From: Mytilus californianus
Lineage: Eukaryota
DNA length: 64,000 nucleotides
Assembly: GCF_021869535.1 (NCBI RefSeq)
Contig: NW_026262668.1
Coordinates: 13,082,001 to 13,146,000 of the forward strand
Reading direction: 5' to 3'
Shown: positions 1-64,000 of the stretch, piece after piece
Position numbering within the stretch: position 1 is the first letter of the stretch
Layout of the letters: every line of letters starts with the position of its first letter
Program-made: the position numbers and the translations under genes
The notes under the pieces: generated by a model
Told to the model about the DNA's origin: nothing
The model's database searches: none
Seen by the model: the letters and a program-made list of their open reading frames with translations, nothing else

Positions 1-101
1 ATATATATATATATATAGATTGCCTAACAATGTAATTTTAACACACTATTTAGTATGTAAATATAAGAATGTTTAAAATATTTACAAAATGATGAAAATA
101 A

Positions 102-140
102 ACGCAATATTTCGCTAGACTAACTAGCTTTATCAAGCGT
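102..140 (-). ncRNA. Second identical copy of the PLE pLTR hammerhead candidate
   Basis: Exact reverse complement of 1719-1757. Confidence 0.6.
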
Positions 141-387
141 GCATCTATCCAGGTGAAATCGGATGTAGATGATAAGAAACTTTTGCAGCTCAATGTATAT
201 GTTGCACTTGAATTTAGCTGCCTAGAAAATAATACATAATTTGGATGAAGTTCAAGATTTTTACAAAATTGGTAGTTGAAGTTAGCAACGTCCATTGGCC
301 AATATTACAGGATAAAAAAGACGATGCTGTGTACTAAATTATTCTTTATCTTTCCTGTATCTTTTCTCATCTTTTTCGTTAAGACCA

Positions 388-744
388 TCAGGTTCTAAAG
401 TGTGGAGTTGGTGGATCCAAAAATTTTCTCCTTCTCGCCGTGGTGTCCCACTCGGTGTTGACTTCTATGATTTGGAAGGTAACATTATCAAAAGAATGTT
501 TCGTTGAACGAAGATGTCTTGTGAGAGGACAGTTTTTGTTGGTTTTGTACCATGAACGATGGTTATTGAGCCGAATATTAAATTTGTCCATTGTTTCTCC
601 CACATACTGAATGCCACATGTGTTACATGTTAATATATAAATTGAGTTCTCCGTTTTACAGTTGGAATTTGAGTAGATGGTATAATTTTGTTTAGTAACG
701 GAGCTGATGAAAGAACTGCTTGTATTGGCAGCTTTACAACACAA
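388..744 (-). pseudogene. GIY-YIG endonuclease, frameshifted copy
   Basis: IYILTCNTCGIQYVGET, RLNNHR. A 5-bp deletion relative to the other arm removes the ENFWI...GLN end. Confidence 0.88.
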
Positions 745-1127
745 GCAGTTTGTAGCAACCGGGAGATGGAGTAGGCTGCTTTGCTAATACAGATGTCACT
801 AATTTGTCACGGATGTTTTTAGGTCTTCTGAAGGCCATGACTGGTGGTGAGGAAAATACTTTTTTAAGATTTGAATCATTTTCTATAATTTTCCAATGCT
901 TCTGAACAATGGAAGACACATTTTTAAAATCAGGATGGTAAGTGAGTACAAGGGGTGTTCTGTTAGCTGCTTTATTCTTATCTTTGTACTCTAGAAGTTC
1001 TTGGCGACTAGTTTTGTTTGCTCTTTCGAAAGCGCTATCAATGATGTTGTTATTGTATCCTCGAACAACTAGATGTTTACGTAGTTGTCCAAGTCTAGCA
1101 TTTTGCGTATTTTCAGTAGAGCATATT
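734..1127 (-). pseudogene. PLE reverse transcriptase C-terminal (thumb/linker) fragment
   Basis: ICS...RGY...RTPLVLTYHP...VFSSPPVMAFRRPKNIRDKLV are typical PLE post-RT motifs. The fragment is truncated at the 1127/1128 junction and frameshifted in the Cys-rich linker. Confidence 0.88.
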
Positions 1128-1520
1128 AATACAAGCAGTTCTTTCATCAGCTCCGTTACTAAACAAAATTATACCATCTACTCAAATTCCAACTGTAAAA
1201 CGGAGAACTCAATTTATATATTAACATGTGACACATGTGGCATTCAGTATGTGGGAGAAACAATGGACAAATTTAATATTCGGCTCAATAACCATCGTTC
1301 ATGGTACAAAACCAACAAAAACTGTCCTCTCACAAGACATCTTCGTTCAACGAAACATTCTTTTGATAATGTTACCTTCCAAATCATAGAAGTCAACACC
1401 GAGTGGGACACCACGGCGAGAAGGAGAAGAGAAAATTTTTGGATCCACCAACTCCACACTTTAGAACCTGATGGTCTTAACGAAAAAGATGAGAAAAGAT
1501 ACAGGAAAGATAAAGAATAA
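1128..1520 (+). pseudogene. GIY-YIG endonuclease domain, intact reading frame but no native start (inverted arm)
   Basis: IYILTCDTCGIQYVGET...R..NHR...RRRENFWI...EPDGLN. The first ~62 aa of ORF 942..1520 are only antisense of the RT thumb. Confidence 0.9.
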
Positions 1521-1718
1521 TTTAGTACACAGCATCGTCCTTTTTATCCTGTAATATTGGCCAATGGACGTTGCTAACTTCAACTACCAATTTTGTAAAA
1601 ATCTTGAACTTCATCCAAATTATGTATTATTTTCTAGGCAGCTAAATTCAAGTGCAACATATACATTGAGCTGCAAAAGTTTCTTATCATCTACATCCGA
1701 TTTCACCTGGATAGATGC

Positions 1719-1757
1719 ACGCTTGATAAAGCTAGTTAGTCTAGCGAAATATTGCGT
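1719..1757 (+). ncRNA. Candidate minimal type I hammerhead ribozyme, U3-A8 core variant, in the PLE 3' UTR/pLTR
   Basis: ACGC / TTGATAA-A / GCTAG-ttagt-CTAGC / GAA / ATAT / T / GCGT. It has a 4-bp stem I, a 5-bp stem II with G10.1-C11.1 and a palindromic stem III. Confidence 0.6.
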
Positions 1758-1932
1758 TTATTTTCATCATTTTGTAAATATTTTAAACATTCTTATATTT
1801 ACATACTAAATAGTGTGTTAAAATTACATTGTTAGGCAATCTATAATTTTATCTGTGTAATTGAATTAATCTCTGTACTGATTAATCCACACTCCCATAG
1901 ATTTGTATGTCATGTGCTGCTATTTATAGGCA

Positions 1933-1934
<2 letters not shown>

Positions 1935-1976
<42 letters not shown>
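1935..1976. repeat. (TA)n microsatellite
   Basis: About 21 TA units. A matching tract lies at 1-17. Confidence 0.98.
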
Positions 1977-1979
<3 letters not shown>

Positions 1980-2163
1980 GCACTGTCCGCTTGGGGTTGA
2001 ATCACAAAGTTAACAAAGTTCAAAATTATTTATTTTATCACATAAAGCACATAACATATCACATTTCTGACAAATTCATGAGATATTTTCCTAAGTTAAA
2101 TGTGCAATTGTGCCTATATCACCCTAAACCTTTGCGAAAGACGAAGAGATAGCACTAGGTATG

Positions 2164-2200
2164 CTAATGAATATCCTTTATTCGAAACGCGCGTCTGGCG
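2164..2200 (+). ncRNA. Degenerate minimal hammerhead motif (family A-like 3' half)
   Basis: GAA-ACGCGCGT-C-TGGCG is intact (palindromic stem III, GUC site). The 5' core has decayed to CTAATGA. Confidence 0.5.
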
Positions 2201-2677
2201 TAGAAAATATTATAAGCCTGGTACCTTTGATTTTTTTTACTTTATGCCTAATACAGAGCCATATTCTGTGAGATGTCGATAATTTGCAAGTATATTTCAT
2301 TTGTCTACATGATTTATTTTCCTATGCTTGATTTGTTCAGTACGGTATACATTTTACATATCTACATTATATCCTGTTTTATTTTAAAAATAAACAATGT
2401 CGCTCTCATGAGAGAAATTTAAGCGTGCGTGACTTTGCAACATATAGACTCTTATAAATATGTGTCACATAACTCTTTCAAATCCTGCAAACAAAATACT
2501 GGGACCCTTCCTCATGCAGTGTATAACTAAGTTCGGGTACCTGTATGCTTTGTTTATTAAATGTGAAGCAAACCGGAAAATTCTGTTTCAAAAATCAATC
2601 GACACGACCGTTTATATATACGACCGTTTATATACATGTATATAATTCTTAAGAAATTAGAGAAACATAATATTTTT

Positions 2678-2890
2678 GTAACACGCAACTCGACCTTTGT
2701 AACTCGCAACTCGACCGTCGTAACCCGCAACTCGACCTTCGTAAGTCGCAACTCGACCGTCGTAACTCGCAACTCGACCGTCTTAACTCGCAACTTGGCC
2801 GTCGGAACTCGCATCTCGACCTTCGTAACTCGCAACTCGACCTTCGTAACTCGCAACTCGACTTTCTTAACTCACAACTTGCAACTCGAC
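2678..2890. repeat. 21-bp minisatellite (GTAACTCGCAACTCGACCTTC), ~10 copies, with 7-bp sub-period
   Basis: The tandem units are directly visible and explain ORFs 2557..2856 and 2636..2917. Confidence 0.95.
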
Positions 2891-3205
2891 GATAAGAAAC
2901 CCTCTCTTGGGTTATAGATTAAAGGTACTGACTCAGTGCAGAAGTTTTTTTTTACAGTTTTACCTTTATTTGTCTTTGTATTATTATGTTCCATTTGATT
3001 GTATGACTTTTGGCGTGGTTCGGTATATGTGATCCAGCTTTCCGGTTTTTGGTTTTTGTCGTTCCTTATGCGGGTGGTTCCGGGGATGCAATTCGGACAC
3101 AATGTTGTTTTCATTTTGTAAACCCTTGTATTTATGTTTTACTTATTTTGTATTTTATCTGGAAAGTGTATATGTCATTATGCTTTACTATACTATAAAT
3201 TTTAG

Positions 3206-3890
3206 AAGATGTGGTATGATTGCCAATGAGACAACTCTCTACCAGATACCAAATGACATGGAAGTTAACAACTATAGGTCACCGTACGGCCTTCAACAAT
3301 AGAAAAACCCATACCGCTATAAAAAGGCCCGAAATGACAAATGTAAGACAATTCAAACGAGAAAACTAACGGCCAGAATTATGTACAAAACAATGAACGA
3401 AAAAAATTATATACAGCAACAAACGACAACCACTGAATTACAGACTCCTGACTTGGGACAGGCACATACAAAATGTGTCGGGGTTAAACATGTTTGAAGG
3501 CGCCAACCCTCCCCAAATTGAAACAGTGGTATAACGGCACAACACATGAACACACTATGCAAAACAATAAACAAAAAAACAAATATGAGAAACAGCAAAT
3601 AACGACAACCACTTAATTACATGCTTCTGACTTGGGACAGGCACATAAAGAATGTCGTGGGGTAAAACATGTTTGCTGGCGCGCCAAAACCCTCCCCCTA
3701 ACCTTGGACAGTGGTGTAACAATACAGCATATGAACAAACTATAAAAATCAGTTGAAAAATACTGAACTCATCAGATCGATACAAAGCAAAAAAACAACT
3801 AACCAATACACATACCGGACGTGGCAGGGTATTTATATACTGACTGACTTTAAAAACGCAACACTCATTTTGTTGATTTTTTTTCCCACA
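3206..3890 (-). mobile_element. Abundant dispersed 3' module (ends CATTGGCA(A/C)TCATACCACATCTT), with internal ~170-bp duplication
   Basis: Same sequence order as 47221-47630 and 30190-30560. Confidence 0.8.
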
Positions 3891-4719
3891 TCATGTTTGA
3901 TTCTCATACAACTACTATTAATGCTTACCATACTTCTTTCTCTTAAGAAAAAAACAACATCTGACTTACCTGTGGTTATTGAACATACCGGATTTTTGAA
4001 GTCGCACGAATTTCTTAAAGCGAAATTTGGAACCCATAAAAGATTTTTTCAGTTTGTTTTGCTACGTGAAACAGTTCTTTCAATCCTTGGCCACACTTAA
4101 ATCAGTTAAAAAATGTTGCATCTCCATATTGCCAAGACTGAGGAATAAAAAAAACTGAATCAACCCATAAGAATACCGCAAACAGGAAAACGTGAACGTG
4201 CTGCAACCATACAGTTTGACTTCAGAAACTCGTCTTACTGTCCTCCCGACAACGATACAGGTAAACGGGATTTGTTACTGACCATCAATGACCAGATCAA
4301 CATGTAGTGACAATGCAACGTCAATAGAATTTGATTACGCAACGTCATTTGAGAGACATGTTTACGGCCGCAACGTCAACTGCTTATCAAATTGCCGAAT
4401 GCCATTGCGCACAGATTTATGCCTTAAACGTTTCCCATAAACTGAACTGCCGAAGAATCGACTGAAGAAAAACATTTAAAGCCCTGAAGTTTCCACCGCA
4501 TAATTGCCAAATACCATTGTAATGGGTGGAACAAACGCATATTCAGAATGTGTAAAACAGAACCCAAAACATGTGGAACAGAAAAAGGTTGATCTTTCTG
4601 ACAATCATCTTGGCGTTTGTTACAGGCAGTCATTGCTTTTGACGGTGCCACATTCATTAAAAAAATTAAAAAGAATAATCTAGTGTTGCGTTTCTAAAGT
4701 CGGTCAGTATACTTCCCAA

Positions 4720-5830
4720 CAATAAAAAAGACACTAATTACAGATCTGAGAGTACTCACAGTTACTGACAGCTAGTTCAAAGCCAATACCAACTAATAAA
4801 AACATGACCTTGTGGAATGCCTAACAACTGATAACAAAATCAATATTTATACCAATAAAAACACTATTCAAAATATTTAAGATTTGATTACTGTGTCGAA
4901 GTGGTAACATTTTAGAATAAAAGAAAAAACAAATGATAAGTTTATTTATAGGATCGATAAGTTTACACGGATCGTTAATAAATTTCCGGGCTAGGTAAAC
5001 AACATCTCCGTAATAATTAGGATGTGCTATCCCGTTTGAAATAAGTTTTTTTCAAGTATAGCCAAACTTCCAAACAAAATCTTTGTATATATGGAAGCAT
5101 TAAGCAAAGGTTTTAAGTAATTTTTGGTAACAAAATCTCTGACTTGATAATTTATCAGGAAAACATAGATTAGGCTCGTTGAAATCCAAACCATCACTAC
5201 AGACACGGGCATAGCGAACGAGCTAAGATATATAAACACCGTAAGATGGTGTCAAAGGAATATCATATATTATAAATTAAAGGCAAATTAGAAGGGTCTT
5301 TACTGAGTTTGGCCATACACTGTGATTCATAAAAAGTCAAGAAGAAAATTAACATTTTCAATCAACTCATCACACCTTCAGTAAGTATATCTAGCATATT
5401 TACCTTTCTCATTAGAGAATAAGGCTTTAAATGAATTGCAGTAAATATATTTGCAATCAGATTTATCAAACGAACATTTAATTAAGTAGAAAAACTTTTG
5501 TTTGATAAGATTGTGTGGAAGTGTAATGTAAAGAGTTGAAAAGTCAAAACTGTCAACAGAATCAAAAGGACCATCAAAAGCACGTAATTTATCTAAAACA
5601 TTTAAAGAATTTTTTACATTCTAAAAATAATGAATTCCACTTTTTGCATATGTTTTATTACAAAAGTTAATGATAAGTTCTTTGATAGTAGTTAAGGAAA
5701 TAGTTAAAAGCACCGAAAGATTAGTTGTAAAACACTTACTAGAGGCCGAGATGAAACAATATTTTACGGGTTTTTTTGTGTAGTTTAGGTAACTTATACA
5801 GAGTAAGAACCTTTAGAGGCCTTTTAAAAG
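4720..5830 (-). mobile_element. Decayed PLE-type RT element (probably Naiad-type) with internal deletion
   Basis: The - strand translates to LYKLPKLHKKPVKY, DSFDFSTLYITLPH (5521-5552) and a C-terminus homologous to ORF 46006..46563. The 3' UTR matches 46731-46800. Confidence 0.85.
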
Positions 5831-8699
5831 CTGTAATGTGGCTGTGATATGATTGTTTACTGTATGACTCTCTGTGGGGCTAGACTGTGGAGCTAGCTTT
5901 TTACTATACTGACTGTATTATCAACTACAAAAAAAAATGTGTTGGCGTCTATGTTTGATTTAATACTAAAAATGTTTGAACGTTTAATTCAGTTGTGTTG
6001 TACTTCTGTGATGTATGTTTCCACAGTTTTTGGTGCTGGATTCCAGTTATAGCCACGTTAACCAGTGATGTCTGTTTGGGTTGCTAACCCAATTTGGCAA
6101 TATTACGGAACATTAAACAACTGCCATACAAGTAGGCGTTTTAGCTAGCTAGAAAACTATGTTTAAATCACAATTTTCTTTGGAAAATTTCTGTGCCAAT
6201 TCAGGAATATGACAGTTGTTTTCCTGCTGTTTTTTATAAATAATGTTTTATTTTCCAATTTTTTCAAAAACCAGCAAGGATTTTCGTTTTATAGATATGA
6301 CTGTGCATAAAAATTAATGGACATCAGATGAGACAATCTTAACTTTTTATACGACATTAAACTTATGTATGACGGACAGACGGACTTGTGTTGTTATAAG
6401 GCAACAAGTGGGTGTGGTATTATCAAATAATCAATTCCAATGTCATTGACCATGAATGTAGCACAGGGACCCTAAGTATGCTCTCCTGGGCTACTAAGGT
6501 AATTGTAACAGGATATTGGAAATAAATTGTATTTGAATTTAAAAAACAAAAATAAATCTTATATGTTTCACGATTTTAGCATAAAATTATCCATAACAAA
6601 TTTCACATCGCTTCGCTCGTCTGTATCTATTACATTTTCCGGAATTACACCCACCTTTCTAAAAATCCTGGATCCGCTCCTGCAAAAAGGCAATCATCAT
6701 AACAATACCAAAATTGACTGTCTCATTTCTGTCTTAGTACTAGACTAGTACTATTCGTATAAAGTGCTTAGTTAAAGTAGGGTTTTACGACGCATCAATT
6801 CTCCGATTTGCATGAAACTCTACCCAATTAATATACATTTGTAATCAGACCAGACGTATCATTACAGTTCCCTAATTCATAGTAAGTTTATACTTTCCTT
6901 AACCTGTTGGGTTTTTTTTAAAGTCCGTTGTGGTAAATAATATTGAATTATAGTCAGAAATATTGTGTGAACTTTTAAACCATAATCGTGACGTCAGTCA
7001 TTTCCTTAACCGTTGTTTCTGTTTTTAATTTAATTTTCTTAAATCGGTCGCTGAAAAAATACACCAAGTTGTAGGAAATTGTTTACTATTCGCTTAATTA
7101 AAGTTTGAATTAACTTATTATAAAACGTTAAGCTTGCAATTAGCCACCTATTGTACACATAACAGCATAATTTACAATACTGTTTACGTACCAGTTCATT
7201 CTGGGGTCTTCTCCCCGAACCGAGTTTAACAATGTCGATTTCTATAAAAACCAAAGACAATAATTTGGAATAAAAAAATCTAAAACTGCCAGGATCAAAT
7301 TCCAGAATATAAACAATATGAATATATCTGTCCAGAGAAGGAATTAGTTTAATTACTGCAATGAGGATCGAACTCCTTCATAATGTATAACTGTTTTACA
7401 TAGACGAAACCTCTCAGCTGCCAATTAACGAATATCAAAATATCGATTTTACAAAATATATCAATATGATCATTGTTCATTGTGACTGTAAAAATTCTTT
7501 TTTTTTATATATATAGAGGAAAATAGTGATGGAAAAATTTTGACAAATCTAAAAGCAAAGGAACAGCTCCTTTATTGCTGTTCGTCATCTCTATTTACAG
7601 TGAGGCAGACCTCACTGCGAGTTCAAGATAGTCTCTAACAGTAGTTTGAGGGAATTATTATGACGAGTTTATATTTCATACACTGAATTTCAGTTTGTTT
7701 CGTAAGCTAACATTTCTGTTAATAGGAACTACTTTGAAAAAAAAATAAACATTGGCACTATGTACACATACAGTTTGTGCCTTCATAATTACGCATGTAT
7801 AAACGACGTTCGTATACTGTAATTGTGTAGCCTCAGTGTATATACGAAATGCAGAGTTAACAATTAGAGAAGGGGTTATAAGAATTTTATGTGGTTTAAA
7901 TAAAAATGGTAGAGTAAAAGTAACCGTACATTATCTTAAATATGTCCTTACAATACTAAGGTTAAAGGTGTTTGAAAAATAAAAAAATAAAAAGCATTTG
8001 ACAAGTTACAATGACAACAAACCATTATGAAATTTTGTATATTTTGTAAACTTTCGTAAGATTCCTCGTTTTACATCATCTTTTATGTAAAATGTATCTT
8101 TTGGATTTGAAAAGTATGTGCATACCCAATAATGTTATATAATAACTATAATTATATAAAGTTACTCTACAAATATTTTGCTATCTTGACTGCGCATGAT
8201 GTTTCAATAAAGGAAATATCATGTTCTGAAAACTCAATTAATTTGTTTAAGTTCCCATTTCTATTATGAAATTGAAACTATGAAACTTTCTTAATTAAAG
8301 TATGTTTTCTGAAGTTTTTATTCAGTGAGAGTCAGTGAGTCGAACTGACAACATCCGATAATTACATATATTCTATCCTGAAATCATTAAAATCATTAAA
8401 ATACTACTGCATTGAACTTGTGTCAAATTCTATCATTGTCTATCTATGTTAGCATATAGTCCGTTTATGTATGTTGGCGTTTGTTTTAGTAGCAGTTCAG
8501 TGTTTCTGTTGTTCCGTTTTGTTTCCTCTTATAGTTGATGTGTTTCCCTCAGTTTTGGTTTGTGACCCGGATTTGTTTCAGTTAATGACTATTAAACAGC
8601 GGTATACTACTGTTGCCTTTATTTAGCATTACAACCGGCCTTGTTGTATCTCGGTATCATAGTCATTCCAGTAACCGGTTCTTCCGGTTTCATTTCCTT

Positions 8700-9330
8700 A
8701 AATATTTATGGAGCACCACAATAATTTCAGGACATCCAGAATTCGATTTATCATAAATCTTTAGGAATCAGTAGCTGGAAGATGCCATCGAATATCTATT
8801 CTTGTTGCCCAAATCAGAAAATATGTGGCAATGAAATTGAATGAATATTTAAGTTTTTAAAATGAATTATAATGGATGTCCAGAAACAATTGTTGGGCTC
8901 CATAGATATTTAAAGGTATCCTGAAATTGAATTATGGATGTCCCAAAATAATTGTAAAGCTCCATTGATATTTTAAGGTATCCTAAAATCGAATAATGGA
9001 TGTCCCAAAACAATTGTTGAGCTCCATGCATAAATATTTAAACGTTTCCTAAAATCGATTGTGGCTGTCCCTAAACAATTGTGGAGCTCAATAGATGTTT
9101 AAGGGTAACATGAAATCGATTTATGGATCTCCTGAAACAATTGTGAAGCTCTATCAATAATTAAAGATAGGTCCTGAAATATATAATTATAGATCTCCAT
9201 AAATATTAAGGATATTCTGAAATATTTAAGGACCTCCTAGAATAAAGCGATTTTGATCGATAATTTAAGAAGATACTGAAATATTTTAAGTGTTCCTCAA
9301 TAATTTATGGATAATTCGATATGGAGGTTT
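8700..9330. repeat. ~62-bp tandem array (ATGGATGTCC...CAATTGT..AGCTCC) preceded by an inverted partial unit
   Basis: Unit starts at 8872, 8934, 8996, 9061 and 9123. GGACATCCA near 8733 is the inverted motif. Confidence 0.8.
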
Positions 9331-11793
9331 TGACTAAATCAGCGCCTCATAGTACGGAAACCACGATATAAACAAGACATTTTAAAAGTTCAAAGTAATC
9401 ATGTGAAAATATTTGTGCGACTGGATCAGTGGGTGTACAACTGACCTCTTACAAAAAGTGTTGTTGTGGTTACATTGACAAATGTAATAATTAGACAATC
9501 GTTCTAGTAACCACAGAACTGTTTCCGTTGAACAATCTTTACCTGAATTTTATGTTTTATGTTTTAATTTCTTCCTTCCCTTTAAATTTAAATTTATTTT
9601 CGAAAAGCCCTTTTTAACTAAACAAATTGATTTATGTCTTTAACCTGCTGACTTTACTTTTCAATTATAACATTTTATAATTATGATAGTAAATTCTTGA
9701 ATTGTAATGACAGCGGTTTTCCTAATATTTCCTAATGTCATTAAAATATATTACTTACAATAAAGTATGATTGACATGTGTGACATAATTTACCAAGAAT
9801 GTACAAATCGTTTTCGAAAAGACAATAAGTTATATATCATAACGTTTTTTCGGTCTAGTCGTCGAAAGATACATCTTCACTTGCAAAAAAATACAACCAC
9901 ATTAATGCAAACCAGTCACATATTAACTGAAAATGTACTTTCATTCAGGGTATTTTTATAGCTGACTATGCGGTATGGGTTTTGCTAATTGTTGAAGGCC
10001 ATACGGTAACGTATATTTGTTAATTTCTATGTCATTTAGTCTCTTGTGGAGAGTTGTCTCAATGACAATCAACCCACATCTTCTAATTTTTATATTGAAT
10101 ACTTTTCCTAAACAATTAGTATTTTAAAAAAATTTAGGCGGTTCATATAAAAAAATTCAAGTAGGTTGTCTCCGTACATGTAATTGTTAATATGTCTCAT
10201 TTTTCTTCAGAATCGGTCATTTTCAAAGAAATGTTACAATACATGTACATTTAAAACAAGTATTAATCTAACAAAAGGTCAGGATAACGAAGCTGTGTTA
10301 GTAGATATAATAAAATGTTAATTTTGTTAAAATTGACTAGAAGTTTTAGGTCAGATTTTATTTGATTTACTCTTAATAATACTAGGTGTTCAACTTTGAC
10401 AAAAGTAGTCTTGATCTTTCAACAGAACTTTAAAAAGGGAGAAATGTTCAGCACCCTAAACATTTGAGTGACAATTCTTCAAGGGCGAAAGGCTTTAGGG
10501 CTCTGAGAACACATATAAAATCAAAATAAAGCATTGCCCTGTTCTATATCGATAAAATATCATCCAGATAAATAGTTTCCGTTTTAGTGTTGTATTTTAT
10601 TTTAATCTTCTGTAATTCGGAAGAGTCCAGTAGAGCATGAATAATGGTAAATCACATATTTTATTCTTGAATAGCCTTCTTATTTAACGGAATATGTTTA
10701 AGTTTTCAGAGATTTCATGTGCGTGACCAAATAGTGCGCATATACATTGGACTCAAAGTGAGATTGTGTGTGTATTCTAAGACGAAAACCGCCGAACGAT
10801 TGTAGTATAGAAGTATTTGTAGTCTATTATAGCAACATGCAGTATACTTGACAAGAAACGAAAAATAGCATCGTAATAGATAATCAAGCCATCCCCTGCT
10901 CTTGAGTAAAAACTTTAAAATAAAAACAACAGTTCTGTATGATTTTTTTTTGTCATGGTAGCTGTGGTACTATATAAATTTAGTGGCCGTTATTTATCAT
11001 CAAAACACACAAAAAGAGGTAATAACCCACTTAAAAGTCGGACGATGCAAAGAAAGTGTTCATAGTCCACAAAAAAGAACATACAACCAAATGGCCAAAT
11101 AAAAGAAAGAAAAAACAACAAAAGAGAAAATTAAGCCACATAAACCTAATCAAAACTAGGGATGAACTTTCACTTCAGAATGGATAAACTACCAGACTGT
11201 TACCTGATAAAAACAACATGGACAGCAAAGTACAACACAGAGAATTATAAAATTAAAACATTTGTAGAAAAGAAAAGAAAAATATGGTGTACCAATGATG
11301 ACACAAAATTAATACAGGCACATAAACAAATAGAGAAAAAAAAACAGCTCTTTTTATTGCTGTTATTCATCTCAAAGTTAATGCAAGGCCTTCAACACGG
11401 AGCAAATGCTGTCACTAAAGTTCGAAACGACCCCTAGCACCGGTTAGAGCGAAATTCTTTGTTTATATAGATCGAAAGTTTGTTAAACATCCTAAAAATA
11501 AACGCGTTTACATCGGGTTATACTATAACCAAATACCCGGTGCGATTTCCAACGAAGTGTTATTTACATCAGAATTATTCTAAAATAATATACATATCAT
11601 CTTTGATACCTACATGTCTGTGTAGTAGCTTTTACACAGGAACTGTATGATTAATAGTGAATAAAAAAACAATTGTGTCTGCTGCCATTACATTTAATTG
11701 GCACCGTTTAATTTTAGTGTTCCCCAAGCTCGTGCATGACAGTGGAAAACTATAGTGCATATCATTATTTTCATTCATTCATCACTGTCAACG

Positions 11794-11887
11794 ACTGTCC
11801 TATTTCATCAATTTATCAGCATTAATTAACTTTGTGTGCACACTGTCCTATTTCATCAATTCATCATAATTAATTAACTCTGTGTGC
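11794..11887. repeat. 48-bp tandem duplication
   Basis: ACTGTCCTATTTCATCAATT at 11794 and 11842. Confidence 0.9.
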
Positions 11888-12369
11888 TTTTAATGAAATA
11901 TTATTATTTTTTGTTAAAATAGATATTTTCCAACAATTTATGTTTTATTTCTTTGTGAAATTCATGTTCGGATTATTATTATTTCAAATTCAACAATGAT
12001 TTGTTGTGGCAGGTTGAAAATATAAAAAAATGACAATGTTTAAAATTTCTTTTGATACTAGAAATAACATGTTACTAAATCACAAAGGACAAGGTTTGTT
12101 TTTTCCAAAACGATGGCTTTCAATTTCAACTTAATCAAAAATGTCACAGTTTGGTCCCGAAATGGATCTATTTAAAATGCGTGAATGCTAAGTAAAACAA
12201 ATTTATCATAAAAGTACACTAGAAACTCCAATGTATAACCACGTGTTATCCGATGGAGAATGTCTGTCATAAAGGTGTCACATGTTTAGCAGGCACAATG
12301 TATAATAAAATTAAAATTTGATATGGCGGCATGGTTATTCACATTATCATCCTGTACGAGAGACAAAAT

Positions 12370-12675
12370 AGCTGATCTGAAAGTTACATCATCTACTTGC
12401 CACTATACATCATGTACTGTGTTACAACCCTAGATAAAGCCGACAAGGAAAGGCATTTCATCGACTACCGAAAGCTATACTTTTTTATGTAACCTAGGTG
12501 GTCGAGTGGTCTAGGGCGCTGGACATGGTGCAGGCGGTGTTGCCACGATGTCTATCAGCTATTAGAGTAATTATGAATATAATATGTGTTTTCAGTCGTG
12601 TATCACCTTCGCTGGTGATCCAATGCATGGATCTGTCGCAGAGTTGACGTACTTATCAATATATATATATATACC
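12370..12675 (+). mobile_element. Diverged copy of the 442-bp tRNA-headed repeat family, ending in (TA)n
   Basis: Homologous to 34215-34380 (leader + A-box) and to 34075-34145 (tail). Confidence 0.75.
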
Positions 12676-13183
12676 TATAATTTGATAGAAATCATTATTT
12701 CTCTTCCCTCTTAGTCATTTTTAGTGTCACTACTTCATTGCAGTGTACTGCCGTGAAGTAGATTTGAAGTTTCTTGTCATTTTAATGTTCTAATCTCTTT
12801 TGATTTAACGTCGATATGTTAAAAGCACTTTTCCAAATTAAGAAACTGTACAGTTAAAAAAAATAATATAAACCAAAAAGTACACGAAAATTGTGTTCAC
12901 GTACATTGCAAGTACAATTTCTACAATAAAGAAAAAATTGATAATCGGTGTAGCTTCTAAATTGAATTTCCGTAGTCTAGTAGGTTTTTTAAGGTTTATA
13001 ATAGCTTTTCCTATTTACAAGATAAGCGAAATATGTTAATTATAATCAATACTGATTGGGAAAATAATATTAAGCAATAATTTGGTTAATCCCGAAAAAA
13101 AAATGCTACTTCTATAGACAGTAAGAAATTTAAATTTTCATCAGTTTCCATCGTTCAAAATAAGATTTCTGGTTTAAATGAAC

Positions 13184-13440
13184 CGCCCTTTATAGCTTGC
13201 TGTTCGGTGTGAGCCAAGGCTCCGTGTTGAAGGCCGTATTTTGACCTATAATGGTTTACTTTTACAAATTGTGACTTGGATGGAGAGTTGTCTCATTGGC
13301 ACTCATACCACATCTTCTTATATCTTCTTATGATACAATGAATTATTATAAAAGATATAAGAAGATGTGGTATGAGTGCCAATGAGACAACTCTCCATCC
13401 AAGTCACAATTTGTAAAAATAAACCATTATAGGGCAAAGT
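13184..13440. repeat. Head-to-head pair of the dispersed 3' module forming an ~86-bp inverted repeat
   Basis: Arms ~13239-13324 and 13354-13439 with a 29-bp spacer. The arms are nearly identical. Confidence 0.9.
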
Positions 13441-13622
13441 CAACTAAACAAACTGCATTCATCGTAAAATGATCTTAAATATTTAAACGGTGATGTAAAT
13501 ACTTGTAAATAGTTTAATAATTTTAATTCTTAGATAATTAACCCATATCAAACAATTTTACCGAAATTTGTAATTGTTTTTAATCTTCGTTGGATAGTCC
13601 AGTTTCTGTTTTAAAGACAATA

Positions 13623-13780
13623 ATAATATACACCTATTGACTGGTTATGAGGATAATAGCAAGTTTGTTGTCCCTGAGATACCAACTATTGCTCGAGGCG
13701 AAGCCGAGGGCAATAGTTAGTATCAAAGGGACAACAAACTTGCTATTACCCTCATAACCAGTCAATAGGTGTTTTATTAT
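13623..13780. mobile_element. Fold-back (palindromic) non-autonomous element with central GCGAAGC mini-hairpin
   Basis: ~70-bp inverted arms. GCGAAGC lies at 13698-13704. Confidence 0.85.
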
Positions 13781-16700
13781 ACCGAACAAAACAACTTTAT
13801 AAAAAGACTACATACACCACTTGGAAAAAAAAACAAATAGTCACATAGACATGCACAAGATGAACTATCGGTTTCCTTTTTTGCCCGTGTGGTATTTGTC
13901 AATATTTTACAGGAATCCTTGTGTAAAAATTTCCGTGCATATGATAAACGCTAGCTAAAATATTTTATCATACAAAAAAGCAACCCCAGATTTATATAGA
14001 CGACAACAGACCAATACCATACATTTGTTATGTTTTAGTTCTTAAAATATGTCTCGTTGATTTTCTCTTTTTGTTTTTTTTTTTGAAAAATTACTTCTAA
14101 TAAGTAATATATTAATTTGGAATTACGACGACAGACACATATATATATTATACCATTTACGATATTTCAGAGTTTAACGTTGCCAAGCGCACAAATCCAA
14201 GCAGAATAGTTAATGACGTCATTGTTGTCCAATGAAAAATTAAAATTAGTATGAAAAAGTACGGGAAATATGTTTATAAAACTATTGACCGGGGTAATAG
14301 TCTTTGAAACTATTGACTAGCAAATAGTCTGTGGAATGAAATAGCACAAATATTTTATTCTTTTTTATATAGAAAAAAAAAATACTGAGGTATAATAAAA
14401 CAATGTATCAGGCACCAAACTGGATAGTTTTATCTAGTAGCAGACACCTGTAGGTGCTTTAATTGTTGAAATAGTATGACGTGGTTACTGACAAAGCTCA
14501 CGCACATAGTCTTTAGCCATAACTGAATGGTGTTTTTTTTTTTTTTTTTTGTGCAGAATTATATATTAAAGCAAAACTCAGAACCACATATTTTGAAGGT
14601 GATAATTCTTAATTCCCTTGTGTTATTTTGTTACTGAACATTTTCATTACTGCTCTGAACTGCTGAGCTGCTGGATTAAACACACATATGTTCCATATTA
14701 AAATTGCATTTGTAGTTTATTGACATTGCTAGATTTTTCTGGTTCATACCTTTAACTGTTCCTAAAACATAACAAAATGCATATTTTGTATTAGTCAAAG
14801 AGATGACACATTGTTTTGTGATATATGAGGACCCTTTTCGTCCTAAACAAGTTAGGAGTAATTAGTCAACAAGTACTTGTTACCACGGTAAATTGGATCG
14901 TTTTTTGTTTGACAAATTATACTTAATGTCTTGAATGCTAATAGTTTCAAACATAAACAGTGCATTTTTTAAGTTTGTATTAATCAAGCTAAGGTGATTA
15001 TCACGTACTACAGAGCTTATAACATACATTTCTCAATGGTTTATATGAAAGTCGAATTACTCCATCTTTTTGCTTTTTATCAGTCGTGCATATGTTTGAC
15101 CTTAAAACGGACTGCATTACTTTCCTTTAATGTAAGTCAACGAAAGTATCATCCACCCAATATCAAAGGTTTGATTCTCTATGTACATCTCTTAAAATCT
15201 AAGGCCGTGTTCACACCAAACGTTTCGTACTGTAAACATGTTTATAATTAGTATCATGTAATGACACTGGTTTCAGATCAAATATGTTCTCATCTGTACA
15301 TCGGTGTTAATTACTTGTACATGAGAATTGTTCACACTACTAAACTACATGTACACGTAATTTACATGTACATTACATAGAATTGAATTGATAATTTCTC
15401 TGCAAACTTTTGTATCAGTTAGGCGCAGACCAATTCATAATTTTTAAAAAATGTGTGTGAGGGGGGGGGGGGGGTTAAATTGTTAAAATTCCAATTCTTT
15501 TTTAGAAAAAAATATATTTGTTTCAGGAGAGAAGTGAGAAAAATCGTTTAATGTCATTGAAAAGTAAGGGCGCCCATTCAACATGGGGTTTTAAAAATGT
15601 TCCTGTATGTAAATGAAAAAAAATGTTTGTTTTTATTATTTAAGTGATACAAAAATGTTTGTCCCACAAAGATGATTGGTTAAGAAAATCGTTCTATTGG
15701 TTTGGAGAACTTTGAGATGTCTAAATATGTCACGATTACACAGGCGAAAGTAGCGTAACAATAAGCTAAAAAAAAAAGGATTTTTGAAATGATTGATTGA
15801 TTGATTGTTGGTTTTAATATCCAGTGGCAAATATTTCATACATGTTCAGGACGAGAACAAAATCGCAATAAATACAATAGGTAGGTCCTGTAAAAGAAGC
15901 CTAAAGGGATAAAAACCTTGGAAATTTGGACAGCCATTGGAAAACAAGAGTATATTGGATAGCGACAACAAGTTTGCCTAGCAAGAGCACAGGCACTTGT
16001 CTCTGAAAAAAAATTTCTGTATACCTTATTATAAGACAAGGTACTTAATTAAACTCACATTTTTGTAATATGTCACCCGGTCGCGAACTTCCGTTATATT
16101 TCGATTCCTCAGTTGTCAACCCCACTAAAACTCGTTATGCCGTAAATCTAAATTGTTTATCAACACAATGGTGTATAACACGCCTACCTTTGTTGTCGGG
16201 ATCATTCGTAGCAGGCCTCCCCAAGTATGTCAACCGTAATTATTTTGTCTACCCACAGCCGATTGAAATTTAAGACTCGTATAAATGATTAATTATAAAA
16301 ATTACAAAAAAAACTGTTAGTTTTTGTCTGAATAGAACTTATCATCCAGATAGTAAATTTGTAAAAGATTCCGTGATAAAATCTAACAAGTGTTATTTGA
16401 GGTATGTCTAATGAGTTGCGAGTTTCTATTTTTAGACTCAAATTTTCCCATTTCATAAATGTCAATCAGTCTCTCTCTGGACTTTACATGTAAAATGATA
16501 TAATTCCAAGAAACATTAATTTTTAGCAATAGACCTTCCCATAAAATTTGACCAATCGGAAACCGAGATATATATAAGAGAGGGGAAAGAGATCAAAGGG
16601 ACAGTTATAATTAACCATTTACTGCGAATCTTAAACCGTTCTATCAACAGGTGTAAAATGAATATTCCGTCAACAACAAAAAAAAATCCTCCCACTGAAA

Positions 16701-17453
16701 ATCAAATGGTCCACTAAGACTTTTTAAATTTAATCATGTTTTTAATTTAGCAAGTTTCGATTTATTTCATTTAAATAGGTAAATAACTTAATTCACAATA
16801 TTATTATAATCATTTTTATTCAATATTTGCATGCAACTTCAACAAATATTTATAATAAAATCCACGTTCTTAATGTCTAGTTTAATGATCACTTAACCCA
16901 CGCAAGGTGAACATTGACTATCGCGGTCGATTGTATGTAGTCAAAACCTTATTTAAACTACTTGTAAACATCGATGTTTATCAATGGGTTTACTTGTCGA
17001 GTACACTTTGGTGGATAGTTGTCACATTGGCAATCATACCACATCTCCTTATTTTTATATAAATAATAGAAAAGAAAGGAATTGGTTCATCCATACAAAA
17101 TCACTAAATGTTTCACATAAATTCTGACGAATTAAACTTTTTTAAGTAATACTGAATCGATATGAATTGTGTACAAAGGGGAATATACAAAGGCGACAAT
17201 AAAAAAAAAACATAAGTCAAAGAAAAACATACAACACCATGACCAAAAGAAACAAAAGGAAAGACAAACAACACTCCCCATTACACTATACAGTAAACGA
17301 AATAGTAAGCAACACCAACCCAACGATGAGTCAGATTAAGTAATGTTACAATTGAGGAAAAAAGGACGGATTTTGTAACAATGAGTGGAACATATCCGTG
17401 GTCATCTATGAATAAGAAGCAACAGTAGTAGAGGTTTCAAACTAGCAAAGCCA

Positions 17454-18435
17454 TTTTAGCCCATTTCCCAATGGCTACTGTGAGTTATTGCCATCATTGG
17501 GAGGCCGTCGCATTGCCTATAAACTTTGATTAAAATCTCCTCATCTGTAACTACCTGGCCAGTTGCAACCACACTTGGCCACAATCATCCTTTGAGTATC
17601 CTTCTTAAAATTTGTGTCCGATGAACCAAGCGGCCGACAAACATGGCCGTCATGGCTGAAAAAATAGTAGTAAAATACAAGTATTGTATATTATCTTGAA
17701 AACTGTTATGGAAAAAGAAATTCCGACAGCGGCAAAAATGGTTATACCTACCTAATATCTAATTTGACAAATATATAAGGCTACTCCTTATAAGACTTAT
17801 TGTCCTTAAATGACAACCTTTTTACCACTTTTGTGTTTTTAGCTATACTTTTAAAAACTTTTATAGAAAGAGTGAAGTTTTCAACAGCAAAAATGATCAG
17901 CAAGATAAATCTTCAAATACGTCCAATTCGCATTAATGACGATCGTTACCAATATTTTGAGTTTTTGGTGAAAACTATAGAAGATAGAGAGAAACTTTAG
18001 AATTAAAAATAATCATCAAAATAAGATTTACTATAATCAAGTCTAATGACCAAAATTGTCAGACGACTCCTTATAGGAGTTAATGACGATATTGCAAAAT
18101 TATGGCCTGTTTCACCATTATCTTTAAAATTATAATAAGTAAAGAGAACCTTTGAATAGCACAAAATATCAACAAGAAGACATCTACAAATAAAACAATA
18201 TGCGGAAAGGTGTCAGTAAACTTTTAATAGAAGTTATAGCCTTTAAAAGACGTTTTCGTATATAGTATTGCCCGGAAATCACTATTTTAACCATTTTTGT
18301 TTTTCGTTATTGCTAAATATCTTGCAAATGATAATGGATACACAAGAGTTCTGTCCAGCAAAAATTAGTTTGCATTGTATTACTTTTAAGGGAAAAAACC
18401 AGGTGAGCAATTCATGCTCCTTATAGCCTCTAGTT
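17454..18435 (+). mobile_element. Helentron/HINE-like non-autonomous element
   Basis: Degenerate TTTTAGC.. 5' end and a CAGGTGAGC...GCTC..AGCCTCTAGTT 3' end (subterminal repeat + hairpin). Recognition-based. Confidence 0.6.
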
Positions 18436-19622
18436 CATATACAAATCGAGATACGATGATTGGTAGACACGTATAAAGTTCAAAGAGAGCGAGACTAAGT
18501 GCGTCGATAGGGTAAACGACTATTGCTATGCATTCATTACCTGTCATCAGAATCCAAACTGTCACGATAGGGAAAAGGATAATTGGGTAAATTTGCAGTA
18601 ATCTGGTATTTTAAAACCTTAAACCAGGAAACATGTCTGCCGTGCAAAAAAAATCGTGATGGTGACCGTCAAACGTTGCACTGTGTATATGATACATAAA
18701 TTACATATGGCGTCCTTAACATTTTTTTGGAAAAGATGAGTTCATCTATACCATTAAGATTCCTATTTTCGATAGCTTGCTTGTCAACATTAACTCTTTT
18801 TAATGATAGGAATACAAGCCATTGAATATCGGTTCAAGTGTGAGATGTCGGTGCTACTGGAATGTTTTGTTTTTGATTGTGTTATATTTTTTTTCAAGTT
18901 TTCGAACCTTAAGTCCCCGTCTTCACAGGGTAAAGATTATTATAAACACGTGTTAAACGTTAATTCCTATTTAAATAAGCTAATATAAGACCATATGTAC
19001 CCATCATTTTCTATTCTAGAGGTCTTTTGGTTTTTTTGTCGTTAGATTTTTGTCTCATAGAGTACCATATCTCCTTTATTTAAACGCGATGTGCTTACAT
19101 TTCAAATGGTGACCTTTCCTTTGCGAGGAGTCGTAATATAGGTACACCACCTTATTAAAAAGCAGCACTTATGTCACAGTGACGTTTTGGTCAGATGTGT
19201 CGGTGTCTCGACTCACTAGCGACATGTTTTCGTGGTATTGGATCAGATACAAGTACATTTGTCTGATCTGTAATTTTACCGAATGTAACATTTTGATTGA
19301 GTGTGGATTCGCATGGTGGGTGATGCGTGCAAGAAGGCGACACATCCGCAACGTGGATGATGCATACCTTTAGGAGACGCTTACTGTGTCGAAAAATTCG
19401 ATGTCGCTACTTTTGTGTTTTTGCAATTCCCTCGGGTTTTGTTTGTTACCTTAATCTGTATTTCTAAGTGGATTTATGAGATTTGAACAGCGGTAAACTA
19501 CCGTTACCTAAATATATTTAATAGATATAGGAAGATGTGGTATGAGTGCCAATGAGACAACTCTCCATCCAAGTAACAATTTATAAAAGTAAACCATTAT
19601 AAGTCAAGGTACGGCCTTTCAG

Positions 19623-20108
19623 CATGTTAATATAAAGTTTTATAAAACCATACAAATGTAAAACGCAACTATAATGCCCATGTTATCGAGAAACACAACC
19701 ATAATGATCATGTTAATGTGAAACACAACTTATGATTCCCATGTTAATGTAAATCTTAACCCTCTGATAATGCTAATGTGAAAACCATTACAATTCTTGT
19801 CATGCAAATATCAAAACAAACCAACTTGACAATGTTAGTATTAAACCGGACTTTATCCTGACCACATTAATGTTAAATCTTATAAAGTTGACAATGTTAA
19901 CACTTTAACCATGTTTACATCAAAACCACCAACCAAACTGACAATACTATCATTAAATTATACAAACCTTACCATGCTAATACAAAACCGCAACATTCTG
20001 ATCATTCAATATAAAGCCAAAAAATCTATTCATGTCAATGAACAACCCTATCAATCTAACGATGATTATGGAAAATCCTATCGACCCGATTCGTTCCTAA
20101 ATGGTTAG
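19623..20108 (+). repeat. Degenerate ~30-bp tandem array that reads as a frameshifted 10-aa repeat (D-H/N-V-N-V/I-K-x4)
   Basis: CATGTTAAT-like anchors at 19649, 19679, 19709, 19740, 19769, 19801, 19831, 19863, 19893, 19943, 19973, 20003, 20031 and 20061. Confidence 0.75.
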
Positions 20109-20606
20109 TTACCTCTGGATTCAAGTCCCCCACCTGAATAGTAGTTAAGATCAAATTGTCAACCGTTCTAATTTGACCTTGAGAATGTGGAAAACAAATA
20201 TAAAGCATTTCTGCTGCATAAATCTGCTTATTCATATTATGATTTTTTTTTATATCAAAATGTATTGTAAAATGAATCATGGAAGAACCCTCTTCTTCGC
20301 GTTACCCAATTTACAAGTTATTATAATTCAAAATCAGTTTCCACAAATATGAAGATCTATAGAAGACCGTTTATCATTTCTGCAGCATAACCGCTATTAG
20401 ATTGAAATGTCAGATTAGTAATGACGTTCTTTAAAAATGTGTCAATGTAATCACACATACTTGATAATGCACTGTTTTACATGTAATACTCATTTGGTAT
20501 CTAATAAAAAAAATCATTGAGTAATTCATTTTATGTTTTAAGGATTCACAGAATCAAGAAAATAAATATATAATCTATAAATAATAAATAATAAATAAAT
20601 GTAGGA

Positions 20607-21827
20607 TTAAACACTGGCTTTCATACCAGTTATATGTTCGTTTTCTGAATCAACGATTCTATATGCGACTATTTTGTTGGCTTTCGTATCACCATATGTA
20701 ATAAAAAGCATGTAATTGTTTTGAAAAAATCGGATTGTCACTGCCTGTGGTCGTTTCATGCCCATGTGTGCCGTAACGATGTGTTGCACAAACTTCCCAT
20801 CACTAGAGAACATTGATACTCTATTATTGTAATAGTCTGCTACAATAATATTGTCTTCATGGTCTGTACATATACCATGCGGAAATTTAAGCTCTCCATC
20901 ATTGCTTCCATATTTTCCAAATGATTTAATGTGATCTCCATGTCTGTCAAAAAGTCGTATGCAGTGATTTCCTGAATCTGACACAACAATGTTACCAGAA
21001 TGTGACAATGTAACATGACGAGGGGATTTCAAAGAAAAACTGCTTTCATCGTCTTCTGGTATTGTCCTGATAAGTTCACCTTTATCGGAAAAAATATGGA
21101 TTTTATTTTGTCTGATATCGGAAACTATATATCTGTTTCTCCTATCTACGATTACACCACTTGGATATTCTAGTACATCTTCCCCAAATCTTAATTTTTC
21201 TATCCCAGCGCAAGACATAACGGAAATACATCTTTCTCTACTTAACGCAACTGCAAAAGCCCCACTTGGTGTAGCTGCAGCAGTCCACGGTTCTGACCGT
21301 TTGCTTACTTGGATACTTTTGACCAACCGACCGCTACCGGTATAGATCAGCAAACTGCTATTGAGAACGTCAGTTACAATAACGGTGCCATTGTATATAT
21401 GATATATTCCTGTTCCATTACGTAGTTGACCTTGTTCTGAACCCGTATTTCCAAATCTATTATATAGGTAAGCTTTAAACCTATTGCCAGCTTGTTCATA
21501 TTCGTCGAGTAGAGAGAAAGTTCTGACTTTTCGAAGACCCTGTTCTTCCCTTGATATAATCGAAATAGTGTCCTCCTTTTTCAGTAAACTTAAAAAATCT
21601 TCGCGCTCGAATGATGCACATGATACTATACTATCCTTGTGTTTCATATGTCCCAAATTAGGGAACAATTCTCCGTACCCACTGTCTCCTTCACTGTCTA
21701 TATCTTCTGTCATGATACTAAGTCCTGGATTATCAAACCCACCTATGTCAAAGGAGACCCTTCGTTGGCGGCGAATTAGTACTGGGGATGATGGTTTATT
21801 TGATTTACTTGCACCTGGAATGAACAT
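20607..21827 (-). CDS. NHL-repeat (beta-propeller) protein related to the TRIM2/3/71 NHL domain, without RING/B-box, with a ~115-aa acidic/Ser-rich N-terminus
   Basis: 406-aa uninterrupted ORF. NHL repeats include PSGVIVDRRNRYIVSDIRQNKIHIF, PRHVTLSHSGNIVVSDSGNHCIRLF and FGKYGSNDGELKFPHGICTDHEDNIIVADYYNNRVSMF. An in-frame TAA lies just upstream of the ATG (21846-21848). Confidence 0.93.
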   Translation of the reverse strand: MFIPGASKSNKPSSPVLIRRQRRVSFDIGGFDNPGLSIMTEDIDSEGDSGYGELFPNLGHMKHKDSIVSCASFEREDFLSLLKKEDTISIISREEQGLRKVRTFSLLDEYEQAGNRFKAYLYNRFGNTGSEQGQLRNGTGIYHIYNGTVIVTDVLNSSLLIYTGSGRLVKSIQVSKRSEPWTAAATPSGAFAVALSRERCISVMSCAGIEKLRFGEDVLEYPSGVIVDRRNRYIVSDIRQNKIHIFSDKGELIRTIPEDDESSFSLKSPRHVTLSHSGNIVVSDSGNHCIRLFDRHGDHIKSFGKYGSNDGELKFPHGICTDHEDNIIVADYYNNRVSMFSSDGKFVQHIVTAHMGMKRPQAVTIRFFQNNYMLFITYGDTKANKIVAYRIVDSENEHITGMKASV

Positions 21828-21849
21828 TGAATAAAGATGATATGATTAA

Positions 21850-21929
21850 CTGCTATATGAAATACATATTAAATATAGATCATTTTCTCTAGAATTTATA
21901 ATACTATACGCTATTTAGCACATACTTAC
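21850..21929 (-). other. Putative 80-nt 5' UTR intron of the NHL gene
   Basis: GTAAGT donor (21929-21924) and a pyrimidine-rich ...CATATAGCAG acceptor ending at 21850, 22 nt before the ATG. No transcript data. Confidence 0.35.
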
Positions 21930-22290
21930 AACTTGTCCAATCGAATTGCTTGTATTTGCATTCTAATTTGCATAGTACATACTTTTTCCTATGCATGAAT
22001 GACCACAAGGGTAAGATTTCATTGTATTGTAATCAAGATATTAAATCAAAATTGCCACTGGCTATTTTGAAATAAAATGATGTGTCCCAAATTAAAAAAA
22101 AAGAAGTTTGTAATTAGATTTCACATTTTAATATCGATGACCATGCCTGCGTTTTAATAAAAAAAAATAAGAACTAAGAAGTCAATGATTTGTTATTTGT
22201 TATGATTTTTCACATACATTGTTGTAACTTATAGCAATTTGCTATGCTTCTACCTGTCCAAGTCTTTGAAGCAAATTTTGATCTAAAACG

Positions 22291-22333
22291 TTTTTTGTTT
22301 TTGTTTTTGTTTTTGTTTTTGTTTTTGTTTTTT
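22291..22333. repeat. (TTTTTG)n microsatellite
   Basis: About 7 units. Confidence 0.95.
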
Positions 22334-24384
22334 ATGATAAACGACCCTTAATTTGTTTTGGCATTTAAAACGACCAAAAGAGACCTTAAAGTAAAAGCCA
22401 AATCCAGCTGGAGTCAGCTTTGTCTGATAATTTCTAAATTTCACAACGATGAATTTAAGAAAGATATGTTATAGATTATGTCAGTACCGAAGCACTAACA
22501 ACTGAGCTGATGATACATCGAGAGCTAATAGTTCACTAACAGCGATATAGAATCAGTGCTAATTGAAAATAACTCTTTATAAATTAAAAGCAGATGAAGA
22601 TGTTGGAATGAAATTAATTGAATTTTATAACTTATGAATAAATAATTAGATTTATAATAAATGATTGCTTTAAATTTAGCCTGAAATTTCACGAATACAT
22701 TTCGCAAACAATTTACCACTTTTTTAACTTTGTGCTTATTCTATATAAATGTTTGGATAAAATTTTCACTAAATTTAGAAAATAAACAACACATACAATA
22801 ACTATAATTACTAGTAATGTTCTTACCTGTACAACGTATATCTATTGATGAAAGAATGAAATTCCTAAATTTCATTGTAGTAATCAATTATAATTTGATT
22901 TTTAAATAATATATCAATGAAATAAATATGTCAATAATTAAATATCCATTGCCCATTTTATATAAAATTTATACTTAAATACTTAGAAGTGAGAATAACG
23001 CACTGACGTCACAAACCAAAATTATAAATTCAAAAATATTAATATTCAACACTATCAATAACAATTAATAATTGAAATTTATGGATTCATGTTAAATGCA
23101 TGAAATTAACAGATTTCATTGGCAGATGCATACTTTTAGTTTAAAATGTGCATAACAAGCTTGTCATCCAAAATGTCATTTAAACATCAAAGATTGCACG
23201 CGGGCTAGTCATGCAGATTGTTTCAACTTGTCATACCCTTTAAAATATCTTCACGGCTTTTCCAAATATGCGTGCTTCAACTGACTTAATTCAATTCACT
23301 TAAACTAGTGACATCGAGGAAATGGTTATTTATAATACTTTTAACATTAAAAGTTCAGGGGAAGGAAAGATGTTACACAATAAACCACACAAGGAAAAGC
23401 CAGATTTATGATAAAAAATCTTGGAATAACTAATTATGCCATGTTGTGATCACTTGTTCCTCTGCATGAAGACTTCATGGTATCATTTTTTTTTCTGCTC
23501 TTGGTTGATTTATCTTTTAAAATACACGAAGTCTATTTACTTATGCTTCAAATAAAAATATATTTTTAGAAAACGTTTAAAAAATTATAACAACATTACT
23601 GAATGTAAGGTATAATTAAAAAGGGAAAGTCCATAAACACTGACAAAATCAAACGCTATCAAACAACGGAACAAGTGAAAGACAACTGCCAAATTCTTGA
23701 CTTTGTACAGGCATTTACCGAAGTGCTTGCTTCCTTTATATTAATGAGCTAAAACTTAATCTCTTTCAAAAACGTTATATTAATTCTTTTATTTCAATTA
23801 TGTATTTAATTATTCCTTACAGTGACTTTTTTCACTAAATTTTGTTAATTTTTTTATGTATGTTTGTGAATGGATTTTGTTTCTTACTTTCAACTTCCAG
23901 TTACATTAGTATAAATGTTTTTTCACAATGTGAGTATATTTGTTAGACTCAGACTGACGTCCGGTCTGTAATCGACGTGTGTTCAACAAACCAACGTATC
24001 TTTATCCTTTTCAAATTACAGCAACGTAATTGATGAACATGAGAAGGAACAACAAAGTAGGCAATATCCCAAATAAACTTTTATGAAAATAAAAGGACAA
24101 GCAGTAAATAAGCTAAGACGAGGGCCGGCATCATATTACATGTACTTGTTTACAAATATTTTGGTGAAAAAAGTTAATCTACACATTTCATATAAATAAA
24201 TCACATGTGGATATACGACAACAAAGACAACAACACAACGACAAAGATAACATAACCGTAAGATATAAAGGCAGCATTATACAGTCTCAAACAATTGACA
24301 GAATGAAGAAATATAGTCAATTGTTGAAAAGTATTATTATTTTGAATTTAAAATCTTATATTTTTTTAGTTTTAGGTTCTTGAA

Positions 24385-24580
24385 GAGAGACGAAAGATAC
24401 CAAAGGGACATTCAAACTCATAAGTCAAAAACAAACTGACAACGCCATGTCTAAAAAAGAAAAAGACCAACAGACAAATAACAGAACACAAAACATAACA
24501 TAGAAAACCAAAGACTCAGCAACACGAACCTCACCAAAACATGGGGGTGATCTCAGGTGCTCCGGAAGGGTAACCAGATC
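24385..24580 (-). mobile_element. Solo 3' UTR fragment of the PLE-type RT family
   Basis: GATCTCAGGTGCTCCGGAAGGGTAA motif, also found directly after the RT at 30700-30790 and at 41770-41830. Confidence 0.75.
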
Positions 24581-25869
24581 ATTTGAACCAATCATCTGCA
24601 TTCGGAAAGTGTCTGCATCGAATCAGTAAAATGAATGTTGTTTTCATTCAATAAAATTATGACGTCATCGTCAAGTCCGTAAAAAAAAAGTCGATTAGAG
24701 TAGCCAAATAGTGGGCGTCGATTTGAAAACAACAAAAATGACAAGGATTAGAGGAGCTTAGAATTTGCTGTCAATTTAAAATCTTATTTCATCATGACGT
24801 CACATTTGGATGTCGATTTGTGGAACGGACGTCGATTGGAGACCAGACGTCGATTTCAATCTTATATATTTAAATCTTCCTAAAATATTCTCATACATGA
24901 ACAATGTAACGCACTTTTAGGAAACTAAAATTGTCAAGATTGTTGTTTACTGTCAAAGGTGTTCGCACACTTGCACTGTGTTAAGTGAGGAATTGGCAGT
25001 TACATACACTTACAGTCCTGTTGAATTTTAATGGTCTTTCTGTAACTTTGTGCGTAAAACAAAAAATGATAATGCCAATTTACACTGAATTTAATTCACA
25101 CCAGGGACATTTTAAAGGTTTCTAAGCTTTTGTTGCCTAAACTTAATCTTAAGTAAGGTTAATTCATTTCAGCATCATATATATATTTTGAAGAATTTTT
25201 TTAACTTAGGACAAAGTTATAATAACCTTTCAGATTACAGCAATTGGCAAGTCGGAAAATCGAAAATTTCAAAGTATTGATACAACAAATGAATATGGAT
25301 ATATTAGCAAAAACAATATTCTATTGGAAGGAAAGCAATGTATTGTCTTCCAGCTAAAATGTAATTACGGATGTAATATTTGCGATATCAAATCATAATT
25401 GTTACAACAGAGTGAAGTTTGATTGAACAGGTATTTAAAACAAACTGTTGGTTGAAAATATTTTAAGTATGTTATCTAAACTTTTAAAATATTCTAATTC
25501 CAGAAAGTTTCAAACCTTTAGGTTTTATTTTTACCATGGGCTTGATTCAATATATGATAAACTGGTTAAACCTATAACTTAATATCAGTGGAAAGTCACA
25601 AGTGATGCTGGTGAGTGGTATCATGTGATGAGCATGTTCATTGAAGTACACACGTTGCACGTCACTTAGTTGTTCTTATGTATATATTCATTGCTGAAAA
25701 ACCTTACACTGTTTACAGCTATGTATTTATAATCTATTTTTTTATGTTTTTCTTCAGTTAAATATCATCTATATTTGGATACAAAATTTGTAAGTTTTAT
25801 TTGACATAAATGAGTGACAAAAGTAATACATTATTTGTTGAATTTCCAAACACTCAAATTTTTTCTTCC

Positions 25870-26185
25870 CCCAGGAATAGAAATAGAATGTCATCGCCGT
25901 ATTTGACACAGCTTTTCAAAATGTCGGTCTACTTTATTTGATCTTTGTAACTTTTTATTATTCGAGCGTCACTGGTGAGTATTTACAGACGAAACACGCG
26001 TCTGGCGTACACAATTTTAATCTTGGTATCTATGATGTGTTTATTTATGCTCTTCAACTTCGTATTTGATTTGGACTTCCGACTGTTTTAATTCAAGAGC
26101 CGCTGATAAGACTTCTGTAGATGAATCTAGTGTTGACGAAACACTCGTCTGGCATACAAAATTATAAGCCTGATAACTTTGATGT
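25870..26185 (+). mobile_element. Tandem dimer of hammerhead repeat family A (degenerate)
   Basis: Cores at 25972 (CTGGTGA..GAA-ACACGCGT-C-TGGCGT) and 26103 (CTGATAA..GAA-ACACTCGT-C-TGGCAT), 131 bp apart. Confidence 0.75.
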
Positions 26186-27944
26186 GCTTTTGCATCATCT
26201 TACTTGTACACAATTATCATATTCCTTTGGACTTTGTCTGCTGGAACAGCAATATCTTTGTCAATACGGAAAGACAGTTGTAAAGCAACATTTGGATCTT
26301 TGAAGATAAATGTAACGCGAATGATGAGTATGTCAGTTCTAATTTGTATCAACAAACAGACAACTTTAACCAATTTGGAAACAGTACAAAACTTGAACCA
26401 ATTTTGAAAGTGTATAAAACTTTGACCAATTTGGAAAGAGTATTTGTAAAGGTTTAGTCAGCTATAAAATCATTCCACAATTTTCTACACAAGGAAATGC
26501 CTGTAAAGTCAGGAATATGACAGTTGTTTTTCATTCGTTTGATGTGTTTGAGCTTTTGATTTTTCCATTTGATAAAGGACTTTCCGTTTTGGTTTTTCCT
26601 TGGAGTTTGTTATTTTTGTTATTTTACTTTTAAAGAATGATTGAAACAGACAGATTTGTATAAGGAGGAATTGTATATTTGGCTGTGTATATTGCTTTGA
26701 TTTATGACCATTGATGGCAAATGAAACATTGTTCTCAATCCGAACAAGTCTGAACAGTAAAATTGCCAATATCAAAGTTTACAACTAAGATGAAATTGAT
26801 TATAATCTTGATTTATCAACATTGATTTCCAAACATTATAAGTACCTACAACCCAGCATAAAAATGGACACTGAATAAAGTTCGTCAAATGAAATGTATG
26901 CACAACGGTTTCTTTATAAAATCATTAAGTGAAGGTGATATATAATAAATGAGCATGGCTTTGTCTATGTTGAGGAGAAAGTTCACAATATCTTTCATAT
27001 TCACCGAACTGCAATAATGACCAGAAAGATACCTATACCATAAATTTTGCTAACTGCAAGTAACACTTTTATTAATTTCGTGCGTCCGAAGGGATTGTCT
27101 GGCTTTACATGTTGCGATTCCCTTAATTTTTGTTTGTTATTTTGATTTTTATCTTCTGAATGAATTTATGAGATCTGAACATCGGTAAACTGCTGTTAGC
27201 TTTAATTGAGTAATGAATAACATTATTATTCTGGATGTAAATTAAAGCGGCAGTAGTTTACTGATATTCACTTCTCGTGAATCGATAAAAAAAGAGATAA
27301 ATCAAAGGAACAAACAAAACATGAGGGAACCGCATGAACTCTAAATGTAGTGAGACCGTTTTCGTCGATAGAGTGATCACCTCTTGCTATGCATGAATCA
27401 CCCACCATGCGAATACATACTAGGTTAAAATATCACAATCGGGAATAGGACACAACCAGTAAAATTACAGATTAGACGATGATTCTTGTATCTGAAGATC
27501 TAAGACCGAAAAACATGCAGTTGGTGAGTTGAGACACGGACACATCTGACCTTAAAGTTAATGTGACAATACTATTGCTTCTTTAACGTAAATGAAACAA
27601 ACTTTTTTATCTAACCAAATCTTATATGTGCATTCACCTTTTCATAGGGTGATGTAACTATATTGCTACTATTCGCAAAGAAAAACATCACCATTTGAAA
27701 TTTCGGCACATCACGTTTGAATAAAATAAAACCAACAACAAAAATAACCAAACAACATCTACAAATGGTAGAAGCATCATTAAATGAAGGTGATATATGA
27801 TAAATGAGCAAGTCTTTGTGTATGTTGAGCATGTCAACAATAGACAAGTTCCTATACAATTTGTCAAGCTCTTAATTGTCCCGTGTATATAAAATTCGTG
27901 AATATATTTAACAGAACAACAAAAGATCTGCCATTAAGACAAGT

Positions 27945-28357
27945 ATTAATAGTCGAACTACTGTATCACAAGCTTATCAATACTGAAGTTGTTTGTTCGA
28001 ATCCGGCACGTGGCAGGTGCGTTCGACTCCAATCTTAATTGACTAGGATTGTCAATTATAAAACCAGGTTTAATCCACAATTTTCCATAAAAAGAAATGC
28101 CTGTACCAAGTCAGAAATATGACAGTTGTTTTCCGTTCGTTTGATGTGTTTGAGCTTTTGATTTTTCCATTTGATAAAAGACTTTCCGTTTTGAATTTTC
28201 CTTAGAGTTCGGTATTTTTGACATTTTACTTTTTATCCTACAGAAGGTCGGTGGTTCTCTCCAGGCACTCAGGCTTCCTCCAACAATGAAAAATGACCGA
28301 CACGAAAAAGCGCAATAATGTTAAAAGTTGCGTTCGTTTAACACCAATCAATCAATC
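27945..28357 (+). mobile_element. tRNA-derived SINE interrupted by a ~175-bp insertion (28060-28236) of another repeat family
   Basis: B-box GTTCGAATCC at 27995, central GGTTCTCTCCAGGCACTC..TTCCTCC domain and (CAAT)n tail. The insert matches 26455-26630. Possible TTAT TSD. Confidence 0.8.
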
Positions 28358-28947
28358 CTTACTGCAGACAAGTGTTAATACAATAGCAGTGTTGCGTTAT
28401 TATGCTATAGGTTGCTAGAACTTATATTATTAATTATATATAGTCAGGTTATAGAATGTGGACATTTTTTATGCACTGGCCAACTTAAGAGTTTGTTTGT
28501 TTTTTGGGTTTTTTTTTTTTTTTTTTTATAAAATGACTAAATTAGTCTTATCAGATGATGTACGACTTGTAAACAACAGATCATAATGAAAACACAATCT
28601 TAATCAATCTTTAATTGTTAAACTGTTACCTTAATTATCTAGTCATTCATCAAAACTTATCAGTAGCTATCAATATGCCTTTTGACAATGAATTAAGGTA
28701 AACAAAACACTCGTGACTATCAGAAGATGCATACATAAATTGGGGTATTAGTTCTGTTAACCCCTAGGTTATCCGATAGAGAAAATATGCCGTAGAGTTG
28801 TCACATATCTAGACGATTTAAATAAAACATATTGATATGACTGCATGGTTAGTACTGTTATCATCGTTTACGACTGTCAAAAAGAGCTCATCTGCATGAC
28901 ATTTTATGTATTTGCCACCATACACATCATGCACTGCGTAACAATCC

Positions 28948-29326
28948 TTGATGAAGCCTAGTAGGAAATGCATCACTCGGCTTTCAAAAATTATATTTTA
29001 TATAGACTAGTTAGCCGAGATGTTTAGGGCGCCTGAGACAGTACACGAGTAGTAACTGCGAGAAGCTAGGGTTCAAATGTCGATGAGGGAACACAAACAC
29101 TGCCACCTGCATATATGAAAGGTTTCTAAGCACAGTAATGTATAATTGAAAAAGAAAATTCGTAATAACACAAAGAATAACGTGAAAATAAATGTTAGCG
29201 ATCTCAGCACCCAAAATATCCGATGAGCCAATACGACGGCTGAAAGCGCTAACAACTATTGCTTTCAATTTTGTTTTGGACTTGAACGTTACTGATGAAG
29301 GTTAATCCACAAAAATGCTTCAGACG
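28948..29326 (+). ncRNA. Three degenerate hammerhead-like motifs in ~380 bp
   Basis: TTGATGA..ATGCAT-C (28948-28974); CCGATGA-GCC..GGC-T-GAA-AGCGCT-A (29220-29251); CTGATGA-AGGttaatCC..AAATGCTT-C-AGACG (29292-29326). Confidence 0.45.
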
Positions 29327-30189
29327 CACGAAATTTAAATAGAGTTATTTGCATTTATTTTAATTTTTGGTAGTTTGAAACTGGTATTTGGTCATAATTC
29401 TGAAAAATATTCTTTTTGATTGTCAAAAGAGTATATAGAAAGGTAAGCAAGTCCAGGAAATTAAAGAAATCTGAAGATGACTTAAATTCATTTAAGAAGG
29501 TAAACCTGTTTCTTTCAAGAGATTACCCAAGTTTTTTTATCTCTTTATTTGTATTTTTAAAATGGTAATAAATGTTTTAGTTTTTAACATCGGTAGACTA
29601 CTGTTGCCTCGTATTTAAAACAATTTCTTCTAATTTATGTTTGAAAATAATATAAATACTTTGATATATGATTTTTATTTGACATTAATTTACCTCCGGC
29701 CATATTGATTCCCTTCAATGTTGTTTCCGGTTATTAATTGCAGGATTATGATAATTGTTGAAAATAGTTGTCATTAAATAAACTGGTAACTCTTATCATT
29801 CCACATAACACTTTTACACAGGTATCTGTAAAACGATAGATATAAATGTCAAACACATCATCATTACTGGTTTAATTAAAACATATTGCCATTAATTTCA
29901 TCTGATTTAATATAATTGAAATATTAAAACATAATGATCGGTTGTTAGCATATCGTATAATTAGACCTATCTGTTAATGTAAAAACCAAATGTTGATTTG
30001 CCTTCTTTTATGTTATTTTGGGTTTTTTTTGGGGGGGTGGGGAGGGAGGAGGGGGTGATGTTACACCACTGCCCAAGGCTAGGGAAGAGTATGTCAAAAC
30101 CTGCTACATCCAAGTTAGGAACCTGTAATTCAGGGTTTGTCATTGGTTTCTATTTTTGTTTTGTTTATCACTTTGTACGTAGAAGTTAG

Positions 30190-31098
30190 CACCTATAGGT
30201 CACCTTACAACCTTCAGAAATGAAGATAACCATACTGCATAGTAAGCTATTAAAGGTCCAAAAATGACAAAGGTAAAACACTTCAACAGAGGCAACTAAC
30301 GGCTTGGTTTATTTACAAAACAATAAACGAAAAAATTTTGATAATGATATAAAACAACAAACGACAAACACTGAATAACTGGCTCCAGACTTGAGAAAGG
30401 CACAAAATGTGGCAGGGTTAAACATTTTTGCTGGCGCCAAACGCTCCCCTAACCTGGAACAGTATGGTAACAGTACAATATAATAACAAATTATAAAATT
30501 CAGTTGAAAAGGGTTATACTCATAAGTTCGATACAAAAAAACTTACAGTACACAAAAGACACAAAGTATAGATCTGAGTGTACTCACAAGTCGAAAACAA
30601 ACCGACAACGCCATAGCTAAAAAAGAAAAAAGACCAAAAGACACAAACAACAGTACACAAAACTAGAGACTGAGCAACACCAACCCCACCAAAAACTGAG
30701 GGTGATCTCAGGTACTCCAGGAGGGTAAGCAGATCCTCCTCCACATGTGGAACCCGTCGTGTTAGTACAAACCTGGTGATAAGTCTTATTCGGTAAATCA
30801 CAGGGAAAAGGGACATGATTGTAACAACGATAATTGGAACATATCCGTCGTCATATGTGAAACAGATATTCCAAAAAGGTCAACCAACTCTCGATGGCGT
30901 CCGTAAAATTTACAAAGGGATGATTTTAACTTGGAACTATTGGTTTAATAGCTTCCTTGTGAGCAGCAACTCTCTATCAAGATAATCATGATAGGAAATA
31001 CAAGCCCTTGAATATCGTATCAATTGGGAGATGTATACTCCGTATTGTGGCGCTGCTGGAATGTTTCTACATAGAAATGGAAAGTTCACAATTGGGAA
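30190..31098 (-). mobile_element. 5'-truncated PLE-type RT element: RT C-terminus + 3' UTR + shared 3' module
   Basis: The - strand reads FPIVNFPFLCRNIPAAPQYGVYISQLIRYSRACISYHDYLDR...KFYGRH, followed by the UTR and the module. Confidence 0.88.
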
Positions 31099-32786
31099 AG
31101 AGTACAAAATATTAATTTCTGATATAACTTATTTGTTTAATATACCAGCTACAATAACTACATTTATTTTGACAAGATCCTTCCATTTACAATGATTTTT
31201 TATCACTATATGTGTTGAAAATTTTGAACCTCAATGCTCAAAGTCATACTGATCTCAACACAAGGCTATACAATAAAGGATCTAAATGCTTTATGGTCTC
31301 GGACATCGTAAACACTTTGTTTTCAGTTATGTTAGAAAAAATTGCATGAACATGTATGTGCACATTTAAGTTTATTGACAACTTTGTGTGTGTGTATGCC
31401 ACTAACAACTCATTATCAGAAATTAACACGAGGGATTTTGATGTTTTATTGAAAAAACTACTTTATAAAAAATAGTTTTCTTATACACATTGTGGGTGAA
31501 AACATAAAATATACACATTCAAGTAAAAGAAACAATAACATCAACGGTGATAATTTTACTGCACAAGATGCACATTTTGACAATTAAGTATTTGCTTCAA
31601 AAACCTTATGCAAATGTTGAAAAGATGGCGAACCTAAAGAACATTCAAACTAGGACAAGGAATCGGACTGATAAAGTCCTTTATTTAATGTTTTGGAAGT
31701 TGTTAACATAACTAATTAACCACAACAAGCTTATTGTTATTGGAACAGCCAATCGGAACAGCTCATACAGTTCCTTAAAATACAACCGTCTGCAAAAACA
31801 GAGCTTAAGCTCTTATGTGGTAAAATGTAATATTAGTTGGAAAAACAAATGTCTTTAAAATAAAAAAAAAAAAACGTTTAACGGTTATAATACAAAACAA
31901 AATAAAAGACATTTTATTTACAAAGTCTGCAAAAACAAATAAGGAAATAATTAAAATATTAATAAAAAGTGAAATTTCAATAAATTCCCTTATATTAATT
32001 GGAAAACATGTTCTATAGGTTTCTTCAACATCATCAAGCATTGTGCATTGTATAAATGCAAACTATATAAAAATCATCGACGATTGAGAAGGAAGTTAAA
32101 ACAATTGTACCTATCATTGTAATGTTCTTTTTGTCTGTTGGAAGTAATAAACCATATTATGATAAGGACTTTTCTAGAAACGGATATTTGACAGGTTTAC
32201 TCACTTTTGGTCTATATTTTAAGTCTGCGTGTTAAAAATTCTCACAATTCACCATATTTTGGTGAAATGGTTAAAAATCTTGGTTGTGAAAGACAACAAT
32301 AATAATCATATTTTCCAAAATTACGTTTACATTGGTATTCTTCATAACACTTTAACATGTATAAGTAAAATCTCCATCTTTACATTTCCTAGTTATATAT
32401 GCTTTATTCTAAAATATAACTTATGAAGCAAAGGATTCTCATTTTTGCAATGATTATATGATATAGATCAACATGTATACAACATGAAAAAATAAAGAAT
32501 CTAGAAGTGCGAATTGAAACGAAAACAAGTGTTAATGATAAAATAGAGATAGCTTCGGAGTTCAGTTCAAAGTTGTGATTTAACTTTGCATTCATTCGTA
32601 CTATTCTTAGTAACCAAGTCTTTAGCACTTTTAACGGTTACTTCTCATCTTTGTTTTTATTGATAACAAACGAGGGACATATCTTCTGAACACAAATTAC
32701 AATTCCCCTTTAATAAGTATATTTTTTTGCAAAGAAATGATTCAGAAACAAATATATTCATATATCTAATATATATATTATATGCT

Positions 32787-32882
32787 ATTCAGGGGTCAGA
32801 CAGGGTATATAATGTGACGGCTCAGGGAATATAAACTCTAAGCCGGGAATGTTACATTATATACCCTGTCTGAAACCTGAAT
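32787..32882. repeat. Fold-back with 32-bp arms at the left end of a ~490-bp putative non-autonomous DNA element (to ~33262)
   Basis: Arms 32787-32818 and 32851-32882. Confidence 0.8.
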
Positions 32883-33305
32883 TACACATATATTACGGAT
32901 TACCCCTGCCTTAATGTTTTTTCGAGTACCAGACATTTGTTAAACATTCACCACGCAGTATATATATTTTCTGCATACGTGAGGGATATAGTTATTTGCT
33001 GTGAAAATAATTTCATCGTGTGATATAATTAGTAATAACACTTTAAGACATTAATTAAGAAATTGATGTTTAAATCACGTGATTTAAAATTAAAAACGTA
33101 TTATCGACGGATACACATCCTTATTTTCCCTCTGTGAGCCTCTGACGTTCTGTATAGCTTAAGACTACGTCACATAGTAACGTTCGTTATGATGACGTTG
33201 TTGAGGTTCCAATCCGGTAGAAAAACGTCGTATATACCCCGGCAGTTTCCTGAATATATGCTCTCATCCCTATGTTGTTATCCAATCACAAAACTCGACA
33301 CATTT

Positions 33306-33660
33306 ACAAGTCTAAATTGAAAACAACGTTCAAATCTATGACTGCGTTGGATAAAAACCGCAATTTTTATACGTGTGCATGCAAAACAAATTTCTTGGTA
33401 GAGAGGTCTGAATACAGCACAAACAACATTTTCCGAAAGACCAAAAAAGTGAAAAAGTATATTTTAACAAAACGCATTTGACTAACAGGTCGAACAATTG
33501 ATGTTCTTAAACCCTGCTGACTGCCATTGGCGATTGCCAATTAAACATATCATATGATGTAGAAAAATGGATCTTAAAATTATTAATTTAATACCAAACA
33601 AAAAACAATAAACTTGCGGAAAAGATGGTATACCGCAAATATGAGGTGCAAAAATTTGTA
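33306..33660 (-). mobile_element. Inverted partial copy of the 533-bp hammerhead repeat
   Basis: Reverse complement of ~35175-35520. A 20-bp 3'-tip copy follows at 33673-33692 between TA tracts. Confidence 0.9.
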
Positions 33661-33692
33661 TATATATATATATACAAGTCTAAATTGAAAAC

Positions 33693-33731
<39 letters not shown>

Positions 33732-34499
33732 TACGTCTGAACCAATGACAACTCTACAACAGATTTATCCATAGGATCACCAGCAGTGATGGTGATACAT
33801 GGCTGTGTACATTCTGTATATACAACTCGTCTAAACATCAACAATGTTAGATCTGTAAATTTGCTTTCGCAAATTTTAAGTTCTTCCCTCGCCGGGATTC
33901 GAACTCGTCTAGCGCGTCGGATACAGTGCAGTCGATTTGGTGTCACGATATCTCAGTTGCATGAGTTCGAATCCCGGCGAGGGAAGACCTAAACATTTGC
34001 GAAAGCAAACTTACAGATCTAACATTGTTGGGCTGATGTTTAGACGAGTTGTATATACAGAATGTACACAGCCATGTATCACCATCACTGCTGGTGATCC
34101 GATGAATAAATCTGTTGTAGAGTTGTCACTGGTTCAGACGTATTTATAAAATATAATTATTTCTGTGACTGTATCTTGCATTAATTTGTAGGATCCTTTA
34201 CAATGAATATTTCAGCTGATCTGTAACAATTCCATCTTCAAGCCTTATATATCATGTACTATATTACGACGCTAGATTAAAATTGACGAGAGAAGGTAAC
34301 ACCCGGCCACCGAAATCTTTATTATTGTGAAGCCTAGGTGGTCAAGTGGTCTAGCGCGTCGGATACAGTGCAGGCGATTTGGTGTCACGATATCTCAGTA
34401 GCATGAGTTCGAATCCCGGCAAGGGAAGAACTAAAGATTTGCGAAAGCAAATTTACAGATCTAACATTGTTGGGCTGATGTTTAGACGAGTTGTATATA
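33732..34499 (+). mobile_element. 442-bp tRNA-headed non-coding repeat: 175-bp inverted segment + 1.3 tandem units, inside (TA)n
   Basis: Arms 33732-33906 and 33963-34142. GTCTAGCG at 33907 and 34349 gives a period of 442. A-box TGGTCAAGTGG at 34339-34349 and B-box GTTCGAATCC at 34407-34416. Confidence 0.9.
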
Positions 34500-34597
34500 T
34501 ATATGATACGTTCATCCTGTTTCGACTCTTTAAAATTCAAGAGTCTATCCTAAATTGAGGTAAATTATATGGCCTTCCAAGTACCGTTTTGATCCCT

Positions 34598-34643
34598 AAC
34601 ATCACTGAAGAGACATTAATTGTCGAAATCCGGATATGGTGTT
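34598..34643 (+). ncRNA. Minimal type I hammerhead ribozyme with intact catalytic core
   Basis: AACATCA / CTGAAGA / GACA-ttaat-TGTC / GAA / ATCCGGAT / A / TGGTGTT. It has a 7-bp stem I, a 4-bp stem II and an 8-nt palindromic stem III. Predicted cleavage is after AUA at 34636. Confidence 0.85.
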
Positions 34644-35130
34644 CAAATTTTTGCACCTTATGTTTGCGATATACCATCTTTTCCACGAGTTTATTGTTTT
34701 CTGTTTGGTATTAAATTTTTAATTTAGATCCATGATACATCTGGTGATCAATTTATTTGGCAATTGCCAATGGCAGTCAGCAGGGTTTAAGAACATCAGT
34801 TGATCGACCTGTTAGTCAAATGCGTTTTGTTAAAATATACTTTTCACTTTTTGGTCTTTTGGAAAATGTTGTTTGTGCTGTATTTAGACCCCTCTAACAA
34901 GAAATTTCTTTTACGGCACACGTATAAAAATTGCGGTTTTTATCCAACGCAATCATAGGTTTGAACGTTGTTTTCAATTTAGACTTGTTTATATTTTTTC
35001 GTTTGGGCTAGTATTATATTTTCCTTCGGGTTTATATGATCCGTTCATCCTATTTCGACTCTTTAAAATTCAAGAGTCTATCCTAAATTGAGGTAAATTA
35101 TATGGCCTTCCAAATACCGTTTCGATCCCT

Positions 35131-35176
35131 AACATCACTGAAGAGACATTAATTGTCAAAATCCGGATATGGTGTA
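35131..35176 (+). ncRNA. Second hammerhead copy with G12->A substitution
   Basis: Same as 34598-34643 except that GAAA is AAAA at 35158 (a CpG site) and the terminal stem I base differs. Confidence 0.75.
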
Positions 35177-36802
35177 CAAATTTTTGCACCTTATGTTTGC
35201 GATATACCATCTTTTCCGCAAGTTTATTGTTTTCTGTTTGGTATTAAATTTTTGATTAAGATCAAATTACATCTGGTGATCAATTTATTTGGCAATTGCC
35301 AATGGCAGTCAGCAGGGTTTAAGAACATCAGTTGTTCGACCTGTTAGTCAAATGCGTTTTGTTAAAATATACTTTTCACTTTTTAGTCTTTTGGAAAATG
35401 TTGTTTGTGCTGTATTAAGACCCCTCTACCAAGAAATTTGTTTGACATGCACACGTATAAAAATTGCAGTTTTTATCAAACGCAATCATAGGTTTGAACG
35501 TTGTTTTCAATTTAGACTTGTTTATATATATATATAAATAATGTCATAGCGTTAGAAAAGAATTGACCGAATTTTGTGATTCAAAACCTGATAGTGCCAA
35601 CAGTATTGAAATTTAACATCTTGAATATCTAACACATTTTAAGCAAGTAAGCAGTTTAATCATTTCTGGGTCGTTAATGAAATGCATCGGATTGTCAAGT
35701 GCTCGCAAATGCATGTTACTGATTTCTAGTTTACCATTATTTTTTAATCAAAGTCATTTGACATTTTACATATTGCTACAAAATGAAAATATGTTCGACA
35801 TCCGAGAATTAATGTTCACTGAATATAACTAAAATACGTTGGCCGTTTCAGAATCTAAAGAACTATGGGTTATTTAATTGTACCTACCCCAAAAAGAAAA
35901 TAACGTCACGTCATTGGTTGCATTTACATTGTTTATGACGTTTTAGTGTACATTTTTGGGAATATCACCCAGATTGCATTAGATTCTGAAACGGCGAATT
36001 ATGCGAAATGTTCTACATTCGATGTTTTATCTAAAAGTAGGAAAGCAACTGTTACAGTCCAATAGTTGATTGTTTCCGTTAGACTGTAATTTGGTTGCAG
36101 TCTATAATTATGTAAAATATCTCCAAAGTGTTTAAACGTGAAATGTATACTTTTTGGGAAAATAAATAAATTATAAAGAATTGATTTTTTTTCTTTTCAG
36201 CAAAATCCAAATTTTTGGAATTGTTTTCAGAATTGCATCTATTTGGTAAAAATTGTGTGATTACCTCTGGATCTGCACCACGGTGCCATTCTATTGCAAA
36301 AAAATAAGTCTGAAAAGAGTTGCCAGTTTATTGGAAATTTAAGTTAATTCTATGTATATTTTCTAATGATATGCATTTAAAAACATAAATTGAGTAAAAT
36401 ATCAGTCGACAATGTCACCTTTTTTTAATTCATTTCAAATTAAATTAAAACACTTATTAAACTTGTATTAATTGGTACATATGTAGAACGACCCAAATGA
36501 ATGCCTTGGTATCATAGAACGCCTAGTATAAAAACGATGATTGATCATCGACAATCTAGACAAATTGAATATGATTTCTTTTATCAAACTTTAGTGGTTT
36601 TAATCTCCCGTAAATGGCAATGTTTTGCAGTAGAACATGTCTATAATGTCATATACATTAATTTGTTATGTTCAATTACTTATCTTTGTACACAGTTTCG
36701 TGTTTACTATCTAGATATTATTTATTTTCTTTTTCCGTCTACTTTTTAATAATATCATTTCCTTGAAAGGTCGATCGGACAGTTTGGACTAAGCACACTT
36801 TT

Positions 36803-36953
36803 NNNNNNNNNNNNNNNNNNNNNNNNNNNNNNNNNNNNNNNNNNNNNNNNNNNNNNNNNNNNNNNNNNNNNNNNNNNNNNNNNNNNNNNNNNNNNNNNNN
36901 NNNNNNNNNNNNNNNNNNNNNNNNNNNNNNNNNNNNNNNNNNNNNNNNNNNNN
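36803..36953. other. Assembly gap (151 N)
   Basis: Run of N. Confidence 1.
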
Positions 36954-37736
36954 AACACACTGTTACGAATTCAGAAATTACACACATTTATCAAGTTCAA
37001 GTGAAATTTTTACAAGCTATCAATCTATCATCCTATGTCTTTCAATAAAAGAAATAGAAGAGGCTGAGTGACTTTACGTCCATTATTCTAACCGTAAAAT
37101 GTTCGCCTTCAAAACTAAAACACTTCTGCCATTTAAATTCTAGAGTCAATTTAGTTTAAAATTTGTATTGGTATTTATTATTTAAATGTATTTATGAAAT
37201 GTATTTTAATTATTGATATTTTTAAACTATGATTGTAACAGTATTTACCTGCATACGATTAGATTATGTACTCAAATATGGTTACTTACTTGAAATTCTA
37301 GTTTTTGAGCGGTCTAAAAGAGCCATGTAATACCAAAATGCAAATCACCAATTTGTAGGTAAGTGTCTTTTAAGTTGAAATGTGAACGTGCTATGCAAAT
37401 ATATTCTCAAACAAACATACTGATAACTTTGTGTTGTATAGATAACCTATCTTATTAATTATTTGGGTAGGTTGTAATTACTTTTACAAACTGACTGTAA
37501 CAACATGATACTGCTTGTCATGGTTACATTTGCAAATTGTTACCTCTTATTTCCGATTCAAACATGATTAGGGTGGCATTCAGATTGATTGATTTTGTGT
37601 TTGCTGGCGCTGAACACCACTTTTAGCGCATTAAGCAATATCTAAGATCTAAGCGGCCAGTTTTTAATACTGGAGGAAGCCAGCGTATCCGGAGATAACC
37701 AACAACCTTCGATAGTAAAACTGGAAATACTGGTAA

Positions 37737-40061
37737 ATTAAGATCAGAGTCGAACACCTCAGAGTTAACAGGCTTGTGATCACTGCCCATAAACTACTTA
37801 AATCCCTCGGCAACCATTCATATTGAAAATATAACTCTTTACTCCTATATTTATTTATTATAAGTATGGAAACTGCAAAAAAAAAAAAAAAAAACCTTAC
37901 AAGAAAAGTAAAAGGTTCGGAACACAATGACGCACCAAATTAAACAACTTGACACATTGAATTTGAAACATAGATGTCAAACCGATAACCAAGAAGTATA
38001 AAATTTGTGGAAATGATATTTTGTGTTTTTTGCATTAATGGTTTTCAGGTAAATATTTTCGTCATGGTTAAAATGCTTTAAAACTTGTTCATTCCCATTG
38101 TTATAAGCCTGACAAAGACTATATTCTTAATGAATTTAATTATTATTTTCCTGGTACTGCTTAACTTATTTTCAACGCATGAAAAAAAATATGAATTATA
38201 AACATAAATATTATGAGTGAAAAGAAATCCGTTTCATTTTTATCAGTTTCATATCTTGAGGGGAGATTTGTTCATTAAATATTACTATATATATATAATA
38301 TATAAGCGACCTTGTACTTTGAATATCTGAATTGCAAGACACACATGCTTGAAATAAATGGATATGGGTATTGATTTAAACTAACATCTGCCCAAATTAA
38401 TGATATGAAATAATTTGTCTGTGAATGAGTTTTGATCCGAAATAAGGACAATACAATGTAGGTGAGGACTCACCAATATTGACATTTAACAGAGATAAAT
38501 AAAAGATATATATAAATAAAATAATCTTAGATACCAGGATTGAAGTTTTGTACGCAAGACGTACGTTTCGTCTACAAAAGACCCATCAGTGACGCTCGGA
38601 TCAAAAAAGTTAGAAAGGACAAATAAAGTACAAACATAATCCAAAACATAATAGATACACACGAATAAAACTAAATATAGATAACAATTAAACAGAACCC
38701 AATGCAATAAAATACCAACATACATGTAGTGGTCAACATACAGAGGTCAACAATAGACATGCATGTTAATAACATTTCACAATACGAATTACATTTCTTT
38801 ATAGAAATATGGCTAATAATTTATTTAGTAATAATATAGATCTGAATACTAATTTCTGGCTGTTCCCTGAGATTAAGATCAGAGTCGAACACCTCGCGAC
38901 GAGAGAGGTTCGAACTCGCAACGTCGTAGTTAACAAGCTTGTGATCACTACTCATAAACTACTTAAATCCCTCGTCCAATATTCATATTCATATTGAAAA
39001 TAAAAATCTTTATTAAAATATTTATTTACTACAAGTATGGCAACTGCAAAAAAAAAGCCTAACATGATAAGTAAAAGGTCTTGACACAATGACCCAACCA
39101 ATAAAACAACTTGACACATCGAATAAGAAACATAGAAGTCAAGCCGATAACCAAATATAAAACAATTTTTTGAAAGAATATTTTGTGTTTTTTGCATAAA
39201 ATGTTTTTAGGTAAATATTTTCGTCATGGTAAAAATGCTTTAAAACTAGTTTTTTCCCTTTGTTATAAGCCTGTCAAAGACAGAGACTATAGTCTAAATT
39301 AATTAAATTATTATTTTAAACTAGTTTTCGAAGCATGATTACCTGTTCTATGTCTAAGTGGTTTTTTTTTTGTATGTCTATTAATGTTGGGCAAGGTTCC
39401 TTCGCATATTGTTCATATCCCCTCCGAGCTATTATGTCTTATTCGTGAACATGATATTCTATCCCAATTTTTGTTTAAAAAATAAAAATAAATGATAAAT
39501 AACTTCTAATAAACGTAAATATTATGAGTGAAAAGAGATCCATTCAATTTTTATCAGTTGCATATCTGGAGGGAAGATTTTTTCACTAAATGTTACTATA
39601 TCTGTATATTATATAAGCGACCTTGTACTTTGAATATCTGAATTGCAAGTCACACATGCTTAAAATAAATGGATATGGATATTGATTACTTAAACCGTCA
39701 TCTACCCCAATTTATGATGAGAAATAATTTGTCTGTGAATGAATTTTGATCCGAAATAAGGACAATAGAATATAGGTGAGGACAAACAAATATTGACATT
39801 TCACAGAGATAAATAATAGGGATATATAATCCATATGTAATCCAAAACAAAACGCACACGAATGAAACGAAATATAGAGTACAACTAGACAGCAACCCAA
39901 TGCATTAAGATAACAACAGACATAAAGAGGTCAGCATTCAGAGGTAACCAATAGACATGCATGTTGATAACATATTAAAATACGAGTTACATTTTGTTAC
40001 AGACATATTGGTAATAATTTAGTTAGTAATAATATAGAACTAAATACTATTTACTGGTTGT
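37737..40061. repeat. Old direct tandem duplication of ~1.15 kb (37737-38862 / 38873-40061), each unit starting in a minus-strand SINE head
   Basis: Collinear anchors TTAAGATCAGAGTCGAACACCTC, ATAAGCGACCTTGTACTTTGAATATCTG and TAGTAATAATATAGA. Confidence 0.9.
38552..38595 (-). ncRNA. Hammerhead family A motif, near intact
   Basis: GCGTCA / CTGATGG / GTCT-tttgt-AGAC / GAA / ACGTACGT / C / TTGCGT. It has A9->G, a palindromic stem III and a GUC site. Confidence 0.7.
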
Positions 40062-41109
40062 TTTTTTTTATGTTTTCGCATAGAAATTACATGGACTATT
40101 AGAAATTAAAAATGATAAACGTAACTGCAATGGGTGTATCAGTATTGCATTAAAACGGGTACCAAATAATTGATTGCATTATGATTTACTAACAGGTATC
40201 TCAATTTGATTACATCTCTTTACTTTTCTAAATGGAATCATAATTTTTCCACTTGAAAGCATGGTTTGTGACAATTTTTCTGGGTTATAAAAGTTTCCTA
40301 ATCCTAAAAGGATTATAACTTGTTATTTGTGATAGTAAATAACTTCTGCGCTAAAGAAATGTTATCACCACCTTAATTTATCTACCCTACATAGTTATTT
40401 CTAGGTCAAATTGGGACCTTGGACTTTGTTTTCCTTCTTGTACATGTCTAATGGTAAATCGGTCAGTATTGTTTACTATTTACTTTGTATGTCAGACAAT
40501 ATAACAGTTGGTTGATACCAATATATTCTTTTCCCTCCACGTTTTCATGAATTTGAAAGAATTGCAACCATATTTGAATGATAATGTTCATTTATCGTTT
40601 TTCTTTGATTTAGTTTTGTTCGCTTTTAGACCTTTTTCATTGTTTTAAACAATACTGAAGTTGACCTTGGATTGTTTATAAGTTGACATGAGGCGTCGGT
40701 CCGATTTCATGTTGAATGATGCATATTTTCATGAATAAAGAAAATCCAAATGTAGACATTGTTCTTATTATTTGTACGTTTATTTAGTTTTTGAAAAGAT
40801 CGAAAATTAACTTTGTTTATTGTGTAGGTCAAAAGATCGAAAATTAACTTTGCTTATAGCAAAATCTAAATTCAATGTGTAGGATTAGGCATGCATCGTT
40901 TCCAGTTTGGCTATGGGGATAAATAATATAAAAATCTCTTTTTACTTTTATTCAAATAGCAGTCAACAATTTTCGGACTTACAACATTTTTCTTTGCTTT
41001 TGTAAAATGACCTACAGTTAATCAGTTAGTCTAGCTGTATATATGTGGATACAAATATCTTGTTATAGGGAGGAATAAACCATACATTGTAAAAAACCAC
41101 TTCTATTTA

Positions 41110-41880
41110 AACAAAATTCTCTGATACTGCCATTATCAAGTTGCTTGATCTCTAGATTGACAACATATTTGTTACGTTTGGAGGACACATGTTTTTCAAC
41201 AAAAAATCAGCATTCAAATGGGAACCAACTGTGCTCCTCTTCTTTCCGACTTTTTCCTTTATTATATGAGGCAGATTTCAGACAGGAACTTCTTAGAAAG
41301 AATGGAAAGAAGCTATCAATATCTTTTAACTTCACTTTCCGGTAAATGGATAATGTCCTCGAACTAGAAATAAAGGAAACAGATACAGCTAATTTTGCAT
41401 TATATCTTGAATTACATCTAAATATTGACAATGCGGTCGGTTGGGAAAAAACTTTACGGCAAAAGAAATGATTTCAGCTTCCTAATTGTGAATTTTCCAT
41501 TTCCATGTATCAACATCCAAGAAGCCCCTACATATCGAATATATATCTTAAAGCTATTAAACCAAGGGTTCAAAATGATGAAGTTGAAGTCATCTCTTCG
41601 AAAATTTTACAAACGCCATCACGAGTTGGTTGACCATTAAGAATATTTTTTTCACAGATGACGACGAATATGATCCAATTGTCGATATCACAATCTTGAC
41701 CTCTTTTCCCTGAATGTGACATCATTGAAATTGTACTTACATAAGAAACACAACGGGTACCACATATGAGGCAGGATCTGCTTACCCTTCCGTTTACCTG
41801 AAATTTCCCAACAAGCTTTTGGTGGTGTTGCTTAGTTTTTATTTTTCTATGTTATGTTTTGTTTTTTCGTCGTTTTTTTC
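41110..41880 (+). mobile_element. Decayed PLE-type RT fragment with 3' UTR
   Basis: IDNIFVTFGG, MGTNCAPLL (41221), IVNFPFPCINI, KLKSSLRKFYKRHHELVD. Frameshifts and stops are present. Confidence 0.88.
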
Positions 41881-41979
41881 AATGACAATAATTATCATTG
41901 ATATGGCAATATTGATAGATTAACTGTTTACAAAACTTTAACTTAATCGAAAAACAAAGGAATTTATACACCAGGAATA

Positions 41980-42140
41980 TATTACCTAAGAAACATTTGG
42001 CAAAACCTTTCGTAGTTTTTGTTCTTAATGCTATTTAAGTTCGTACTTAATTTGACCTTTTGAAATTTTTATTCAAGCGCCACTAATGAGTCTTTTGTAG
42101 AGGAAATGCGGTTAGGAGTACAAAATTAGCCTGGTATTAT
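41980..42140 (+). mobile_element. Hammerhead repeat family A copy (degenerate)
   Basis: GCGCCA-CTAATGA-GTCT-tttgt-AGAG-GAAA at 42077-42106. Confidence 0.65.
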
Positions 42141-43968
42141 TATCGATCCTTGTTCATCCATATGATAAGTTATCTGAGCTTTCATTATAAGTAATTCCAA
42201 CCAGACAGAAAAAAACTAAAGGTCAAATCTCGAACGGAATTTTATTTTATCTTATTGTTATCCATATTTTCTGCAATATGGACATCTTTTAGTACCTACG
42301 GAGTTAATAAACCTTGTTTACCCTAGTGTGGTATTGACATAAACGTCGTTATTCATTAAAATCTAGTTTTGAAGAATGGATGTTTTTATTTTATGCCAGA
42401 AAATATGATGAAGTTTATTGCCAAAGGAGTTGAAATAGTATTTTTTCCTTTTTCTAGTATTTTTCTGTCTTTTTTTTTCATTCCTTGAATGCAAAGTGAA
42501 AGATAACACAACATTATAGTTAGAGATGATAGAACAAAAATGTTATCTCAACTCTTATCCACACAAGGGGGTTGGGTGCGAAAAAATAGTTTATCTTCGC
42601 TTAACGTTCATGTGCTTGTCCGTATTCAGGAACTTTATCAGTGCTTGTCAGGACCTTTATAGCTTGCTGTTCGGTGTGAGCCAAGTCTCCGTGTTGAAGG
42701 CCGTACTTTGATCTATAATTGTTTACTTTTTACACATTGTGACTTGGATGGATAGTCGTCTCATTGGCACTCATACCACATTTTCTTGTCCCTAGTTATA
42801 TCTGGACGTTGTGCTTTTTACAAAAATTTGGTGTTGACAATTGTTTGTGTAAAATTTATTACTTTCTTTTCAATACTCGATGGGGTGTCTTCCTCCATCT
42901 CGGATTTTGAAATAGCTGATAGTAATTGGTCTAGATCTTTAATGAAATGTGCAAATTTCGAGAGTAGTATGTTGTTCATGTGTAAGACTTGTCATGTTAA
43001 TGAAGAAAATTATGTGTTGTATCATATTTACGACTGTTTTTACAAAAAACAGAAAATTTTTGTTTGATTCACTTTTTTCCAACTTTGCCACATAAGGGTA
43101 GATAACTCAGATATAAGGGGACATAACTCAGATAAAGTTACTTTTATAATAGAATGTGTTGTGAATTTACCTATTTTATTATGTAGCAAGAAAACGAGTC
43201 CGGTGACCCTATTTTTTTCCTTTTTTTTATCTGTAAGCATATCATTCGAGCTATCTTCTCATATTTTATCTTAAAATTCTATGGTATAGTTTTCTTTTCA
43301 TCACACAAAATAGGGTTTTCCATGCATAATCTATACAAAATCTGACAATTTTGCACAACCATTAGCGTGATAAATAGCCCGGTGACCCATACTTATATAT
43401 TTTGACCTGACATCTCCTTTATTCATATCATCAAATACATGTATACTCCTCTTCCGACCGATATATATTCTGCCATCTAGAAAGTTGCAGTTCGTATGCA
43501 GATAAATCTACGTCCTAAAATTTTACATAAAGAAATAATTTTAATTGATCTCTGTAAAATTTATCACTAGATTGTTTTAAATTTGTAAATAACAGTTTGA
43601 GAGTTTCCAGTCTGTCTAACTCCTGAATAATTACCCATGATACCTAGAGTTTAACATTACTTGTAACCTCAGTATCCAACTTATGACAAACGAGATTCGT
43701 TTAAGTATAATGTAAGCAACAATATACTTTTATTTCTGAATGAAGCATACATCACCTACGGTTTGTTAGATTTAGTAGTACTGTTGCTTCGTAAGATCAT
43801 GTCAAATGTCATCGTTTTTTGTGTGAAAAAAAAACTAAACATTGTATGTTTTATGAGGGAACGTGTAGTTCTTAGCTTTAATTATATTATATATAAATAT
43901 ACTAAATAAATAAATACGTTAAAGGCATAAAAAGACATGACATTTCCGAATACCATGGTTACTGGTGT

Positions 43969-44115
43969 TCTGATGCAACATTTTCTGATGCAACATTTCT
44001 GATGCAATATTTTATAAAACTTCAGCATTGTCGGGAAATTCTGATGCAACATTTTAAAGAATTTCAGAATCGCCGGAAAATTCTGAAGCAACATTTTAGA
44101 GAATTTCAGCATCGA
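43969..44115. repeat. Array of TTCTGATGCAACATTT / AATTTCAGCATCG motifs upstream of the ZnF exon (paralog 49741-49875)
   Basis: Five and three recognisable copies respectively, in ~42-bp units. Confidence 0.85.
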
Positions 44116-44274
44116 CGAAAAATAAAGTGATGTTTTTAACATGTTGTTTATTCCCCCAAAGACCTCAACTATGCATATATTTATACTGCTATATATTTTA
44201 TTGAACATTTATTTTCAACTTCGACGGAATTTTACTTGAATGCCGTTGTAAAAGTGCGTTGAATAGAAGAACAG

Positions 44275-44555
44275 ATGGCAGATTGCTCGAAATACATGTG
44301 CAGTATATGTAACAAATCGTTATGTTCAAAACAAGTATTAAAAGGCATTTAAAAGAGCAACACTACACTGGCTCAATCAAATGTAATGTCTGCAAAGCTT
44401 CTTTCAAGCGAAGAAGTTTGTATAGAGCAAGCCAGTTAATATGTTCTACAAGAGAAAGTGACTGCGATGCTAAGAACAATAATTAGGAAATTTCAGGAAA
44501 TTGAATTGGAATTACCAGCAAGCAGATTCTAGGAAATTTAGAAAATGATGAACAG
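44275..44555 (+). pseudogene. C2H2 zinc-finger first exon, pseudogenised
   Basis: Restoring one base in an A-run gives C-SI-C-NKSLCSKTSIKR-H-LKEQ-H (C-x2-C-x12-H-x4-H), followed by a second CxxC (CNVCKASF). In-frame stops occur downstream. It ends at a CAG|GTAAGT donor. Confidence 0.7.
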
Positions 44556-44784
44556 GTAAGTAAGCTTAAATTTTTGGCTTCATAATAAGCTATAAAATGT
44601 TATATGTAAGATAAATTTCTACAGTTTTGACACTCCTTGCGAATGGGGATAGGAGCATAACTTATGGCTTTGTTCGCCAATACTTCAGAAATCTAAATTA
44701 AAATTGAATATAACCTTAATTTACAGAAAACTTATATATTTATCTAGTAGAACTGTTTGTCGTCTTGTGTATTTGCCATTTCCA

Positions 44785-45032
44785 GGAGCCTCGGTGAGCG
44801 TGTGGTCTGAGTAGTTATTACTGTAATCACTAGCCAGTCAACACTGAGGTTGTGAGTTAGAACCCTGTTCGTGCGGGTTCATTCCATTGTTAATTGATTA
44901 AGATTGTCAGTTTTCCTAACGAAAGTCGATGGTTTTCTCCGGGCACTCCTGTCTCCTCTACCATTACAAGCCGATTGACACGAAATAGCTAAAGTGCGTT
45001 TTAAAGTGGCATTAACACACCAATTATCAATC
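44785..45032 (+). mobile_element. tRNA-derived SINE
   Basis: A/B-box-like head, GGTTTTCTCCGGGCACTCC domain and AAAGTGGCATTAACAC..CAATC tail. Confidence 0.8.
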
Positions 45033-45897
45033 GCTATTTACCATTTTTTACCGCCATTACTAGCTTTGAATTGTATATTTTAAATACAACTTCCTTTATA
45101 ATCTACATCTAACAGAAGTAATTTGCATTATCTTTTCAGGATCTCCATGCAGTTTGGTAACAAACAGTGACAATTCAAGTTACATAAAATCACGATTTTG
45201 GCCAGCATTACAAAGGGTATCACTGGATTGAGCTCTTTGCCTAAGTGTAGATTTAAGTTATTTGCATTAAGCTCAGTTTATTGTTAAGCATATACATTCT
45301 TTATGAAAATAGGATTTGAAAACAGACCAACTATATACATGATATGAACTGTAAGGTATGCTGTTTGATACATTTTGCATAATTTATATATAAATCTCTT
45401 TAACCGCTGTCAGCACATGGTACCACTGAAGCTGTTCAGGGAGATTAAAGCATTCTATTTCCATTTGAACACAACATTCTTTGTCTGTCAGACAGCCAAA
45501 TAAAGGAAAGCATAATCAAATATACAAAAAAAATGCTTATTGAAATCCATGTACGATGCCAGGTGTTTTGGCACACATTTTTAATCATCTGTATTGCCTA
45601 CTGGAGAGTACCTAGTACAAATGGTCATTCATATATATCGTATTCATATAAAGGGACGAAACTCACAAGGCCTTACTGACTTCTAAAATTACATTACTTT
45701 GTTTAACGTATTTGTTTAATCTATATTTGTGGTAATAACAGCACTACTCTAATCTTATTTCATAATGTAAATACTGCATGCTCCTATTCTCATTTACACT
45801 TTTCATCAAGGTTCATTATTCATATCTTTAAACGAAATTAATTATGCAATACATTCTTTTGCATTTTAGATTCAGTCAAATACTATAATCATGTATT

Positions 45898-47634
45898 TTT
45901 TCGTTTAATAATCCAGAGTTCTCAAAATATACTACCGAAATTTACCCAAAAGAACTTACTTTAACTAAATCTAACATATATAGCAGTAGTTGTCCTTTTC
46001 TAGATTTGGACATTTCAATCTCTAAAGGAAACCTCCATACTAAAATTTACTCCAAAAGAGACGACTTTATATTCCCTATTGTTAATTTTCCTTTTATAGA
46101 CGGCGATGTTCCTTTGGCTCCATCATACGGTGTTTATATATCCCAACTCGTTCGTTATGCCCGTGTGTGTAGTGATGTCATAGATTTTAACGAACATAAT
46201 CAATGCATCACTGGTAAATTATTAAGTCAGGGATTTCGTTACCATAAATTACGTAAAACTTTTACTAAATTCTTTCATAGATACAAAGATTTGATTAGTA
46301 AATTTGGCTGTACCTGTAGAAAACTGATTAAAAACGGTATTTCACATCCTAAATTTTACGGTAATATTGTACTTAAAGCGCGGAAATCACTATGTGATCC
46401 GTGTAAACTCATCAAACTTTTAAACAAACTTATTAGTAAAGGTTATTTTACCAATGTTGTAATTAGATCTTTGAATAGATTTTACATTGGCACTAATATC
46501 GATTTTGTCATCAGCAAATTAAAACATAACTTAATTAGTATTCTTTTTAAACGGGATGTATAAAGACACACCAACGTTCATTTTGATCTATAAAGAGATT
46601 AACTCCTAACTATCCTACTGCCTGTCGGTACATTTATTTTTGGCATTGCACAAGTCATGTCTTGTCCATGACGTTAAAATACTAAATCCCTGGGATGTGT
46701 TTTAGTTGATTTTAGTCTCTGATGCATGATTTTTTATTATTAATTGTTTTTGGCTATCAACTAGATGCCAGTAACTGCGAGTACTCTCAAATCGTACTTT
46801 CTTGTTTATTTGACCTGTTGATACTAATTGTAATGCTTTTTTGTTATTTAATGTTTACTTATTCAGGGTTATATCTGGTCTATATACCAGATTTGATAAG
46901 TGTTTGGTATTACTATAAATTTTCACTTCTTCGTACTATAAACATCAAAATTATTTATTTTGTAAAAATATTTCCTCTCTCCATTTGAACTGTACACGTA
47001 TACCTAACAACAAAATTATTTTCATTTACATGTGTTTAAAGTAATTGCAAATGGCTGATATTTTTGTTCAAGCATATTGTTTTTCTTAAATTGTTTAACA
47101 TTTCACAGCGGTATAACATGTTACTTTAATTATTCTTCCCTTAGTTTATTTATTTTGTATTTACATTGTATCATAGATCAAATTTATTTGTTCAGTGTAT
47201 GTTCACTGGTGTTAATATGTCTTTTGATTGAGTTAAGCCATTTCAATTGATATTTTATAGTGTGTCTTTCTATGTTGCGATGCTACACTATTGTTTCAGA
47301 TAAGGGTGAAGGTACCATTAAAACGTTTAAACCCGCTGCAATTGTTTGCACCTGTCCTAAGTCAGGAATCTGATGTTCAGTAGTTGTCGTCTGTTGATGT
47401 GATTCATAAGTGTTTCTCGTTTCTCGTTTTTTATATAGATTCGACCGTTAGCTTTCCCGTTTGAATGGATTTACACTAGTCATTTTTGGGGCCCTTTATA
47501 GCTTGCTGTTCGGTGTGAGCCAAGGATCCGTGTTGAAGCCCGTACGTTGACCTATAATGGTTTACTTTTATAAATTTTGACTTGGATGGAGAGTTGTCTC
47601 ATTGGCACTCATACCACATATCCTTATATCTATT
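45898..47634 (+). mobile_element. 5'-truncated PLE-type RT element (RT C-terminus + 3' UTR + shared 3' module), single insertion with candidate TATT TSD
   Basis: The paralogous empty site has one TATT at 51159-51162. TATT occurs at 45894-45897 and 47631-47634. Confidence 0.85.
45901..46563 (+). pseudogene. Open RT C-terminal frame (no start), probably Naiad-type PLE
   Basis: IYPKELTL..CPFLDLDISI..IYSKRDDFIFPIVNFPFIDGDVP..SYGVYISQLVRYARVC..KLLSQGFRYHKL. The clade label comes from recall of motifs, not from a search. Confidence 0.85.
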
Positions 47635-47832
47635 AAATTTTTATGTTTCATATTTCCTTTTTTCTCCTAGAAATCTATAATCATGAAAAAATAAATTTGA
47701 TTTATCATTTTATTAAAATGAATATTTAATTTGAAAAAAAAATCGTTTATATAATTTGTAGGCCTTTGGAGTCTGGGCAGAAATAAAACCTGATACCAAA
47801 AAAAAATATAGTTTCTGCATGTACAGTGTATT

Positions 47833-48400
47833 TGCTCATCTAGCCCTTAAGGGTCATATGAAGTATTGCCATTACTTTCGATAAATCGTCTGAAGAGATT
47901 TCATGTTTCAATATTCTGCCAACTCGAACCAAAATTGGCAGGAATTTTCATATTTGAAGGTACTTCATCTAATTATATTTTTAAGTGTCAAAAATGTATT
48001 CTGATTACCTGAGAAATGATCCAAAGATAGCCTTAAACCAATTTTGAGTTTATGTTGCGAATCCAATTTCAAGATGGCTAATACCACTGAACAAAGTTTA
48101 ATATAGAACTATGAGAAATACATATACAAAGCTTCTTATCAGATGTTGTCTCACATATTTAAACACAATGTAACTGGGGTGATCCAATATGAGTATTATC
48201 GATTTTGATTTCCACCCTGAAATAAGCTATGACCTCCACAAACAGTAGAACATGATAAAGCCATACAATAAATATCTACATACAGCTTCTCAAAAACGAT
48301 ATCGCACATTAAAATCCAAATTGTTCAGCTAGAGTGTTCCTCTACTTATTTTGAGTTCTGATTCTGTTCCGAAAAGAAAGAATTTCCCTAGAGTGGAATA
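47833..48400 (+). mobile_element. HINE/Helentron-like element (paralog ~51357-51975)
   Basis: TTGCTCATCTAGCCCTTAAGGGTCA 5' hairpin-type end and CAAGATGGC internal motif. Boundaries are approximate. Confidence 0.5.
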
Positions 48401-48409
48401 GTAGTTTAC

Positions 48410-48590
48410 CTTAGATGTATTTGGCGAAACCGTTCCAAATTTTGGGTCCTCAATGCTCTCCAGATTTGTACTTTATTTGGCCTTTTTACTTTTTTTATTT
48501 AAGTGGTATTACTGATGAGTAATTTGTAGAGGAAAAGCGCGTCCAGTGAAAAATGATAAGTCTGGTGTTAAATGAGTTTTTTTACAATGC
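48410..48590 (+). mobile_element. Hammerhead repeat family A copy (paralog ~51995-52170)
   Basis: CTGATGA-GT..AGAG-GAAAAGCGCGTC at 48512-48543 and CTGATAA..GAAAACGCGTCTGG at 52103-52136. Confidence 0.7.
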
Positions 48591-49935
48591 AGTTATTTTG
48601 GAAATCTGTACAAATACCAAAAATATTGTAGCTTCTCCAAATCTTGAACATTATGATTGAATATTGAATAAATGACCTTATCATTAACAGCTGCTCAAAT
48701 TACACAGGACAAGTTAAAAGTTTAAAAAATACCGAATCTGTTATTCATTAACTCTCTTTTTAATAAATTAATCATTATATTAATAATCCCTGACAATATA
48801 AAAAAACTTGCACAATTTAGTATTTTCTTTTCTAAATATGAACGTTAAAATCAATTGTTGACGCATTCTTTGATAAACCATACAGATTGGACCTGATTAT
48901 TGAAGGAATGAAAACTATCTGTTACACAATAATATAAATTGGAGATCACCTAATATTGTTGATTTTCATAAACCTTGAACAAAAAAGAAATCAATGAAAA
49001 TTGAAAAAAATATATATATATTTGTAGATAAATTTTGACCTGATAATTATGACCTTTCTCAAAGTTCAGCACTACTTTATTTAAAGAAACAAAATGCAGA
49101 ACAATCAAGCATATGTGTGTATGAGAAAAAAAAACATTTTACCATTTTTTTACTGAGGAACAAAATATGCTTATCTATAGCTCAATAGGACCATAAATTT
49201 TCCATCATTAGGCACACCAAAAGGCACCTTTCATGGAATTATTTAGCGTGTTGTTTTCATTTTGTTTTTTTTTTTTCTTCTTCAACCTCCAATGGATCAA
49301 ATAATATCCCTTAATGGCATCAAAGCTTAAAACCAACTTAGTTAGTTTTCTCGTTTGAATTGTTTTACATTTGTCGTTTCGGGGCCTTTTATAGCTAACT
49401 ATGCGGTATGGGTTTTGCTCATTGTTGAAGGCCGTACGCTGACCTATGTCATTTGATCTCTGGTGAAGAGTTGTCTCATTGGCAAGTATACCACAGTTTC
49501 TTGTTTTTATAATTAGTCAATATACTCGTCAATACATCGATAAAAGGACACACCAACTTTATACTTTATTAGGTTAAGCTATTAAAAAAATTATATAAGT
49601 TCCATAGAGTAATGGAAATCAACATTGTATGTTTATATAAACTATATTACTTGTATAATTATATATGAATATACTAAATAAATAAATGATTTGGGAAATA
49701 CGTTAAATTCCGAATACAGGTATGGAGAAGTTATGAAATTTCTGGATGCAATTTGTTTCTGATGCAACATTTTTTTTAATTTCAGCATCAAATTCTGATG
49801 CAACATTTCTTAAAATTTCAGCGTTGCCGTAAAAATTCTGAAGGAATATTCCTTAAAATTTCAGCATCGCCGGAAAGTGAAGTTGTAAGTTAAATTCATC
49901 CTCATTTTACTTTAGTGCTGTTAAATGTGGAACAG

Positions 49936-50012
49936 ATGGCAGATTGCTCGAAATGCAAATGCAGTATATGTAACAAATCGTTTTGTTAAAAAAGGAACAA
50001 AATGACAAACAA
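49936..50012 (+). pseudogene. Paralogous ZnF exon remnant with internal deletion
   Basis: MADCSKCKCSICNKSFC* then ..ACAA|GTAAGTAAG. Confidence 0.65.
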
Positions 50013-50029
50013 GTAAGTAAGCTCAAAGG

Positions 50030-50285
50030 AGGGACGAAAGATACCAGAGGGACAGTCAAACTCATAGATCGAAAACAAACTGACAACGCCATGGCCAAAA
50101 ATAAAAAGACAAACAGACAAATAAAAGTACAGATGACACAACATAGAAAACCAAAGACTAAGCAACACGAATCCCACCAAAAACTGGGGGTGATCTCAGG
50201 TGCTCCGGAAGGGTAAGCAGATCCTGCTCCACATGTGGCACTCGTCGTGTTGCTTATGCTATTACAAATCCGGTAAATAGTCTAA
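50030..50285 (-). mobile_element. Solo 3' UTR fragment of the PLE-type RT family, present only in duplicate copy 2
   Basis: Matches 24385-24580 and 30580-30790. Confidence 0.8.
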
Positions 50286-50507
50286 TAAATTATGTGACCT
50301 CGTAATAAATCATTTAATGTATATGTAGAATAAATTTGTAAAATTTTGACACTCCTTCCAAAGGGAATAAGAGCATAACATCATGGGTTTGTCTGTTCGC
50401 CAAAACTAAAGAAATTTAAATCAGAATGGAATATAAGCTTGATTTACAGAAAAGTTAAATATTTTGATAGTAGAATTGTTTGCCATCTTGTGTATTTACC
50501 CTTTTAA

Positions 50508-50732
50508 AGGGTCTCGGTGGTCGTGTGGTCTAACTAGTGATTACTGTAATCATTAGTCAGTCAACATTGATGTTGTGAGTTCGAACCATACTCGTGCTGG
50601 TAAACTGCAATCTTAATTGACTAGAAATGTCCGTTTCTATCGAAGGTCGTTGGTTTTTTCCGGGCACAGCAATCTCCTCCGCCATTTAAAAATAGTGCGC
50701 TTTAAAGTGGCGTTAAAACACTAATAATCAAC
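50508..50732 (+). mobile_element. tRNA-derived SINE (duplicate of 44785-45032)
   Basis: TCGGTGGTCGTGTGG A-box and GAGTTCGAACC B-box. Confidence 0.8.
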
Positions 50733-53328
50733 TAATATTAATTTTTTTGTACCGCCGTTAATAGCTTTGTACTGACTATATTATTGCAATACATTTATGG
50801 TGCCAAGTGATCTTGACACAGATTTGTAACGATCTGTACTGCCTACTGAAGAGTCCCAATTACAAACAGTCATTCATTTATACATCATATATATGTAAAG
50901 GGACGAAACTCACAAGGCCTAACTGACTTCTAAAATTACATTGTTTAACTTATTTGTTAAATCTAAATTTGTGGTAATAACAGAACTGCTCTATTTTTAT
51001 TTCATAATGTAAACACTGCATGCTCCTGTTTTCATCTATACTTTCCTTCAAGGCTCATTATTTATATCCTTCTTCACAAAACAATTTGTTTTAAAACAAA
51101 ATTGATTCTGCAATATTTTTTTTTGCATTTCAAGTTCAGTCAAATACTATAGTCATGATATTAAATCTTCGTGTTTCATAATTCCTTTTTTCTACTAGAA
51201 ATCTATTATCATGAACAAATAAACTGAATTTACCATGTTATTGATACTATATTTGAAGAAAAAATCGTTTATACAATTTCAACCAGGCCTTGTGAGTCTG
51301 GACAGAAAACATTTCCAGACACACACTAAAAGTACAGTTTCTGTAAATACAGTGTATTAGCTCGTTTAGCCTTAAAGGGTCATTTGAGGTTTTGCCATTA
51401 CTTTTGATAAGTCGTCTGAATACTTTTCATATTTAAATTTTCTGCCAACTAGAATCAAACTTAGCAGGAATTTTTATATTTGAAGGTACTACATCAATTT
51501 ATTTTTGGTATTGATCTGAAATTTATTTTGGTTGCAAAGGTCAAAATTGTTTTTGATTACCTGAAATTGCAAAGATTTTTTTATTAATTTCGTTGGATAT
51601 TTATTTAGAATATTGTAGAAATGATCCATAGATAGGCTGAAAGCAATATGAGTTTATGTTGCCAATCCAAATTCAAGATGGCCACCTCCACTGAATAGTT
51701 TAACATATCACTATTAGAAATACATATACGAAGCATCTTGTCAGAAGTTATCTGACATATTTAAACACTATGTAGAAGGGTTGATCCTACATGAGTATTT
51801 GCGATTTTGAATGCCATCCAGAAATAAGATATTACCCCCACAGTGAAACATGATAAAGTCGTACAATAAATATCCACATACAGCTTCTCCAAAACCATAT
51901 CGCACAGTGAAATCCAAGTTGTGCACCTAATGTATTCTACTAATTTTGCGTTATGATGCCTATCCGAAAAAAACATTGTCACTAGAGTGGATTAGTAGTT
52001 TACCTTCGCTGTATTTTGTGAAACCTTTCCGCATTTCGGGTAATCAATGCTATTTAGCTTTGTACGTTATTTGGCTTTTTTACTTTTAATATTAGAGTTT
52101 CACTGATAAGTAATTTGTGGAGGAAAACGCGTCTGGTAAAAAAATAATAAGCCTGGTGTTTGATTAATTTTTTTTACAATGCAGTCATTTTAGAAATCCA
52201 TACAAATACACAAAAAATGTAGCTTTTCCAAATCTTAAACATTATTATTGAATATTGAATAAATGACACTATTGTGTCTAGCCATTAACAAATTTCAAAT
52301 TTCCCTGGACCTGAAAAATATTTAAATTTGAGAAAAACGGAATTTATTCTTGATTATCTCTCTTTAAAAAAATAGGAAATCACGTTGTATTAAGGGCATA
52401 CGATACAGATTTGATCTCACGGTGATTTTTTGACGAAAGTTTGCATACAAGCTATTTTTCACCTAGTCAATTCGAAAATGTAATAAAAAATATACCTTCA
52501 TGTGCTACTTTTAGAGATAAATTGGGAAGAAATTTTAGACATTTACTGGACATTTCGGTTTCTTTGACATTTCTATCGTTTGGAAAGACATACCTAATTT
52601 TTGTGTTTTTTAATTCATTTTATCACATTTTCATGATTTTAGTGAAAAAAACGGCTTTTTTTTTGCTGTATATTTATCAAACTTAAAAAAAAAAATCATC
52701 GGTGATTTGTTCATAAAAATTGTCACAAATAATCTTCATACATGTAATTAATCAAGCCAAATGGCATTTTTTTTTTAAAAAAGGGTCCATGAGCTCTTCT
52801 TCAAGTTAAATCAGTCTAAATGATAAAAATCAGTCGAAAATGAAAAACGTCGCGGAAAATTACATTCTACGTTCTCCTCTTTAACTGTATCGTATGCCCT
52901 TTTATTTTTTTATCGAAATATAAACAATAAAATGATGGCGCATTAGATTATAAATTAGTTGCTAATGCATTCTTTGATGAACCATTCAGATTGGACCTGA
53001 TTATTGAATGAAAACTATCTGATACACTGATAATATTGTCGACTTTCATAAACCTTGAACAAAACAAAAATCAATGAAATAAAAAAAATATGTATGTTTA
53101 TAAATAAATTTATTTTAATATGATAATTATGAGCTTTCTCAAAGTTCAGCACTTCTTTATTTAAGGAAACAAGATGAAGCACAATCAAATATAGTTGCGT
53201 ATAAGAATGAACCCATTTTTACCACCTTTTTACCGAGGAAAAATATGCTTATCTATAGTTCAATCAGATCATAAATTTCCAGCAAAAGGCATCTTTCAAC
53301 CTCCAAGGGATCAAATAATATAACTTAA

Positions 53329-54338
53329 GCCGGGGTCACGCATTCACGATTTTTACTGCCGTCCTTGATAGGACCATTCCCGATTAAAATTTGTCAAAAG
53401 TCTGACCAATATCTGGTGAATCGCGGCTGGAAATTAAAACTTTAATTCAAATTTGTTAAAACATTTATTCAATCACGACAAAAATCAGATATTGTTCAGG
53501 AAAAGTCCAAATTCAGCCGTTTCCAGCCGAATTTGTCCCGATTATCCCGTTCTCAATCCGATTCTCATTCGATTTGTATCTTTCGCATGGTAAAAAAACG
53601 ACCGAATGTGTCGATCCCGACAGCGTCCCGATTCTGCCAAATGCGATCCGACAGAGATCAGATAGTGACCAGACAGTAAACCGACGCTGACGGAAGATAT
53701 CCGTTAGAACACCGTTTCATGTGATAGTCCCGTCCTATAAAAAAAATCGCCATATTCAGAATGATCAGGTAATACCGGAACGCAATCCTAGCACAGTCTG
53801 CTGTGCCGCATTGCAAACGGCTTTGTCGGGACTCCGTCGTATCGTGTTCTGTTATTGTCGAGACTCCGACGTGGGTATTATTACCGAATTTCGTATTAAT
53901 AGCTGGACTGTTCTAGAACAAAGACGGTTCGCATTCGGCAAGATCTGGATGCTATCTGGACTCAATCGGCAAATAAACAGCAATGACACATTTCTCAAGA
54001 TCATGCCCGTTCCCCAGGACACCGTCCAGAAAACACAGATCATTGTTACGATTATGATCCTATAAAACAGAATCTGTCACGACATAGTCACGATTGTAAT
54101 TCGACTAGACAAAATCTACTGAGTTTCCCCGAATGTTACGGGACGCACCTAACTGTCGGGGGTGCTTGGCCGACCTCCCGATTCATAGGAATCTGTTACG
54201 AACGTATACGACTGCGTTCAGACAATGATAGGACATTCCAGATCATTAAGAATAGTACTCCGACTTTTTTCACTTTTCGTGTCTTAGCGCTGTCTGATCT
54301 CAAACGGGAGCTATAATCGGCACTGTGTGAACGTCGCA
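53329..54338. mobile_element. 1010-bp non-autonomous DNA transposon with TTAA TSD and imperfect ~24-bp TIRs
   Basis: TTAA at 53325-53328 and 54339-54342. The empty paralogous site (CCC-TTAA-TGGCATC near 49310) has a single TTAA. TIR cores read TCAC.CA.T..CGATT. Confidence 0.88.
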
Positions 54339-55450
54339 TTAAAGGCAACAAAGCCTAAAACTAACTTAGATGCTAAAACTCATCAATACATCGTCAAAAG
54401 GAAATTAGACTATAGAAGAAGAATTATATAAGTTCCCATAAAGCAATTGAAATCAACGTTGTATATTTATAAAAACGATAACACTAGTCTTGTAAAGAGA
54501 TATATAAATCTCTCTTAATTAACAAGAGGAAATTTTACCTTTACCTTTAATAAAGGATTGTAATAAAAACGATTTTTCTCCAGAAAAAAATACAAAAGCG
54601 TTATAGTCATTTTATAATTTTCAGGAAGAAACAAGAAATTGTCGTACCCCGTTAAACAATTTTCTGTTGTTTTTTTTTTGGTGGGTGGGGGAATCTGTTT
54701 CGTTATGAGGCGGGGTGTTAAATTTAAATCATGAATAAAACGAGATGTGGAGTTGACACATCATACATTAGAAATAGTGGCCTTTTCAACTCCCCAGTAA
54801 AATTTAGAATACAGTAATGAAAATGAGTGAATCTTTTCTATTATGTCACAAACGGCAAACACACACAACCTTTTCCTGATGGTGATGTTCCCATGGTGAC
54901 GCCATATAGAGCGTATTTTTTTCAGTTGATTATGTTGCGCACGGTATTGATACCACTAAGCGTGTACACGACATTCCCAATAAAACGAGAATGTTCACTT
55001 TGTTCTTAAGAAAGTTCCAAGTGCACAAGCTTTTTTACTTATGTTAAAATCCCGCTTAAAATAACCGTAGAATTTACATTCTTCTAATAAGTATTCATTT
55101 TGCAAATATTTTCGAAGTTGCTTCATTACTTATTTTCATTTTTCCAAGCCGTGGTTGGCATAACTAATAAATGCAAACATTGATACCCAAATTTCCATAG
55201 AATTAAAAAAATATTTAAAACACATGAACATTTTTAATTTTGTGTCAAAAATTGCCCGCACCAGCAACGTCTAGCACTAAATGACAATACGATGTCTTGA
55301 ATGTGTGTAACATGATTCAAATTATTTTTGAATAATGTTTAGTGTCTTTCATTTTTAAAATCCAAAATGTTTTGAAACTTTAAAATTGATTTTGATACCA
55401 TGAGTGAAAAATAAATGCAAGGAAAAGCTGACATCACTTCTTTATTCTTA

Positions 55451-55740
55451 GGGAGCTACCATTTGATTTTTATGGGGGGGGGGGGGGGGGGGCTAGGATG
55501 AAATTTGAAAAAAATAGGCAGGACAGGAGTTTTGAGTAAAAAAAAATGCAGGATGAGCAACTTGTTAAAAAAAAAGGCAGGATGACAATTTGTGTAAAAA
55601 AATTCAGAATAAAATAGTAAAAAAAAAGGCAGGACCGAATAGAGTAAAAAATAAAAAGGCAGGACAGAGATTACAACTAAAAAAAAAGCAGGACAAAATT
55701 TTTCATCCTAGCCCCCCATAAAAATCAAATGGTAGCTCCC
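55451..55740. mobile_element. PIF/Harbinger (Tourist-like) MITE, TTA TSD
   Basis: TIRs GGGAGCTACCATTTGATTTTTATGGGGGG..CTAGGATGAAA. TTA at 55448-55450 and 55741-55743. Internal A-run+GCAGGA(C/T) repeats. Confidence 0.9.
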
Positions 55741-55997
55741 TTAGCGTGCTTCCAAAATATCACAATAAATATCTTCGTGTATAACCTTCGATGTCTTATT
55801 TTCTTATTTATATAGACCTAAATCTACCTTAACCATTAATCGATTAACAGCAGGACGAAATTCGATATTTATAAATTATACCAATTCTGTTGTGACAAGA
55901 TAGATGTTTTTTGAAGTAATTGCTTTCGTAAATATACATGGATCAATGTTTTCTGAAAGGAAGTAATATGAACCAGGAATGCATTTAATACAAAATT

Positions 55998-56375
55998 AAG
56001 AATATGTGGTATGTTTACCAAAGAGACAACTCTCCGCCAGAGATTAAATGACGTAGAAGTTAACAACTATAGGTCACCGTAAGACCTTCAACAGTGAGAA
56101 AAACCCATACCGTGTAGTAAGCTATAAACGGCACCAACATGACTAGTGTAAAACAATTCAAACGAGAAAACTAACAGCCTGGTTTATGTACAAAACAATA
56201 AAAGAAAAAAAATCTGATATATAAAAAAAAACGACTGAATATCATGCTCCTGACGTGGGACATGCACACACAAAATGAGGCGGGGTTAAACATGTTTGCT
56301 GGCGGCAAATCCTCCCCTAACCTGGGACAATGGTGTAATAGTACAACATGAGAACAAACTATAAAAATCAGTTGC
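55998..56375 (-). mobile_element. Dispersed 3' module copy
   Basis: Homologous to 3206-3760. Confidence 0.8.
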
Positions 56376-56397
56376 AAAGAGCTTAATGTACATTTTA

Positions 56398-56535
56398 TAC
56401 TATAAATTATCGACCGTGCGAGACCCTTATGGGTAGTCAAGGTCGTTAAAACCCCCCCTAGTACTAGAAATTACCGACCGTGCGAGACCCTTATGGGTAG
56501 TCAAGGTCGTTAAAACACCCCTAGTACTATAAATT
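56398..56535 (+). repeat. 64-bp tandem (2.2 units) resembling repeated Helitron 3' termini
   Basis: Nested hairpin CGACC..ACCC-ttat-GGGT..GGTCG followed 12-13 nt later by CTAG|T in each unit. Confidence 0.6.
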
Positions 56536-56946
56536 GTTTTTGTTTTAGCGATTACAATTTCAACATATAACTAACTGGGTATCGGTTTAATCTAAATTTT
56601 CTTTGACATTTTTAGACCATTTTCAAACGGGTTATTTTTGAGTTTTCGGTTTCAGTGATTTTGATTTTGTTTTAACAAGTATAAAAAGTAATATTCAAAC
56701 CATTTTTGTAACGTTCTGTGAAGATTAGAAAAAAGAGATCTACTATCACTATGCACAAACATTGAATATTTCCACATAACAGATTGGTTGGTTGATATTT
56801 TTAATTTTAACACCACATTCAGCACTATTGGCTATTTCGTGACGGTCATTTGTTATTGGCGGAGGATACCAGACAATCATACCACATCTCCCTTTTTTAT
56901 ATTAAACTTGATTAAAAGGCACTGTGTAAATTAACACACTAGAGCT

Positions 56947-56947
<1 letters not shown>

Positions 56948-56991
<44 letters not shown>
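56948..56991. repeat. (CT)n microsatellite
   Basis: About 22 units. Confidence 0.98.
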
Positions 56992-56994
<3 letters not shown>

Positions 56995-57266
56995 AGAGAT
57001 TCGAGACAACAAATTCTCTAATTTATGTGCTATTTTCACATTTCTTGAGAGGTGCGAGAAAAATATTTCTCATCACTAGTGAAATATCTGTTCTCAGCAA
57101 ATGATTAGTCGAAATTTGATTATGACGTTAAATTTTCTTGATTTCTTCTGAATTTCCTATTGTGACGTCCTGAAAAAAGGCGACCATGTCTGATGATGTC
57201 ACATATCAAGAACACAACTTTCTGCAAATCTTTGAAAAGGAAGGATAAAAATCATTAGAGAAACAA

Positions 57267-57420
57267 ATTCCATCGCTATAACTCGTGTATTACGATATTT
57301 TTCCAATCTCAGTTAAATTTTAATTATTTAAAAAGCTCGGCAAGCCTCGCGCTTTAAATATTAAAATTTAACTTTCTCGAGTGGAAAAATATCGTAACAC
57401 ACTTGTTGCAGTGATGGAAT
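57267..57420. mobile_element. Fold-back element with central GGC-AA-GCC hairpin
   Basis: ~70-bp imperfect inverted arms with centre 57339-57346. Confidence 0.85.
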
Positions 57421-57987
57421 CTATATCTCCATTCTGCCACACATTGACCCTAGCAGTAATAACCTTCTTTTTCATACACATGTTACTAGGTCTTATTTAA
57501 TAAAAAATCTTACGAGAAAAAAATACTCATAAGTCATGAACACTTCAGTATAACTTACGATCAATTTTTGTCGTAAGATTTATTTTTGAAAAGAGCCCCA
57601 GACATTTATGTATTTGTACTGCAAATTGACTGAAAAATTTGATCCATATATATAGTTTCGATTCTTTTAATAACAACGCTAGGAATTAAAGCCAGGATGT
57701 ATGATTAATTTTGAATCGTTTATAATCTGGCTAAGGGGGGGGGGGACAAATTATTTATATTTGATTACATTTTCATTTTCACTGTATGTTCTCTTTCTAA
57801 AAGTGAAACTGTGATCATATTTCCTGTTTGAATGGTTTTACACTAGTCATTTTTGGGGCCCTTTATAGCTTGCTGTTCGGTGTGAGCCAAGGCTCCGTGT
57901 TGAAGGCCGTACTTTGACTTATAATGGTTTACTTTAACAAATTGTGACTTGGATGGAGAGTTGTCTCATTGGCACTCAAACCATGTC

Positions 57988-58126
57988 GTCGGCCGTTTTC
58001 AGGCTGGACAATCTCAAACGGACATCTCCCGACAATTCAAAGTTCACCAGAACACAATTCATACTTTTGGCGGAGATAAATCAAACTGGATCCACTCAAG
58101 ATCGCCATAAAAGTGATAGACCTCAG
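57988..58126 (+). pseudogene. Tc1/mariner transposase N-terminal HTH fragment (frameshifted)
   Basis: VGRFQAGQSQTDISRQFKVHQNTI / LLAEINQTGSTQDRHKSDRP resembles the Tc1 paired-like HTH + GRP linker. Confidence 0.7.
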
Positions 58127-59654
58127 AATTTGTTAAAACGCCTAAATCAAATTTCCACGAAAATGCAATGTTTCGCCAATCAATGTACATTTTTGCCTCA
58201 AACATTCATTTTTTCTCAATATTTCCAGTTCATAAAATCATGTAATTGTGCCAAAGTTAAGACCTCACCTCTCTCAGGTTAAGTTTACATCCGATTGTTT
58301 TTGTTGTTCTGTGTTGGATTTTTTTTTTTGGGGGGGGGGGGGAGGGGGTGCTCTATAACGTTTCATACTTTTTGCTTTTACAACTCTATCCAAGGTAATG
58401 AAAATAAAACCAAGAAAAATTAAAAAAATGTAAAGACTTATGTTTTATGTCCAAATGATTGTATTGCTCCGAACCTAGGTCGATTAGTATATGTAAATAA
58501 TATGGAAACTTACATGTACATCTAGTTTTATGTCTGAGGCAGCCATCTACAACATACAGATTAAAACAGCAATTTGTTACAATTATACATGGGTGATGTA
58601 TTTCAAAATGCAATATAACTGTGTTATGCAAATACGTTTTCAACTGTACTGATAACCGATTTGTTGAAGGTAATTATCTTTATTTAGAGTGTTGCATTTA
58701 TAATCTGTGCATTAGTGTCTGGACGTACCGAATAAGTGCAACCCAATTTGTTTTTATTGTAGAAAATACTTTTGTGTTAGCAAATGCCCATCAGTCACAG
58801 GTAGAAGATACTAAACTTACTATATTAGTGAAGCCGAAACAGCTTAGTACCTTCAGGATCATCTGGATTCACCCTTGGCTTTGGTGGAGTTCGTAATACT
58901 AAGTATTTTGCTTTCTATTTTGGTGTCTGTGAACTGTTGCTTGTCTTTTCGTCGTTTATGGTGTTGTCTGTTTGTCTACGATTCGTGATTGCCCCCTTGG
59001 TATCTTTTGCAATTTTTTTTAAAACGAAAAATCAAATATTGAAAATCTCAATATGATAGACCACCGAGATGTACCAACAACAGCAGACATGTATGAACAA
59101 AGAACACTGAACACTTAAGGTTTAAGTGATACGATCTTCCAACAAAACCAAAATTTATTTCAGGTACTCTGGTAGTATTTCCCGGTTTGTATGCGACATG
59201 TACAACTACAAATGAAAAAAACATCAAACGACTGAATATAAAGATAACTAAATATGGTATTATATACTATGAGACAGCTAACAATAAGAGACAAAAAAGT
59301 CGAGGTTTTACACAAATACAGATCGTTACTGTACGGATTTCAACAATGACCGAAAAGCATGGCTTTGTGCAATGTTAATATATAAGTTTCGTCAGTAACT
59401 ATGTATAACTGTTTCTCTAATTCTTTGAAAATTTATACCTTTCTGCACTCATTGTATACAAAAATTTAATCAACGTGTGGTTGCCGGTGATCTCAGAAGA
59501 TGATTGGATGAATTTAAGGGTCATAACCTTTATCAGCTCAAAATATGCTAACAGGTGTTAATGAAATTGACAACTTTGTAAAATGTGGAAGGCACTCGAA
59601 GGGGGTTTTGGTTTAACAAAAAATGAAAATGTATTTTTTAATCATTAGAGAAAC

Positions 59655-59814
59655 AGATTCTTACATTGTTACTCGTGAATCATCGGATTTATCCAATCTC
59701 GATAGTTAAGTTATAAATTTTAAAGTCCTCGCCAAGGCTCAGACTTTAAAATTGATACTTTAACTATCTCGATTGGATAAATCCGATAATCCACTGGTAT
59801 CAATGTAAGAATCT
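59655..59814. mobile_element. Fold-back element with central GCC-AA-GGC hairpin
   Basis: ~73-bp arms with centre 59731-59738. Like 57267, it is preceded by ATCATTAGAGAAAC. Confidence 0.88.
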
Positions 59815-60479
59815 ATATATAGCAATGCATACTTAGTTATGTATCAATATAAAAAAAATGTTTGTCCCGGTAAAGACAATATTCAAAGATCTTATTACAA
59901 GTAAAATTGATAACCTTCAATACAAAGTATAGTGTGAGGATAACATAAATCATATTTAAATTATTCAACAACAACAAAGATTTTTTTACAAATAAATGAT
60001 AGTGAAATGACAACGGGGGGCAAATAAAAATGATAAATTGATAAACACTTCTAGAATATAAATAGACAAGTCTTCCTGTAATTTATCTGATGTTAACAGC
60101 CAACAACAGTCACAAAGAAGCAGGTTTTTTTTTTTATCTTTGGCCATTTCGTAATATTCTATGAAATAATTATGCTAATCATATCCATTCGTTTCCTATA
60201 TCCTAAATAATCATGCATGAAAATCATTTTAATGCTTTAATATCTATCAAAATGAATGTAAGCAAAACAATTTCGGTAACATTTTATTATGTAAAATGAC
60301 ATGCAATTCTAAGTCGAAAATCACTGCAAGAATTAAGCCAGAACTATCTTACTGTCTTCACCTTGTCAGATAATTAACCACCATATTCTTCTATTTTATT
60401 AAACTCCCACCGTTTACATTTTGTTGTTTTCATTTTCCAGACAACTGTTATGATATAATGTTGTGTCGTCAGAGCTTCA

Positions 60480-60575
60480 TAATAGTACAAGGATTGAAAT
60501 TGTGTACGCCAGACGAAAGACTCATCAGTGACGCTCTAATCAAAAAAGTTAAAAAGACCAAATAAAGGGACGAAC
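60480..60575 (-). mobile_element. Hammerhead family A copy with ~15-nt deletion of stem II 3' strand, GAA and most of stem III
   Basis: GAGCGTCA-CTGATGA-GTCTTT|CGTC-TGGCGTA. Confidence 0.7.
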
Positions 60576-60710
60576 CAAAGATTTCAATTCAACTTTTGGA
60601 CCAACAGAATTACCTGTAGTTGCGTAAACCCACTTCAGTTGAACTATCATGTTGGATAGCAAGCAAACCACATCCTCTTTATTTCAAAAAGAAATCAAAG
60701 CGATAACTCC

Positions 60711-60860
60711 AATTTTCCCATTGTCATCTTTTCATGTTTATACAGCAATATTCAAGACGTACCTGCATATAGAGATTGTGTCTAAAAGATGAAATGATAG
60801 TCAAGATTTTCAGTTTTTATAAGGATTCCTTTTGCTGGAAAGTTGGAGTACAAGTACAAT
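60711..60860 (+). pseudogene. Highly decayed PLE-type RT C-terminal fragment
   Basis: FPIVIFSCLYSNIQDVPAY. Confidence 0.55.
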
Positions 60861-61500
60861 GCTGAACCAATGGTTCTTATTGTTTCTTCATAATAATGTT
60901 GTAATTATCTCGGAATGCGACTTATAACCGTATGTTTACTTGTCATGACGCACACAACGGAGCCACCAGTAAAACAGGAAATGCTTACCTTTTCAGAGTT
61001 CGCTAATAGTTTTGTAATGGGCTTCCGTTTACTTCAGCTTATTTTTTGGCATTTGTGATATTTATTATAAAATGTATGGGTTTAACAATGTTTGCATTTT
61101 TCATTGATATCATATTTTGTCGTTTATTAGGTTTGATAAATAACATATACTAATATTTATGAAAATGGTAATGCTTTATGGTTAAATACATACGTTAAAC
61201 ATCGGCTATTTTCATAAAAATTCTAAAGATCTACTATAATATCTTCACAATCTTTACAATTTTGCAGTAATATCAAAACCTTTGAACTTTCTTCGTTTAC
61301 ACAACTATTTCCCATGTTCAATTGAAAGATAGACTACGTCATTTCATTTAACAGAGCTTTTACTATAAAAAAAAAAAGAAACGTAGATACAAATTCCTTT
61401 TTTAAGTCAAGAAAAATCATACTTCGTGGAGAACCACACTGATCACAACAACATAAATACCGACATTGATAACATTAAAATGCATATTTTTTTAGTTTGA

Positions 61501-62060
61501 TGGATTTATTTTTCAACAAACAGTCGGCATTCCAATGGGTACTAATTGTGCACCACTACTGTCCGACTTGATTTTGTACTCATATATAGCCGAATTCATA
61601 CAGAACCTTCTCAAAGACAAATAGAAAATGTATCTTGCAACGTTCTTTATTTTCACTTTCATGTATGTTACTCAATAGCCCACATGTTAATGATTGCTGA
61701 GATCCCTATATCGTAGCGAACTTGGGATTAAGGATACTACCGAAAGTAGAAAATCTGCTTCCTACCTTGATCTTTTCCACGATATTTACACAGATGGACG
61801 ACTTCAAACTAGAATCTATGACCAACGTGATGATTTCATTTTTCCATTTGTGAACTTCCCATTACTCAGCAGTATCACGCCCTCTGCTTGATCGTGTGGC
61901 ATTTACATATCTTAGTTAATACGCTTGTACATGTTCACGTTATACGAACTTCATTTACAGGGGTATGGTCCTTACACAAAAGCTGCTCAAAAGAGTTATG
62001 AGGAAGAATGACTGAATCGACAATACATACGTTTTACGTTCACCAACACAATTGGTTTAC
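61501..62060 (+). mobile_element. Decayed PLE-type RT fragment
   Basis: GFIFQQTVGIPMGTNCAPLLSDL, ELGIKDTTES..SASYLDL, IYDQRDDFIFPFVNFPLLSS. Confidence 0.88.
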
Positions 62061-63069
62061 AGATGTGTTGGTGTTTTAACTCATTAGTGACATATTTTCG
62101 CGGTCTTAAATCTTTAAATACCAGCAAAGTTGACTGGTCTGTTATTAAACGAATGTGTTTTATATCTTATTACGACATTTCGACTAAGTGTGAACTCGTA
62201 TGACTGGTGATGCATGCATAGCAAGAGTTGCTTACCATGTCGAAACACCCGGTCTCGATCCTTTTTGAGAGTTCAGACGATTCCCTCAGTTTTTATTTCT
62301 GACCTTGATTTGTCACTTCCTAATCTTTTCACGAGATTTGAACCCCCGGTGAACTATTGACGCCTTAATCTATGTTTTTGGTTTAGGTCATTCCTTCAAT
62401 TTACACTCCATTGTGTTTATGTTGACCTTAAGTGACTATATTATATCATACGAGCTTTTAATGGTTCGTGCTATTTTCACATTTACATATAATAGAGTCA
62501 ACATTATTACAAACGAGGAGACCAAATCAAAATTTGGTCGAAAACGGTAAAATCATTTGTGTAGTTTCTATTCATTTGCAAATACGACGAATTATGAATT
62601 CCAGGCTACTGATTGCAATTTTAAGTTCCATAAAAATTTCTTATCTGGATGTATGTGAAATTATCGGCCGGGTCGTTATTTGTTATTCGATATACAATAT
62701 CCAAAACGCCGACAGCAGCTGGTTCGATATGAAATATTTCTCAGTAAAAAATAACAAAAACTAGACATTTTAAAGAATTCTTAAAAGGATAATCATGTTA
62801 AAAAAAAGTAGATCTAAAGAAAAAAACGATAGAAATCTTTGTGTTTCTCCTACAGTAAATTCTCGTTGTCCCTAACATAGAACACGATTTTAACTTTATA
62901 GTTTATTAATCTTAAACGATAAAAGATGAATCAAAAATATCTTTTTTATTACATTACCACGTCTAACTTCGTGGATGAAAACAGTTTATAAACGTGTAAA
63001 AAAATATCTAACTATGGAAAGCCATAAAGGACATTTTCAATGCGCTTTTATATTCAACATTTATTGCAA

Positions 63070-63992
63070 AAGACTACCATGGACCGCATAAATGACAGTA
63101 AGACCCTTCTGTTCTTTCAATGTCTAGACATTGATATAATTACTACCAAAAGGATATTTCTGAAAACTTTCGTTTTCATTATGTATGGGGGGACTTAAAA
63201 GTCTCTTTACTATCAAAAATGAAATAAAAAATCAATGAAAATCAACGGAAATGGTATCTGTGCGTTGGATTGACCTCCCTGAACTGTCAAACGTTATGCA
63301 ATTTAACACCCACTAATTTGATATGTAAATCCAGATACTGTTTAGAGGAATTATTGGAATGTTTTTGTCTTCAATATATATGGATAGTTCAAAGTGCCAC
63401 TTTGATAATCAAAATATTGTACAAAAGACTACCAGTTACCTCTTAAATAACATTGAGACCTTTCTGATCTTTCAATGTCTATAAAATTTTCGGCGATTTT
63501 CAATTGCAAAGTGACAGATTATCTTAAACATCGAAGATGAATTGCTTCTGGGAAACCTTTTTTTATAGTATCTGTATCTATGTATAGTCTAATTGTTCAT
63601 GACATTGAAAGACCAGGAAGGTCTCCCGGCCATCTACACTTTTAGTCCTCCCGACATATCAAAGGCAACAAATTTCCATAAATTCCTCTTGATGTCATTA
63701 GTATCTTTATCTAAGCTAACTCTATGCACAATTTTATAAAGATTGGATGATCAGGAATGTCTTGGTAATGCCCTAGGTCTTTTTACCTGAATTTTCGACA
63801 TTTTTTTTCAATTTCAAAGTGACACTTTTAGATTAAATGTTTCTGAGAAATCTTGTTTATAGTATTTGTATCTATACCTAGTCTATTTTTTAGCTAAAAT
63901 TTATTCACATTGAAAGACCAGGAAGGTATCACTGTCATTTAGGCGGTCTCCGGTAGACTTTGTACAATATTTTGAATATCAATCTGGCACCT
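63070..63992. repeat. Complex direct + inverted repeat block
   Basis: CCTT.CTG.TCTTTCAATGTC near 63095 and 63458, inverted near 63601 and 63906. A ~305-bp direct duplication (63500/63808). 63390-63480 is inverted to 63906-63992. Confidence 0.7.
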
Positions 63993-64000
63993 TGATTCCT

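Follow-up and report, generated by a model that had tools for sequence, protein, structure and literature searches.

The RNA of a 442-bp retroelement family of the mussel Mytilus californianus has very probably had its fold kept by selection, through compensatory evolution in the lineages that founded its subfamilies and acting on a plus-strand RNA, which is abundant. The family was analysed from a stretch of 64,000 nucleotides (the window), for which a preliminary description had reported base-pair covariation between two copies and had proposed that the helix concerned was selected at the RNA level. This proposal was supported by four independent kinds of observation: pairs compensated in several lineages, the contrast between fixed and private changes, the strand asymmetry between G.U and A.C, and the strand-specific expressed RNA.

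Subfamilies, insertions and copies in the window

The family is a non-coding tandem retroelement, whose unit measures 441 bp in subfamily A, 434 bp in B and 426 bp in C. The longest stop-free stretch of the unit is 78 aa, and no ORF exceeds that length. The unit is ordered as head, body, tail and leader, the leader being approximately 120 nt long. In the mussel genome the family numbers thousands of copies. Queries of the assembly (1.65 Gb in 175 contigs) with subfamilies A, B, C and D returned 1,780-2,936 first-look candidates each, which serve as a loose upper guide to copy number, and exact pattern counts across the genome were about 1,700-2,900. The matches to subfamily B from the genome search had 92-94% identity. 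The two window copies stand for two large subfamilies, A (34214) and B (12370).

Insert blocks measure 0.2-4.4 units, with about 40% of them above 1.05 units. The 3′ end of the insertions is fixed (in A, ...GACGAGTTGTATATA) and usually continues into (TA)n, with (TA)4+ at the 3′ flank in 34-74% of insert blocks. The 5′ end is variable, and an inverted, 5′-truncated copy lies on the 5′ side in 16-47% of the blocks. The A locus of the window combines (AT)n, an inverted partial copy, one full unit and a partial unit that runs into (TA)n at 34499 (Table 1); this union of tandem and inverted copies with (TA)n is the signature described for Penelope-like insertion (PMC8557442).

The interval 12370-12675, presented in the preliminary description as one copy of the family, turned out to be a composite. 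Up to 12552 it belongs to a B copy, with the head cut at about position 61, and from about 12562 it continues as a C-like piece. In a blastn comparison with the B unit, 12232..12552 shows 92% identity over positions 183-434 of the unit and 98% over positions 2-61. The B part and the C-like part would have been joined either by template switching or by an internal deletion within a mixed lineage. The old diverged copy E retains a C-G key pair (the swapped pair discussed below) while many of its other pairs have decayed; its relatives in the genome are only about 25 and weak.

Some neighbouring repeats were recorded as well. On contig C1, C-type heads form two regular arrays, one of 14 units with 468-bp spacing (866706-872807) and one of at least 6 units with 465-bp spacing (46707114-46709904). 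Leader-pattern matches are absent from both, which suggests a satellite-like derivative with an altered leader. Within the window, a tandem array with a 21-bp period (TAACTCGCAACTCGACCKTCG, present in some 10 or more copies) at 2637-2921 is unrelated to the 442-bp family.

Table 1. Copies of the 442-bp family and elements of the leader-head structure in the window
Feature	Position	Strand	Basis
Subfamily B copy: tail, leader (12370-12493), first ~61 nt of tRNA-like head	12232..12552	+	blastn vs unit consensuses
Leader strand of distal 10-bp helix in B, GTACTGTGTT; partner 12522-12531 (GACATGGTGC)	12414..12423	+	
Leader strand of 8-bp helix in B, CCCTAGAT; pairs with 12509-12516	12428..12435	+	
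P2 of B copy: GACTACC 12463-12469 with GGTGGTC 12497-12503; encloses GAAA and P3	12463..12503	+	
P3 hairpin of B copy: GCTATA, T-rich loop, TGTAAC	12474-12479, 12488-12493	+	
Head strand of 8-bp helix in B, GTCTAGGG	12509..12516	+	
C-like body/tail fragment (unit 148-267), outside the hairpin	12562..12683	+	83% identity to C unit
Old diverged copy E, nearest to B	28722..29119	+	~72% identity to B
Inverted, 5′-truncated partial A copy abutting the direct copies; (AT)n before it at 33693-33728	33718..33906	-	
Full A unit (head, body, tail, leader); leader 34214-34331	33902..34343	+	442-bp spacing
Leader strand of distal helix in A; partner 34362-34371 (GATACAGTGC)	34256..34265	+	
Leader strand of 8-bp helix in A, CGCTAGAT; pairs with 34349-34356	34270..34277	+	
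P2 of A copy: GGCCACC 34305-34311 with GGTGGTC 34337-34343; encloses GAAA and P3	34305..34343	+	
P3 of A copy, with loop between the strands	34316-34321, 34328-34333	+	
Second, partial A unit (head and body); terminus is the family's fixed 3′ end GTTGTATATA(TA)n	34332..34499	+	
Head strand of 8-bp helix in A, GTCTAGCG; directly 3′ of A-box-like TGGTCAAGTGG	34349..34356	+	

Structure and covariation of the leader-head duplex

Some 100 nt of the head, reaching from the A-box region across the former D and anticodon arms and ending shortly ahead of the B box, are complementary to the leader. The resulting duplex comprises about 55 pairs, interrupted by conserved bulges and including G.U pairs, and there are two local hairpins besides. 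Its outermost helix is formed by TTCATGC with GCATGAG and the second by ATATC with GATAT. Moving inwards, the distal 10-bp helix (GTACTGTRTT with GAYACRGTGC) is followed by 2 bp beyond a bulged A and then by the 8-bp helix. Inside the 8-bp helix, the three-way junction bears a hairpin of 3 bp whose loop, GACGAGGAAA, is invariant. The innermost elements are CAC with GUG, P2, the sequence GAAA and finally P3, a 6-bp hairpin with a T-rich loop that lies directly 5′ of the head and caps the duplex. Five G.U pairs, the bulged A and the asymmetric loops are kept in all subfamilies.

Two of these helices had been recognised in the preliminary description. The letters and coordinates given there for the 8-bp helix were exact in both copies, and the second helix (12463/12497 in B and 34305/34337 in A) pairs in both, with one G.U each. 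These 8 + 7 bp are therefore correct as far as they go, although they understate a duplex of the size described above. An alternative helix, CGAC/GTCG versus TGAC/GTCA, for which covariation had also been suggested, had to be given up, because it rests on GGTCAAG of the A copy in the window, a private CpG decay present in 2 of 33 A copies.

The predicted fold was obtained repeatedly. From the consensuses of A, B and C, RNAalifold predicted 63 pairs, of which 45 are invariant, 9 are changed on both sides and kept, 6 carry one-sided compatible changes and 3 are broken. An independent RNAalifold analysis of 38 real copies yielded the same leader-head helices. The A and B copies of the window fold in this manner with z = -3.6 each, compared with -2.6 and -1.0 for the minus strand. 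In folds of the whole unit (MFE of -125 to -133 kcal/mol vs about -102 to -105 for shuffles), the head-leader duplex is predicted to be the closing stem of a branched rod, and the UAUAUA of the insertion 3′ end is predicted to sit in a large unpaired loop.

The pair for which a G-C to C-G swap had been reported is diagnostic: subfamilies A, D and F have G-C, B has C-G and C has U-A, and the window copies carry G34271-C34355 (A) and C12429-G12515 (B). Among 136 distinct local copies it is U-A in 49, G-C in 47, C-G in 36 and G.U in none, so that 132 are paired and 4 unpaired. On contig C1, 26 copies, taken as leader and head pattern matches linked by coordinates, comprise 18 with G-C, 4 with U-A, 3 with C-G and 1 with G.U, none being unpaired. 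The swap is thus real and extends over whole subfamilies in three Watson-Crick states.

Covariation is not restricted to this pair. When the consensuses of A, B and C are compared, 15 of the 18 variable pairs are still paired, 9 of them via changes on both sides; 300 column shuffles yielded 1.3 such doubly changed pairs on average and never more than 5. Shuffling the columns also weakened the consensus energy, from -76.5 kcal/mol to -36.6 ± 4.1. In the 38 real copies, 93.4% of cells pair, and sliding the partners by 1-3 columns lowers this to 32-41%; both sides are changed in 135 cells, vs 7-16 in slid and 44 ± 5 in shuffled alignments, and 0 of 500 shuffles match the observed value. The consensus structure behind these counts had been predicted from the very sequences that were counted, a dependence that the shuffle, slide and private-mutation controls mitigate. 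More compensated changes were found in subfamily D (consensus from two copies plus pattern samples), in F and B2 (both known from few sequences or short patterns) and in the expressed variant X described below; the independent subfamily lineages are few (about 6-7). Among the 100 listed of 1,710 exact matches genome-wide, P3 reads GCTTGA/TCGAGC in D, GCTTTA/TAGAGC in F and GCTATA/TATAGC in B2. In P3, pair 4 takes the forms U-A, U.G, A-U, G-C and C-G across A, F, D, B, C and X, and pair 5 takes U.G, U-A, G-C and A-U across the subfamilies including X.

Neutral decay, strand and expressed RNA

Because inserted copies decay neutrally, their private mutations show what is to be expected without selection. 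Those at paired sites left the pair intact in 106 cases and broke it in 264. Fixed subfamily differences behaved in the opposite way, with 15 variable pairs kept and 3 broken (Fisher p=4.4e-6 vs private). One-sided transitions at Watson-Crick pairs are informative about the strand. Private ones produced G.U 74 times and A.C 92 times, whereas among fixed ones, counted by hand from consensus, expressed-variant and pattern comparisons, G.U exceeded A.C by about 13:1 (binomial p=0.002; Fisher vs private p=4.5e-4). This fixed-versus-private count of G.U and A.C took the place of a structure-blind alignment of the leader with the reverse-complemented head, which the asymmetric loops made poor. An excess of G.U in fixed but not in private changes points to a constraint on the plus-strand RNA rather than on double-stranded DNA or the minus strand. 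The approach illustrates that, in repeat families, dead copies supply covariation tests with a built-in neutral control.

The existence of such an RNA was examined by mapping four RNA-seq runs from 2026, three of them stranded, on locus L017:1000-2900, where one A copy and one C copy are located. When 31-letter words were sampled from the stretch, they turned up in runs with four different organism labels. With about 6% of each run read, depth over the A-type copy reached about 1,500-2,000 in the stranded runs, with a strand bias of 20-100:1 in the orientation expected of plus-strand RNA. Hundreds of plus-strand reads pass from leader to head across the T7 run in the P3 loop (L017:1603-1616; window ~34316-34333). 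Reads spanning leader to head mean that both strands of the helix are present in one RNA. Reads across the T5-T7 run further indicate that the T-run is no efficient stop or that the RNA is circular or multimeric, so that a unit-length RNA with its own terminator would be an incomplete picture, at best part of it. The reads across the leader-head junction are equally compatible with circles and with multimers.

Most reads are 90-95% alike, which indicates that one variant, here called X, is dominant. Variant X is known from read tables alone, as changes relative to A present in >95% of reads, and a pattern search of the assembly, in which the positive control gave 536 hits, did not find it. Two of its changes, T1549G and A1648C, turn a U-A pair of the distal helix into G-C, a compensatory swap. 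A1554C with C1642G converts A.C into a new C-G pair, by which the 8-bp helix becomes 9 bp, and C1588A with A1630T converts C.A into a new A-U pair. Its P3 reads GCUCU/AGAGC, with a second compensatory swap of pair 4 from U-A to C-G. Three one-sided changes each give G.U, and the loops change too. No pair is broken by the well-supported changes; position 1591, in the leader strand of P2, is G or C depending on the run, and C would disrupt the G.U pair there.

Two further observations were made in the same data. In run X21, 217 of about 1,016 RNA fragments start exactly at L017:1577 (window ~34292), between GACGAGG and AAA in the invariant loop of the small covarying leader hairpin, a pile-up that was not flagged in two sister runs. 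Processing or cleavage of the RNA at this site could explain it, as could a hot spot of the library. Expression, with weaker strand bias, was also seen for the neighbouring 533-bp tandem element (window 34500-35530; L017:1793-1991).

Explanations that dispense with a selected RNA have to be weighed against these data. The first observation comprised two copies, and one of its helices reflected private CpG decay, which is what two unrelated substitutions in two decayed copies, or an artefact of alignment or ascertainment, might look like. Such an origin is hardly credible once larger copy sets are considered, where the key pair has subfamily-wide states in three Watson-Crick forms with 4/136 and 0/26 copies unpaired, nine doubly changed pairs stand against a shuffle mean of 1.3, and sliding lowers pairing to 32-41%. 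The preliminary description had named a chance swap as the outcome that would overturn its reading, and covariation lies far above both the shuffle and the slide controls. A more substantial alternative regards leader and head as arms of a DNA-level inverted repeat, in which the leader was matched to the head by gene conversion, arm repair or re-templating. The arms are indeed complementary over about 100 nt, and inverted 5′ copies joining within the head are common in the family, which makes this origin of the leader plausible; the leader probably goes back to an inverted, incomplete copy of the head such as these insertions generate, its later history being compensatory. As an account of how pairing was maintained, this alternative is very improbable. 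Conversion or re-templating would remove bulges and G.U pairs, yet all subfamilies have kept the asymmetric loops, the bulged A and five G.U pairs. Fixed one-sided changes gave 13 G.U and 1 A.C against 74 and 92 among private ones, an asymmetry that argues against conversion of DNA arms, re-templating of the leader from the head and a hairpin in minus-strand cDNA. In addition, covariation extends to hairpins that are not copies of the head (the 6-bp P3 and the 3-bp stem with the invariant loop) and are too short for conversion, and the minus strand folds worse.

Selection could instead have acted on a fold of single-stranded cDNA, for instance a fold-back that primes the second strand and makes inverted copies. 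Inverted 5′ copies are frequent, and a hairpin at this place could promote snap-back. The first-strand cDNA, however, is the minus strand, in which the conserved G.U pairs become C.A mismatches and the consensus fold is 15 kcal/mol weaker than in the plus strand, with 9 broken pairs; it is the plus-strand RNA that is abundant. This explanation is therefore slightly less probable still than the inverted repeat. In another form of it, the hairpin may be one of plus-strand DNA. Selection on the plus-strand RNA fold is by far the preferred reading.

Proposed copying mechanism and known elements

The head bears A-box-like (TGGTCGAGTGG) and B-box-like (GGTTCGAATCC) motifs, and the B box, although unpaired, does not vary between subfamilies. 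No recognisable tRNA accompanies these motifs: ARAGORN found none in the element, and Rfam gave no tRNA match even at E<=10. Derivation of the head from a tRNA is suggested by the box motifs, and these together with the strand-specific RNA make an internal Pol III promoter plausible. Depletion of T-runs in the unit, which would have spoken for Pol III, was not significant (P=0.06-0.41). Rfam searches of the element at gathering and E-value thresholds returned no hammerhead or other family, although such negatives are weak for small ribozymes. Inspection of the unit by hand did not find a hammerhead topology either; its sole CUGANGA (CUGACGA directly before GGAAA, CCGACGA in B) has no helix II. 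In the neighbouring 533-bp tandem element, Rfam detected no hammerhead at E<=1.

A mechanism that combines Pol III boxes, a folded RNA template and a Penelope-like reverse transcriptase can be put forward tentatively as the working model with the best support, and we would give it, taken alone, somewhat less than an even chance. In the DNA, the A- and B-box-like motifs would act as an internal Pol III promoter. In the unit-length, multimeric or circular transcript the duplex would close a branched, rod-like fold, and this folded RNA, possibly circular or multimeric, would be the template of the Penelope-like enzyme. A nicked (TA)n target might prime synthesis where it meets the exposed UAUAUA loop, after which the enzyme would circle round a circular or oligomeric template. 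Priming at (TA)n on such a template would produce a fixed 3′ end, a variable 5′ end, copies exceeding one unit and both tandem and inverted copies. The closing duplex may serve RNA stability, hold the ends together or be recognised by the enzyme. No autonomous partner was identified, and the tail had no similarity to other repeats within the window.

A more specific reading, that the family is a hammerhead-less counterpart of the retrozymes, is unlikely. According to it, the tRNA-type promoter would make the RNA, the duplex and P3 would bring the unit ends close to each other for processing and circularisation, and Penelope-type rolling-circle reverse transcription would be primed from (TA)n at the UAUAUA loop; the pile-up of 5′ ends between GACGAGG and AAA may then mark the processing site. 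If true, a hammerhead-less route would be a new source of abundant animal circRNAs and would involve perhaps an undescribed processing motif.

The closest described elements are the metazoan non-LTR retrozymes, which in Mytilus galloprovincialis are repeats of about 350-390 nt (Cervera and de la Pena 2020; PMC7229834). Copies beyond one unit were proposed to arise from retrozyme circles (PMC7229834). Retrozymes and the 442-bp family are both short non-coding tandem repeats of mussels, with multi-unit genomic copies such as a circular or oligomeric template would give, abundant strand-specific RNA, a rod-like self-paired predicted fold and a presumed dependence on Penelope-like elements. Short tandem repeats and abundant self-paired RNA are thus found in the 442-bp family, whereas the type I hammerhead that each retrozyme unit carries is not. 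The unit is also slightly longer, and it has A- and B-box-like motifs, which are undescribed for retrozymes.

With tRNA-derived SINEs, including the HCD-SINEs of bivalves (PMC11481361, PMC4758252), the family shares shortness, lack of coding capacity, high copy number, box-like motifs, a 3′ microsatellite and subfamilies from successive master copies. Some bivalve SINEs also form tandem or palindromic arrays (PMC11481361, PMC4758252). In contrast to these SINEs, the 442-bp head lies mid-unit, behind a complementary leader of about 120 nt, and no tRNA is detectable in it. Insertions routinely exceed one unit and come with inverted 5′ copies and (TA)n targets, a Penelope-like and not a LINE signature; no LINE-like tail or target-site duplication was seen in insertions of the family. 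Classification as a tRNA-derived SINE was rejected on head position, tRNA detectability and the LINE-type insertion. A different comparison is offered by the Alu/7SL SINE RNAs, in which compensatory subfamily changes preserve the fold of the transposition-competent RNA, a fold inherited from the parent small RNA. The 442-bp family likewise shows compensatory changes among subfamilies, but its tRNA cloverleaf has been lost and the head pairs with a separate leader.

Penelope-like elements, which are abundant in Mytilus, make tandem and inverted insertions with a (TA)n bias (PMC8557442). The family shares with the Naiad and Neptune clades (Craig et al. 2021, PMC8557442) partial tandems, an adjacent inverted 5′-truncated copy, frequent 5′ truncation and the (TA)n insertion bias, that is, the insertion features expected of a passenger. 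It differs from them in having no reverse transcriptase or endonuclease ORF, and it can therefore be at most a passenger of Penelope-like elements. In the literature we did not find a Penelope-type passenger with a tRNA-type promoter module described. In many invertebrates the genome is dominated by Penelope-like elements and the passengers that depend on them, and to our knowledge the copying of these elements is not understood with respect to the origin of tandem and inverted copies, the targeting of microsatellites and the form of the RNA template. In conclusion, the 442-bp family is a putative passenger, apparently ribozyme-less, with a probable promoter of its own, whose fold evolution has mapped pair by pair, and it offers concrete, testable elements in the closing duplex, the P3 hairpin, the invariant loop and the exposed UAUAUA as presumed priming site.

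What the first reader, a model, noticed from the sequence alone, without database searches (positions are those of the whole stretch)
33306..35534. Nested cluster: two unrelated non-coding elements with the same inverted-plus-tandem, TA-anchored architecture as the Penelope element
Seen: the outer element is inverted part 33306-33660 plus tandem 34501-35522. The inner element, inside the intervening (TA)n, is inverted part 33732-33906 plus tandem 33907-34499. Ends fall at internal TA-like words that merge with the microsatellite: GACTTGT|TTATAT, GAGTTG|TATATA, GACGTA(C/T)|T..TATA, and GGCAATC|TATA in the PLE. A stray 20-bp 3' tip lies at 33673-33692. Inference: a three-member system of an autonomous PLE, a ribozyme-processed parasite and a Pol III-type parasite, all using TA-microhomology priming and turning (TA)n into a landing pad. 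This is my best candidate for an undescribed system, but enzyme sharing is not shown by sequence alone.
Basis: partly seen in the sequence, partly recalled or inferred. Interest (0 to 1): 0.85.

Follow-up and report, generated by a model that had tools for sequence, protein, structure and literature searches.

The report
Two Penelope-style retroposons piled in (TA)n
In a mussel genome, copies of two unrelated non-coding jumping elements, a hammerhead-ribozyme repeat of a known class and a less usual one with a tRNA-like module, sit packed into one TA repeat with the scars typical of Penelope-like retrotransposons; most of this is known biology.

Summary
The outer family is a 533-bp unit present as 1.9 tandem units, a 355-bp inverted 5'-truncated copy and an inverted 20-nt 3' tip. 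The inner family is a 442-bp unit present as 1.35 tandem units plus an abutting inverted arm. Both lie in and around TA tracts.

The outer family is a very abundant, expressed hammerhead tandem repeat: a new, larger member of the metazoan non-LTR retrozymes already reported in Mytilus. Other windows of this scan noted it before.

Tandem/inverted insertions, short end tails and (TA)n bias are published hallmarks of Penelope-like elements (PLEs). Retrozymes as PLE parasites is also a published hypothesis. So the "undescribed three-member system" is mostly known.

The less ordinary part is the inner family:
- It has a degenerate tRNA-like A/B-box module and no ribozyme.
- It has no PBS, PPT, poly-A or TSD.
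- Its hairpin-plus-partial-tandem geometry matches the PLE in the same window.
- It is strongly expressed in sense in a related species.

No PLE-dependent SINE-like family turned up in the literature I could search.

Three points remain unproven: enzyme sharing, Pol III transcription and TA-microhomology priming. The outer inverted copy came from a different template than the tandem. No long reads were available to confirm the locus.

The parts
33306..33660 (-). Outer family (533-bp hammerhead repeat): inverted, 5'-truncated copy. Its 3' end (GACTTGT) faces left into ordinary sequence. Its 5' end stops 6-7 nt short of the hammerhead cut site and abuts (TA)8.
   Evidence: It is 9.3% plus 8 gap columns from both direct units, so it came from a different template.
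33659..33674 (.). (TA)8 tract between the inverted outer copy and the tip
33674..33693 (-). Stray 20-nt copy of the outer family's 3' terminus, TA tracts on both sides
   Evidence: exact 17/17 match at 33674-33690
33694..33731 (.). TA-rich tract and (AT)14 microsatellite
33732..33906 (-). Inner family (442-bp unit): inverted arm, reverse complement of 33963-34148. With the 56-nt loop 33907-33962 it forms a fold-back.
   Evidence: (I2, I9)
33907..34057 (+). Inner family: upstream partial unit, 5'-truncated inside the tRNA-like module and running to the unit's TATATA word
   Evidence: D3: 33902-34057 vs 34344-34499, 95%
34058..34499 (+). Inner family: one full 442-bp unit. It ends at its own TATATA word, which merges into the next element's TATAT.
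   Evidence: DNA word depth is roughly even across it.
34344..34426 (+). Degenerate tRNA-like module (A-box-like TCTAGCGCGTCGG from 34350, B-box-like AGTTCGAATCC from 34406). Its 5' half pairs with upstream 34256-34300 in a hairpin kept in three diverged copies.
   Evidence: ARAGORN finds it only at an 80% threshold, on the sister copy 33902-33984. No Rfam tRNA hit. Hairpin. Sense RNA coverage in a related species jumps from 7 to 286 reads between 34316 and 34335.
34500..35032 (+). Outer family unit 1, including the 43-bp spacer 34990-35032 that is present only between units
34598..34643 (+). Intact type I hammerhead: helix I AACAUCA/UGGUGUU, core CUGAAGA, helix II GACA/UGUC, GAAA, helix III 2 bp with CCGG loop. 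Predicted cut after A34636.
   Evidence: Strict motif scan, the only hit in the window on either strand. Read from the sequence. Rfam models miss it.
35033..35522 (+). Outer family unit 2, ending GACTTGT inside its TTATAT word. Its hammerhead (35131-35176) has G12 changed to A at 35158.
35523..35536 (.). (TA)7 tract at the right edge of the cluster
12228..12658 (+). Old, diverged copy of the inner family (more than one unit, with an internal deletion). (AT)7 sits at its TA word.
   Evidence: nhmmer E 9e-26 and 6e-06
28766..29093 (+). Second diverged copy of the inner family, keeping A- and B-box-like motifs; no TA flank
   Evidence: nhmmer E 2e-15
7..1852 (+). Penelope-like element fragment (GIY-YIG ORF 942-1520) as a fold-back: arms about 720 bp and 99-100% complementary, loop 401 bp, both outer ends GGCAATC next to TA

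Best explanation
The stretch is a pile-up of at least three or four separate retroposition events by two unrelated, non-coding, non-autonomous families at one TA-rich site in a Mytilus-type mussel genome.

Outer family. This is a non-LTR retrozyme: a 533-bp tandem repeat whose units each carry a canonical metazoan type I hammerhead. It is extremely abundant and transcribed.

Inner family. This is a 442-bp repeat with no ribozyme. It carries a degenerate tRNA-like A/B-box module that probably acts as an internal Pol III promoter.

Mechanism (inferred). Both families are copied by the reverse transcriptase and GIY-YIG endonuclease of Penelope-like elements, which nick at or near (TA)n.
- DNA synthesis starts on the RNA at a TA-rich word.
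- It runs across unit boundaries on multimeric or circular RNA, or jumps between RNA ends. This gives partial tandems.
- It can turn back on its own product. This gives the inverted arm with a short loop.

Shown here:
- the anatomy
- the hammerhead motif
- expression of both families
- the family-wide run of the outer 3' end into (AT)n
- the same fold-back geometry in a coding PLE 32 kb away

Inferred, not shown:
- which enzyme copies them
- Pol III use
- ribozyme cutting
- whether TA matching guides priming
For: Anatomy and coordinates.

Hammerhead:
- It has helix I of 6-7 bp, helix II of 4 bp, and helix III of 2 bp with a palindromic CCGG loop. It is the only strict hit in 128 kb of both strands.
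- This architecture matches the canonical metazoan type described in PMC4209133.

Outer family, from the laid reads:
- Summed contig depth is about 10 times that of the inner family.
- 63 RNA reads from 47 starts cross the unit junction 35032 to 34500.
- 66 reads leave 34994 into an (AT)n consensus, at a local depth of about 195.

Inner family:
- Stranded RNA of a related species covers it in sense at up to about 1350x. Coverage starts 15-34 nt upstream of the A-box-like motif.
- That species' copies carry a perfect B-box GGTTCGAATCC (34406 A>G).
- A- and B-box-like motifs are kept in copies about 27% diverged.
- No PBS, PPT or TG..CA ends, and no match to published Mytilus Helenus or biv-TRIM.

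Link to PLEs:
- The inner fold-back (arms about 180 bp, loop 56) has the same geometry as the PLE at 7-1852 (arms about 720 bp, loop 401, TA at both outer ends).
- All three 3' ends used here by the two families share TTYAGAC, then 3-6 nt, then a TA word.

Literature:
- PLE tandem/inverted insertions, end tails and (TA)n bias: PMC8557442.
- Mytilus retrozymes: PMC7229834.
- Retrozymes as PLE derivatives.
Against: - No sequence is shared between either family and the only coding PLE in the window.
- No pile-up of RNA ends at the predicted hammerhead cut site (table 6).
- The outer monomer folds no better than shuffles (z -0.54), unlike the highly paired retrozyme circles described in the literature.
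- Rfam finds neither a hammerhead nor a tRNA even at E up to 10. ARAGORN needs an 80% threshold.
- The 5' half of the tRNA-like module is locked in a conserved hairpin with upstream sequence. That fits poorly with a transcript starting at the module.
- No T4 terminator occurs in this copy of the unit.
- Family-wide end data for the inner family are lacking. In the related species its TATATA and GACGTA 'ends' are simply continuous with the next part of the unit.
- Outside the cluster, repeat ends in the window are not enriched at TA tracts (1 seen, 1.25 expected).
- The TTYAGAC motif was defined after looking at the ends.
Confidence: 0.6

Rival explanations
1. The inner family is a small LTR-type element (a TRIM with a Pol III promoter in its terminal repeat, like Helenus). 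Integrase of a Gypsy-type element inserted it, and it was rearranged later. On this view the 156-bp direct repeats are its LTRs and 34058-34343 is its internal region.
For: - A direct repeat holding the tRNA-like module flanks a 286-bp internal part.
- The repeat in copy 1 ends ...TATATACA, and a TG lies upstream of the module.
- DNA depth of the repeat part is about twice that of the internal part.
- Helenus families occur in Mytilus, and some bivalve ones look like tRNA-Thr, the same type as the relaxed ARAGORN call.
- TRIMs can form tandems.
Against: - No TGG-type PBS follows the repeat. No G-rich PPT lies before it. No TSD can be seen.
- Published Mytilus Helenus consensus sequences have all of these. 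They share none of six 10-13-mers tried from the inner unit, apart from a generic B-box word that matched only oyster families.
- The upstream repeat is 5'-truncated and fused to an inverted arm.
- Size and signature motif do not fit biv-TRIM.
Confidence: 0.12
2. The shared look comes from DNA-level events rather than a shared enzyme. On this view (TA)n tracts grow by slippage out of the TA-rich words that both families carry, and such tracts, being fragile and cruciform-prone, provoke fold-back duplications and unequal exchange. That would produce inverted arms and truncated tandems after ordinary insertion.
For: - Every TA 'anchor' coincides with a TA word that belongs to the unit itself.
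- In the old copy at 12591-12682 the alignment to the unit runs through the (AT)7, as if the tract had grown inside the element.
- The 11-bp TA stretch at 34494-34504 is just the two elements' own words placed end to end.
- Window-wide there is no enrichment of repeat ends at TA tracts outside the cluster.
Against: - The (TA)8 at 33659-33674 abuts a 5'-truncated end and a 20-nt tip that have no TA word of their own.
- Four or five pieces of two unrelated families in both orientations within 2.2 kb argues for repeated targeting.
- A coding PLE shows the same geometry with 99-100% identical arms.
- (TA)n targeting by PLEs is published.
Confidence: 0.15
3. The nested arrangement is partly an assembly artefact. 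Reads from several copies of two very abundant families and from TA microsatellites may have been joined wrongly.
For: - PLE-type tandem/inverted structures are known to trouble assemblies (PMC8557442).
- The outer family has enormous depth.
- No listed contig from independent runs bridges the junctions.
- An N gap lies 1.3 kb away at 36803-36953.
Against: - The copies differ from one another by 4-10% with private substitutions and indels, so they are distinct loci-grade sequences, not collapsed reads.
- Each junction is simple.
- Other windows of the scan report similar structures; these are unchecked notes.
Confidence: 0.07

Closest known systems
Metazoan non-LTR retrozymes (Cervera and de la Pena 2020, PMC7229834), reported in Mytilus galloprovincialis
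   Same: - AT-rich non-coding tandem repeat
- one type I hammerhead per unit, with helix I 6 bp, helix II 4 bp and a short palindromic helix III
- dimers to multimers
- transcribed
- RNA reads cross the unit junction
   Different: - The unit is 533 bp, against 300-400 nt for the mussel circles reported.
- The monomer fold is no better than shuffles.
- Neither cutting nor circularity is shown here.
- One of the two hammerheads is mutated at G12.
[quoted passage not shown] 2021, PMC8557442)
   Same: - partial tandems (pseudo-LTRs)
- an adjacent inverted 5'-truncated copy
- a short extra piece at one end
- (TA)n insertion bias
- no discernible TSD
   Different: - Both families here encode nothing and share no sequence with the PLE in the window.
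- The published 'tail' is 30-40 bp, whereas the tip here is 20 nt and lies between TA tracts.
- The outer inverted copy is not from the same template as the tandem.
tRNA-derived SINEs of bivalves (Martelossi et al. 2024, PMC11481361)
   Same: - short, non-coding and abundant
- A- and B-box-like motifs
- sense transcripts
   Different: - The tRNA-like module is in the 3' third of the inserted unit, not at the 5' end.
- No LINE-derived tail, poly-A or 6-18-bp TSD.
- Partial tandem plus fold-back form.
- That survey considers only LINE partners.
Helenus / TRIMp3 (Kojima 2024, PMC10886601) and biv-TRIM (Satovic et al. 2019, PMC6934838)
   Same: - a tRNA-like module inside a direct repeat that flanks a short internal region
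- present in Mytilida
- can be tandem
   Different: - No PBS, PPT or TSD, and no clear TG..CA ends.
- The upstream repeat is truncated.
- An inverted arm is present.
- No word match to the published Mytilus consensus sequences.
- Dimensions and signature motif of biv-TRIM are absent.

Membership tests
Hammerhead ribozyme, type I (metazoan canonical) | Conserved core CUGANGA ... GAAA ... UH, with helices I, II and III in type I order | tested here: met
   34598-34643: CUGAAGA, GAAA, U-A before the cut. Helix I is 6-7 bp, helix II 4 bp with a G10.1-C11.1 pair, helix III 2 bp with a CCGG loop. Unit 2 fails, with G12 changed to A.
Hammerhead ribozyme, type I (metazoan canonical) | Match to curated Rfam hammerhead models | tested here: not met
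   No hit at gathering score or at E up to 10. Short-helix-III dimeric forms are known to escape such models; that point is from my own knowledge.
Hammerhead ribozyme, type I (metazoan canonical) | Self-cleavage | tested here: inconclusive
   No pile-up of RNA read ends at 34636/34637 in two RNA runs. Fragmented libraries are a weak test, so a bench assay is needed.
Non-LTR retrozyme | Non-coding tandem repeat with a type I hammerhead in the units, low GC | tested here: met
   Period 533, 1.9 units here. No ORF over 82 aa. GC 0.32-0.34. The unit spacer is present at family level.
Non-LTR retrozyme | Expressed as unit-length circular, highly self-paired RNA | tested here: inconclusive
   63 reads cross the unit junction, but genomic tandems give the same reads. 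The fold z-score of -0.54 does not support strong self-pairing.
PLE-mobilised (Penelope-type) insertion | Partial tandem with a variably 5'-truncated upstream copy | tested here: met
   Inner: a 151-bp partial unit before a full unit. Outer: 1.9 units.
PLE-mobilised (Penelope-type) insertion | Adjacent inverted 5'-truncated copy | tested here: met
   Inner: the arm abuts the direct copy with a 56-nt loop. Outer: an inverted copy is present, but it is separated from the tandem and came from another template.
PLE-mobilised (Penelope-type) insertion | Microsatellite (TA)n at insertion ends, no clear TSD, no poly-A | tested here: met
   Four of five 3' ends in the cluster merge into TA tracts. The outer family-wide loose-end consensus is (AT)n. 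For the inner family only this locus is informative.
PLE-mobilised (Penelope-type) insertion | Sequence shared with an autonomous PLE (pseudo-LTR or 3' end), or co-distribution with one | tested here: not met
   No similarity to the PLE at 7-1852. Other PLE families of the genome could not be searched.
tRNA-derived SINE | Recognisable tRNA-derived head with A and B boxes at the 5' end | tested here: inconclusive
   A/B-box-like motifs are conserved. A cloverleaf appears only at an 80% ARAGORN threshold, and Rfam gives no hit. The module is not at the 5' end of inserted copies.
tRNA-derived SINE | LINE-type 3' tail or poly-A/microsatellite, and 6-18-bp TSDs | tested here: not met
   No poly-A, no TSD, ends at internal TA words.
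Helenus (TRIM with tRNA-like LTR) | TG..CA LTRs, PBS complementary to a tRNA 3' end right after the 5' LTR, PPT before the 3' LTR, 4-bp TSD | tested here: not met
   GAATGTACAC follows the repeat. No G-rich tract precedes it. No TSD is visible. Published Mytilus families show TTGGCGCCCAAC and GGGGGAAG.

The most novel reading that the evidence does not exclude
The inner 442-bp family may be the first SINE-like partner of Penelope-like elements.
- It would be a ribozyme-free, Pol III-driven parasite.
- Its tRNA-like promoter sits in the part that becomes the upstream partial copy, exactly as a PLE pseudo-LTR carries its promoter.
- It shares with the unrelated hammerhead retrozyme a short 3' signal, TTYAGAC followed by a TA word.
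- That signal would be what the PLE enzyme or the nicked (TA)n target recognises.

If so, PLE reverse transcriptases mobilise any RNA presenting this signal, and the hammerhead is dispensable for parasitism.
Probability: 0.3. Interest if true: 0.6.

Novelty: new variant of a known kind. Interest (0 to 1): 0.38.

Why it matters
How Penelope-like elements insert is still unknown. Their describers ask for a system that would explain the tandem/inverted forms and the microsatellite bias.

Suppose two unrelated short parasites carry the same scars and a common short 3' motif. They would then be compact natural substrates for defining what the enzyme needs. They would also show that the hammerhead is not required for hitch-hiking.

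Practically, families like these are very abundant in mussel genomes. They confuse assembly and repeat annotation, being neither SINE, TRIM nor satellite in the usual sense.

The retrozyme part adds only a larger family to a known class.

Tried and rejected
- Rfam over the whole window and, at E up to 10, over 33000-36000: no hammerhead, twister or tRNA.
- ARAGORN at default, with introns, and with -ps: nothing. Only -ps80 gives a poor cloverleaf.
- An upstream partial copy that I thought I saw by eye in the two diverged inner copies: local alignments were no better than shuffles, so I dropped it.
- More copies from public metagenome contigs: zero hits for both families.
- Earlier findings searched by sequence: blank.
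- Enrichment of repeat ends at TA tracts across the window: significant only because of this cluster, none outside it.
- Thermodynamic support for the hammerhead and for a rod-like retrozyme RNA: z-scores of -0.8 and -0.5, so no support.
- The commonest dispersed repeat of the window (3100-3900 family): it ends without TA and is unrelated.
- Literature search for a PLE-mobilised SINE: none in the held library, which proves nothing beyond that library.
Full report
**What is there.** The window is AT-rich (GC about 0.32), repeat-dense invertebrate DNA. Earlier notes of this scan identify the genome as a Mytilus mussel. The sequencing runs that hold the stretch are three coded species plus 'mollusc metagenome' RNA runs.

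**Outer family.**
- Two direct units lie at 34500-35032 and 35033-35522, period 533, 95% identical.
- A 355-bp inverted, 5'-truncated copy lies at 33306-33660.
- An inverted 20-nt copy of the 3' terminus lies at 33674-33693, between two TA tracts.

**Inner family.**
- An inverted arm lies at 33732-33906.
- It abuts a direct stretch, 33907-34499, that holds a 156-bp repeat at spacing 442. This is a 151-bp partial unit followed by one full 442-bp unit.
- The arm is the reverse complement of 33963-34148, so the arm, a 56-nt loop and the direct copy form a fold-back.

The families share no BLAST-level similarity. Nothing longer than 82 codons is open.

**The ends.** The unit-to-unit junctions show that the TA-rich words at the ends belong to the units themselves.
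- The outer unit has TTTATAT twice, at 34990-34996 and 35022-35028. These flank a short spacer that is present only between units. The array runs exactly from the second word to the first.
- The inner unit has TATATA at 34053-34058 and TTTATAAAATATAATTAT at 34149-34165. The direct copy stops at the first word and the inverted arm at the second.
- Four of the five 3' ends in the cluster merge into TA tracts. The exception is the outer inverted copy at 33306, which abuts ordinary sequence.
- I saw no poly-A and no target-site duplication.

**The outer family is a retrozyme.**
- A strict motif scan of both strands of the whole window returns one intact type I hammerhead, at 34598-34643.
  - Helix I is AACAUCA/UGGUGUU and the core is CUGAAGA.
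  - Helix II is GACA/UGUC, followed by GAAA.
  - Helix III is two base pairs with a palindromic CCGG loop.
  - The predicted cut is after A34636.
- This is the architecture that Cervera and de la Pena give for canonical metazoan hammerheads, which work as dimers in tandem repeats (PMC4209133).
- Rfam models do not find it. Folding energy gives no support.
- Unit 2 carries G12 changed to A at 35158 and should be inactive.

Reads laid on 34058-35040 add family-level data.
- The family's summed contig depth is about ten times that of the inner family and is fairly even along the unit, spacer included. Tandem arrays are therefore the common form.
- RNA of the same species covers it.
- 63 reads from 47 starts cross the 35032-to-34500 junction.
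- 66 reads, at a local depth of about 195, leave position 34994 into an (AT)n consensus. So family-wide, a sizeable share of 3' ends run into TA repeats.
- No pile-up of RNA ends marks the cut site.
- The monomer folds no better than shuffles.

Tandem hammerhead repeats of 300-400 nt that make circular RNA were described in M. galloprovincialis as non-LTR retrozymes and proposed to depend on PLEs (PMC7229834). A 2026 preprint argues the same from pseudo-LTR similarity. This family is therefore a new, larger member of a known class. Other windows of this scan had already noted it, two of them with follow-up to the same conclusion.

**The outer 'inverted plus tandem' is not one event.**
- Over the shared 344 columns the two direct units differ at 16 sites plus 2 gap columns.
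- The inverted copy differs from each unit at 32-33 sites plus 8 gap columns.
- I took 15 sites where unit 1 departs from the family majority seen in the reads. Units 1 and 2 share three of those derived states, and the inverted copy has none of them.
- The inverted copy therefore came from another template. Most simply it is a separate insertion into the same tract, as is the 20-nt tip.

This weakens 'same architecture' for the outer element. It strengthens the idea of repeated hits at one site.

**The inner family.** nhmmer finds two old relatives, at 12228-12553 plus 12591-12658, and at 28766-29093. All copies keep the order internal part, T-rich stretch, tRNA-like module.

Evidence on the tRNA-like module:
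- It has an A-box-like TCTAGCGCGTCGG and a B-box-like AGTTCGAATCC, conserved in the diverged copies.
- Default ARAGORN and Rfam see no tRNA. Only an 80% threshold yields a poor Thr-like cloverleaf.
- Its 5' half pairs with upstream sequence in a long hairpin kept in all three copies, with six pairs changed on both sides.

Evidence from stranded RNA of a related species:
- The family is covered in sense at up to about 1350x.
- Coverage jumps from 7 to 286 reads between 34316 and 34335, which is 15-34 nt upstream of the A-box-like motif.
- It runs through the unit end into the next unit's start, past GACGTA, and fades before the next module.
- That species' copies have a perfect B box.

This fits a Pol III unit of one repeat length, but divergence-limited mapping could give the same profile. 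This copy has no T4 terminator. One diverged copy has T6 just upstream of the module.

DNA contigs and RNA reads run through GACGTA (34148) without a break. So that 'end' is a truncation point at this locus, not the family terminus. I found no convincing hammerhead in the unit.

**LTR-type rival for the inner family.** A direct repeat with a tRNA-like module around a short internal part recalls Helenus, which occurs in Mytilus (PMC10886601).
- The published Mytilus consensus sequences show TGT..ACA repeats, a TTGGCGCCCAAC primer site, a GGGGGAAG purine tract and 4-bp duplications.
- The inner unit has none of these.
- Its words are absent from the published set, apart from a generic B-box word that matched only oyster families.
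- biv-TRIM differs in size, and its signature motif is absent.
- The upstream repeat here is truncated inside the module and fused to an inverted arm. Integrase-made insertions do not look like that.

I rate this rival at about 0.12.

**Link to PLEs.**
- Published descriptions of PLEs list partial tandems, an adjacent inverted 5'-truncated copy, a short extension at one end, (TA)n bias in Naiad and Neptune clades, and TSDs hidden by the microsatellite (PMC8557442).
- The window holds a PLE fragment with a GIY-YIG ORF.
  - It is built as a fold-back with arms of about 720 bp that are 99-100% complementary.
  - Its loop is 401 bp, and both outer ends read GGCAATC next to TA.
  - The inner family has the same geometry on a smaller scale.
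- Neither family shares sequence with this PLE, so that copy is not shown to be the partner.
- One possible common signal emerged. The three 3' ends used here read TTTAGAC-TTG-TTTATAT, TTCAGAC-GTA-TTTATAA and TTTAGAC-GAGTTG-TATATA.
  - The pattern occurs 9 times in the window against 1.7 in shuffles, with eight of the nine in this cluster.
  - I defined it after seeing the ends, so it is a lead and not a test.

**Mechanism.** The most likely reading (about 0.6) is that PLE enzymes nick at TA tracts. Reverse transcription then starts on a TA-rich word of a multimeric or circular RNA, and crossing unit junctions or jumping between RNA ends gives partial tandems. The nascent DNA sometimes folds back and copies itself, which gives the inverted arm with a short loop. 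These steps are inferred from anatomy.

The data do not separate microhomology-guided priming from endonuclease target choice. They also do not separate either from later growth of TA tracts out of the units' own words.
- The old copy at 12591-12682 aligns to the unit through its (AT)7, which fits growth.
- Outside this cluster, repeat ends in the window are not enriched at TA tracts.
- An assembly artefact cannot be excluded, because only short-read contigs were available and none spans the locus.

**Verdict.** Most of the 'system' is published biology. The retrozyme is a new member of a known class. The tRNA-like, ribozyme-free family with Penelope-type scars is the part worth following. No PLE-dependent SINE-like element appeared in the literature I could search.

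Noticed in passing
window 7-1852: The Penelope-like fragment is a fold-back whose 720-bp arms are 99-100% complementary. It is far younger than the 4-10% diverged non-autonomous copies, so it is either a very recent insertion or an assembly duplication.
   Followed up: partly
window 34565-34642 and 34752-34999: In the related species (run X22), only the hammerhead module and the 3' half of the outer unit are expressed, and they sit in other sequence contexts. The clean loose ends have 0.82-0.98 agreement. The hammerhead module seems to be shared among different repeat families across species.
   Followed up: no
window 34406: In the related species, the expressed copies of the inner family carry G here, which gives a perfect B box GGTTCGAATCC. 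In the window's own species fewer than 1% of the DNA words do, and expression there is about 30-fold lower.
   Followed up: no
window 34988/34397, 34479/34827, 34108/34599: DNA contigs of two independent runs show joints between the outer and inner families at other positions. This hints that the two lie side by side, or as chimeras, elsewhere in the genome. The matching sides are short (22-31 nt), so the evidence is weak.
   Followed up: no
window 32779-32890 and 35839-35998: Two small hairpin (MITE-like) elements flank the cluster, with arms of 40 nt (85% complementary) and 35 nt (83%). The first starts right after an (AT)5 tract.
   Followed up: no
window 20607-21827 (-): An ORF of 406 aa with NHL-repeat / six-bladed beta-propeller domains. 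It is the only clear host-type coding stretch seen in the window.
   Followed up: no
window 34256-34375: The long hairpin between the upstream 'leader' and the A-box half of the tRNA-like module is kept in three copies that are about 27% diverged, with six pairs changed on both sides. Its role is unknown, and it sits awkwardly with a transcript that starts at the module.
   Followed up: partly

What the first reader, a model, noticed from the sequence alone, without database searches (positions are those of the whole stretch)
34215..34430. A tRNA-like Pol III promoter placed mid-unit behind a ~90-nt leader that base-pairs with it
Seen: the A/B boxes are not at the element 5' end as in a normal SINE. 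They follow a leader conserved at 12370-12496, and the unit is tandemly repeated (442 bp). The leader pairs over the A-box region in two alternative registers and contains HHR-like words (TTGACGA-G...C-GAAA). Established: Schistosoma Sm-alpha repeats combine a Pol III promoter with an HHR in tandem units. Inference: a multimeric Pol III transcript with a structured, possibly self-processing module that does not fit a canonical HHR.
Basis: partly seen in the sequence, partly recalled or inferred. Interest (0 to 1): 0.75.

Follow-up and report, generated by a model that had tools for sequence, protein, structure and literature searches.

The report
Pol III-driven Penelope-style tandem retroelement
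The stretch belongs to a high-copy 441-bp non-coding mobile element that carries its own tRNA-like promoter and terminator and inserts like a Penelope-type retroelement. The "leader" is best read as the far end of the element's own RNA, which pairs with the start of that RNA, and not as part of a ribozyme.

Summary
Window 34215-34430 is consensus positions 1-216 of a 441-bp repeat: a conserved leader followed by A- and B-box words. The leader pairs with the A-box region.

The repeat has thousands of copies and at least four subfamilies. It forms true 441-bp tandem arrays at other loci. The window itself holds only 1.7 direct units plus an abutting inverted partial copy.

The interpretation needs revising.
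- **Insertion style:** copies end at a fixed position (consensus 285, less often 369-389) next to (TA)n. Their 5' ends are scattered, and many have a head-to-head inverted partner. This is the Penelope-like element (PLE) signature, not the SINE one.
- **Terminator:** a T4-T9 run sits just before the tRNA-like head in every subfamily consensus and in 58% of copies.
- **Likely transcript:** it probably runs from one unit's head to the next unit's T-run, so the leader would be its 3' end.
- **Structure:** three helices between leader and head are supported by covariation (up to four Watson-Crick pair types at one pair). A unit-length RNA folds into a rod whose two ends pair.
- **Expression:** stranded RNA-seq from a related species shows abundant one-strand transcripts with a trough at the T-run/head boundary.
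- **Hammerhead-like words:** they fail the helix I and II tests, and one subfamily has lost U4.

Other first-reader notes from this scan describe what appears to be the same family on other DNA of this genome.

The parts
33693..33728 (.). (TA)n microsatellite flanking the 3' end of the inverted copy (target/tail)
   Evidence: TRF; sequence
33715..33906 (-). Inverted, 5'-truncated partial unit (consensus 387 down to 191). It abuts the direct copy head-to-head with no spacer.
   Evidence: BLAST to consensus, 93%; inverted repeats I1 and I5
33907..34214 (+). First direct unit, 5'-truncated (consensus 135-441). It includes the minor 3'-end motif GTTCAGACGTATTTATAAAATA at about 34132-34153.
   Evidence: 96% to consensus; minor ends at consensus 369-389
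34215..34499 (+). Second direct unit, consensus 1-285, ending at the family's fixed 3' end
   Evidence: 3' ends peak at consensus 285
34255..34276 (+). P1 5' arm (leader), pairs with 34350-34372
   Evidence: folds; covariation (helices 1-2)
34277..34299 (+). Internal loop holding the hammerhead-like word (TTGACGA at 34283-34289). The word GACGAGGAAAGG is nearly invariant across subfamilies.
   Evidence: alignment; hammerhead scan
34300..34315 (+). P2 5' arm (34300-34311, pairs with the A-box region) followed by GAAA (34312-34315)
   Evidence: helix 3; one pair GU 55, AU 37, GC 13
34316..34333 (+). Apical hairpin P3. Most copies carry the Pol III T-run (T4-T9) in its loop; here it is degraded to TTTATTATT.
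   Evidence: (pair with UA 55, AU 34, GC 8, CG 3)
34332..34428 (+). tRNA-like head: A box 34339-34349, B box 34406-34416, P2 3' arm 34337-34348, P1 3' arm 34350-34372
   Evidence: conservation; sub-threshold class-II-like cloverleaf in the old consensus
34436..34455 (+). Tail stem-loop (8-bp stem in the consensus with a GAAA loop; 7 bp in the window copy). The stem is kept in the old subfamily with a different loop.
   Evidence: sequence
34480..34499 (+). 3'-terminal motif GTTTAGACGAGTTGTATATA followed by TA-rich DNA. Here the next element, a 533-bp hammerhead repeat, follows.
12232..12682 (+). Copy of the 'old' subfamily. Leader plus head lie at 12371-12553, and a T6 run lies just before the head.
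28722..29119 (+). Third, decayed copy (about 70% to the old consensus)

Best explanation
The region is part of a non-autonomous retroelement that carries its own Pol III transcription unit and is copied by a Penelope-like element (PLE) machinery that targets (TA)n.

Shown:
- The family is a 441-bp unit with at least four subfamilies and thousands of copies.
- Insertions have a fixed 3' end next to (TA)n, scattered 5' ends, head-to-tail multimers and head-to-head inverted partners.
- A and B boxes are the most conserved parts of the unit.
- A T-run lies just upstream of the head.
- Three helices between 'leader' and head are kept by compensatory changes.
- A related subfamily is abundantly transcribed from one strand.

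Inferred:
- Pol III starts about 12 nt before the A box (about consensus 112-113). It runs through the body and the retrotransposition end point into the next unit and stops at that unit's T-run.
- The resulting RNA of about 440 nt is circularly permuted relative to the inserted DNA.
- The leader is its 3' end. It pairs with the 5' head to close the RNA into a rod with juxtaposed ends.
- The PLE enzyme nicks (TA)n and primes on the internal UAUAUA that follows a UUUAGAC motif.
- On reaching the RNA 5' end, the enzyme continues on the paired 3' end, or on a read-through or circular template. This yields permuted, tandem, variably 5'-truncated copies.

The hammerhead-like words lie in an internal loop of this rod and are not a working hammerhead.
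For: Architecture:
- Of 128 array ends, about 60 fall at consensus 281-300 (peak at 285) and about 32 at 369-389. Starts are scattered.
- Flanks are (TA)n or TA-rich at both junctions.
- Arrays of 3 to at least 5 complete units and abutting inverted partners are seen. The window junction 33906/33907 has no spacer.
- These features and the (TA)n bias are what Craig et al. 2021 describe for PLEs (PMC8557442).

PLE link:
- PLEs with a GIY-YIG domain and a (TA)n-abutting 3' end lie in the window (942-1520, 3' end about 1936) and in L030 and L033.
- Our family, the neighbouring 533-bp hammerhead repeat, the PLEs and other families all end in TTnAGRC plus 2-7 nt plus TATA. This motif is present in 26% of (TA)n flanks against 4% of random 30-mers.

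Promoter and terminator:
- The A-box segment is 16/16 identical between subfamily consensuses and the B-box segment 21/24, against 62% for the body.
- T5 is present in the old and C subfamilies, and T5, T7 or T9 in young variants. At least T4 is present in 63 of 108 copies.

Structure:
- 93.4% of cells are paired, against 23-42% when the partners are slid.
- 155 cells show a change on both sides, against 58.6 +/- 7.9 in shuffles (0 of 500 reach the observed value).
- Individual pairs show GC/CG/UA, AU/GC and UA/AU/GC/CG.
- The unit-length RNA L025:1172-1612 folds at -137.4 kcal/mol, z = -4.72, with nucleotide 1 paired to the 3' end.

RNA:
- Runs X22-24 gave 3,286-5,268 reads from about 6% of each run, with strong strand bias of roughly 5- to 90-fold by bin, mostly 15- to 30-fold over the body.
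- First-mate-minus depth is about 750-2,300 over the body and about 70-420 at consensus 89-125.
- The expressed variant carries T7 directly before the head.
Against: - No autonomous partner sharing extended 3' sequence was identified.
- The RNA data come from another species' subfamily. Only 11 genomic matches to its leader variant exist here.
- The strand assignment assumes a dUTP-type library.
- Part of the coverage trough is clipping caused by sequence divergence. Reads crossing the T-run exist (141 + 42 in X22).
- A sharp RNA end at consensus 78 is not at the T-run.
- The most abundant young lineages, including the window copy, lack T4.
- The tRNA origin is only sub-threshold.
- Covariation counts sequences, not events. 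There are only about four independent subfamilies.
- The template-jump step is pure inference.
Confidence: 0.65

Rival explanations
1. One reading: a multimeric Pol III transcript carrying a non-canonical self-cleaving module in the leader. It is processed to unit length and perhaps circularised, like a retrozyme.
For: - CTGACGA...GAAA is present in the young and C subfamilies. The internal-loop words GACGAGGAAAGG and CCACCGAAAGC are nearly invariant.
- Several lineages, including the window copy, lack a T4 run.
- A pile of 212-292 molecule ends lies at consensus 78, inside the invariant word. Rare joints link consensus 72 to 128.
- True hammerhead repeats and hammerhead-bearing PLEs share the same loci.
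- Craig et al. report hammerhead cores that fit no descriptor in Naiad PLEs.
Against: - Helix II has only 2 bp next to the core. Its 3' half is instead engaged in the covariation-supported P2 helix with the A box.
- No helix I abuts the core. A15.1 faces C, not U.
- The old subfamily has CCGACGA (U4 lost), and the window copy has TTGACGA.
- Rfam finds nothing at E <= 10 on four stretches. This is weak evidence, because Rfam's gathering search also missed the canonical neighbour.
- A T-run terminator is present in all subfamily consensuses.
Confidence: 0.12
2. An ordinary LINE-mobilised tRNA-derived SINE, whose tandem and palindromic arrangements arose later at the DNA level through unequal exchange or replication errors in TA-rich DNA.
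For: - It has a tRNA-like head, a conserved tail stem-loop and a simple-repeat tail.
- Bivalve SINEs are known to form tandem and palindromic structures (PMC11481361).
- Divergence within arrays (3.3%) is about the same as between arrays (3.6%).
Against: - Copy starts do not pile up at the head (5 of 126 starts at consensus 101-120).
- Arrays begin at arbitrary phases but end at the same nucleotide next to (TA)n.
- Inverted partners abut without spacer.
- The same 3' signature is shared with PLEs and a hammerhead repeat.
- No target-site duplications were evident.
Confidence: 0.13
3. A DNA-level element (MITE, foldback or Helitron-type with an internal satellite) in which the promoter-like words and pairing are incidental.
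For: - Long inverted repeats are present.
- It is associated with TA dinucleotide runs.
- A 3'-3' palindromic junction is present in L003.
Against: - There are no constant terminal inverted repeats or a constant 5' end.
- Only the 3' end is fixed.
- Transcription is abundant and strand-specific.
- Compensatory changes preserve an RNA-type structure that includes G-U pairs.
Confidence: 0.05

Closest known systems
Sm-alpha / Sj-alpha SINE-like elements of Schistosoma
   Same: A short non-coding repeat with a tRNA-derived Pol III head, found dispersed and in tandem. It carries hammerhead-type sequence in the same unit (PMC2770079).
   Different: Sm-alpha has an active canonical type I hammerhead; this family does not pass the hammerhead tests. 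Features shown here that I do not know to be described for Sm-alpha (my knowledge; the primary paper was not held) are a T-run before the head, a covarying leader-head panhandle and a (TA)n-anchored fixed 3' end.
Metazoan non-LTR retrozymes (Cervera & de la Pena 2020; Li et al. 2026 preprint)
   Same: Short tandem non-coding repeats of low GC that give highly self-paired, abundantly expressed RNAs. They co-occur with PLEs and are proposed to be non-autonomous PLE derivatives. A genuine example, a 533-bp repeat, abuts this element in the window.
   Different: Retrozymes are defined by a type I hammerhead and are said to lack promoters of their own (PMC7761336). This family has a promoter and a terminator and no working hammerhead. 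The unit is 441 bp, against 350-390 bp for the mussel retrozymes.
Penelope-like elements (canonical EN+ and Naiad clades)
   Same: Fixed 3' end, strong 5' truncation, partial tandems (pLTR), an adjacent inverted 5'-truncated copy and insertion into microsatellites, (TA)n in Naiads. Some Naiads have a hammerhead core that fits no descriptor (PMC8557442).
   Different: This family has no ORF and is 441 bp long. It has a Pol III promoter instead of the PLE internal promoter. No extended sequence is shared with the PLE copies available here, only a short 3'-terminal signature.
Cassandra, Helenus and Ajax (non-autonomous LTR retrotransposons with 5S or tRNA-type Pol III genes in their terminal repeats)
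   Same: A small-RNA-derived Pol III promoter sits inside the repeated terminal part of a non-autonomous retroelement rather than at a unique 5' end. Long tandem arrays are known (titles and abstracts: PMC10886601, PMC7215508).
   Different: Those elements are LTR-type with PBS/PPT and are mobilised by LTR retrotransposons. This family has PLE-type insertion features.
Classical tRNA-derived SINEs of bivalves (Meta, Deu, V, Core, MESC)
   Same: A tRNA-like head, a body and a tail ending in a simple repeat.
   Different: Those copies start at the head, have 6-18 bp target-site duplications and LINE-derived tails. In this family starts are phase-independent, no duplications are seen, and the tail signature matches PLE-associated families.

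Membership tests
Hammerhead ribozyme (type I) | Conserved core CUGANGA ... GAAA | tested here: inconclusive
   The core is present in the young and C subfamily consensuses (CTGACGA, then 22 nt, then GAAA). The old subfamily has CCGACGA and the window copy TTGACGA.
Hammerhead ribozyme (type I) | Helix II of at least 3-4 bp starting directly at the core (10.1-11.1) | tested here: not met
   Only 2 bp (GG/CC), followed by mismatches. The control hammerhead in the window scores 4. The 3' half of this segment pairs with the A box in the covariation-supported P2 helix.
Hammerhead ribozyme (type I) | A15.1-U16.1 pair, H17, and helix I abutting the core | tested here: not met
   After the apical hairpin, A101 faces C120. 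The best alternative is a 1-bp helix III with an AU-only helix I of 6 pairs around one mismatch. The real long helix P1 is separated from the core by 6 and 13 unpaired nt.
Hammerhead ribozyme (type I) | Match to the Rfam hammerhead covariance models | tested here: inconclusive
   No hit at E <= 10. The gathering search also missed the canonical hammerhead at 34598-34643, so silence is weak evidence.
Hammerhead ribozyme (type I) | Site-specific self-cleavage | not testable with these tools
   Needs in vitro transcription of a dimer.
tRNA-derived SINE | Internal Pol III A and B boxes at tRNA-like spacing | tested here: met
   A box matches TRGCNNAGTGG at 10 of 11 positions and B box matches GGTTCGANNCC at 10 of 11 (11 of 11 in the old subfamily). 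The start-to-start spacing of 67 nt fits a class II tRNA.
tRNA-derived SINE | Head folds as or aligns to a tRNA | tested here: inconclusive
   ARAGORN finds nothing at default settings. At an 80% threshold it finds a 93-nt cloverleaf with a long variable arm, in the old consensus only. The Rfam tRNA model gave no hit at E <= 10.
tRNA-derived SINE | Copies begin at the head (transcription start) and carry target-site duplications | tested here: not met
   Starts are scattered over the whole unit, with 5 of 126 at consensus 101-120. No duplications are visible in 20 junction pairs. The sample is biased by the queries used.
Non-LTR retrozyme | Short tandem repeats giving abundant, highly self-paired RNA | tested here: met
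   Arrays of 3 to at least 5 complete units. Fold z = -4.72. RNA depth is about 750-2,300 from 6% of each run (related species).
Non-LTR retrozyme | A type I hammerhead in each unit; circular RNA | tested here: not met
   For the hammerhead, see the rows above. Circularity could not be told apart from tandem read-through with short reads.
Penelope-like element insertion type (non-autonomous) | Fixed 3' end, variable 5' truncation, partial tandems, adjacent inverted 5'-truncated copy, microsatellite target | tested here: met
   definition from PMC8557442.
Penelope-like element insertion type (non-autonomous) | Sequence shared with an autonomous PLE (pLTR or 3' end) | tested here: inconclusive
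   Only a short 3' signature, TTnAGRC..TATA, is shared. There is no BLAST similarity to the window PLE. A genome-wide search was not possible.

The most novel reading that the evidence does not exclude
The nearly invariant internal loop (GACGAGGAAAGG facing CCACCGAAAGC), set in the covarying rod, may be a new processing module, either self-cleaving or protein-guided. It would cut at consensus 78/79, as the sharp RNA end in three runs suggests. The ends it produces would be ligated into circles that serve as rolling templates for the PLE reverse transcriptase. That would be a ribozyme-like retrozyme core unrelated in fold to the hammerhead.
Probability: 0.1. Interest if true: 0.85.

Novelty: new variant of a known kind. 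Interest (0 to 1): 0.55.

Why it matters
Animal retrozymes and PLEs are thought to rely on hammerheads or host read-through to make unit-length RNA, and retrozymes are described as lacking promoters. This family appears to solve the same problem differently. A Pol III start and stop placed back to back define the RNA ends, and a conserved panhandle brings those ends together.

If that is right, it gives a concrete and testable model for a poorly understood step. That step is how PLE-type reverse transcription produces permuted, tandem and inverted copies, here by continuing across juxtaposed template ends. It also suggests that PLE machinery may mobilise SINE-like parasites, a partnership I did not find described in the bivalve SINE surveys I read.

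Tried and rejected
- **Rfam:** gathering and E <= 10 searches on the window copy, a consensus-like dimer and three further loci gave nothing relevant. I treat this as weak evidence, because the neighbouring canonical hammerhead was also missed at gathering.
- **tRNA detection:** ARAGORN at default settings found nothing.
- **Absence of TTTT on the plus strand:** I first read this as meaningful for read-through. It is not significant (12% of shuffles also lack it). A larger sample then showed that most copies do carry a T-run, so I corrected my first 9-copy consensus.
- **Within- versus between-array divergence:** 3.3% against 3.6%. This does not discriminate single-event from DNA-level array growth.
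- **T-run loss versus array length:** I looked for an association and saw no clear pattern.
- **Unbiased census of 5' ends:** The 5'-end statistics therefore come from query-biased loci. Starts at consensus 1-20 for the old subfamily are alignment artefacts.
- **Autonomous partner:** BLAST of the consensus against the window found no similarity to the PLE.
- **Sm-alpha primary paper:** Ferbeyre 1998 is not held.
- **Alignment A1:** one row (window:28828-28960) was given with wrong coordinates and aligned as gaps. It does not affect the counts.
- **My hammerhead scan:** it failed on the PLE-type minimal hammerheads, which have an extra A after the core. Its only valid positive control is therefore the 533-bp repeat.

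Full report
**What is in the window.**
The finding's coordinates, 34215-34430, are positions 1-216 of a repeat unit. I built a 441-nt consensus for this unit from nine tandem units at other loci; window position = consensus position + 34214.

The window holds, from left to right:
- a (TA)n run at 33693-33728;
- an inverted, 5'-truncated partial unit at 33715-33906 (consensus 387 down to 191);
- a direct partial unit that abuts it with no spacer, at 33907-34214 (consensus 135-441);
- a further direct stretch at 34215-34499 (consensus 1-285);
- after TATATA, an unrelated 533-bp tandem repeat.

TRF does not report a 442-bp array here. The 442-bp spacing is nevertheless real (family D3).

Two more copies lie at 12232-12682 and 28722-29119.

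**The family.**
- A search of the window's own genome (1.65 Gb) with 34215-34500 gave 2,364 first-look candidates. The 40 scored were 92-96% identical over the whole query.
- The diverged copy at 12365-12560 gave 1,631 further candidates.
- Many loci hold true head-to-tail arrays of period about 441, for example L014, L021, L008, L040 and L035.
- I distinguish a 'young' subfamily, T-run variants of it, an 'old' subfamily (about 78% identical in leader and head) and a subfamily 'C'.

**Insertion signature.**
- Across 66 non-redundant loci plus the window, array 3' ends peak sharply. About 60 of 128 fall at consensus 281-300, nearly all at 285, and about 32 at 369-389. 5' ends are spread over the whole unit. 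The pile of starts at consensus 1-20 is an alignment artefact of the old subfamily.
- The fixed end reads GTTTAGACGAGTTGTATATA and is followed by (TA)n. The 5' junctions are usually TA-rich as well, and no target-site duplication is evident.
- At least a dozen loci, including the window, have a head-to-head inverted 5'-truncated partner that abuts directly.
- Fixed 3' end, strong 5' truncation, partial tandems, an adjacent inverted truncated copy and microsatellite targeting are what Craig et al. 2021 describe for Penelope-like elements. They report (TA)n for the Naiad clade, which dominates bivalve genomes (PMC8557442).
- PLE copies with a C-terminal GIY-YIG domain and a 3' end that abuts (TA)n are present in the window and in L030; the L030 copy also shows a hammerhead-like core in its 3' UTR. 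L033 has a GIY-YIG ORF below Pfam's cut-off. In the window the domain lies at 942-1520 and the 3' end at about 1936.
- Our family (both of its 3' ends), the 533-bp hammerhead repeat, the PLEs and several other families all end in TTnAGRC, then 2-7 nt, then TATA. The motif occurs in 26% of (TA)n flanks against 4% of random 30-mers. That sample is enriched for our family.
- I found no extended similarity to a PLE. I could not search the genome further.

**Promoter and terminator.**
- The A box (TGGTCGAGTGG; TGGCCGAGTGG in subfamily C) and the B box (AGTTCGAATCC; GGTTCGAATCC in the old subfamily) are close to the tRNA-gene consensus as I know it.
- They are the best-conserved segments between subfamily consensuses: 16/16 and 21/24, against 62% for the body.
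- ARAGORN sees a 93-nt cloverleaf with a long variable arm only at an 80% threshold, and only in the old consensus. A class-II tRNA origin is therefore plausible but not shown.
- Directly upstream of the head, every subfamily consensus has a T-run: T5 in old and C, and T5, T7 or T9 in young variants. At least T4 is present in 63 of 108 copies.
- Some abundant young lineages, the window copy among them, have the run interrupted (TTTATTATT).

**The leader pairs with the head.**
The leader is largely an imperfect inverted copy of the first 40 nt or so of the head.
- **P1:** consensus 41-62 pairs with 136-158.
- **P2:** consensus 86-97 pairs with 123-134, which is the A box.
- **P3:** an apical hairpin at 102-119 carries the T-run in its loop.

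On 107 distinct copies:
- 93.4% of cells are paired, against 23-42% when the partners are slid;
- 155 cells carry changes on both sides, against 58.6 +/- 7.9 in shuffles (0 of 500 reach the observed value);
- single pairs show GC 58 / CG 33 / UA 12, then AU 53 / GC 43, then UA 55 / AU 34 / GC 8 / CG 3, and GU 55 / AU 37 / GC 13.

These counts reflect about four independent lineages, not 107 events. Three or four Watson-Crick types at one pair are still hard to get without selection for pairing.

**Reinterpretation of the leader.**
- If Pol III starts about 12 nt before the A box and stops at the next T-run, the RNA runs from the head through the body into the next unit. On the way it passes the retrotransposition end point at consensus 285. 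The 'leader' is then its 3' end.
- Such an RNA, taken from a real locus (L025:1172-1612), folds at -137.4 kcal/mol (z = -4.72). Its first seven nucleotides pair with the last nucleotides before the U tail. The result is a rod closed by a terminal panhandle.
- The inserted DNA unit is then circularly permuted relative to the transcript. This explains why the promoter looks 'mid-unit'.

**RNA evidence.**
- No RNA run of the same organism could be identified with certainty.
- Three stranded runs of 'organism B' gave 3,286-5,268 reads from about 6% of each run. Strand bias was strong, roughly 5- to 90-fold by bin and mostly 15- to 30-fold over the body.
- With the usual library type this means RNA in the sense of the tRNA-like head.
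- Depth (first mate on the minus strand) is about 750-2,300 from consensus 157 through 441 and on to about 88 of the next unit. It is about 70-420 at consensus 89-125.
- The reads belong to a distinct subfamily, 90-95% alike. Its leader ends in GAAAGCTCTTTTTTTGAG immediately before the head.
- Part of the trough is clipping at this divergent stretch. In X22, 141 + 42 reads do cross the T-run, so read-through, multimers or circles exist at a lower level.
- The one poly(A)-type run, from organism D, has about 20-fold fewer reads.
- **Unexplained:** 212-292 molecule ends pile up exactly at consensus 78, inside the invariant loop word. A few reads join consensus 72 to 128.

**The hammerhead-like words.**
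- CTGACGA (69-75) and GAAA (98-101) lie in the internal loop and junction of the rod.
- Only two base pairs follow the core where helix II should be. The rest of that segment pairs with the A box in P2, which covaries.
- A15.1 faces a C. No helix I abuts the core.
- The old subfamily has lost U4, and the window copy has lost C3.
- The canonical hammerhead of the neighbouring 533-bp repeat (34598-34643) passes the same crude scan with helix II = 4 and helix I = 7.
- Rfam is silent, but it also missed that neighbour at gathering.
- I conclude this is not a hammerhead. It may be a relic, or the kind of 'HHR_core' that Craig et al. report in Naiads. The loop words are nearly invariant, so they probably do something, perhaps protein or RT recognition.

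**Mechanism, and what is inferred.**
- **Shown:** the architecture, the conservation of the promoter and terminator words, the covarying panhandle, and abundant one-strand RNA in a relative.
- **Inferred:** Pol III start and stop positions. PLE RT/EN nicking (TA)n and priming at the internal UAUAUA after the UUUAGAC motif. Continuation from the RNA 5' end onto the paired 3' end, or on read-through or circular templates, to give permuted, tandem, 5'-truncated copies. The inverted partner as a by-product of PLE-type integration.

**Comparison and novelty.**
- The closest analogue is Sm-alpha of Schistosoma, which has a tRNA-derived head plus a hammerhead.
- Next are the metazoan non-LTR retrozymes, proposed to be non-autonomous PLE derivatives and described as lacking promoters.
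- This family has the PLE-type insertion features and a rod-like RNA. It replaces the ribozyme with a back-to-back Pol III terminator and start plus a terminal panhandle.
- The bivalve SINE surveys I read report LINE partners, head-first copies and target-site duplications, and do not mention PLEs.
- I rate it a new variant of a known kind.
- Other first-reader notes of this scan describe a tRNA-headed, roughly 440-nt tandem element on other DNA of this genome, apparently the same family. I did not compare the sequences.

Noticed in passing
window 34500-35560: A 533-bp tandem repeat (two or more units, 96-97% alike) lies directly after our element. It carries a canonical type I hammerhead at 34598-34643, with helix II of 4 bp and helix I of 7 bp in my scan. 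Rfam's gathering search of the window did not report it.
   Followed up: partly
window 1-1940: A PLE 3' part with a GIY-YIG domain (942-1520) ends at a long (TA)n run (1935-1976). Minus-strand ORFs at 388-1147 suggest an inverted partial copy upstream, the same head-to-head layout as in our family.
   Followed up: partly
L030:2160-3066: A PLE 3' end (GIY-YIG ORF, then a hammerhead-like core CTGATGA...GAAA in the 3' UTR, then ...TTCTTAGGCACTTATATA) is followed by (TA)n. A copy of our element starts there at about consensus 113, close to the predicted transcription start.
   Followed up: partly
loci L001-L071 and window, (TA)n flanks: Several unrelated repeat families that abut (TA)n share a 3'-terminal signature: TTnAGRC, then 2-7 nt, then TATA. 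It is present in 26% of flanks against 4% of random 30-mers. This suggests a common recognition motif for a TA-targeting reverse transcriptase.
   Followed up: partly
L025:1578 (consensus 78), runs X22-X24: There is a sharp pile of 212-292 RNA molecule ends inside the invariant word GACGAGGA|AAGG, about 30 nt before the T-run. Rare reads join consensus 72 to 128.
   Followed up: no
L003:1002-1344 (same locus as L019 and L020): Two arrays meet tail-to-tail at consensus 186|152, inside the tRNA-like head. This is a 3'-3' palindromic junction, unlike the usual 5'-5' inverted partner.
   Followed up: no
L014:177-1785; G000:C121:54924580-54928173: The L014 array alternates two unit variants (units 1 and 3 against 2 and 4). 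Spacings of 884 and 872 bp at the C121 locus also suggest a two-unit higher-order period.
   Followed up: no
window 20607-21827 (-): A 406-aa ORF with NHL repeats and an SMP-30/gluconolactonase-like beta-propeller (Pfam). It is probably a host gene exon.
   Followed up: no
L025:1725 and 1722 (loose ends): RNA reads share the tRNA-like head but continue into a different body after about consensus 225. This indicates at least one other expressed family with the same head.
   Followed up: no
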